This document shows positions 1 to 29,855 of a DNA stretch of 29,855 bases, one piece after another. Source of the stretch: a virus. Taxonomy: Duplodnaviria > Caudoviricetes. The position numbers were made by a program, and so were the translations under genes. The stretch lies in the IMG/VR virus record IMGVR_UViG_3300025653_000180, positions 1-29,855 of that record. One strand, written 5' to 3'. Each line of letters opens with the position of its first letter. Within the stretch, counting starts at the first letter, position 1. A model generated the notes under the pieces. The model worked only from the letters and a program-made list of their open reading frames with translations. It ran no database searches and was not told the DNA's origin.

Positions 1-1271
1 GAAACAACAACACCTGTAACACTAACGAAGCCTCCTGTAATAGTAGGAGCAGTAATTAAAGTATCAAAAGTACCTGACTGCCCTGTAATTGTTTCGCCAC
101 TAATAGTTCCTGTGACGCTAATACCAGAAGCAAAATATCCTGATCCACTTGCAAAAATATCTTGTAAAACGGTAAAATTACCGCTAATAGTCTGATCACC
201 ACTAAAGCTTAAATTTGCAGCAGTTAAAGTGGAAACATTTATTGTTGTTGCATCAATAGTATCACCTGTAATTGATGCTCCAGATAGTGTTGTATATTCA
301 CCTGTAGCACCTGAGATGTAAGTTCCTGTAATATTTGTAGCTGTTAAATCACCTGTAACAGTAAGGTCGTTACCAATAAAACCATTGGTAAATTGTATAG
401 TTGTTCCCGTTAAAGTATTGACGTTAATACCAGTGGCTGAAACATTTGTGAAGTCACCAGTAGTTAGTGTTAAAGCGTTTCCTGTTGCTGTTGTGTATCT
501 AATTACATCACCGGTTATTGTTGCGCCTGAAAGGGTTCCCGTTGAAGTAAAGATGCCTGTTTGAGCAATTACAGTGGTAAAACTAGCAAGTTCTCCTGTA
601 ATTGTTTGACCACTAATAGTACCTGTAGCTGTAATACCACTTACAAGAAAAGTACCACTAACTTCAACGGTTCCAGTGGCAATTAAATCTTTTACATTAG
701 CGTAATCAAATAAACCAGATACAGCATCAAGAGTATCTGTTACAGCAAAAGTAACTGCAGTGCCATCATCAATGCCTACAGAATCTCCTGTAATTGTTGT
801 TCCAGATACATTGTCAAAATAACCACTAACAAAATCAATTGTTGTGCCTGTTGCAATTGTAAAATTGCCTGAAGTAACTTCTAAATAATCACCTAATAAA
901 TTATTAACATCAATTTGATTTCCTGTTATATTTCCTGTTACTGTTAAATCATTGGCAATAAGCAAATCATTTCTAATAATTACATCTTGTTTAAAATCTG
1001 CATTACCACTTACTGTTAAACCAGTGGCTAATGTAGCTTCACCACTGACTCTTAAATAGCCTGATACAATTAAATTGTTTAACTCAAAAGGATCGATTTC
1101 ATTATAGTTAATATAATATGTATCTAAATATTCACGAAAACCACTGAAAGTAATTTTCTTATTGCGTAGAGCAGGGTCAACTTCAAAAACGTGCACCAAA
1201 TTGAGCACGTCTGCATCGACAATATCCCCTGGAAGAATAGCGGGAAAATCTGTTATCTTTCTATTTGGCAC
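1..1271 (-). CDS. Tail fibre / beta-repeat virion structural protein (3' end truncated by window edge; not in ORF track)
   Basis: GTG at 1271 opens a frame (MPNRKITDFPAILPGDIVDADVLNLVHVFEVDPALRNKKITF...) that runs off the window start. It is very rich in T/G/S/V/I with recurring 'ISGxTITG' beta-strand repeats. TATAAT lies upstream at about 1298-1303. Confidence 0.7.
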   Translation of the reverse strand, partial: MPNRKITDFPAILPGDIVDADVLNLVHVFEVDPALRNKKITFSGFREYLDTYYINYNEIDPFELNNLIVSGYLRVSGEATLATGLTVSGNADFKQDVIIRNDLLIANDLTVTGNITGNQIDVNNLLGDYLEVTSGNFTIATGTTIDFVSGYFDNVSGTTITGDSVGIDDGTAVTFAVTDTLDAVSGLFDYANVKDLIATGTVEVSGTFLVSGITATGTISGQTITGELASFTTVIAQTGIFTSTGTLSGATITGDVIRYTTATGNALTLTTGDFTNVSATGINVNTLTGTTIQFTNGFIGNDLTVTGDLTATNITGTYISGATGEYTTLSGASITGDTIDATTINVSTLTAANLSFSGDQTISGNFTVLQDIFASGSGYFASGISVTGTISGETITGQSGTFDTLITAPTITGGFVSVTGVVV

Positions 1272-1310
1272 CCTGCTCTAAGCCAAGTCCTCATTTAATT
1301 ATAGGACTGC

Positions 1311-1748
1311 TTATTTACCTTTGATTTCGATACGCGAAATTAAATCAGTAGCAAAGCTCCAAGTGAATTGAACTCCTGTTACGATTCCGCAAGCCAATAA
1401 AAGCGTTAACAATAACTCTGCAAGTGTCATATTGCGTTTTACATAAACTATTTGCGGCGTTGAATTGCTTGTAACTACTGGCACTTCTTGCTTAAACGGC
1501 ATTTGCATAGGTTGTTCTTGTTCAACAGAACGCTTTGCGGTTACTTGCTGAATTGCATCTTGTAGTGCTTTTTGTCGCATTTCTTCAAAATTAAAACTCC
1601 TTTTTTCAGGCATTTGCATTTGTGCCTGATTAAATTCAGTAGGATTTTGATATCGTTCGCCAGCCGGATCAACGTAATAGTTTCCTTCTTGCTGAGGAAT
1701 ATTGCTAGAAGGTACTTGATCTTCCATGCTTGTCGGGTTATTCTGCAT
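1311..1748 (-). CDS. Hypothetical membrane-anchored protein
   Basis: 145-aa ORF with a Q/P/E-rich N-terminus and one C-terminal hydrophobic helix (LAELLLTLLLACGIVTGVQFTW). Confidence 0.7.
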   Translation of the reverse strand: MQNNPTSMEDQVPSSNIPQQEGNYYVDPAGERYQNPTEFNQAQMQMPEKRSFNFEEMRQKALQDAIQQVTAKRSVEQEQPMQMPFKQEVPVVTSNSTPQIVYVKRNMTLAELLLTLLLACGIVTGVQFTWSFATDLISRIEIKGK

Positions 1749-1774
1749 ACAAACTGTAGCATTTATTTTTATCT

Positions 1775-2215
1775 ATGTCTTCTGACATCAACAAAGAGTT
1801 ATCAGTTATTGCAGGAGAACTAAAAGGAATCAGAAACATCCTTGCTTCGATATGGCATTCTAAATACAGCAATAAAGAAACGGATCAAGTCAGTCCTGAG
1901 ATCTATGCAGATGAATACATCTCAACCGAAGAATGTGCCAAACGCCTTGGCGTAACTGATCAAACAATTCGCAACTGGATTCTACAAGGTAAGAAAAAAA
2001 ATAAACCAGATAATTTTACTGGTTGGGTCCAGGGGGTTCATTATATTGTCATTCCTGCAGGTAAAACTAAACAACTTGTTCGTATCCCCTGGAATCAATT
2101 AATCCTTTCTTTTCATAAAGGTCCGGAAGCAAGTCTTCGTACATTTGATGGTGGAAGTGGAATGTATAAACAACGACGCACAGAATTAGAAAATGTCGGC
2201 ATCCCGAAAGAATAA
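1775..2215 (+). CDS. Helix-turn-helix DNA-binding protein (excisionase/MerR-like HTH)
   Basis: Motif YISTEECAKRLGVTDQTIRNWI is typical of Xis/HTH_17-type domains. First gene of a tightly packed plus-strand operon. Confidence 0.75.
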   Translation: MSSDINKELSVIAGELKGIRNILASIWHSKYSNKETDQVSPEIYADEYISTEECAKRLGVTDQTIRNWILQGKKKNKPDNFTGWVQGVHYIVIPAGKTKQLVRIPWNQLILSFHKGPEASLRTFDGGSGMYKQRRTELENVGIPKE

Positions 2216-2217
2216 TT

Positions 2218-2679
2218 ATGGCTCACCGTTTTGATGGCATCGTGATTAGCGCTTTAACTCTAGATAATTATCAGGAACTTCTCCCAGTGAGCTTAGCTTC
2301 GCAGGTACGTCTTTTTTTACCACCAGAGGGTTCTTTTGATGATGGTTGTTTACAACGCTATATAAAACTACTGCATGATTTTGAAGTCGAAGATCCTAAC
2401 AGTAACATGACTTTGGCGAATCGTTTGCGTCTAGCATTTGTAAACATGGAGCCAGATACAATTTGTAGTCGGTTCCCCAATGCAGATCTTCCTTTAAAAC
2501 GCAGGCTTCGTTGTGTTGCTGAATACTTAATACGCTCAGGGGAGTTTAGAAAAATGCGAAACGAAAATGATAAATTAATAAAGAAACGTGGCGCACTAGG
2601 AAAGATGGTTGTTATTTATGAACCATTGCCTAAAATGCTACAAGCTTTACACAAACAACGTTTAATTGATCATGGATAG
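2218..2679 (+). CDS. Hypothetical protein (possible winged-helix C-terminus)
   Basis: 153-aa ORF starting 2 nt after the previous stop, with a basic C-terminal half. Confidence 0.7.
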   Translation: MAHRFDGIVISALTLDNYQELLPVSLASQVRLFLPPEGSFDDGCLQRYIKLLHDFEVEDPNSNMTLANRLRLAFVNMEPDTICSRFPNADLPLKRRLRCVAEYLIRSGEFRKMRNENDKLIKKRGALGKMVVIYEPLPKMLQALHKQRLIDHG

Positions 2680-3043
2680 ACGCGAGAAATTACTAGCTTC
2701 TGTAATCGGAGAAAACTTTGATTCTGCTAGCGCCAAGTATGCAGATGCAACAATTAAACTGCTTCTTGGTGATATGGGTAAATACTTCAATAAATTCTGG
2801 GAAACAGAAGGCCCTGGAATAATGTGCTTTCAGCCAAACAACAACGATCGTTCAATGTTTTGGTTGACACTAAAAGAACTACACGCTGCTCAGGAATCTT
2901 CTGAAGGAGAGCTTCAAGAAACGTTTAAAACAATTTTAGAATCTGCTCAAAAACTTGATCCTGCAGCAGGCGCTGGTTATATCATCAATGACCACCAAGG
3001 GATGCGTTATTTTGCAATTGATTATAACCAGGTTAGTGATTGA
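2672..3043 (+). CDS. Hypothetical protein
   Basis: ATG at 2672 overlaps the end of the previous gene, and its TGA is coupled to the next ATG (TGATG). Confidence 0.7.
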   Translation: MDRREKLLASVIGENFDSASAKYADATIKLLLGDMGKYFNKFWETEGPGIMCFQPNNNDRSMFWLTLKELHAAQESSEGELQETFKTILESAQKLDPAAGAGYIINDHQGMRYFAIDYNQVSD

Positions 3044-3636
3044 TGGGTATCAAAAGAGGCAACATTAAAACTGAAGATTTTGAGTGGGTTACCAATCGAG
3101 ATTTGATCGATTCCGCTCATATGCTTTTAGGAGAGATCACATTAGATCCTGCTAGTTCTGATTTCGCAAATCAGTACGTACAAGCAAAAAATTACTACAC
3201 ACCTATTAATGACCCGCTTAATGAAGACGAATGGTACGGTAACGTTTATTTATTCCCCCCTCAATTTTCTTATTACTTTAACAAAAAAGAAGATAAATGG
3301 ATTCGCACCAGGGGCTTGTCTCCTACTTTAACTTCAGGCCATGCGTTGTGGTGGAAAACACTGAAGCGAAAATGGCTAGAAGGCAAAGTAGAGCAAGCTA
3401 TTTTTTTCAGTAATTATATTGACATAACGATGTATGTACAAGACATCTTTGATCATCCTGTTTGCATCATGAAATCAAGACCTAAATTGATGCGTCATTA
3501 TCTTGCAACGGATGAAACAATGCATAAAACCACGGGCTGTAGTGTCATAGTTTACTTACAACCACGTGATAATGTGCAAGAAGCTACAGAGAATTTTGTT
3601 GATATCTACAGCGAAAAAGGAAGAATTTTGGTGTAG
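3043..3636 (+). CDS. Phage Dam-family N6-adenine methyltransferase homologue with a non-canonical catalytic motif
   Basis: EWVT...ITLDPASSDFAN...YYT...W.GNVYLFPPQ matches the phage Dam layout (W-x-T-P, LDPAS, W-x-G-x-V-x-x-NPPY), but NPPY is replaced by FPPQ. Confidence 0.65.
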   Translation: MGIKRGNIKTEDFEWVTNRDLIDSAHMLLGEITLDPASSDFANQYVQAKNYYTPINDPLNEDEWYGNVYLFPPQFSYYFNKKEDKWIRTRGLSPTLTSGHALWWKTLKRKWLEGKVEQAIFFSNYIDITMYVQDIFDHPVCIMKSRPKLMRHYLATDETMHKTTGCSVIVYLQPRDNVQEATENFVDIYSEKGRILV

Positions 3637-3659
3637 ATTATCTTCATTGGATAAAGCAC

Positions 3660-4244
3660 ATGTCTGTTCTTAGCGACAAAGAAATCCGTAAATTAGCTGA
3701 GGAAGGGATGATAACTCCTTTCCAGGATTATCTTGTCAATAAAGAAAACGATGTCCCAGTCTTAAGTTATGGGCTTAGCTCGTATGGATATGACATTCGT
3801 TTATCTCCTAACCAATGTCTTTTATTTGGCGGTGTGCAGCATGGTATGTGCGATGCCAAAAACTTTGATCCTGAAATTTTAAAAGAAACTGAATTGCATA
3901 AGGATGAAAGGGGTCAATATTTTATTATTCCGCCTTATGGTTACTGTTTAGGCGTTGCTATTGAACATATTAAGCTCCCACGAGATGTCACTGTAGTTGC
4001 TGTGGGCAAGTCTACATATGCCCGTGCTGGCATTATGGCAAATATTACACCAGCTGAAGCTGGCTGGGAAGGCCATTTGACTTTAGAAATTAGTAACTGC
4101 ACTCCATTGTTTAATAAAATTTACGCTAACGAAGGTATCTGTCAGCTCTTGTTTTATCAAGGAGAGCCTTGTGAAGTTAGTTACTTTGAACGTAAAGGCA
4201 AATATAACAAACAACCTTATGAAGTAGTCCTTTCTAAAGTCTAA
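3660..4244 (+). CDS. dcd: dCTP deaminase
   Basis: Signature motifs SYGLSSYGYDIRL, GKSTYARAG, TPAEAGWEGHLTLEISN, YANEGICQLLF and SYFERKGKY. Confidence 0.95.
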   Translation: MSVLSDKEIRKLAEEGMITPFQDYLVNKENDVPVLSYGLSSYGYDIRLSPNQCLLFGGVQHGMCDAKNFDPEILKETELHKDERGQYFIIPPYGYCLGVAIEHIKLPRDVTVVAVGKSTYARAGIMANITPAEAGWEGHLTLEISNCTPLFNKIYANEGICQLLFYQGEPCEVSYFERKGKYNKQPYEVVLSKV

Positions 4245-4276
4245 AATTTTAGTATGGCTAGACTAAGGGTATAGCT

Positions 4277-4624
4277 TTAGTAATAAAGCCTACTGGTTGA
4301 CGGTTGTGGCTTATCTGCATAATTTGTTGAACCGGCCCTGCCAAATCGATCTCCTTCGATAAAAGCAGGGGTTTGTCCTTCTCTGGTTGTATATGGCTGA
4401 TCGTAGTTTCTTTTCTGGCGAAACTTTCCAGCTGAACGAGCTGATTTCAAGAACTTTTCAACACGACGCTGCTGTCCTACGTTGCGAGTATCCGCAGCAC
4501 GGGCAATTTCTTTTTCATCATCATCTAACCGGCGAATATCTACGTCGTAAGAACGCTCAGGATTTAAATCGGTAATGGAAGAACCCGAGCTACTTCTTCC
4601 TTCACCAATATCTGGAATTAGCAT
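4277..4624 (-). CDS. Hypothetical protein
   Basis: 115-aa charged ORF filling the gap between dcd and a divergent promoter region. Confidence 0.6.
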   Translation of the reverse strand: MLIPDIGEGRSSSGSSITDLNPERSYDVDIRRLDDDEKEIARAADTRNVGQQRRVEKFLKSARSAGKFRQKRNYDQPYTTREGQTPAFIEGDRFGRAGSTNYADKPQPSTSRLYY

Positions 4625-4632
4625 CGAATTGT

Positions 4633-4644
4633 ATCACTTATAAT
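4633..4644 (+). promoter_or_regulatory. Putative -10 promoter element ATCACTTATAAT
   Basis: Perfect TATAAT about 25 nt upstream of ATG 4669. The identical 12-mer occurs on the minus strand at 5731-5742. Confidence 0.55.
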
Positions 4645-4668
4645 GTAGTTTAAATCAGGAAAATATTC

Positions 4669-5031
4669 ATGGATGCTTTTTTAAATGCTTTCATTGAAGG
4701 CAATTATAAATTAAAGCAGCGTTTAACAAATCTAGATACTTTTGGTCAGCCTCTAGATAACGATGCTAATGATGTACCACTTTACGATCAATACAACACT
4801 GGCTTAGCTGTTACCCAACAAGACATGCCACGTGATAACTTAAGTATAGATCCTAGAGCGCAACCACGATGCGGATTAACAGGAATGATTCCCAGCGCAG
4901 AGATGGGAATTATGCACGGGGCACAGCCTCAACCAAGGCAACTACTGGTGGATATGGGGCAACTGTCGCCGGAGGAACAGGAAGTGTCAATGGCGATGCA
5001 AAGGAAACTAAAGCAAGGCGTGAATCGTTGA
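4669..5031 (+). CDS. Hypothetical protein
   Basis: 120-aa ORF with AGGA upstream of the ATG and a -10 box. Confidence 0.65.
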   Translation: MDAFLNAFIEGNYKLKQRLTNLDTFGQPLDNDANDVPLYDQYNTGLAVTQQDMPRDNLSIDPRAQPRCGLTGMIPSAEMGIMHGAQPQPRQLLVDMGQLSPEEQEVSMAMQRKLKQGVNR

Positions 5032-5393
5032 AGGATTTGTTTGAACCAATTGATACAAATGAGTTGACTGAGATCAGCGATTGTCCAGGAGGTGTCTGTC
5101 CTGTCCCCTGGGCAACAGATACTAGTGGTAATGATGAGCCAAAAGAAACATCAATGCGTCCTGTATTAATTAATAACATTAATCATCCTTCACACTACAC
5201 AGAAGAAGGTGGTATTGAATGTATTGAAGCAATTGAAGCACAACTTACTTTTGAGGAATACGAAGGATTTCTTCGTGGCAATTGCGTTAAATATTTATGG
5301 CGTTGGAAAAATAAAGGCGGTGTGGAAGATTTAAAAAAATGTCGTTGGTATCTTGATCGTCTTATTGAAGTAGCAGACGCAGAGAAAAATTAA
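5028..5393 (+). CDS. DUF3310 family protein (T7 gp1.7-like putative nucleotide kinase domain)
   Basis: INHPSHY...IECIEAIEA...GFLRGNCVKYLWRWKNKGGVEDLKKCRWYL is the DUF3310 signature. The start is uncertain: TTG at 5028 coupled to the previous TGA, or ATG at 4869. Confidence 0.85.
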   Translation: MKDLFEPIDTNELTEISDCPGGVCPVPWATDTSGNDEPKETSMRPVLINNINHPSHYTEEGGIECIEAIEAQLTFEEYEGFLRGNCVKYLWRWKNKGGVEDLKKCRWYLDRLIEVADAEKN

Positions 5394-5707
5394 TCTCTTT
5401 GGCGCCAGTCGTCTGTTTTTTCCTGGCTAAACCATTCCACAATGTCATCCGCACTGTCAAAACCGGTGCGGTAATTTTGTGGGTCTGGATCACCAAGATC
5501 CATTGCATTCATAAAACCATCAAGACTGTTTTGTTTCATTTCTGGGTTATGAGCAATGCGTCGTGCGCGCCTTAAAAGCTCACCTGCTGATCGATTAGCT
5601 TTAGCTAACTTCTCAGCCCAGATCATATCTTTTAATTGAACTGGTTCTTTACAAGAAATTTTGTTACAGATAAATTCAAGACGTAATCTATATTCCGTTG
5701 ACAACAT
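5390..5707 (-). CDS. Conserved cyanophage-type hypothetical protein
   Basis: MLSTEYRLRLEFIC...DMIWAEKLAKAN...LGDPDP...DWRQRD resembles a small protein family I recall from cyanophages. Confidence 0.75.
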   Translation of the reverse strand: MLSTEYRLRLEFICNKISCKEPVQLKDMIWAEKLAKANRSAGELLRRARRIAHNPEMKQNSLDGFMNAMDLGDPDPQNYRTGFDSADDIVEWFSQEKTDDWRQRD

Positions 5708-5730
5708 GCACTACTGTTTATTCTGTTTTG

Positions 5731-5742
5731 ATTATAAGTGAT
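5731..5742 (-). promoter_or_regulatory. Putative -10 promoter element ATCACTTATAAT
   Basis: Same 12-mer as 4633-4644, about 24 nt upstream of ATG 5707. Confidence 0.55.
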
Positions 5743-5756
5743 TCGCAACAAAAAAC

Positions 5757-6062
5757 TTAAAAAGGAGCAAAATCATCTCCTTCTTCGTCTTCATAATTTT
5801 CCTCGTTCATCATTGATAAAGCAAGTTGCGCTAACTCAATATCAGAAGGAAGGTCAAATTCTAGCTCGATGTCTTCTGCTTGCAACATATCTTTAACTGC
5901 TTGAATCTGTAGCAAATGCTGGTGATAAAGATTCAAAATGGCATCTTGAAGTTCATCCCATGTCATCTCTTTGACGGCAATCTCTGCCTTACGCATTGCC
6001 AATTGAAGATGCAGTGGCATATCAAATTCCTTAGTGGTAGATTCACCCATACCGTTTGCCAT
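5757..6062 (-). CDS. NblA-like phycobilisome degradation protein with an acidic tail
   Basis: MPLHLQLAMRKAEIAVKEMTWDELQDAILNLYHQHLLQIQAVKDML aligns by eye with the NblA two-helix pattern (LSLEQQF...V..MS.EQ....L..LY.Q.......K.L). Confidence 0.55.
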   Translation of the reverse strand: MANGMGESTTKEFDMPLHLQLAMRKAEIAVKEMTWDELQDAILNLYHQHLLQIQAVKDMLQAEDIELEFDLPSDIELAQLALSMMNEENYEDEEGDDFAPF

Positions 6063-6075
6063 TACTTTATTTATT

Positions 6076-6741
6076 TTAGTCCAAACATTTAAAGATTGAA
6101 TCTAACTCATCTTGGGAAAAATCCGTATAAGGATCGGATTCAAGATCAAAATCATTGGCGAACTCAGACAATGTGTAGGGACTTACTGATTCTTGCAGTG
6201 TACGTATAGCACGTACCTGATGTGGAGCAGCAACATAATTCCTGAAAGCCTTTAAAAGTATGTCATCTGATGTCCAGGAATTTGTATTGTATTCCTGAAG
6301 AAATAATTTAACTTCTTGCCTACGTCTGTCAATTAATCCACCAATGGCTTGATGCGTGGCATCAAAAATCCATTTAGTGATTTCTTGGGATGCCTGGATA
6401 TAATCTTCCTGTTCGCACCAGTCAATAATACTGCTATAAAGAAAAGGTTCCCAGCCTACTGAATGGACAAAAGAAATTAACGCGTTAAGCATAGAGGCAT
6501 CAAGACCTAAGTTTAATTTGTTTAGTTCATTAGCAATAACGTTTACTTCTTGCAGTAAATACTCCATTGCTTTTTGCTTGGTGCAGAGATGTCCTTGCTT
6601 GACCGGAGATCCATCTGGGTAATAAGTAGTACCATAGCCAATAAGATAGGCTTCCTGGCCTGTCGTAGGGTCACAGAAAGCCTTCTCATGGAACCCCTCA
6701 AATTTTTTAATCAGCTGAACAGCTTCTTTGTAGGGGTACAT
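6076..6741 (-). CDS. GH24 lysozyme (endolysin-like) with C-terminal extension
   Basis: LIKKFEGFHEKAFCD (E-x8-D), IGYGTT, ALISFVHSVG and GLIDRRRQEVKLFL are phage lysozyme motifs. Confidence 0.85.
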   Translation of the reverse strand: MYPYKEAVQLIKKFEGFHEKAFCDPTTGQEAYLIGYGTTYYPDGSPVKQGHLCTKQKAMEYLLQEVNVIANELNKLNLGLDASMLNALISFVHSVGWEPFLYSSIIDWCEQEDYIQASQEITKWIFDATHQAIGGLIDRRRQEVKLFLQEYNTNSWTSDDILLKAFRNYVAAPHQVRAIRTLQESVSPYTLSEFANDFDLESDPYTDFSQDELDSIFKCLD

Positions 6742-6768
6742 ATTGGTACATTAATTACCAATATATTA
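6740..6768 (-). promoter_or_regulatory. Leader hairpin over the lysozyme start plus adjacent -10 box
   Basis: Perfect 9-bp inverted repeat ATATTGGTA-CATTAAT-TACCAATAT (6740-6764) includes the first two bases of the ATG. TAATAT lies at 6768-6763. Confidence 0.55.
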
Positions 6769-6801
6769 TCTTATTTCTTCAGTGCAGTGGTTACAGGAAA
6801 T

Positions 6802-7410
6802 TTAATTTTTGAGTATTCTGCATACAGATGTTGTTCCTATATTCAATTTTCTACCTATTTCACTTTTGGAAACCCCTGAGCTAAAAAGATCTTTAACTAA
6901 ATTTTTAGTTTCAGCAGAAATGCAACAGCGTCTATTGCTAGCCTGTTTTTTATTGGGTATCCAAATACAGTTAGAAGGGGAGTAATCTCCGTTAACATCT
7001 TTTCGTTCGATGGTCATGCTAGTTGGTCTTGGTCCCATTACTCTGCAAAACTCTTCAAAGGATTGAAAAGAATTTTTAATTCCTCTGCCGCCATAATTTT
7101 TATAGTCCTTACACTTTGGATTTGTACATCTATAGTTTATAGATACCCATGTTTTATAAAGTGGATGTTTTGAGTATCCGTGTTTAGTTGCTTTTTCTTT
7201 TTGTAAACATCCGCAACTTAATGTCTTACCAGAATTCAAGCTCATTCCATAAGTAGTGAATATGGTTCCACACGAACAAAAAACAACCCAGCGAGTTGTC
7301 TGATGTTTATTACTAGGACTGTAACCTAATACTGTTAATCGCCCATAAATTTTGCCTTTTTTGTCTACGACACAGCCATATAATTTGCTCTTAACCTTTT
7401 CCTTGTCCAC
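6802..7410 (-). CDS. Free-standing HNH-type homing endonuclease with C-terminal HTH
   Basis: YGRLTV...CSCG...SCGC, LYKTWVSINYRC, YGGRGI, MGPRP..TIERKDVNGDYSPSNCIW and a C-terminal HTH (KSEIGRKLNIGTTSVCRIL). Confidence 0.85.
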   Translation of the reverse strand: MDKEKVKSKLYGCVVDKKGKIYGRLTVLGYSPSNKHQTTRWVVFCSCGTIFTTYGMSLNSGKTLSCGCLQKEKATKHGYSKHPLYKTWVSINYRCTNPKCKDYKNYGGRGIKNSFQSFEEFCRVMGPRPTSMTIERKDVNGDYSPSNCIWIPNKKQASNRRCCISAETKNLVKDLFSSGVSKSEIGRKLNIGTTSVCRILKN

Positions 7411-7507
7411 GGAGCCGTTTTCGTCGGGGTTTCATCTTACTATTTTTAGACTGCCCCTGATGAGTTTTCTTGGGTTTGCCAATGACGTAGCCGCCGCCTT
7501 TTTTCAT
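7391..7507 (-). CDS. Small basic protein, 38 aa (below the ORF-track cut-off)
   Basis: ATG 7507 to TAA 7391 reads MKKGGGYVIGKPKKTHQGQSKNSKMKPRRKRLRGQGKG. A TGGTAAAAT extended -10 lies upstream. Confidence 0.7.
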   Translation of the reverse strand: MKKGGGYVIGKPKKTHQGQSKNSKMKPRRKRLRGQGKG

Positions 7508-7531
7508 TGGATTTATTTATCTCTTTGAATT

Positions 7532-7846
7532 TTACCAGATATTTAATCCACTAGCAACAAAGATAAAAGGTAATACGGCCCACGCTTTGCACGACCAGTA
7601 GCCTGCAGTTAGTTTACTCTTTTTTTCATCACATTTGTGTCTAGCTCTAAAGCTTTTGCGTCTGGCAGGATCATTTTTTTTGATTGTCATATTTGCATCA
7701 CCAAAGCGGATAATCGTTTGTTTATTTCCCTCACAGCCTTTTACGACAGATTTTTTGCCGCCTCTAACGTCCCGCCTTGGTTTATTACATGCCATCTTGT
7801 CTTTATGTAATTTCGCTGCTTTAGCAGCTTTCTTATGTTCTGCCAC
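7532..7846 (-). CDS. Small basic phage protein (RFGD...RRKSFRARHKC...GYWSC family)
   Basis: Motif set IRFGDANM, RRKSFRARHKCD, AGYWSCKAW is one I recall from many uncultured phages. Confidence 0.8.
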   Translation of the reverse strand: MAEHKKAAKAAKLHKDKMACNKPRRDVRGGKKSVVKGCEGNKQTIIRFGDANMTIKKNDPARRKSFRARHKCDEKKSKLTAGYWSCKAWAVLPFIFVASGLNIW

Positions 7847-7848
7847 TA

Positions 7849-10629
7849 TTAACCAAATAAAGAGCTATATGAACCCATCATACTTCCCCCTGAATTAAAG
7901 CTATCTTCTTCTTTTTTTTCGTCACTAAAAAGATCAAAATAACTTTTTGCTTTTTCTTGTCCTGTTTGTTTTTTATCTGAGTCAGCAGAAGTACCACTTC
8001 CTAAAATATCATCTCCATCGCCCATAAAACTTGAAACAGAGGCAAGCGCTGAAAAAGGATCATCCTCAATATCACCAACTAATTCATTGATATCACCTAT
8101 TTTTCCTGATGCAACTTTATCCATTAACGCTACATCTTCTTTGTCTAAGTCAGTCATAAACTCATTATAAAATTCTTCTTCAGTTCCTCCATATCCTCCT
8201 TTTTTAAATATATTATAGATACTAGTAGCGCTAGGATTTTTTAATTCTTTTTTGTCTGTTTCTCTTTCAATATAATCAGCTCCTAGATTTAATTGATTTA
8301 AATCTTTATCTCGTTCATTTAAATATTTAATCTCTTGTCGAATAGCAAGCGCGGAGTTTCCGGAGACTGCTTCTTCAACATATCCTCTTAGTTCATCTAA
8401 AGAAGCATCTTCTTCTAAACCTAATTCTTTTGCAAGTTCTTTCCATTCTTCTTTATCTTCAAAAGGATCTAAACCTTCAAAAATTTCATCTGTAAATTCT
8501 TTTGGCGTAGTAAATTTTTGGAAAGCGGTTCCTTTATCAAGTTTTTTTAATGCAGGCAAAACAACATCTGCAAAATTTTTGTCAATATCATATTTGGTAA
8601 CAACGTCTTCTGCAGGGTCATAACCTTTTATTTGACCAATAATTTGATAATGTAATTTAGCAAAGTCTTCTTTTTTGTTGAGATCTAACCCATAATAATA
8701 AGCCCATTGGTTCCATGTAAGATCACTTTTGTCTCCAAAGATTTTTATTTTTTGATTTGGAGTTTTTTTTGCTTTCGCCCAATCATTTTTTATGTTTTCA
8801 CTTTGTTTTTGATAGCTTGTTTTTCTTGCTTTGCTATAATCTTTGCTTGAAGTTTTCAAAGGATTAAAGTAAAAATCAGCATTAAAAGATGATGTTGTTC
8901 CTTTAAGGCTATCGATGTATTCTTTTGCTTTTTCTTCAGACTTGCTTTTTAATGCGTTAAGAGTTGTTTGTGTTTGAAACACGTTTTGTGTTTCAATTTT
9001 ATTTCCTTTTTCGTCGTATTTGGGAACAATACTATCAATGTATTCAGAAAATTCTGACATTGATTTAGATTGATTAAAGCGAGGCGTTAAGTAATTGTTA
9101 ATAAAATCGTTTATATCTTTTTTGTCTAATGCATATTCTTCTTCAATTTCTTTGTCACCATCTTTTGTTTTAATCTTGACGCTCTTCATATTTTCATATT
9201 TTTTGGTGAGTGTTTCATCAAACCATTTTTGCCAGTTACGAATAGTGTTATTACTGGATAAGCCGGTTGCTTTTTCAACCACACCTGTTAATGATTCTTT
9301 AATTCCTTTAGTATTTTCTCCGCCTAATGCAAGAATACCTCCGATACCGCTATCACCCAGAAGTGAATTAACAATGGTTTCATTAGAGTTATAAACCTCT
9401 TCAAAACCTGGCATGTCTCTATACAAACCAAGTTGCGCTTCTTCTTCCTTTGCCTTTGTTAATTCTTCTTGTGCTGTTTTTAAAGCATCTAAAGCAAGCG
9501 TACTAAATGCAAGTTCTTTTTTTTCATAGTCTTTTCCATAACTACCATAAAAATTTTTCTCCATTGCGTTTCTAACGAGTGCTTTTTCTGCATCTGTTTT
9601 TCCTCCATATATTTCTTTATAGCTTTCTGCTGCAGCAGCTGCTACTGCTTTATTTCCTCGAATATTATTACTCTTTCCGTAAGTTGAATAACGATAAGAC
9701 AAGTAATTATCTAACGTTCCATACCTAGAAGTTACATCTAAATTTTTATAACCATAATTACCTATTTTTTGATTACCAGCAGATTTCCATTGTTCTTGTG
9801 CTTTAGGGTCTTTAGTTGAATAATATTTCGTATCAAGTAATCCAGTGGGAGGCTGCTTACCATTTTTTGCAGCATCCCATTTTGAAACTTTATTTTTTGA
9901 ATAAAAAACATCTGCCAATTCTTTTGTTTTGCCTTTGAAGAAATTATCAACAACTGTTTTGTCTCCTAAGTTTGATGCTAGTTTTACCAGGTCGTTATAA
10001 TTTCCTCCTTTGCTGCCATTGAATTGATTAACTAAATTAGTGTACTTATTCCTTGCAGATATAGATAAAACATTTGAAAGCTTTGGATTTAATCTTAATT
10101 GTTCTTTTCCCTCTTTATTTTTTACTACTTGGACAAGGGGGGCATCAGTTTTAATCATGCCTGTTCCTTTTTTGCCTGAGTTCTGCCACTGCTCCATTGC
10201 AATAGCATATTTCTGCTCAGGAGTTGCATTCTTTGGCAAGTTACCTGACAAAGTTGAATAGTTATTTTTTACTAATTCCTTAAAAGTTTGTACTTCTTTT
10301 CTTGAATTAAAACTTTTAAGCCATTCCTTACTTTCATAAGCTTTCATATTTTTTGTTTCTTTTTTTAGTTCTTCTCCCGTTGGTGGTCGCCCTAAATAAG
10401 TTTCATATGCTGCTTTAACAGCATTTTCAGGTTTAAAAGTTTCTGGATTAAACCTAAAGCGGTAGTTATTATCTAAAATTTTAATTGCTTTCTTGCGATC
10501 ACCTTTGTTTTCTGCCAGTATATTTTTATATGCGTCATACCACCCATTACCAGGTTCTGGCACTCGCCCATAAACGTCTAAAAATAACTGCGTAAATTCA
10601 GGATCATAATAAGTATTTACTTTAGCCAT
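7849..10629 (-). CDS. Large (926 aa) putative virion/internal protein
   Basis: Long K/E/N-rich ORF coupled to the upstream gene (TAATG), with an acidic C-terminus. No catalytic motif recognised. Confidence 0.75.
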   Translation of the reverse strand: MAKVNTYYDPEFTQLFLDVYGRVPEPGNGWYDAYKNILAENKGDRKKAIKILDNNYRFRFNPETFKPENAVKAAYETYLGRPPTGEELKKETKNMKAYESKEWLKSFNSRKEVQTFKELVKNNYSTLSGNLPKNATPEQKYAIAMEQWQNSGKKGTGMIKTDAPLVQVVKNKEGKEQLRLNPKLSNVLSISARNKYTNLVNQFNGSKGGNYNDLVKLASNLGDKTVVDNFFKGKTKELADVFYSKNKVSKWDAAKNGKQPPTGLLDTKYYSTKDPKAQEQWKSAGNQKIGNYGYKNLDVTSRYGTLDNYLSYRYSTYGKSNNIRGNKAVAAAAAESYKEIYGGKTDAEKALVRNAMEKNFYGSYGKDYEKKELAFSTLALDALKTAQEELTKAKEEEAQLGLYRDMPGFEEVYNSNETIVNSLLGDSGIGGILALGGENTKGIKESLTGVVEKATGLSSNNTIRNWQKWFDETLTKKYENMKSVKIKTKDGDKEIEEEYALDKKDINDFINNYLTPRFNQSKSMSEFSEYIDSIVPKYDEKGNKIETQNVFQTQTTLNALKSKSEEKAKEYIDSLKGTTSSFNADFYFNPLKTSSKDYSKARKTSYQKQSENIKNDWAKAKKTPNQKIKIFGDKSDLTWNQWAYYYGLDLNKKEDFAKLHYQIIGQIKGYDPAEDVVTKYDIDKNFADVVLPALKKLDKGTAFQKFTTPKEFTDEIFEGLDPFEDKEEWKELAKELGLEEDASLDELRGYVEEAVSGNSALAIRQEIKYLNERDKDLNQLNLGADYIERETDKKELKNPSATSIYNIFKKGGYGGTEEEFYNEFMTDLDKEDVALMDKVASGKIGDINELVGDIEDDPFSALASVSSFMGDGDDILGSGTSADSDKKQTGQEKAKSYFDLFSDEKKEEDSFNSGGSMMGSYSSLFG

Positions 10630-11000
10630 TATGCTGTTTTAAAGCTGTCATCAATTGATTCTACTTCATTTGAAAAGAAGCAGAATATTTGATGATTCAT
10701 CCATTGTTTAATTTTTTCTAACTTATCAGCACAAAAAAATGTTTGTTTTGTATACCAGCTTTCCATATCTTGGCTTGCTTTATTAGCATTACAACGCCTA
10801 CAGGCTGGCATTAAATTGTACCAATTAGAACAACCTGATTTGTATTTTGGAATAATATGATCTAATGAAGTGGCTGTATCACCACAGTATCCACATTTAT
10901 GATCCCAGGCGTTATATATTCCTTCTCTAAATCGTTTCTTCGCAAGTTTAGGTCGTAGTTCAACAAGGAGGGCGAGTGGTTCGTTCTCCGTCCTGAACAT
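10629..11000 (-). CDS. HNH endonuclease (zinc-binding, McrA-like)
   Basis: CGYCG...SLDHIIPKYKSG...NLMPACRRCNANK. Confidence 0.9.
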   Translation of the reverse strand: MFRTENEPLALLVELRPKLAKKRFREGIYNAWDHKCGYCGDTATSLDHIIPKYKSGCSNWYNLMPACRRCNANKASQDMESWYTKQTFFCADKLEKIKQWMNHQIFCFFSNEVESIDDSFKTA

Positions 11001-11065
11001 AATATTCTTGCTACTAAACCAATTTTAATCTACATATGTTTACGTAAATACACACTGATTAAAAC

Positions 11066-11105
11066 AAAATAAACAGCTTGACATTTCTTTGTCAAAGCCT
11101 ATTTT
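11066..11105. promoter_or_regulatory. Overlapping divergent sigma70-like promoters around a TTGACA-N6-TGTCAA palindrome
   Basis: Plus strand: TTGACA (11078-11083)-N16-TATTTT. Minus strand: TTGACA (11095-11090)-N18-TATTTT. The site lies between divergent genes starting at 11000 and 11129. Confidence 0.55.
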
Positions 11106-11128
11106 AAATATGTAGCTCAAAGCGTTCC

Positions 11129-11347
11129 ATGCTTTCCAAAAACTGGGTTCCTGTCCACAAGGCAGAAAAAATTCTTGAAATCAAGCGAGACGAACTTCAT
11201 CGCATGCGTGATGATGGTACCTTCAAGCTTGGCAAGCATTATGGCGCAGGACCTCTTACGCGGTCAAGGGACACCTACTATTGGAATATTCCTTTAGTTG
11301 AAAAACAGTTAAACGCTATGCATAACACAGCTCAGAGTGCTGCTTAA
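11129..11347 (+). CDS. Small excisionase-like HTH protein
   Basis: WVPVHKAEKILEIKRDELHRMRDDGTFKLGKHY...YYWN fits a winged-HTH Xis-like pattern. Confidence 0.65.
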   Translation: MLSKNWVPVHKAEKILEIKRDELHRMRDDGTFKLGKHYGAGPLTRSRDTYYWNIPLVEKQLNAMHNTAQSAA

Positions 11348-11726
11348 TAGGTGTGTAGTAAACTTTGCGAACCTTGTAAGCAAGGAGGAGGCCTTTAACA
11401 TTTAAACCACACTTGCCTTCAAGGCAAGCGTCATTTAATTTTCTGGAGATGGGTAACCAGCGGCTCTTCGTTCTGGAGGGCTGCTTTTCTTTGAGTTGAA
11501 ATAAAATAACCCACTGCGGATGCAGGGGTTTAAGGGGACGTTTTTTTGATGTGATGTTAATAGAGTTGTCGTCATTCCAAGTAAAAGCCTTAAGACTACT
11601 TGGTGTTTCTCCAAAAGTAGCTACCATGCCTAGAAGCCAACCAACATCTTCTAAGCCTGGTTGGGCCATGACAGAAAAGACTTCGTCAACAATGCGTGGA
11701 TCACTAGGCAAATGCTGATGAATCAT
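11316..11726 (-). CDS. Degenerate tyrosine-recombinase-like fragment
   Basis: LPSD..I...GWLLGMVATFGETPSSL...PLHPQWVILFQL resembles cyanobacterial integrase segments (W..GM.ATYGLRPHE...PL.P.W...F.L). The catalytic Arg and the C-terminal H-x-x-R/Tyr region are not evident. Confidence 0.5.
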   Translation of the reverse strand: MIHQHLPSDPRIVDEVFSVMAQPGLEDVGWLLGMVATFGETPSSLKAFTWNDDNSINITSKKRPLKPLHPQWVILFQLKEKQPSRTKSRWLPISRKLNDACLEGKCGLNVKGLLLAYKVRKVYYTPIKQHSELCYA

Positions 11727-11826
11727 GGTATGTCTCGCTGGTTGTTAGCACTATAGACACAGGGCCAAACCAAACTGTTTGTCTCAAGCTTTTTATCAAG
11801 AAGGCTTATTGCTTCTTAATGAAGAC

Positions 11827-11856
11827 ATTATAAAGGATTAACCCATGTCAAGTCAA
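11827..11856 (-). promoter_or_regulatory. Sigma70-like promoter TTGACT-N18-TATAAT
   Basis: Near-consensus -35 and perfect -10 in the intergenic gap, pointing toward the gene starting at 11726. Confidence 0.55.
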
Positions 11857-11864
11857 ATTCAGTT

Positions 11865-13499
11865 CTATTGCCCTGGCTTCTCGCCTGATACTGGAATATA
11901 TGGCTGATTATTTTTGTCATACATAATAAAATAATTCATATCAATAAACTCAGTAGGAACATTAAACAAACGTTGCATCATTGGCATCATCATTGGTGCT
12001 TGACAGTTATATGGTGGTACATCCATATAGCTGATGCCATGATAAACAACATTTTCAAAAGCCTTAGCTTGTTCTTTTTGTGTTTTTTCAATTAATTCAT
12101 TCTCCCATTCCACCATTCCAGCGACTTGTGCAGGGAAGTCTGATGGTTCCGTAGGAAACTCTCCCTCCAAATATCTCATCGCATAAATATGTTTACAATA
12201 TCTGTATTGATCTAATACATAAGTCCAGTTATCTGTAATGCTTGTAATTGCTAAGCCACTCTGTGTATAGTCACCATATCTAGGCATGCCTTCCGCAATT
12301 TGAGTAGGAGAAGGATTATCACCAAATCCCCTTCTATAAACAGATCCAAATTCACTGTAAACACCTGGTACATCTCGATATAGTGTTTTTGGGTCTCTTA
12401 CATCTTTAGTAATGCCACTACTAGCGATACCTAACAACTGATAGCCACTAGGTGCAACTAAAGTCATTGTTCTATTTTGTACAATATCTTGATTTGCTTT
12501 TGTCATCGCTGCATTTAAACGATCACCGTTGTAATACATTTCTTCTGAACGACCTGGTTTTAAACTTGCAACATTATTTCTTGGAAATAAAGGCCGCTTG
12601 TATTTACCAACATTAGATAAATATGCATAATTTCTCCTAGTAAAATCTTGACAAGAACAACAAAATCGATCTCCATTTTGAAAAAACCTATCTTTATGAG
12701 GCGGTATTCTAGATGGAGTTACTAATACACCATCAATTGTTGCTTGTACAGAACCTAATTTTTCTAATTTTAAAATTCCTTGAAATTGATCAAGATCAGA
12801 CAGAACAGCTTGAACAAAGCCATATCGAATATTAGTAGCTGGGTTCCTCGTATCTTTATTAATTGCTTCGCCAGAAACGGTTAAAATTTTATCTTCTAAA
12901 ACGTCGCCATTAATTGGTTTAATGCCAAATGGCTGGCCAGAAAAAGTAACATATAAAGGTGGCGGTACAGGATTAATAAAACTAAATGTACCACTAAGTT
13001 GTATATACCAATAATTCTCATTGTCTTGCGGTAAACCTAAAAATAAAGTTGTTTTTGGAACCTCACCTGAGATCGCCAATGGGGTCCCAGGGCCTGATGG
13101 ATTATCATCTAAACGATCAAAACGTAAATTACCAGCGAGGACGTGTCCTGCCCAATGCATACCAAGTTCTTTGTTTGCTGTGGGGAAACCTAAAAAAGCA
13201 CCAGAAATTAATGGTTCACGGTTTCCTATTGTTCCACTAGATCCTGCTGTTGGGATCTCGTAAACAAAAGGATAACTAAATTCTGATAATGCTAAGTTAG
13301 AAGTTGCAAGTTCGTAGCCTCTTCTCCAGCGGGACCAGGAAGAGTTACGATCAATTGTGTAAAGAGAGTTTGGAATAGAACCGCCAAATTCTGCTGTAAT
13401 AGGTTCTACTTTATAAGGTTTTATTTCAGCGACTTTACCAAAAGACTTGCCGCCAAAATTACCAAAGCTTCCTCCTGAGCGTTTGGGTTTTGACGCCAT
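11865..13499 (-). CDS. Hypothetical protein with a split SWIM-type zinc finger
   Basis: 544 aa. FCCSCQDF and YCKHIYA are the two halves of a SWIM CxC...CxH motif, about 150 aa apart. Confidence 0.7.
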   Translation of the reverse strand: MASKPKRSGGSFGNFGGKSFGKVAEIKPYKVEPITAEFGGSIPNSLYTIDRNSSWSRWRRGYELATSNLALSEFSYPFVYEIPTAGSSGTIGNREPLISGAFLGFPTANKELGMHWAGHVLAGNLRFDRLDDNPSGPGTPLAISGEVPKTTLFLGLPQDNENYWYIQLSGTFSFINPVPPPLYVTFSGQPFGIKPINGDVLEDKILTVSGEAINKDTRNPATNIRYGFVQAVLSDLDQFQGILKLEKLGSVQATIDGVLVTPSRIPPHKDRFFQNGDRFCCSCQDFTRRNYAYLSNVGKYKRPLFPRNNVASLKPGRSEEMYYNGDRLNAAMTKANQDIVQNRTMTLVAPSGYQLLGIASSGITKDVRDPKTLYRDVPGVYSEFGSVYRRGFGDNPSPTQIAEGMPRYGDYTQSGLAITSITDNWTYVLDQYRYCKHIYAMRYLEGEFPTEPSDFPAQVAGMVEWENELIEKTQKEQAKAFENVVYHGISYMDVPPYNCQAPMMMPMMQRLFNVPTEFIDMNYFIMYDKNNQPYIPVSGEKPGQ

Positions 13500-13505
13500 G
13501 ATTAA

Positions 13506-14273
13506 TCAATAGTAACCGCCTTGTGCAATAACATGTGCACCAGGAATTAAACCAGAAGTTGTGCTATAAACACCTTTTTGAAGAACACCGATATAAATAC
13601 GATCACCGCGTTGAAGATTAATAGCGCGATTTTTAAGAGGAGCACCTTCTTCAATACCATTGATATTACCAGCAGACATAACAGGAGCTGATAATTCAGG
13701 CATTTCATTTGTACAATCAACAGCTGTCACATTGACATCCATTGTTTTAGTAAAGATTAAATGATAATCACCGTCAGCAGGAATCGGTACTGTAGTGCCA
13801 CGGGTGTGGTAAACAGCAAAGGTTACAGCAGGAAGAACACCTGATTCAATTGCGGTATAAACAAAATTAGTACTGTAATCAATATCAACGTTGTAATTAC
13901 CCGTAGCAGTAGTGCCTGTAAAGGTGTAATAGCCAACGTTTACAGCGCTAGCGAGAACACCTGAATTTTCAATATAAACAGTCTGGCCACTTACAACACC
14001 AATGTAGTTACCGGAAGAAGATGCATTAACAGTGTAATCAGGGCTAACAGCAACACTAGTGTTGTCACGCGTAATGCGAATTGAGTCAATAATTCCACCA
14101 CTGTTGTTATCAGAAGATAGACTTGCATCCATGTCTACCAATAAAGCAGGGCTTTGTCCACCCTGAACAGTTAAGTCCGTTGCTGTACCAACAATTTGGT
14201 TGGTAAGCCTTGATCGTGCAATAAGAGGACGATCGATAAAAACAGGTTGTTTGTTGGTATTAGTTGCGCTCAT
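13506..14273 (-). CDS. Putative virion structural protein
   Basis: 255-aa beta-rich T/S/G/V ORF within the structural operon. Confidence 0.65.
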   Translation of the reverse strand: MSATNTNKQPVFIDRPLIARSRLTNQIVGTATDLTVQGGQSPALLVDMDASLSSDNNSGGIIDSIRITRDNTSVAVSPDYTVNASSSGNYIGVVSGQTVYIENSGVLASAVNVGYYTFTGTTATGNYNVDIDYSTNFVYTAIESGVLPAVTFAVYHTRGTTVPIPADGDYHLIFTKTMDVNVTAVDCTNEMPELSAPVMSAGNINGIEEGAPLKNRAINLQRGDRIYIGVLQKGVYSTTSGLIPGAHVIAQGGYY

Positions 14274-15064
14274 TTTAGGAATTGATTATACAGACCAAGC
14301 GGATTTAAATATCCGGATCCTCTTTGAATCATACTATTCATCATAGCAGTAATAGGATCTTTTCTGTTTAATGCTTGATTCATCAAAGAACCAATTAAAC
14401 TATCTACAAAATTCTTTTCTTTCTTTTGTTTAGTTTCAGTGCCATCACCAATGTAATTATTAATAACGATATTTCCAGTAGGATTGGTTGAACTTGTGTT
14501 GGTGTAGCCACCAGCTACTGTTCCATCCGGCACATCTGCAGCATAAGCGGCATTAGAAGAAGGAAGAGGCCCTGCCCCTTGGAACACCTGCACCCCTTTT
14601 TCGTATAAATCTTCACTTAAAGGATTAAAGAAAAAATTACCTTGTGGTTCATACATCATATCTCCTCCTGCTCGCACATTACCTGGCTTTCTATTTCCAA
14701 GGAGTTCTTGTCCACGGAAGGATTGAGATCCTTGTGATTTTTGAAACGCTGCTCCAACTCTTGAAGGATCTTCTGCAATATTAATTAAACGTTGAAAATC
14801 TTCAGGAGAAAACCCGCGAATATTTCGTTGACTAATTTGTTGCGCTGTATAAGGATCGTTAGCTATATATTGTGAAGGACTCTTGGCAATATCAACCATA
14901 TTAGTGCCGCCCCAGTTACCAGCTAAGCGCCTGGCAAGTAAATTTTGTGCCACACCAGCGATGTCTCCTCCTTGTCCTCCTTGGAATGCTTCACCAGCAA
15001 TGGTGTTGTAATAAGCATTAGTTTCTGCTGGACTTAAACCAAATAGCTGGGATACGGTAGGCAT
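14270..15064 (-). CDS. SleB/Hydrolase_2-like cell-wall hydrolase, probably virion-associated
   Basis: NTIAGEA...DIAGVAQNLLARRLAGNWGG..MVDIAKSPSQY matches the SleB-type 'I.GEA...AVA.VI.NR...I..V...P.QF' pattern. Confidence 0.65.
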   Translation of the reverse strand: MPTVSQLFGLSPAETNAYYNTIAGEAFQGGQGGDIAGVAQNLLARRLAGNWGGTNMVDIAKSPSQYIANDPYTAQQISQRNIRGFSPEDFQRLINIAEDPSRVGAAFQKSQGSQSFRGQELLGNRKPGNVRAGGDMMYEPQGNFFFNPLSEDLYEKGVQVFQGAGPLPSSNAAYAADVPDGTVAGGYTNTSSTNPTGNIVINNYIGDGTETKQKKEKNFVDSLIGSLMNQALNRKDPITAMMNSMIQRGSGYLNPLGLYNQFLK

Positions 15065-16611
15065 TAGATGGCTCCTTTACTTAAATAGTCTTTTAAGAAT
15101 TCTTCTACTCTTTGACTAGATTGATCAAGACGTTTAACATTTGCATCTTCTTCTGCTGCAAATAATTCTGCTTGACTATCTTTAGCGGTCATAGCAACAG
15201 GAACTTGAATACCTTGTTGAACAACAAAGTTTTCAGGTGTCTTTTGATAACGCTCAGGGAACGTTGCTGCCATTAAAGGATTATAAGATTCGCGATAAAA
15301 CTGTGAATATTTAGCTTGATTAATAGCTAAACCAAGATCACGAACTTTATTCATTGCTTCTTGTGAATCTGCTGCTTGACGCCCCTGGCCATAAATAGAG
15401 AGACTATAAGCATAAGGATCAACAGGAGCCACTTGTTCAGAGGAAGGAGGAAGATCAGTGTTCTGAGGATTAGCAGTTGGCACGGTGCTTCCGTCTGCTA
15501 CTGGAGGATTATAAGTTGGGACAATAATTTCATCTACTTCTGGGGTATAAGGTTTAGCATTTGGATCCCAGCCGTTTATTGTCCAGGCTCCGGTCCCCTG
15601 TCTGCTGCCTGCAGAAGAAATTGGAGGACCTGCCTTTGTAACTAACGTAGGTTTATTAGTAGTTGGATCAATTTGTAAATCTAAGTAGCCGCCGGGTTTT
15701 GTTGTCTCTTTTCTTTGCCGTGGATAAAAAGCATCAAAAAGTTCTTCGCTAACAGTGTTACCAGCCAGGTATCCTCCTATAGCAGCAGCACCAGCCCCTG
15801 GTCCTGTAGGAAGACCTAAAAGACCCGCTCCTGCAGCACCTAAAGTACCACCGGCTATACCTACCACACCTCTTAATCCTGTACGTAAAGGATCACCGCC
15901 TGTTTGACTTGCGTTATATACATCGTTGGCAATAAGACCTGCATTAACAACAGCACTTAATGGACCAACTTTTACACCTTTAAGGCCTTTAGCACCAGAG
16001 GTAGCCTGCCGAAGGGGAGCATTGCCAACAATTCTTTCAGTACCTGTGGCCCTTGGTCGACCAATAGGAGGTGCAGTGGAAGCTCCTTGCCCCCAAGGTG
16101 AAAAGTTTACTGGTGCTCTTCCAGCAGATGGCCTAGGTGTATTTGCTCTACGAATATCGCTACTCATTTGTGGAATAGGCGATTGACGCGTTAAACCATA
16201 ATCAGTTGCATAAGGAGTACCTGGAAATGGAGATTGAGGCCTAACACTGTAATTAATACGGGGTCGAGTTGAGCCTGGAGCGCGTAATTCACCTGTAGGA
16301 CCTTGACTGCCTGTAAAACTTGTTGGGCCCTTTTGCAGGCTCGATTGCCTTTGTAGATATTGTTGAACCCGATTACGAGCAGCTTCTTTTTCTGCTCCTA
16401 AAGGCATATTTTCAATACGATTTAATTCACCAATAATATTGGTGTTTACATTTTGAAATCCAGCACCTTGAAGATTGGGAGGTATATTACGTTGCAGTAC
16501 CTGAGCTGCTTGTTTTTGTATTTTTTCGTAAGAACTTGTCCCAATAGGATCAACTGGAACGCTGACAGGAACACCTCTTGAGCGTAACCAATTGTCAAAT
16601 AAAGAATCCAT
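15064..16611 (-). CDS. Pro/Gly-rich protein with glycine-zipper segment (putative ejection protein)
   Basis: Low-complexity ORF with hydrophobic GVVGIAGGTLGAAGAGLLG...GAAAIGGYLAG, coupled to the downstream gene. Confidence 0.65.
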   Translation of the reverse strand: MDSLFDNWLRSRGVPVSVPVDPIGTSSYEKIQKQAAQVLQRNIPPNLQGAGFQNVNTNIIGELNRIENMPLGAEKEAARNRVQQYLQRQSSLQKGPTSFTGSQGPTGELRAPGSTRPRINYSVRPQSPFPGTPYATDYGLTRQSPIPQMSSDIRRANTPRPSAGRAPVNFSPWGQGASTAPPIGRPRATGTERIVGNAPLRQATSGAKGLKGVKVGPLSAVVNAGLIANDVYNASQTGGDPLRTGLRGVVGIAGGTLGAAGAGLLGLPTGPGAGAAAIGGYLAGNTVSEELFDAFYPRQRKETTKPGGYLDLQIDPTTNKPTLVTKAGPPISSAGSRQGTGAWTINGWDPNAKPYTPEVDEIIVPTYNPPVADGSTVPTANPQNTDLPPSSEQVAPVDPYAYSLSIYGQGRQAADSQEAMNKVRDLGLAINQAKYSQFYRESYNPLMAATFPERYQKTPENFVVQQGIQVPVAMTAKDSQAELFAAEEDANVKRLDQSSQRVEEFLKDYLSKGAI

Positions 16612-16613
16612 GA

Positions 16614-17093
16614 TCAACGATAGTTAAGGTGAAGGTAAATATTGGCTCCTACTGCAGTGTCAGCTGGGCCTGGTAATGCCTGAATAAATTCAGCGCCAGA
16701 GCGCTCATAACGGTAACGTGCTTGGAAAGGATCTTTGTAGTTAGGAACATAAAGAATATGTGCAAGACGATTTGTCTCATACAAATAAACTTCGTCCCAT
16801 ACCTTTAAAGATTCTTTGACATTACTAGAACGAATCGTACGGTCAACGTCACCAACAATGCCTTCAATTCGCGTGCTAGGAGGCTGGAAACCATCCTCAT
16901 AAGAAGCAAGTTGTGTTTTGCGTTCAGCAGCATCACAACGTCCAATCTGATAAACAAGTTTATCGTGGAAAACTGAATCCGGAACAGAATTCATTGCTTC
17001 CTCTAGACGCGCATAGTCCCCCGCCGGAACACTAACAACATAGTATCCCAGGTGGTATCTAATACGGCTTTTATTGAATTCAGATAACTGCAC
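16614..17093 (-). CDS. Putative head completion/adaptor protein
   Basis: 159-aa helical ORF (GTG start) downstream of the capsid genes. Function is inferred from position only. Confidence 0.55.
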   Translation of the reverse strand: MQLSEFNKSRIRYHLGYYVVSVPAGDYARLEEAMNSVPDSVFHDKLVYQIGRCDAAERKTQLASYEDGFQPPSTRIEGIVGDVDRTIRSSNVKESLKVWDEVYLYETNRLAHILYVPNYKDPFQARYRYERSGAEFIQALPGPADTAVGANIYLHLNYR

Positions 17094-17138
17094 AACGCCC
17101 CGTCATTATTTGTTTATTATAATCTGCTTAATTATTTA

Positions 17139-17163
17139 TAAAATAAAAGCCCCGAAGGGCTAT
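17139..17163 (-). terminator. Rho-independent terminator with UUCG loop
   Basis: Minus strand reads AGCCC-TTCG-GGGCT followed by TTTATTTT, just after the stop at 17167. Confidence 0.85.
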
Positions 17164-17166
17164 TTG

Positions 17167-17577
17167 TTAAACACGAATTAAATCTGCTGCAAATACATTT
17201 TCCCAATCAACACGTGGAATCTTTTTCAACTGCTCTAAGTTATTAAAGCGTTCTCCAGATAATGACATCTGTAAATCTTTAATTTCTTTTGCAGTTTTAA
17301 TTCCCACGCCTTTAATGTGATCGGCAATCATTTGTGCTGTTGCAGTATTAATATTTAACCGCGTTTCAGTAGGGAATTTACGAGGTTCATCGCCTTTAGC
17401 TGCATCTTTTACCTGAAGGGTTTTAACCTTCTTGGTTGCTGGCTCGTCAGGTTCAATTTCTGTTTTGTACACGGTATAAATACGACCGTCTTGGTCTTCT
17501 ACCATGTACCAATCACCTTCATCCCATTCGGAGACAACTTTGATTCGAGCTCCGTTTTTTTTATGTCGATAAAGCAT
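17167..17577 (-). CDS. Helix-hairpin-helix (ComEA-like) DNA-binding protein with small N-terminal beta domain
   Basis: RLNINTATAQMIADHIKGVGIKTAKEI...RFNNLEQLKKIPRV is the ComEA-type HhH signature. Confidence 0.8.
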   Translation of the reverse strand: MLYRHKKNGARIKVVSEWDEGDWYMVEDQDGRIYTVYKTEIEPDEPATKKVKTLQVKDAAKGDEPRKFPTETRLNINTATAQMIADHIKGVGIKTAKEIKDLQMSLSGERFNNLEQLKKIPRVDWENVFAADLIRV

Positions 17578-17580
17578 AAA

Positions 17581-17612
17581 GGACCAGTGTATTAATCACT
17601 GGTCCCATATTA
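17581..17612 (-). promoter_or_regulatory. Leader hairpin plus adjacent -10 box
   Basis: Perfect 9-bp inverted repeat GGACCAGTG-TATTAAT-CACTGGTCC (17581-17605) 3 nt from the ATG. TAATAT lies at 17612-17607. Confidence 0.6.
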
Positions 17613-17641
17613 CTCTAATTAATGATCAATAACTAAATTGA

Positions 17642-18412
17642 TCAAGAAACAGTGCGATAAGGCAAGTATTGCTCCATGTCGTCATACTCAACAGCCACAT
17701 CGGGACGGATAAAGCAGACTTCGCAAAGGATGTAACCGGTGCGACCAGCGTCTTTATCAGCATCAGAGATTGCCCAACCACCGTTAGTAGAGGTGGAGTT
17801 AGTGGCAGCCTTGGAGTAAACGCGGAAGGTGGTATCAGTGGTGTACTCCTTATACAGCATTGGAGCCGTTAAGGTAGTAGCAGTCTGGAAGGGGTTAGCG
17901 CCCAGGCCAGCAGCACCAGCTGCGATGTTGTTAGAGGTAGCGGTCAGGTTTGCACCCTGGACAACACCAGAGAAGCTAACAGGAGCACTAGCAGTACCAG
18001 GACCAAAACCGATGACTTGAGTAGCACCAGAGGTGGTCAGGCCGTCTTCAGCAACGCGACCATCGTCCCAGCCAGAGGCCACGGAAATAGCAGCGCGATA
18101 CACATAAGCAGGACGAGCACTATCAGCGGTAAGAGTCATACCGGTGATGTTGGTGCGGGTGTCGTCATTCTTATAAGGGGAAGGAATGATGACATCAGCA
18201 ACGGTGGTATAGCCGTCACCAGTAGCAGTGGTAACAGGCACATAACCACGCAGTTGATAAAACTGCCAGCCAGGGTTGGCCAGAACCGAAGTCGGGCCAC
18301 CCTTTGAAGCATCGTTGCTGCCACTATCGTTGGTGTCAATATTTTTGTACCAACCATTCAGGGGCTCAGTCATGTCCCCTGGATAGATTTTCTTAGCAGA
18401 TAAGTATGCCAT
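17642..18412 (-). CDS. Abundant structural protein (capsid decoration or tail subunit)
   Basis: 256-aa T/A/G-rich ORF directly after the major capsid gene, sharing its C-ending codon bias. Confidence 0.65.
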   Translation of the reverse strand: MAYLSAKKIYPGDMTEPLNGWYKNIDTNDSGSNDASKGGPTSVLANPGWQFYQLRGYVPVTTATGDGYTTVADVIIPSPYKNDDTRTNITGMTLTADSARPAYVYRAAISVASGWDDGRVAEDGLTTSGATQVIGFGPGTASAPVSFSGVVQGANLTATSNNIAAGAAGLGANPFQTATTLTAPMLYKEYTTDTTFRVYSKAATNSTSTNGGWAISDADKDAGRTGYILCEVCFIRPDVAVEYDDMEQYLPYRTVS

Positions 18413-18447
18413 TTACTTTCTCAATAGAGGTTTACTTTTATTTTTTA

Positions 18448-19611
18448 TCAGATATCGCCGTCATCTTGAACGAAGCTAAATGCAGTCGTGATGAAGTCCT
18501 TATTCAGAATTTCGAAACCAGCATAGAGCTGCCAGATAAGAATGATGAACCGGCTAAAGTCATCGTTGTTATTGATGAGCACCTGAGCATTGGGGCCGCC
18601 AATACCAACACCAACGGACTGAGGACCGAAGAAGTAACCTTGAGCAACTTCCTGAGAAGAGTAGGTGCTACCAGCATCAAACGAAGCAGTAACATTCTTG
18701 GTAGGGAAGTTAGTCGACTCGAAGAACTTAACGCCTTCAAACTGAACGCCAGTAGGCATCACAGGTTCACCAGCCAGGAAATAACCTTGTCCAGCCTGGG
18801 GACCCATATAGAAGCTGGAGTTGTTAGGCATCATGGGGTTGCCCATGTACATGCCTTGACCAGGATTACCAGAGTAACGAGCGATTTCGCGGAAGTCAGG
18901 ATCACGACGCAGATGCATCATGAAGACGGGATCGCAAATACAACGATACAGACCGTCAGCGAAGGTAGGAACGTTGCGCTTACGCAGATCCTTGACGACT
19001 TCTAAAAGGTCAGTGCGAACAGAGAACTGTTGAACTTGAGCGCCATATTCAGCAACGGTGTAAGACACGCGGCCGCTAGAATCTTTGGCTTTATCGCCAG
19101 CAAAATAGTAACCACCTTGAGTAGAAGAGGCTTGACCATTTGCTTCTGCTTTGGCGAGTTCATCAATGAACACGCGGTCACGCCAACGACGATAATCGTC
19201 TAACAGGGTCAGAGAGCCGATGCTCTGATGGAACATGTTCAGGTTGCCGGTATCAAGCAGCAAACGCTGAGCAGTAATCAGAGTTTCACGAGCAATCTTA
19301 AAGGTAGAAGGCTGAGTAGGATCACCCGGATCTGCAGGGCCGGTGTACTCTTTCAGCACAACAAGCACCTTCTCCTTGGTGATGTTGCGGCTGTTAGCAG
19401 TACCAATCGTTTGATCAGAGATACGCTCACGGCTATCCTTGGTGCCGGGCGATCCCCAGAATTTATAACGATCAAGCTGAACCGTTTGGCCAGGTTGAGA
19501 AGTGAAGTCGTGGACAACCACGGGCTCAACCGCCATCTCGCAAATGTAAGCAGGATGCGGACGGTAAAGCTCCGCACCTAAAATCTTAGGAAAATCGTTG
19601 TCTAAGAACAC
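18448..19611 (-). CDS. Major capsid protein
   Basis: 387 aa, GTG start with GGAGG SD, downstream of portal and scaffold. It has HK97-type features such as DFTSQPGQTVQL..Y, LKEY, LLEVVKDLRKRNVP...YRCICDP...HLRRD and GVQFEGVKFFEST. Confidence 0.85.
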   Translation of the reverse strand: MFLDNDFPKILGAELYRPHPAYICEMAVEPVVVHDFTSQPGQTVQLDRYKFWGSPGTKDSRERISDQTIGTANSRNITKEKVLVVLKEYTGPADPGDPTQPSTFKIARETLITAQRLLLDTGNLNMFHQSIGSLTLLDDYRRWRDRVFIDELAKAEANGQASSTQGGYYFAGDKAKDSSGRVSYTVAEYGAQVQQFSVRTDLLEVVKDLRKRNVPTFADGLYRCICDPVFMMHLRRDPDFREIARYSGNPGQGMYMGNPMMPNNSSFYMGPQAGQGYFLAGEPVMPTGVQFEGVKFFESTNFPTKNVTASFDAGSTYSSQEVAQGYFFGPQSVGVGIGGPNAQVLINNNDDFSRFIILIWQLYAGFEILNKDFITTAFSFVQDDGDI

Positions 19612-19684
19612 TTTCTTTTATCCTCCAGTGTCGCCGGATTAGTTTGTCAGATTAAAGATCGGACAAAAGTCCTATCTAATGAAA

Positions 19685-19695
19685 ATTTTAGCAGT
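19685..19695 (-). promoter_or_regulatory. Extended -10 promoter ACTGCTAAAAT for the capsid gene
   Basis: TGn-TAAAAT about 75 nt upstream of the capsid start. ACTGCTA is shared with the site upstream of the portal. Confidence 0.55.
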
Positions 19696-19714
19696 CTTAA
19701 ATATTAAGTACTAC

Positions 19715-20239
19715 TTAATACATACGCATAGCAGGCATTTGCATGCTCATACGTGAATTGGATGTGTTACTGGAACCAGGGGCTTCTGGATCAATGGCAA
19801 GACCAGCCATGTTACCTACTGCACTAATAGCTTGACCTGCAGCCATACCACCAAGACCGGCAGCAGCAGCACTAGCAGGAACTAAACCAACGGCAGCGGC
19901 TTTAGCCATGCCACGTTCAGTGGCCTGTTGGGCCATCTGAGGAATCATTTCAGCTGTATTTAACAATGCAGACTGACGCATTCCTCCGTCACGCATTGTT
20001 GCAGCTGATTCAAGTAAAGCATCCGAGGCATTCGCTGCTTTAGTTTGTAAACCAGCAACTAATCCTGGAGCATACTTACCAGCCAATTCCCTAGCTGCAA
20101 GTAGGCCAGCAGCACCGCCAAGGGTGCCAGCAACGCCAGCACCCAAAGAAGCAATAGGATCTTCGCCTTCTCTAGCAGCTAATCCTGCAGCGCCTAAACC
20201 AACAGCTGCAGGAATGCCATACTTAAGACGATTACGCAT
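19715..20239 (-). CDS. Ala/Gly-rich hydrophobic protein
   Basis: ATG at 20239 just after the scaffold stop, with several glycine-zipper-like hydrophobic segments. Confidence 0.7.
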   Translation of the reverse strand: MRNRLKYGIPAAVGLGAAGLAAREGEDPIASLGAGVAGTLGGAAGLLAARELAGKYAPGLVAGLQTKAANASDALLESAATMRDGGMRQSALLNTAEMIPQMAQQATERGMAKAAAVGLVPASAAAAGLGGMAAGQAISAVGNMAGLAIDPEAPGSSNTSNSRMSMQMPAMRMY

Positions 20240-20243
20240 TAGA

Positions 20244-21224
20244 TCACTCCATAACAAATAATTTATTAGCCATGGTGCGAGGATCTGCCTGGTTGATCAC
20301 ACGCCATGCTTGGGTAGGATCAACATCCATTTGTTGCTTGAAAGCACCCCAGAAATCACCAGGTTGTTGGGGAGCTTCTGCTTGAGGGGGAGCAGGCATT
20401 TGGTCATAAGCCTGAGGAGCTGCAGTGGGATAACCAGGTGCAACAAGTTCAGCTTCAGATTCATACACAGGGTATGGACCTTCAGGACCAAAGAAAGTCA
20501 ACGTATAGTCAGACAGAACATCAGGATTAGTCAGGATCTCGTTATAAGCAAGATTCTCTTGATGCTCATTTACCATGAAATTAGCAGCACGACCAAAAGC
20601 TTCTTGTGCTTCATCACCCCAAACAAGGGCACTATCGAGCATTCCTTCGAGATTTAGTGCGTACTGGTTTAGAATTGCCGGAGCCTCCGTTCCGTAATTC
20701 TCCACTACCATCCGGCTCTCCGGACTCCAATTCAGGAGATCCGCTACGTCCGCCAAGGAGCTGACTGAGTAGGTTTGGGAAGAGTTGGGCGATGATGTCT
20801 GGCTTGTCTGCGAGATCTGCTGAGCCGATTGTTCCCAAGTTTGTGCCGGGGCTTGAGGTGCCTGAGTACCCCAGTTGGCCTGGGAATACTGAGTCGGAGC
20901 CACTGCCGGGGCCTGTGATGGTTGACCCTGGAACGGGGATTGAACCGGGCTCCCCAACAGGTTCACCACCTTGTTGAATGCCGACTCCCATGGGTTCCCC
21001 GCCTCCGAAACCTGGGATTGGGGGGCGGATACTGACGGGGCTGATTGGTAACTGGTAGTTCCCTGTGGTGCTGCCTGGGGCACCGCCTGGGGGTAATACG
21101 TCCCCACTGGTGCCTGGGTCGGTGCTGCCGGAGCCGGAGCTGCCGGTGCTGCCGCCACGTAATTGCTCGGGGCCACTGACTGGGGGCTCGTCTGTGGGAT
21201 CGATTGGACGGTAGCGTCCTGCAT
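20244..21224 (-). CDS. Putative capsid scaffolding protein
   Basis: 326 aa with a P/Q/A/S-rich N-half and an acidic helical C-half, between portal and capsid. AAGGAG SD precedes ATG 21224. Confidence 0.7.
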   Translation of the reverse strand: MQDATVQSIPQTSPQSVAPSNYVAAAPAAPAPAAPTQAPVGTYYPQAVPQAAPQGTTSYQSAPSVSAPQSQVSEAGNPWESAFNKVVNLLGSPVQSPFQGQPSQAPAVAPTQYSQANWGTQAPQAPAQTWEQSAQQISQTSQTSSPNSSQTYSVSSLADVADLLNWSPESRMVVENYGTEAPAILNQYALNLEGMLDSALVWGDEAQEAFGRAANFMVNEHQENLAYNEILTNPDVLSDYTLTFFGPEGPYPVYESEAELVAPGYPTAAPQAYDQMPAPPQAEAPQQPGDFWGAFKQQMDVDPTQAWRVINQADPRTMANKLFVME

Positions 21225-22998
21225 AACTCATCTCCTTTTGTAACGCTTCTAAGGTTCGATACAGATAAGGTGTAAGGTCCAATCTTGGATCAGCTGCCAT
21301 TGGCAAGTCTGGAGATTGAGGATGGGGTGTCTGCATCATCCCCCCAACCAAACGAGAAAACTGGTTAAAAGCACCTTGTAACTCGTTGACCATCCTGAAC
21401 GGAAAGCCGGATAGCATCTCCGCTCTTTCCTCATCAGTTTTTGATGGGAAAAGATATTTCAGTGCTTCAATGCTATCAACCCCTAACTCCTGTAAGTTAC
21501 GGACAACAATAGAGTTGTTCAGGATATCTTGCGTTGACTCTTCATATACAGGGCCAAGCCAACGCCATAACATAGTAATATCACCGTCAGGAATTAAACC
21601 CTTTACACCAGGGGGAATCATCTTGGCTTCAACACAAGCCATCAACAAATCTTTCAGCATGGATTCATATTGATCCATCGCTTGTTTATAAAGCATTTCC
21701 TCTTCTTCACTTGCATTTTCTTCTGGTGCAATAGGTTTTTCAAACTTTGCAGCAGCAGCAAGTGTATCTTTAAACATCTGCTCTTCTTGATATACAATCA
21801 GTTCAAGACAACGGCAGATACCATGAGTGTAAATAGAATTTGCTTTTTTCTTTGATGTTGCAGCAACACGTCCGAATAATGATTTGTATTCAGTTGCTGT
21901 AACACCTGCACTAATGGATAGTTCATCAACACCACCTAAAGCAGTGCGAATCTCTTCCCTGAACTGACGAACAAATGCATTCTGATCTCCAGAGATTGCA
22001 TCAGGGACAATATAACCAACTCGATCATTAGGCTCAAGATTAGCAATCACCCGTGGAACACGAAGCTGACCATCGACGCCACGGCTAATAGGATCTTGTT
22101 TAAAAGTAGATCTCGACATCGGAGACATACTTTGGAATCCTGAATTTGCTGCAATAGAAGGACGTTGAGGACCGCTATCGGCATTGCCTGGTTCTAAAAG
22201 ATCTGTCTTAGGACGAGAAGATAATAAAGTTGGATTACCAAAGAACTGTAAGTTCTTTCGCATATTACGAACTAAATCATCATGGATAATGATGTGATTA
22301 GCAAGCTGGTCAAATTCACCACTACCGTCCATGGTGAAACCCTTGGGGTTGTTAAAGATTTCTACGCAAGGAATGAAACGAAGTTGATTTTTAAACTTTT
22401 TAGTTTTACCAGGCATTGTTGCACTGATATTGTCAAATGAAATTTCACCTTCTGAGTGAGTTTCTTCAATAGTATTTGCTTTAATTGAAAGTCGAATATA
22501 ACGTTTTTGTCCAGGGGTATTAAATCCCATACCAGCTTGAGATTGAGCACAAGGAGTATCAATGCCACCCAGGCCAATATCTTGATAAATGCCTCCTTTC
22601 CCTTTCTTTACCTTATAGCTATAGATGATGACAACTTCTTCTAATTCACCATCAACGTTGTAATAGCTTCGATACTCATGGCTACGGAAATAATAGAGAC
22701 GATAATTATTTTTAGTAGGCCGGATATAAAAAATCCCCTTTCCATCACATAGGAAATAATCCCATATTGAATCAAGACGCGTATCTAATTTGTTATATTT
22801 GATAACTTTGTCAATAAAATCTTTGCGCTGATTACCAAAGTTATCTTGTGCTGGAAAGTATTCGACGCCTTGGCGAATACCAAAAAGTTTCATTTGCGCA
22901 AGATGACTTGCAACAATACCAGTATCAACATACTCTCCACCGTCTCGCTCGATGTACGAGTTAATAATTTCTTTTAAACGAGACTTAGCGTCGGACAT
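20632..22998 (-). CDS. Portal protein with long G/S/P-rich C-terminal tail
   Basis: 788 aa, between TerL and scaffold/capsid. Portal-like features include D.LCDGKG..Y, N.L.FIPCVEI.N, GEF..L...I..HD and W..V...ST.D. Confidence 0.8.
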   Translation of the reverse strand: MSDAKSRLKEIINSYIERDGGEYVDTGIVASHLAQMKLFGIRQGVEYFPAQDNFGNQRKDFIDKVIKYNKLDTRLDSIWDYFLCDGKGIFYIRPTKNNYRLYYFRSHEYRSYYNVDGELEEVVIIYSYKVKKGKGGIYQDIGLGGIDTPCAQSQAGMGFNTPGQKRYIRLSIKANTIEETHSEGEISFDNISATMPGKTKKFKNQLRFIPCVEIFNNPKGFTMDGSGEFDQLANHIIIHDDLVRNMRKNLQFFGNPTLLSSRPKTDLLEPGNADSGPQRPSIAANSGFQSMSPMSRSTFKQDPISRGVDGQLRVPRVIANLEPNDRVGYIVPDAISGDQNAFVRQFREEIRTALGGVDELSISAGVTATEYKSLFGRVAATSKKKANSIYTHGICRCLELIVYQEEQMFKDTLAAAAKFEKPIAPEENASEEEEMLYKQAMDQYESMLKDLLMACVEAKMIPPGVKGLIPDGDITMLWRWLGPVYEESTQDILNNSIVVRNLQELGVDSIEALKYLFPSKTDEERAEMLSGFPFRMVNELQGAFNQFSRLVGGMMQTPHPQSPDLPMAADPRLDLTPYLYRTLEALQKEMSYAGRYRPIDPTDEPPVSGPEQLRGGSTGSSGSGSTDPGTSGDVLPPGGAPGSTTGNYQLPISPVSIRPPIPGFGGGEPMGVGIQQGGEPVGEPGSIPVPGSTITGPGSGSDSVFPGQLGYSGTSSPGTNLGTIGSADLADKPDIIAQLFPNLLSQLLGGRSGSPELESGEPDGSGELRNGGSGNSKPVRTKSRRNAR

Positions 22999-23026
22999 TT
23001 ACTACTTACCAGCCCTTTGTTTATAC

Positions 23027-23037
23027 ATCCTAGCAGT
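23027..23037 (-). promoter_or_regulatory. Extended -10 promoter ACTGCTAGGAT for the portal gene
   Basis: TGn-TAGGAT about 29 nt upstream of ATG 22998. Confidence 0.5.
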
Positions 23038-23129
23038 TGCTACGAAATTTTGTTAAGATAAAAGCCCGACAAACCCTCTATGGTTTCTCTGCATGTAATT
23101 GCAAATACTTTTCAATTACATGCAAATAT

Positions 23130-23333
23130 TTAATTTTTATTTTTATATCTTCTAGCTGCTCTGCTAGCTTTCTTTGCTTTCTCTGTATTAGGGACAAACT
23201 GTTTTCCTTTACGAGAACCTTCTCGTTTTTTACGATCAGTATCTTCCCTTTCTTTTTTAGAAAGAGAAGCCCATGCTTTCTTGGGAAGGTAACGTTTGGT
23301 TGTGCCGTCTGGTTGCCGTGCGCGTTCAGCCAT
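23130..23333 (-). CDS. Small basic protein (RYLPKKAW...KQFVPNT family)
   Basis: 67 aa and K/R-rich. It resembles the C-terminal half of proteins whose N-terminal half is the GGKPG.WSARKAQ domain. Confidence 0.8.
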   Translation of the reverse strand: MAERARQPDGTTKRYLPKKAWASLSKKEREDTDRKKREGSRKGKQFVPNTEKAKKASRAARRYKNKN

Positions 23334-23334
23334 T

Positions 23335-23775
23335 TTAAATATGCTTCCAGGTTCTTCTATTTACAATTGCTGAAATGGTGTTGTGATCTACTCCATATAG
23401 TCTACCTAATTGTCTCACTCCACATCCTTTTTCTTTTAAGTCTCTAATTTTTAAAACTTGCTCTTCGGTTAATTTTGAACTTGCTACTTTTTCTCCTTTT
23501 GCATGTTGCATTTCTCTTGTATTTTCAGCAAGAAGTTTCCAAGTGACATTACCAGGTTCATAGTTTCCTTTGTCTCCTTTACGTGCAAGAACATGGCCTT
23601 CTGGACGCTCACCCATGTCCTCTAAAAAATTTGAATATTTATCCCAGCGTTCACATATGGTTACTCCTTTTCCTCCCCAATATTTAAAACCTTTAGCATT
23701 TTTATCCAAGCAACGCGATCTCATAGAACGCCAACTATTATACGTCGGCGTTCTTCCTTTTGCATCCGTTTTCAT
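23335..23775 (-). CDS. Free-standing HNH-type homing endonuclease with C-terminal HTH
   Basis: TYNSWRSMRSRC, YWGGKGVTICERW..Y.NFLEDMGERP, GNYEPGNVTW, SKLTEEQVLKIR and the HTH LGRLYGVDHNTISAIVNRRTWKH. It has an ATGA overlap with the upstream gene. Confidence 0.85.
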   Translation of the reverse strand: MKTDAKGRTPTYNSWRSMRSRCLDKNAKGFKYWGGKGVTICERWDKYSNFLEDMGERPEGHVLARKGDKGNYEPGNVTWKLLAENTREMQHAKGEKVASSKLTEEQVLKIRDLKEKGCGVRQLGRLYGVDHNTISAIVNRRTWKHI

Positions 23776-24083
23776 TTCTTGTCTTTAGCTCTCTTAGCTA
23801 CTTTAGCGGCTTTTCTTCCTTTTTCGTAATCATCTTTAGTACCCCATTTTTCACGGGTCCACTTGCTTAATTTCTTTTGTTCTTTACCTTTACCGCCTTT
23901 ATATCCGCCACCAGCTTTCTTATACTCGGAAGCAACGAGCTGCGCCTTTCTAGCCGAAATAATTAGTTAGCCTTACGGCTACGACCATTCTCCCGGTTTA
24001 CCGCCACGGCCTTCACGCATGACTTTGTTTTTAATGCGCTCACGCAAATCTGGTTTGGTGTACTTGCTTTTATCTTCAGCCAT
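23772..24083 (-). CDS. Small basic protein (DUF5872-like, WSARKAQ motif) interrupted by a 27-nt in-frame coding gap; 94 aa if bypassed
   Basis: GAGG SD and ATG 24083 give MAEDKSKYTKPDLRERIKNKVMREGRGGKPGEWS, then the gap, then ARKAQLVASEYKKAGGGYKGGKGKEQKKLSKWTREKWGTKDDYEKGRKAAKVAKRAKDKK*. Both halves are intact and in the same frame. Confidence 0.85.
23955..23984 (-). other. Putative programmed ribosomal bypassing (hop) element, T4 gene 60-like
   Basis: Take-off TCG (23984-23982), then TAG stop, then stem-loop TAGCC-GTAA-GGCTA, spacer ACTAATTATT and matching landing TCG (23957-23955). Confidence 0.8.
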
Positions 24084-24136
24084 AACTTCCTCGCTCTTTA
24101 AAATAAGTGACTGCGTTTGTCAATACATCTATATTA

Positions 24137-24373
24137 TCACCGTCTTAATTGTTCTAAGACTGCGTTGCGTTCTTTTGCTGTCTTACCAATATAATTCAAT
24201 GCATCTCCCATGCTTCTAGTTGATCCATCTGGATTATTTCCATATAAACCAGAACCACCTAAGGGTTGTTGTTCTAAACCACCGGTAATAGGACTAAATA
24301 GAGCATTACCATATTCCTGAAACCAAGGCAGATAGCGACCAGCAAGATCTCCAATTTGTTTAAAAAAATCCAT
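24137..24373 (-). CDS. Hypothetical protein
   Basis: 78-aa ORF starting 2 nt after the upstream stop. Confidence 0.55.
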   Translation of the reverse strand: MDFFKQIGDLAGRYLPWFQEYGNALFSPITGGLEQQPLGGSGLYGNNPDGSTRSMGDALNYIGKTAKERNAVLEQLRR

Positions 24374-24375
24374 GA

Positions 24376-24663
24376 TCAAGATACGTACTTATTGTGAAAA
24401 CCTGCAGGTGCATTTTGAATAATTTGCTGACCCATCTGAGGCCCCATATACATTGAATTCATTGGCGTTACTGGAAAAGCATCGGCCATCCGATAATTTC
24501 CTTGGCGAGGGGGAGGAGTAGAGCCACCACCAAAAGGACGGCCACCAGGAGCGACTGGCCAATAACGAGGATCGGTACTGGGAATAATTGGAGGTGGTGC
24601 GCCAGCGATTCCACCAAAGTTTCCGGCAGCACCGGGTACGTTGACTTGATTCCCGTAGTACAT
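24376..24663 (-). CDS. Pro/Gly-rich hypothetical protein
   Basis: 95-aa ORF with a TAGAAT box upstream. Confidence 0.6.
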   Translation of the reverse strand: MYYGNQVNVPGAAGNFGGIAGAPPPIIPSTDPRYWPVAPGGRPFGGGSTPPPRQGNYRMADAFPVTPMNSMYMGPQMGQQIIQNAPAGFHNKYVS

Positions 24664-24688
24664 CTTTTAGCTGTGATCTGGAACTATT

Positions 24689-24871
24689 CTAGTCTTCATT
24701 AATTTCATAATTGCTTTCATCACTTAGATTTTGAAGAATAATTCCATTACCTTTAATGTCCCAAGTAAGCAGGTCATCCTCTTTCCAGCAAAGAGTTTCA
24801 ATAACTTCTTCTGGAATTGGAAAAATTAGATCGCCATTTTCGTCTTCTGTTAACTCAATATAGTAGCTCAT
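24689..24871 (-). CDS. AbrB/MazE-like small DNA-binding protein
   Basis: EDENGDLIFPIPEEVIETLCWKEDDLLTW...GIIL fits the swapped-hairpin pattern (G.L.I.IP......L....GD.L). Confidence 0.65.
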   Translation of the reverse strand: MSYYIELTEDENGDLIFPIPEEVIETLCWKEDDLLTWDIKGNGIILQNLSDESNYEINED

Positions 24872-25092
24872 TTGGATAATACTTTTTCAACTAGTTTATC
24901 AAGTTTAACGTTAATTGCAATAAATTCATTGTTCATTTTTTCCATTTCTCTAATGTAGTCAATTTTTAATACATACTCGACAGGAAGTCTGTCGAGTTTA
25001 TTCTCTACCTCATGAAGTCTATTAAAAATTTTAGAAGTGAACCAACCACCGCCTGTAACTAATGCAATGACAGCAACTAAAACATGTTCCAT
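24868..25092 (-). CDS. Small membrane protein with coiled coil (possibly holin-like)
   Basis: N-terminal hydrophobic helix followed by heptad repeats, coupled to the TerL stop. Confidence 0.6.
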   Translation of the reverse strand: MEHVLVAVIALVTGGGWFTSKIFNRLHEVENKLDRLPVEYVLKIDYIREMEKMNNEFIAINVKLDKLVEKVLSK

Positions 25093-26618
25093 CAGTAGTC
25101 CAGTTGTAATTTACCTTTTTTCATTAAGCCATTGACAAGCCAAACTAAAGCATCAACACAATCATCATGTGAACTAACGCCAAAATTAGTTAGCTCTTCA
25201 AACAAAGTTGTGAAGTTACGATATCTGTTAAATACTATTTTACGCTGTTCAAACATTCCCATGATTCCACGGAATCGTGCTAACTTATCTGCCCTAAATC
25301 CTTTAATGGGATGCCATATCAAATTATATAAATTTTCTTCATTCAAACAAACACGTTTAAAGTCTGCTTCTAAAGAAGCTTGATACTGCACAGCTTCTGA
25401 CCAAATATCACAAGTCGAAAAAGTAGGGAACCATAACCCGTCGTCCTGTCTTCCGATAACAGACCAATCATTTAATAGCTCTTTCAATGCATCTAGTTTT
25501 TCAAGATTACCCATGACACGTAATCGACGGTAATCAATAATATGAATCTTATCTCCAATACGACCACCTAAGACCATTACTGTGTAATCATTTTTTTCCT
25601 TAGTACCTGCTGATAAGTCAACACCAACTCCCAACATGTCAAATTCAGTTGCAATCTCAGCTTTAACTAGAAGCTCTGGCGCTAGTGACAGCTCATTCTG
25701 TCTCACAATCTGATTCATGTATTGAAATGAGAATGCAATAGGGGCTTGCCTCTTCTTCTCCTTTAGGTAATCTAAAGACCACATCTCAGGCCAGTATGAT
25801 TCTTCCTCTCCAGTCTCTTCATTATTTAAGATGGCGGACAACACAATCTGCATCCAGTTGTTTTGAGGACAAAAGGTTGTCGCGTGAATATCATCGTGAC
25901 GAAACCTGGTCCCTAGGCAGATCGCTCGACCACCTTCAAACATCGTCGGTGCAATCACCGCGTTCCAATTGTCCTGCATCATCTTGCGAATGTCTGGGTT
26001 GCCGATATCGGCAGCAGATTTTACAGGGTCATCAATTATCACAAGATGAGAACGCTTTGAAGTCACAGAACCTTTAAGGCCTGCAGCACAAAGCGTAAAC
26101 TGTTCATCACCTGTGGTATCAATACCAGCAAACTTATGATCAATAGACCAGTATTCATTACTGGTTACATTCTTTAAAAGTTTGACTTTTGGAAAAACTT
26201 CTTGATATTTCTTAGATTCAATAATACGTTTAATAGTTGCAGATTTTGATCGTGCAATATCAACCGTATAACTAAGATAAAGAATCTGCAATGGCTTACG
26301 TGCCATTGTATGAATACCTATCGCCCAAGCAGTATATAAACCTAATACAGTACTTTTAGCTGATCCCCGTGGACCTAATAAATCAATATTAGGGCCAGCA
26401 ATTGCTGTAAGGCAACTACTATCTTGATTAGTTACTAATTGTTTATGCCATTCCAGGTGGTGGTTAGCTGGTGGCTTTTCTGCAACATAAGAACAAAAGA
26501 AGCCAAAATCTTCTCTTGCTTTTTCAAAAATATCTTCTTTATCTGTCTTGCGAATACGATGATTTGCAGCTGCCGCTTTAGCGTTACGGCGATACGCAAG
26601 ATGCAGATGAGACGGCAC
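25092..26618 (-). CDS. terL: Terminase large subunit
   Basis: Walker A GPRGSAKST, Walker B LVIIDDP, coupling motif GTRF, and nuclease motifs GVDLS, DYT and HDDCVDA. Confidence 0.95.
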   Translation of the reverse strand: MPSHLHLAYRRNAKAAAANHRIRKTDKEDIFEKAREDFGFFCSYVAEKPPANHHLEWHKQLVTNQDSSCLTAIAGPNIDLLGPRGSAKSTVLGLYTAWAIGIHTMARKPLQILYLSYTVDIARSKSATIKRIIESKKYQEVFPKVKLLKNVTSNEYWSIDHKFAGIDTTGDEQFTLCAAGLKGSVTSKRSHLVIIDDPVKSAADIGNPDIRKMMQDNWNAVIAPTMFEGGRAICLGTRFRHDDIHATTFCPQNNWMQIVLSAILNNEETGEEESYWPEMWSLDYLKEKKRQAPIAFSFQYMNQIVRQNELSLAPELLVKAEIATEFDMLGVGVDLSAGTKEKNDYTVMVLGGRIGDKIHIIDYRRLRVMGNLEKLDALKELLNDWSVIGRQDDGLWFPTFSTCDIWSEAVQYQASLEADFKRVCLNEENLYNLIWHPIKGFRADKLARFRGIMGMFEQRKIVFNRYRNFTTLFEELTNFGVSSHDDCVDALVWLVNGLMKKGKLQLDY

Positions 26619-26649
26619 AATATTTTTTAGGTACTAAGAAAATAGTACT

Positions 26650-26793
26650 CTATTTTTTATTTTTATGTTTCTTGGCAGCACGAGCTGCTTTTAAACCTTT
26701 CTCTGCAGATTTCTCTGCTTCGTCACCTTCTTTTGTTTTATTCTTTTTTGCAAAATACTCCAGCAACTGTGGAGGCATCTTTTTCTTGGCCAT
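26650..26793 (-). CDS. Small basic protein, 47 aa (below the ORF-track cut-off)
   Basis: ATG 26793 to TAG 26650 reads MAKKKMPPQLLEYFAKKNKTKEGDEAEKSAEKGLKAARAAKKHKNKK. Confidence 0.75.
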   Translation of the reverse strand: MAKKKMPPQLLEYFAKKNKTKEGDEAEKSAEKGLKAARAAKKHKNKK

Positions 26794-26797
26794 GGAA

Positions 26798-26998
26798 TTA
26801 CATTCCTAAATTTAATTTATTTTCCTGCTCTTTATCGGGCATTTCAAAATATTGCTCTTCTTCAGAACTATTTTCAAAACTATTCAATAAAGACTGGAAA
26901 GGCTGAGGGCTAGTAACAGCTTGTTTGCGATTGCGATTAATGTCTCCAATGAGATCAAGCAAATCGTTTTTAGCAAAGAAAGTATTTTGTTCTTCCAT
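26798..26998 (-). CDS. Hypothetical acidic protein
   Basis: ATG 26998 with GAGG SD, 4 nt after the upstream stop; 66 aa. Confidence 0.6.
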   Translation of the reverse strand: MEEQNTFFAKNDLLDLIGDINRNRKQAVTSPQPFQSLLNSFENSSEEEQYFEMPDKEQENKLNLGM

Positions 26999-27002
26999 AG
27001 TG

Positions 27003-27578
27003 TTAATCCTCAAATTGTATCCTAGCCCATACAGACATTGATGCTTCCTGTAATGGACCTTCAATAGGATCGTCTTTAAAAATAGAAGCTAATTCTCTTA
27101 ACGCACGATCTGCACCTGCAAGCAATAAACCTTTGCGATCCTTAGAAGATACAAAGGAATCTACTTGAGCAATCGTACCCCTTAGCTCTTTTTGCATTTG
27201 AGCAATACGTGCTACACCTGCATCCCGCTTAACTGCAAAGTTTTCAATATCTTCTCTTAACTTGCGAATGTCTTCTTGCATTTCATTAATTTCATGCAAG
27301 AGAACTTTGTGATGATCAGGTTTTGGATGAACTGCTTTGACCCAATCATCAACACAAATGATACTACCTTCATACCCAAGGAAATGAGCATAAAGGTAAA
27401 TCTGTATAGGGGAAAAGGTATCAGCGGCAAAAGCTGAAAAAGATTCACGTGTTGCGCTGTCTAAATTATCAAGCCAATAATTAAACGTTTGTACGTTTAT
27501 ATCAGAATCGATAGGCGCGTTGAGATTGTTGGTAATCCCTTTCTTCGTCTTGTTCGCTAAAGCGCTGCTGTTGAGCAT
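27003..27578 (-). CDS. Putative terminase small subunit
   Basis: Helical/coiled-coil protein of about 190 aa shortly upstream of TerL. The start is uncertain (ATG 27578) and the function is inferred from position. Confidence 0.45.
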   Translation of the reverse strand: MLNSSALANKTKKGITNNLNAPIDSDINVQTFNYWLDNLDSATRESFSAFAADTFSPIQIYLYAHFLGYEGSIICVDDWVKAVHPKPDHHKVLLHEINEMQEDIRKLREDIENFAVKRDAGVARIAQMQKELRGTIAQVDSFVSSKDRKGLLLAGADRALRELASIFKDDPIEGPLQEASMSVWARIQFED

Positions 27579-27738
27579 TGGTTGTACGTTGTTCACTACC
27601 GGTCGTACCAATATTCTTACGTGTTTGGCGACCTTCTTCTCTCATTTTTTGCTTAGAGGCGCTTACAGCAACACCAGCTGCCTTTTTGTATTTATCGATG
27701 TCAAAATAATCATCGGTTGTTGCGCCAGGGATAGACAT
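27502..27738 (-). CDS. Hypothetical Q/R-rich protein
   Basis: 78-aa ORF with GAGG SD. Confidence 0.7.
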   Translation of the reverse strand: MSIPGATTDDYFDIDKYKKAAGVAVSASKQKMREEGRQTRKNIGTTGSEQRTTNAQQQRFSEQDEERDYQQSQRAYRF

Positions 27739-27758
27739 AATAAGCCTCTATTTAAAAA

Positions 27759-27941
27759 TCAGAAGTTGCTCATCATTGAAGCAAGACCCTGTGAATAGAT
27801 GTCACGGCGTCCTTCAACAGAACGCTGACGTTGCTGACGCATCTTAGATGCTTCCAGCTGGTTAAGAAGGTTTTGAAATTGCTTAAGCTGTGTTGCAGTA
27901 GCGCCTGTATTCTTATCAGATTCGCTTAATTTACCGGACAT
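27759..27941 (-). CDS. Hypothetical protein
   Basis: 60-aa helical Q-rich ORF with TATAAT upstream at about 27974-27969. Confidence 0.7.
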   Translation of the reverse strand: MSGKLSESDKNTGATATQLKQFQNLLNQLEASKMRQQRQRSVEGRRDIYSQGLASMMSNF

Positions 27942-27995
27942 GATGCATAAGATCTATGAACTGTTTTAATTATACTACTACATTAAAAATTTAAT

Positions 27996-28748
27996 CTATG
28001 ACCAGAATCCAGATAATGCACTTTGGAACATACCATAAGTGCTTTGAGTGTTTGCAATTTTTTCAGCAGATGCACCTCTGATTTTATCTGATTCAAGACC
28101 AAAATAACCTTCTAGTTTTGTTCTAGCAGTAGCTCCTTTATCTCTAATTGTTTCTACATCACTCGCACCAGCATTAACAATTTTTTGCAAATCTTTTGCA
28201 CCATTGTCTTTTGCTTTTTGAATCAAAAGATCAAATTTACCTTGTATTGTTTGTCTATCAGTTGCTCCTTGTTCACCAATTTTTTTACGTGCAGTTTCTT
28301 GAATTTGTCCAAACCTATTAGACGCTGCTGCTGCATCAGCTATATACCTATCTGCATCATTTTTTAAACCATTAATTAATGCAGTAGTAGCGCCGGTAAC
28401 TTTAATTCTTTCTAAATCTTGTGCATGTTCACGCGCATCAACCCCTGCAGAGTACTCAGCACCAGTCATGCCTTGATCGGCACCACCTCGATCAATGCGT
28501 ACTTCTAATTCACGGTTAGGTACTTTACCTGTACCTTGTGCAAAACCTTTGGCCTCTTCCCACATTTTATTTGGGCCGCCTGCTCTATTGTCTGGATGAA
28601 TGTATTTAACATTCTTCTTCATCCAGCTAAAGACTTCCTCTGGCGAATAACCATGTCTGGTTGTTGCCATATGATAGTCATAACCGCCAAAGTCAGCACC
28701 TTGGCCATACCGTTTCCTTAAGTCATTAAGAGAAAGTCTTCCTGCCAT
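27996..28748 (-). CDS. Putative internal virion protein
   Basis: 250 aa with quasi-periodic helical A/D/K/I repeats in the C-half. Confidence 0.65.
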   Translation of the reverse strand: MAGRLSLNDLRKRYGQGADFGGYDYHMATTRHGYSPEEVFSWMKKNVKYIHPDNRAGGPNKMWEEAKGFAQGTGKVPNRELEVRIDRGGADQGMTGAEYSAGVDAREHAQDLERIKVTGATTALINGLKNDADRYIADAAAASNRFGQIQETARKKIGEQGATDRQTIQGKFDLLIQKAKDNGAKDLQKIVNAGASDVETIRDKGATARTKLEGYFGLESDKIRGASAEKIANTQSTYGMFQSALSGFWS

Positions 28749-28750
28749 TG

Positions 28751-29179
28751 TTATGCTCCTAAAAATCTTTCCATTTGCGCGTTAGATAAAGCAGTGTAAT
28801 TCTTTTTAAGGCCCTCTCCTACATCATAGCGCCCACTAAATGTTCCAGTATTTTGATCAAATAAAGGGTTACCAATTTGTGCCGCTATAGCATATTGTTC
28901 AGGAGTAATAAAAGAAAGTTGAGCTTGTGGTGTAGAACTCCAAGATTGGGCAGCTAATTGGGATAAACCACGGGGATCACTTGCTCTGTTTGTAGAAGCT
29001 GCAAAGTCATAAATGTCTCGCATTTCTTTCCCTGATGGTTGATATCCACCGAAACCAGCTCCAATCGAACCACCAATGATTTGTTCAGAACTTCTCTTAT
29101 CTAAAAGTTGCTGGAAAGGATCACTTTCTAAACCAAAAGTTCTAGTACCAAACTTACCAACAAGATCACTAAAATCCAT
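28751..29179 (-). CDS. Hypothetical protein
   Basis: 142-aa ORF tightly packed in the operon. Confidence 0.65.
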   Translation of the reverse strand: MDFSDLVGKFGTRTFGLESDPFQQLLDKRSSEQIIGGSIGAGFGGYQPSGKEMRDIYDFAASTNRASDPRGLSQLAAQSWSSTPQAQLSFITPEQYAIAAQIGNPLFDQNTGTFSGRYDVGEGLKKNYTALSNAQMERFLGA

Positions 29180-29185
29180 AATTAA

Positions 29186-29758
29186 TCATCCATAAAACAT
29201 TTGACTAAAGCGGCCTGCTAAGGCTGGAGTAGCCGAACCATATGTTCCCCTTTCGGCAATGCGACCACCTAGTTCACGTCCTGCTACATTCATGTACTTT
29301 GGTGTATTCATAATATCAAACTTACGTTGAGCACCTAATGAACCAAGATTAAAATCGGCAATCTTAGATGCAATGTTTGCACCAGTTGTCAATTCAACTT
29401 GTGTTTCAAGGAGGTTTTCTTGTTGCCGACGTGCTTCGCGTGCTGCTTCTGTCCGAGAACGAGCAGAGTTTCCTCCCAAAAGACCACCAAGTACACCAAT
29501 AGCGCCAGAAGCAATAGCACCACCTGCAGGACCACCAAAAACATTACCTAAGATGCCCCCTATACCTTGAGCTGCTTGAGTAGCACCAGAAGAACCAGAA
29601 GAGCCAAAACCGCCATAGTCAGCATTTAAATTAAAAACACCAGGATCAAAGCCGGTAAAGGTGCCACCACCTGAGCCAAAGCCTCCTGAGCCAAAGCCTG
29701 AAGAAATCGGGCTCCAAGAGTTTGCACCTAAGCCAAAATTAGATGAATAATCGAACAC
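29186..29758 (-). CDS. Gly-rich putative DNA pilot/ejection protein
   Basis: GTG start with GGGAG SD. It has G/F/S repeats, a glycine-zipper hydrophobic segment and then a charged helix. Confidence 0.65.
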   Translation of the reverse strand: MFDYSSNFGLGANSWSPISSGFGSGGFGSGGGTFTGFDPGVFNLNADYGGFGSSGSSGATQAAQGIGGILGNVFGGPAGGAIASGAIGVLGGLLGGNSARSRTEAAREARRQQENLLETQVELTTGANIASKIADFNLGSLGAQRKFDIMNTPKYMNVAGRELGGRIAERGTYGSATPALAGRFSQMFYG

Positions 29759-29796
29759 TTTTCTCCCTATCCTGTTTTTATTTTAACTGGTTAAAA

Positions 29797-29855
29797 TCAA
29801 AGGTTAATATAATCTCTGTTTGAAAATGCAGGTCGTATTGCTTGTGATGCAAAGA
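29797..29855 (-). CDS. Probable 3' end of an upstream gene (truncated by window edge)
   Basis: Open frame ...FASQAIRPAFSNRDYINL* ends at TGA 29799-29797. Confidence 0.35.
   Translation of the reverse strand, partial: FASQAIRPAFSNRDYINL

What the first reader, a model, noticed from the sequence alone, without database searches (positions are those of the whole stretch)
23955..23984. Miniature T4 gene 60-like ribosomal bypass element in a cyanophage-like gene
Seen in sequence: the minus strand reads GAA TGG TCG | TAG CCG TAA GGC TAA CTA ATT ATT TCG | GCT AGA AAG GCG CAG. Removing 27 nt restores GGKPGEWS-ARKAQL, with both halves otherwise intact. The insert has matched take-off and landing codons (TCG/TCG), a stop right after take-off, a 5-bp stem with a GNRA loop (UAGCC-GUAA-GGCUA) and three in-frame stops. 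Established knowledge: T4 gene 60 bypassing uses matched GGA codons, an adjacent UAG and a tetraloop hairpin over a 50-nt gap. From memory that gap reads UAGCC-UUCG-GGCUA-UCUA...AUUAUU-GGA, so this insert would share the stem, CUA and the AUUAUU before the landing codon, but with a different loop, a Ser codon pair and no central part. Inference: a compact member of a gene 60-related hop-element family in an unrelated gene and phage lineage.
Basis: partly seen in the sequence, partly recalled or inferred. Interest (0 to 1): 0.95.

Follow-up and report, generated by a model that had tools for sequence, protein, structure and literature searches.

The report
Mobile ribosome-hop cassette in cyanophage gene
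A 27-base, stop-filled insert breaks a small phage gene, and related phages carry 23-33-base versions at the same spot, usually beside a DNA-cutting gene that likely spreads them; ribosomes most likely hop over the insert, a very rare way of reading a gene so far known mainly from phage T4.

Summary
The 27-nt gap splits a DUF5872-like gene at W-S|A-R-K. Relatives give 75 distinct gap-bearing alleles with 33 gap sequences, 23-33 nt, in all three frames. Take-off is TCG and the next codon TAG in 75 of 75; landing is TCG in 71, TCT or TCA in 4. The stem is invariant in 32 of 33 gaps while the loop varies within GNRA or UUAG. In 50 of 50 loci found by the stem, the first TCN after it resumes ARKAQ. 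Upstream, 31 of 42 carriers have an endonuclease VII gene. Its cassette (nuclease, own copy of codons 1-34, gap) forms one tree group grafted onto many host 3' halves. The window has lost the nuclease except 66 nt. Translational bypassing is the best explanation (0.8); no protein evidence exists. It works like T4 gene 60/MobA but fails membership tests (target gene, nuclease, codon, mini-SD). The T4 likeness reduces to the 10-nt stem, which could have arisen locally. The scan noted this family before on another genome (e1-6182360).

The parts
24076..24141 (-). Remnant (last 21 codons + stop) of the endonuclease VII-type nuclease gene of the cassette; holds the likely ribosome-binding site of the host gene (GAGGA, 24092-24088)
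   Evidence: tblastn 95% to aa 195-215 of the intact nuclease of L003; alignment; intact nuclease is PF02945, E 1e-22
23982..24083 (-). ORF1, 34 codons: the cassette's own copy of the host gene's 5' end (DUF5872-like / phrog_17747); would be the nascent peptide at take-off
   Evidence: carriers' copies form one side of the tree, 1 change, support 96/97; dN/dS 0.19, clade A 0.067
23988..23993 (-). GGA GAA (Gly31-Glu32): purine-only codons just before Trp-Ser; possible internal SD-like stimulator or nuclease-site escape (untested)
   Evidence: GGA/GGG in 75 of 75 and GAR in 74 of 75 carriers vs GGA/GGG 19 and GAR 2 of 85 uninterrupted alleles; weaker contrast in 114 Met-type uninterrupted alleles (52 and 20); required GAR
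23982..23984 (-). Predicted take-off codon TCG (Ser34)
   Evidence: TCG in 75 of 75 carriers; 2 of 85 uninterrupted alleles; 16 of 379 Ser codons in 12 window genes
23968..23981 (-). UAG stop inside a 5-bp hairpin UAGCC-GUAA-GGCUA (predicted A-site stem-loop)
   Evidence: Stem identical in 32 of 33 gaps; loops GTAA 16, GTGA 10, TTAG 2, GGGA, GAGA, GCAA, GAAA 1 each; pairing probability above 0.5 in 62 of 75 alleles
23958..23967 (-). AU-rich spacer (10 nt here; 6-16 nt in relatives), free of any earlier TCN
   Evidence: 281 of 325 spacer bases are A/T; TC in 0 of 33 vs shuffled mean 11.5, minimum 5 of 2000 shuffles (alleles are related)
23955..23957 (-). Predicted landing codon TCG
   Evidence: TCG 71, TCT 2, TCA 2 of 75 alleles; first TCN after the stem resumes ARKAQ in 50 of 50 loci
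23772..23954 (-). ORF2, 60 codons, host-derived 3' half (DUF5872-like); no ATG/GTG/TTG in frame in this genome
   Evidence: open for 47-62 codons in 42 of 42 carriers; mixes with uninterrupted alleles on the tree, 14 changes

Best explanation
The 27-nt insert is the right-hand end of a mobile endonuclease VII cassette, and ribosomes most likely bypass it to make one 94-aa DUF5872-like protein. Shown by sequence: the full cassette enters the host gene at the Trp33 codon, leaving a stopped 32-codon host fragment, and brings a nuclease gene, a fresh copy of codons 1-34 and the gap. Translation would resume in the host's 3' half. In this genome the host fragment and most of the nuclease are deleted. 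Inferred by analogy with T4 gene 60: the ribosome pauses with UCG in the P site and UAG in the A site; the UAGCC-GNRA-GGCUA hairpin forms in the A site and hinders release; peptidyl-tRNA-Ser lets go, slides over the AU-rich spacer and re-pairs at the first UCN, where translation resumes. Also inferred: the gap protects the cassette-bearing allele from its own nuclease while keeping the protein sequence intact.
For: Gap lengths of 23, 24, 25, 27, 28, 29, 32 and 33 nt (frames 0/1/2 = 18/5/10 of 33 gaps) all restore W-S-A-R-K; no in-frame gap has only one stop; none has a start codon in the resume frame. Take-off TCG 75/75, TAG 75/75, landing TCN 75/75; searches left stop type and landing free and one search also allowed AGY take-off. 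The first TCN after the stem is the resume point in 50 of 50. Loop changes stay within stable tetraloop classes. The gap-bearing copy is the only one with a 3' half in 10 of 10 records, 7 of them at least 90% complete. The predicted confident core of an uninterrupted relative (residues 8-52, pLDDT 87-90 for 11-50) spans the junction. Mobility: 5' copy 1 change vs 3' half 14 changes, at least 6 forced; intact nuclease in 31 of 42 carriers and in 0 of 85 uninterrupted alleles (82 with at least 800 nt upstream). After nuclease loss (7 short remnants with different end points, 3 with none) the gap and both halves stay intact. RNA-library contigs keep the gap and show no joint (weak).
Against: No protein, ribosome-profiling or reporter data. 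The stem never varies, so there is no compensatory change. One allele (L029) has lost the hairpin yet keeps matched codons and an open 3' half. No T4-type mini-SD lies 5-7 nt before landing, and the upstream fold is not unusual (z 0.52). ORF1 is only 34 codons and its sequence is set by the host protein. The dN/dS of the 3' halves (0.14) does not discriminate, because the orphan host fragments give 0.11 too. The gene's function and essentiality are unknown. RNA evidence is a few low-depth contigs that may be DNA. Nuclease activity and target are untested.
Confidence: 0.8

Rival explanations
1. The gap kills the gene: a selfish nuclease cassette inactivates a dispensable gene, and the 3' half looks intact only because insertions are recent.
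For: Some carriers' 3' halves are 94-96% identical to uninterrupted alleles, so several insertions are recent; the dN/dS control on orphan fragments is uninformative; the gene's function is unknown.
Against: It does not explain invariant rare TCG codons at both ends, Ser-only landing variants, GNRA-limited loop change or exact frame restoration over 8 lengths. 15 carriers form their own 3'-half clade with open frames. Orphan host fragments are visibly broken (L006 frameshift, L026 deletion) while 42 of 42 3' halves are open.
Confidence: 0.06
2. The gap is removed from the RNA as a tiny intron by an unknown enzyme or a trans-acting ribozyme.
For: Precise removal would also restore the frame at any length; a conserved hairpin could be a recognition site.
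Against: No Rfam match; no consensus at the 3' boundary other than the Ser codon itself; one RNA-library contig holds the whole gap with flanks and two others run through the take-off codon into the gap; no joint was listed. I recall no bacterial intron of 23-33 nt.
Confidence: 0.05
3. The halves are made as two peptides: termination at UAG, then re-initiation in the 3' half, as with split homing-endonuclease targets (nrdA/MobE, gene 39/60).
For: 16 of 42 carriers have ATG at codon 6 of the 3' half, including both TCT-landing alleles.
Against: 11 of 42 carriers, including the window, have no ATG/GTG/TTG anywhere in the 3' half. That Met is a common feature of uninterrupted alleles (114 distinct). 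A-R-K-A-Q before it is kept in 16 of 16 with only synonymous change.
Confidence: 0.05
4. The hairpin is a weak transcription terminator or attenuator, and the product comes from readthrough or simple frameshifting, or RNA polymerase skips the hairpin.
For: The window's hairpin passes a terminator-like scan.
Against: Only 12 of 33 gaps have at least 5 T in 8 nt after the stem and the longest T run is 1-4; every gap has at least 2 frame-0 stops; lengths fall in all three frames.
Confidence: 0.04

Closest known systems
Phage T4 gene 60 50-nt bypass and its MobA-cassette homologues (Manning & Atkins, bioRxiv 10.1101/2022.08.31.505936; seen: text parts 1-5 of 7, no figures or supplements)
   Same: Matched take-off/landing codons with wobble variants; UAG next; the same 10-nt stem UAGCC/GGCUA with a stable tetraloop (GNRA and UUAG also occur there); AU-rich 3' part without early landing sites; part of a homing-nuclease cassette that carries its own copy of the sequence before take-off; nuclease often lost while the gap stays.
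   Different: Target is a small DUF5872-like gene between terL and the portal-like gene, not Topo2L; nuclease is endonuclease VII-type, not MobA HNH, GIY-YIG or VSR; Ser UCG, not Gly or Asp; 23-33 nt vs 50 nt in T4 (20 nt in their clade 6); no mini-SD 5-7 nt before landing; ORF1 is 34 codons and unrelated to the T4 N-terminal extension; the cassette re-supplies the whole N-terminus instead of splitting the protein; likely cyanobacterial host.
Magnusiomyces mitochondrial byps (known here only through passages of the preprint above and PMC7026636)
   Same: Similar size (27-55 nt per the preprint), matched codons, hairpin, AU-rich 3' part, no SD, mobile.
   Different: Mitochondrial; an unassigned codon rather than a stop follows take-off; many sites per genome; no linked nuclease described in what I read.
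Streptomyces phage phiHau3 terminase UUA bypass (PMC10732093; seen: abstract and outline)
   Same: Short programmed hop in a phage gene.
   Different: Triggered by a rare sense codon and proposed to be regulatory; the present gap uses a stop within a hairpin and rides with a nuclease.
Free-standing phage homing endonucleases (PMC2988022; seen: passages)
   Same: Nuclease gene near its likely target, start overlapping the upstream gene, hairpin before its start codon.
   Different: Here the insertion lies inside the gene and immunity would come from a translational gap.

Membership tests
T4 gene 60 / MobA bypass cassette family | Inserted in the topoisomerase II large-subunit gene at Gly46/Asp45 | tested here: not met
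   Host gene is DUF5872-like; codon is Ser34
T4 gene 60 / MobA bypass cassette family | Matched take-off and landing codons readable by one tRNA | tested here: met
   TCG/TCG 71, TCG/TCA 2, TCG/TCT 2 of 75; that one tRNA reads all three is recalled wobble knowledge, not tested
T4 gene 60 / MobA bypass cassette family | Stop or hungry codon directly after take-off | tested here: met
   TAG in 75 of 75; the searches required a stop there, so hungry-codon variants would be missed
T4 gene 60 / MobA bypass cassette family | Tetraloop-capped A-site stem-loop starting at the stop | tested here: met
   Same 10 stem bases as T4 in 32 of 33 gaps; predicted, not probed
T4 gene 60 / MobA bypass cassette family | Extended take-off stem with the take-off codon paired in its 5' arm | tested here: inconclusive
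   The window's fold has a lower stem UGGU/ACUA with CG of the take-off codon unpaired; the pairing bases vary among alleles
T4 gene 60 / MobA bypass cassette family | Mini-SD (GAG, GGA, GGG, AGG) 5-7 nt before landing | tested here: not met
   Spacers hold 6 G in 325 bases; nearest AGG/GAGG/GGAGG is the loop plus 3' arm, 9-19 nt before landing
T4 gene 60 / MobA bypass cassette family | AU-rich 3' gap without premature landing triplets | tested here: met
   86% A/T; no early TC in 33 gaps
T4 gene 60 / MobA bypass cassette family | Nascent-peptide signal (NTE with KKYK/Y16 etc.) | tested here: inconclusive
   No likeness to the T4 NTE by inspection; a K-Y-T-K stretch lies 24-27 residues before take-off but is equally present in uninterrupted alleles
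T4 gene 60 / MobA bypass cassette family | Linked to a homing endonuclease in one mobile unit | tested here: met
   Nuclease upstream in 31 of 42 carriers and 0 of 85 empties; tree discordance. The nuclease is EndoVII, not MobA
T4 gene 60 / MobA bypass cassette family | Sequence homology of the gap beyond the stem | tested here: not met
   Match to T4's last 6 nt is 2.73 vs 2.55 shuffled
Programmed translational bypass (mechanistic class) | One protein made from two discontinuous frames on an unspliced mRNA | not testable with these tools
   Only indirect support: RNA-library contigs keep the gap
Self-splicing or enzyme-spliced intron | Catalytic core or conserved splice boundaries; spliced RNA | tested here: not met
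   No Rfam hit; no joint in two RNA runs (low depth)
Intrinsic terminator | GC stem followed by a U tract | tested here: not met
   12 of 33 gaps pass a loose T test; longest T run 1-4

The most novel reading that the evidence does not exclude
A second, independent invention of the nuclease-plus-ribosome-hop cassette: an endonuclease VII element in cyanophages built its gap from the target itself (TAGCCG is the reverse complement of the landing context CGGCTA, and GGCTA is its direct copy), converged on the exact T4 stem, and hops without a mini-SD or a dedicated nascent-peptide signal. That would show programmed bypassing can arise from one small inverted duplication, and would supply a natural 33-allele series defining its minimal requirements.
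Probability: 0.45. Interest if true: 0.9.

Novelty: new variant of a known kind. Interest (0 to 1): 0.78.

Why it matters
Programmed bypassing in bacteria rests almost wholly on T4 gene 60. The 2022 survey found homologues only in topoisomerase genes and called the cassette unique. This family puts a gene 60-like hop in another gene, with another nuclease family, codon and probably host phylum. It also gives dozens of natural variants (8 lengths, 7 loops, 3 landing codons, one hairpin-less allele) that test which T4 signals are really needed. It supports the idea that such gaps are a general way for homing nucleases to make their own allele immune without changing the protein, and it warns that gene callers truncate such genes. 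Seven literature searches found no report of this family.

Tried and rejected
1) The HNH gene directly downstream (23335-23775) as the mobilising nuclease: rejected. It sits directly after the gene only in the window's near-identical contigs L001/L002 and in uninterrupted L033. 2) T4 homology from CUA/AUUAUU: not above shuffles. 3) The same cassette in other genes: a viral scan for the stem plus AU tail gave 86 loci; besides this family they were a recurring non-coding-looking motif and scattered hits with no long open frame before a matched codon; one candidate (L274) lies inside an ordinary ORF in another frame. GTDB genomes gave 3 hits: 2 family members on short MAG contigs and 1 unrelated. 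Other loops or spacers would be missed. 4) dN/dS as proof of function of the 3' half: uninformative, since orphan fragments score alike; only pairs with pS up to 0.6 were used (87 of 861 and 28 of 210). 5) Covariation: the stem does not vary. 6) Function of the host protein: no PDB match by sequence or fold; viral matches are unnamed or uncharacterised except one ParB/sulfiredoxin fusion at E 0.002. 7) RNA runs: only contigs, shares 0.07-0.31, no raw reads. 8) No tRNA in the window; no clear promoter. Rows dropped: one spurious 30-nt match in L070; 168 of 243 pattern hits that were not this gene; L197 was not parsed and not inspected; L029 was mislabelled 'broken' by the script but has a full nuclease with a C-terminal extension.

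Full report
Observation. On the minus strand an ORF starts at ATG 24083 and runs 34 codons to ...GAA TGG TCG (23982). It is followed by TAG CCG TAA GGC TAA CTA ATT ATT TCG (27 nt, three in-frame stops) and then 60 open codons from GCT AGA AAG (23954) to TGA 23774-23772. Both halves match phrog_17747 at adjoining profile positions (16-44 and 45-63), and uninterrupted relatives match DUF5872 (Atlas). The gene lies between terL and a portal-like gene. Its best cultured match is Synechococcus phage S-EIVl, which is uninterrupted; the cyanobacterial host is therefore an inference. In the window alone the hairpin is only weakly beyond chance.

A conserved family. Of 41 related viral loci, 30 carry a gap at this codon, 10 are uninterrupted and 1 is truncated. 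Of the 80 best hits of an uninterrupted alignment, 79 read W-S-A/G-R without a gap and 1 was not parsed; that search favours uninterrupted alleles. Pattern scans that fixed the stem, or left the stem, stop type, landing or take-off codon free, gave 75 distinct carrier alleles with 33 gap sequences. Lengths are 23, 24, 25, 27, 28, 29, 32 and 33 nt, in all three frames. Take-off is TCG and the next codon TAG in 75 of 75. Landing is TCG in 71, TCT in 2 and TCA in 2. TCG is the rarest Ser codon in the window's genes (16 of 379) and occurs at this position in 2 of 85 uninterrupted alleles and 11 of 114 further ones, while other four-fold codons of ORF1 vary freely. The stem is identical in 32 of 33 gaps. 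Loops are GNRA (30, six types) or UUAG (2). L029 has no hairpin. Spacers are 86% A/T and never contain TC (0 of 33; shuffled mean 11.5; related alleles, so not independent). No in-frame gap has a single stop and none offers a start codon. In the 50 loci found with no condition on downstream sequence, the first TCN after the stem is followed by ARKAQ every time. That is what a tRNA-Ser scanning for its first match predicts.

The gap belongs to a mobile nuclease cassette. Upstream of most carriers lie a 32-codon host fragment ending G-Q-stop, then a 201-215-aa endonuclease VII-type gene (PF02945) whose stop overlaps the start of ORF1. The junction falls in the Trp33 codon. Of 42 carriers with long flanks, 31 have an intact nuclease, 7 a short 3' remnant with different end points, 3 none, and 1 a contig too short. 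None of 85 uninterrupted alleles has it upstream (82 with at least 800 nt available). On a tree of the ORF1 copy, carriers separate from 24 uninterrupted alleles by one change (96/97). On a tree of the 3' half they need 14 changes, at least 6 forced by strong branches (short alignments, midpoint root for drawing only; 61 of the 85 uninterrupted alleles, those whose 3' frame is not 55-62 codons long, were left out). Pairs such as L024/L206 are 96% identical downstream but about 64% upstream. So nuclease, 5' copy and gap move together onto different host 3' halves. The window keeps only the last 66 nt of the nuclease (24141-24076). The HNH gene after the host gene is unrelated to the gap.

Is a full product needed? 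In 10 of 10 carrier records (7 at least 90% complete) the gap-bearing copy is the only one with a 3' half. That half is open in 42 of 42 carriers, including the 10 that lost the nuclease. The cassette's own 5' copy has dN/dS 0.19 overall and 0.067 in the window's clade. An AlphaFold2 model of uninterrupted L038 (mean pLDDT 73, pTM 0.49) has a confident two-helix core, residues 8-52, across the junction. Against this: dN/dS of the 3' halves (0.14) cannot be credited to the carrier state, since orphan fragments give 0.11; and the protein's function is unknown.

RNA. Two metatranscriptome runs and one run of unknown kind were laid as contigs. One 157-nt RNA-library contig holds ORF1, the whole gap and about 31 nt beyond; it may be a single fragment. 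Two contigs of the other RNA run pass through the take-off codon and 18 nt into the gap. No joint skipping the gap was listed. This is weak: depth 5-9, and DNA may be present.

Mechanism. Shown: anatomy, conservation, linkage and tree discordance. Inferred from T4 work (passages of PMC7026636, PMC11194080 and bioRxiv 2024.12.09.627546): pausing at UCG-UAG, hairpin formation in the A site, EF-G-driven sliding, and re-pairing at the first UCN. Shorter gaps bypass more efficiently in T4 constructs, which may offset missing signals. Two leads are untested. Gly31-Glu32 are purine-only codons in carriers, in the register of the RF2 frameshift site's internal SD (recalled), though they may instead destroy the nuclease site. 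The loop plus 3' arm gives GAGG or GGAGG mostly in gaps up to 25 nt and AGG in longer ones, but this may reflect one or two events. Immunity to the cassette's own nuclease is inferred from the MobA case as described in the 2022 preprint; I did not read the original 2011 paper.

Relation to gene 60. The preprint (text parts 1-5 of 7 read; figures and supplements not seen, and its cassette alignment bears on homology) reports cassettes only in Topo2L, with Gly or Asp codons, a mini-SD in all but one case, GNRA and UUAG loops among the variants, and a 20-nt gap in one clade. The present family works like it, but target, nuclease, codon and mini-SD differ. The likeness beyond the 10-nt stem disappears across alleles. 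The stem may be local in origin: the gap's first six bases are the reverse complement of CGGCTA, which is the landing context in the window and in 21 of 75 alleles (CGGC in 71), whereas T4's landing context has no such sequence. Descent from a T4-type cassette is not excluded; I put local origin somewhat ahead.

Earlier notes and literature. The scan's note e1-6182360 describes the same cassette with a 24-nt gap on another genome; I had reached that reading before seeing it, and it is an unchecked AI note, not independent support. Other notes list hop candidates in terminase, portal, hub and helicase genes (not checked). Searches for bypassing with phage, gene 60, homing endonuclease, cyanophage, DUF5872, S-EIVl and endonuclease VII terms found no paper on this family (listings only, except for the papers named above); subscription journals are largely outside that library.

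Verdict. A real, conserved, mobile coding gap that is most likely bypassed by ribosomes (0.8). It is a new variant of the nuclease-plus-bypass kind, not a shown member of the gene 60 family. Interest 0.78.

Noticed in passing
L003 1864-1899 (and at least 24 carrier junctions): An inverted repeat (TTTGTGCT ... AGCACAAA) enclosing an extended -10-like TGnTATWGT lies just before the nuclease start, like the regulatory hairpins of T-even homing endonucleases (PMC2988022 passages). Fold z is only -1.13.
   Followed up: partly
window 23335-23775 and 23130-23333: A free-standing HNH-like gene separates the host gene from a second small basic ORF; in many uninterrupted alleles the 3' frame is about 102 codons and seems to include that second part.
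   Followed up: partly
window 24076-24141; L011, L024, L030, L066, L070, L081: All 7 short nuclease remnants keep the last 19-62 codons, suggesting a needed ribosome-binding site or promoter there.
   Followed up: no
L228 601-660 and about 20 other viral contigs: A recurring motif TGATAGTGA-TAGCC-GNGA-GGCTA-TTTAYATGAAATTACGCGGCG with stops in the preceding frame; looks like a conserved non-coding RNA; no Rfam match at gathering score for L228 and L241.
   Followed up: partly
L132-L135, L140 (after match end); L136-L138, L141-L142: More distant endonuclease VII genes with the same YLKERGSY end sit directly before another small DUF5872-associated-type gene or before unrelated genes, with no gap seen in the next 330 nt.
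   Followed up: partly
L029 2603-2626: The only allele without the hairpin; it keeps TCG/TAG/TCG and an open 3' half, and its nuclease has lost its normal stop.
   Followed up: partly
window 20244-21224 and 20632-22998: A 326-aa Gln/Pro/Ala-rich ORF overlaps the last ~590 nt of the 788-aa portal-like ORF on the same strand in another frame.
   Followed up: no
window 6802-7410, 10629-11000, 23335-23775: Three HNH-like genes in 30 kb besides the endonuclease VII remnant.
   Followed up: no
L620, L621: Carrier alleles with nuclease on 2.7-2.9 kb contigs of two Bacteroidetes MAGs; probably phage contigs binned by mistake.
   Followed up: no
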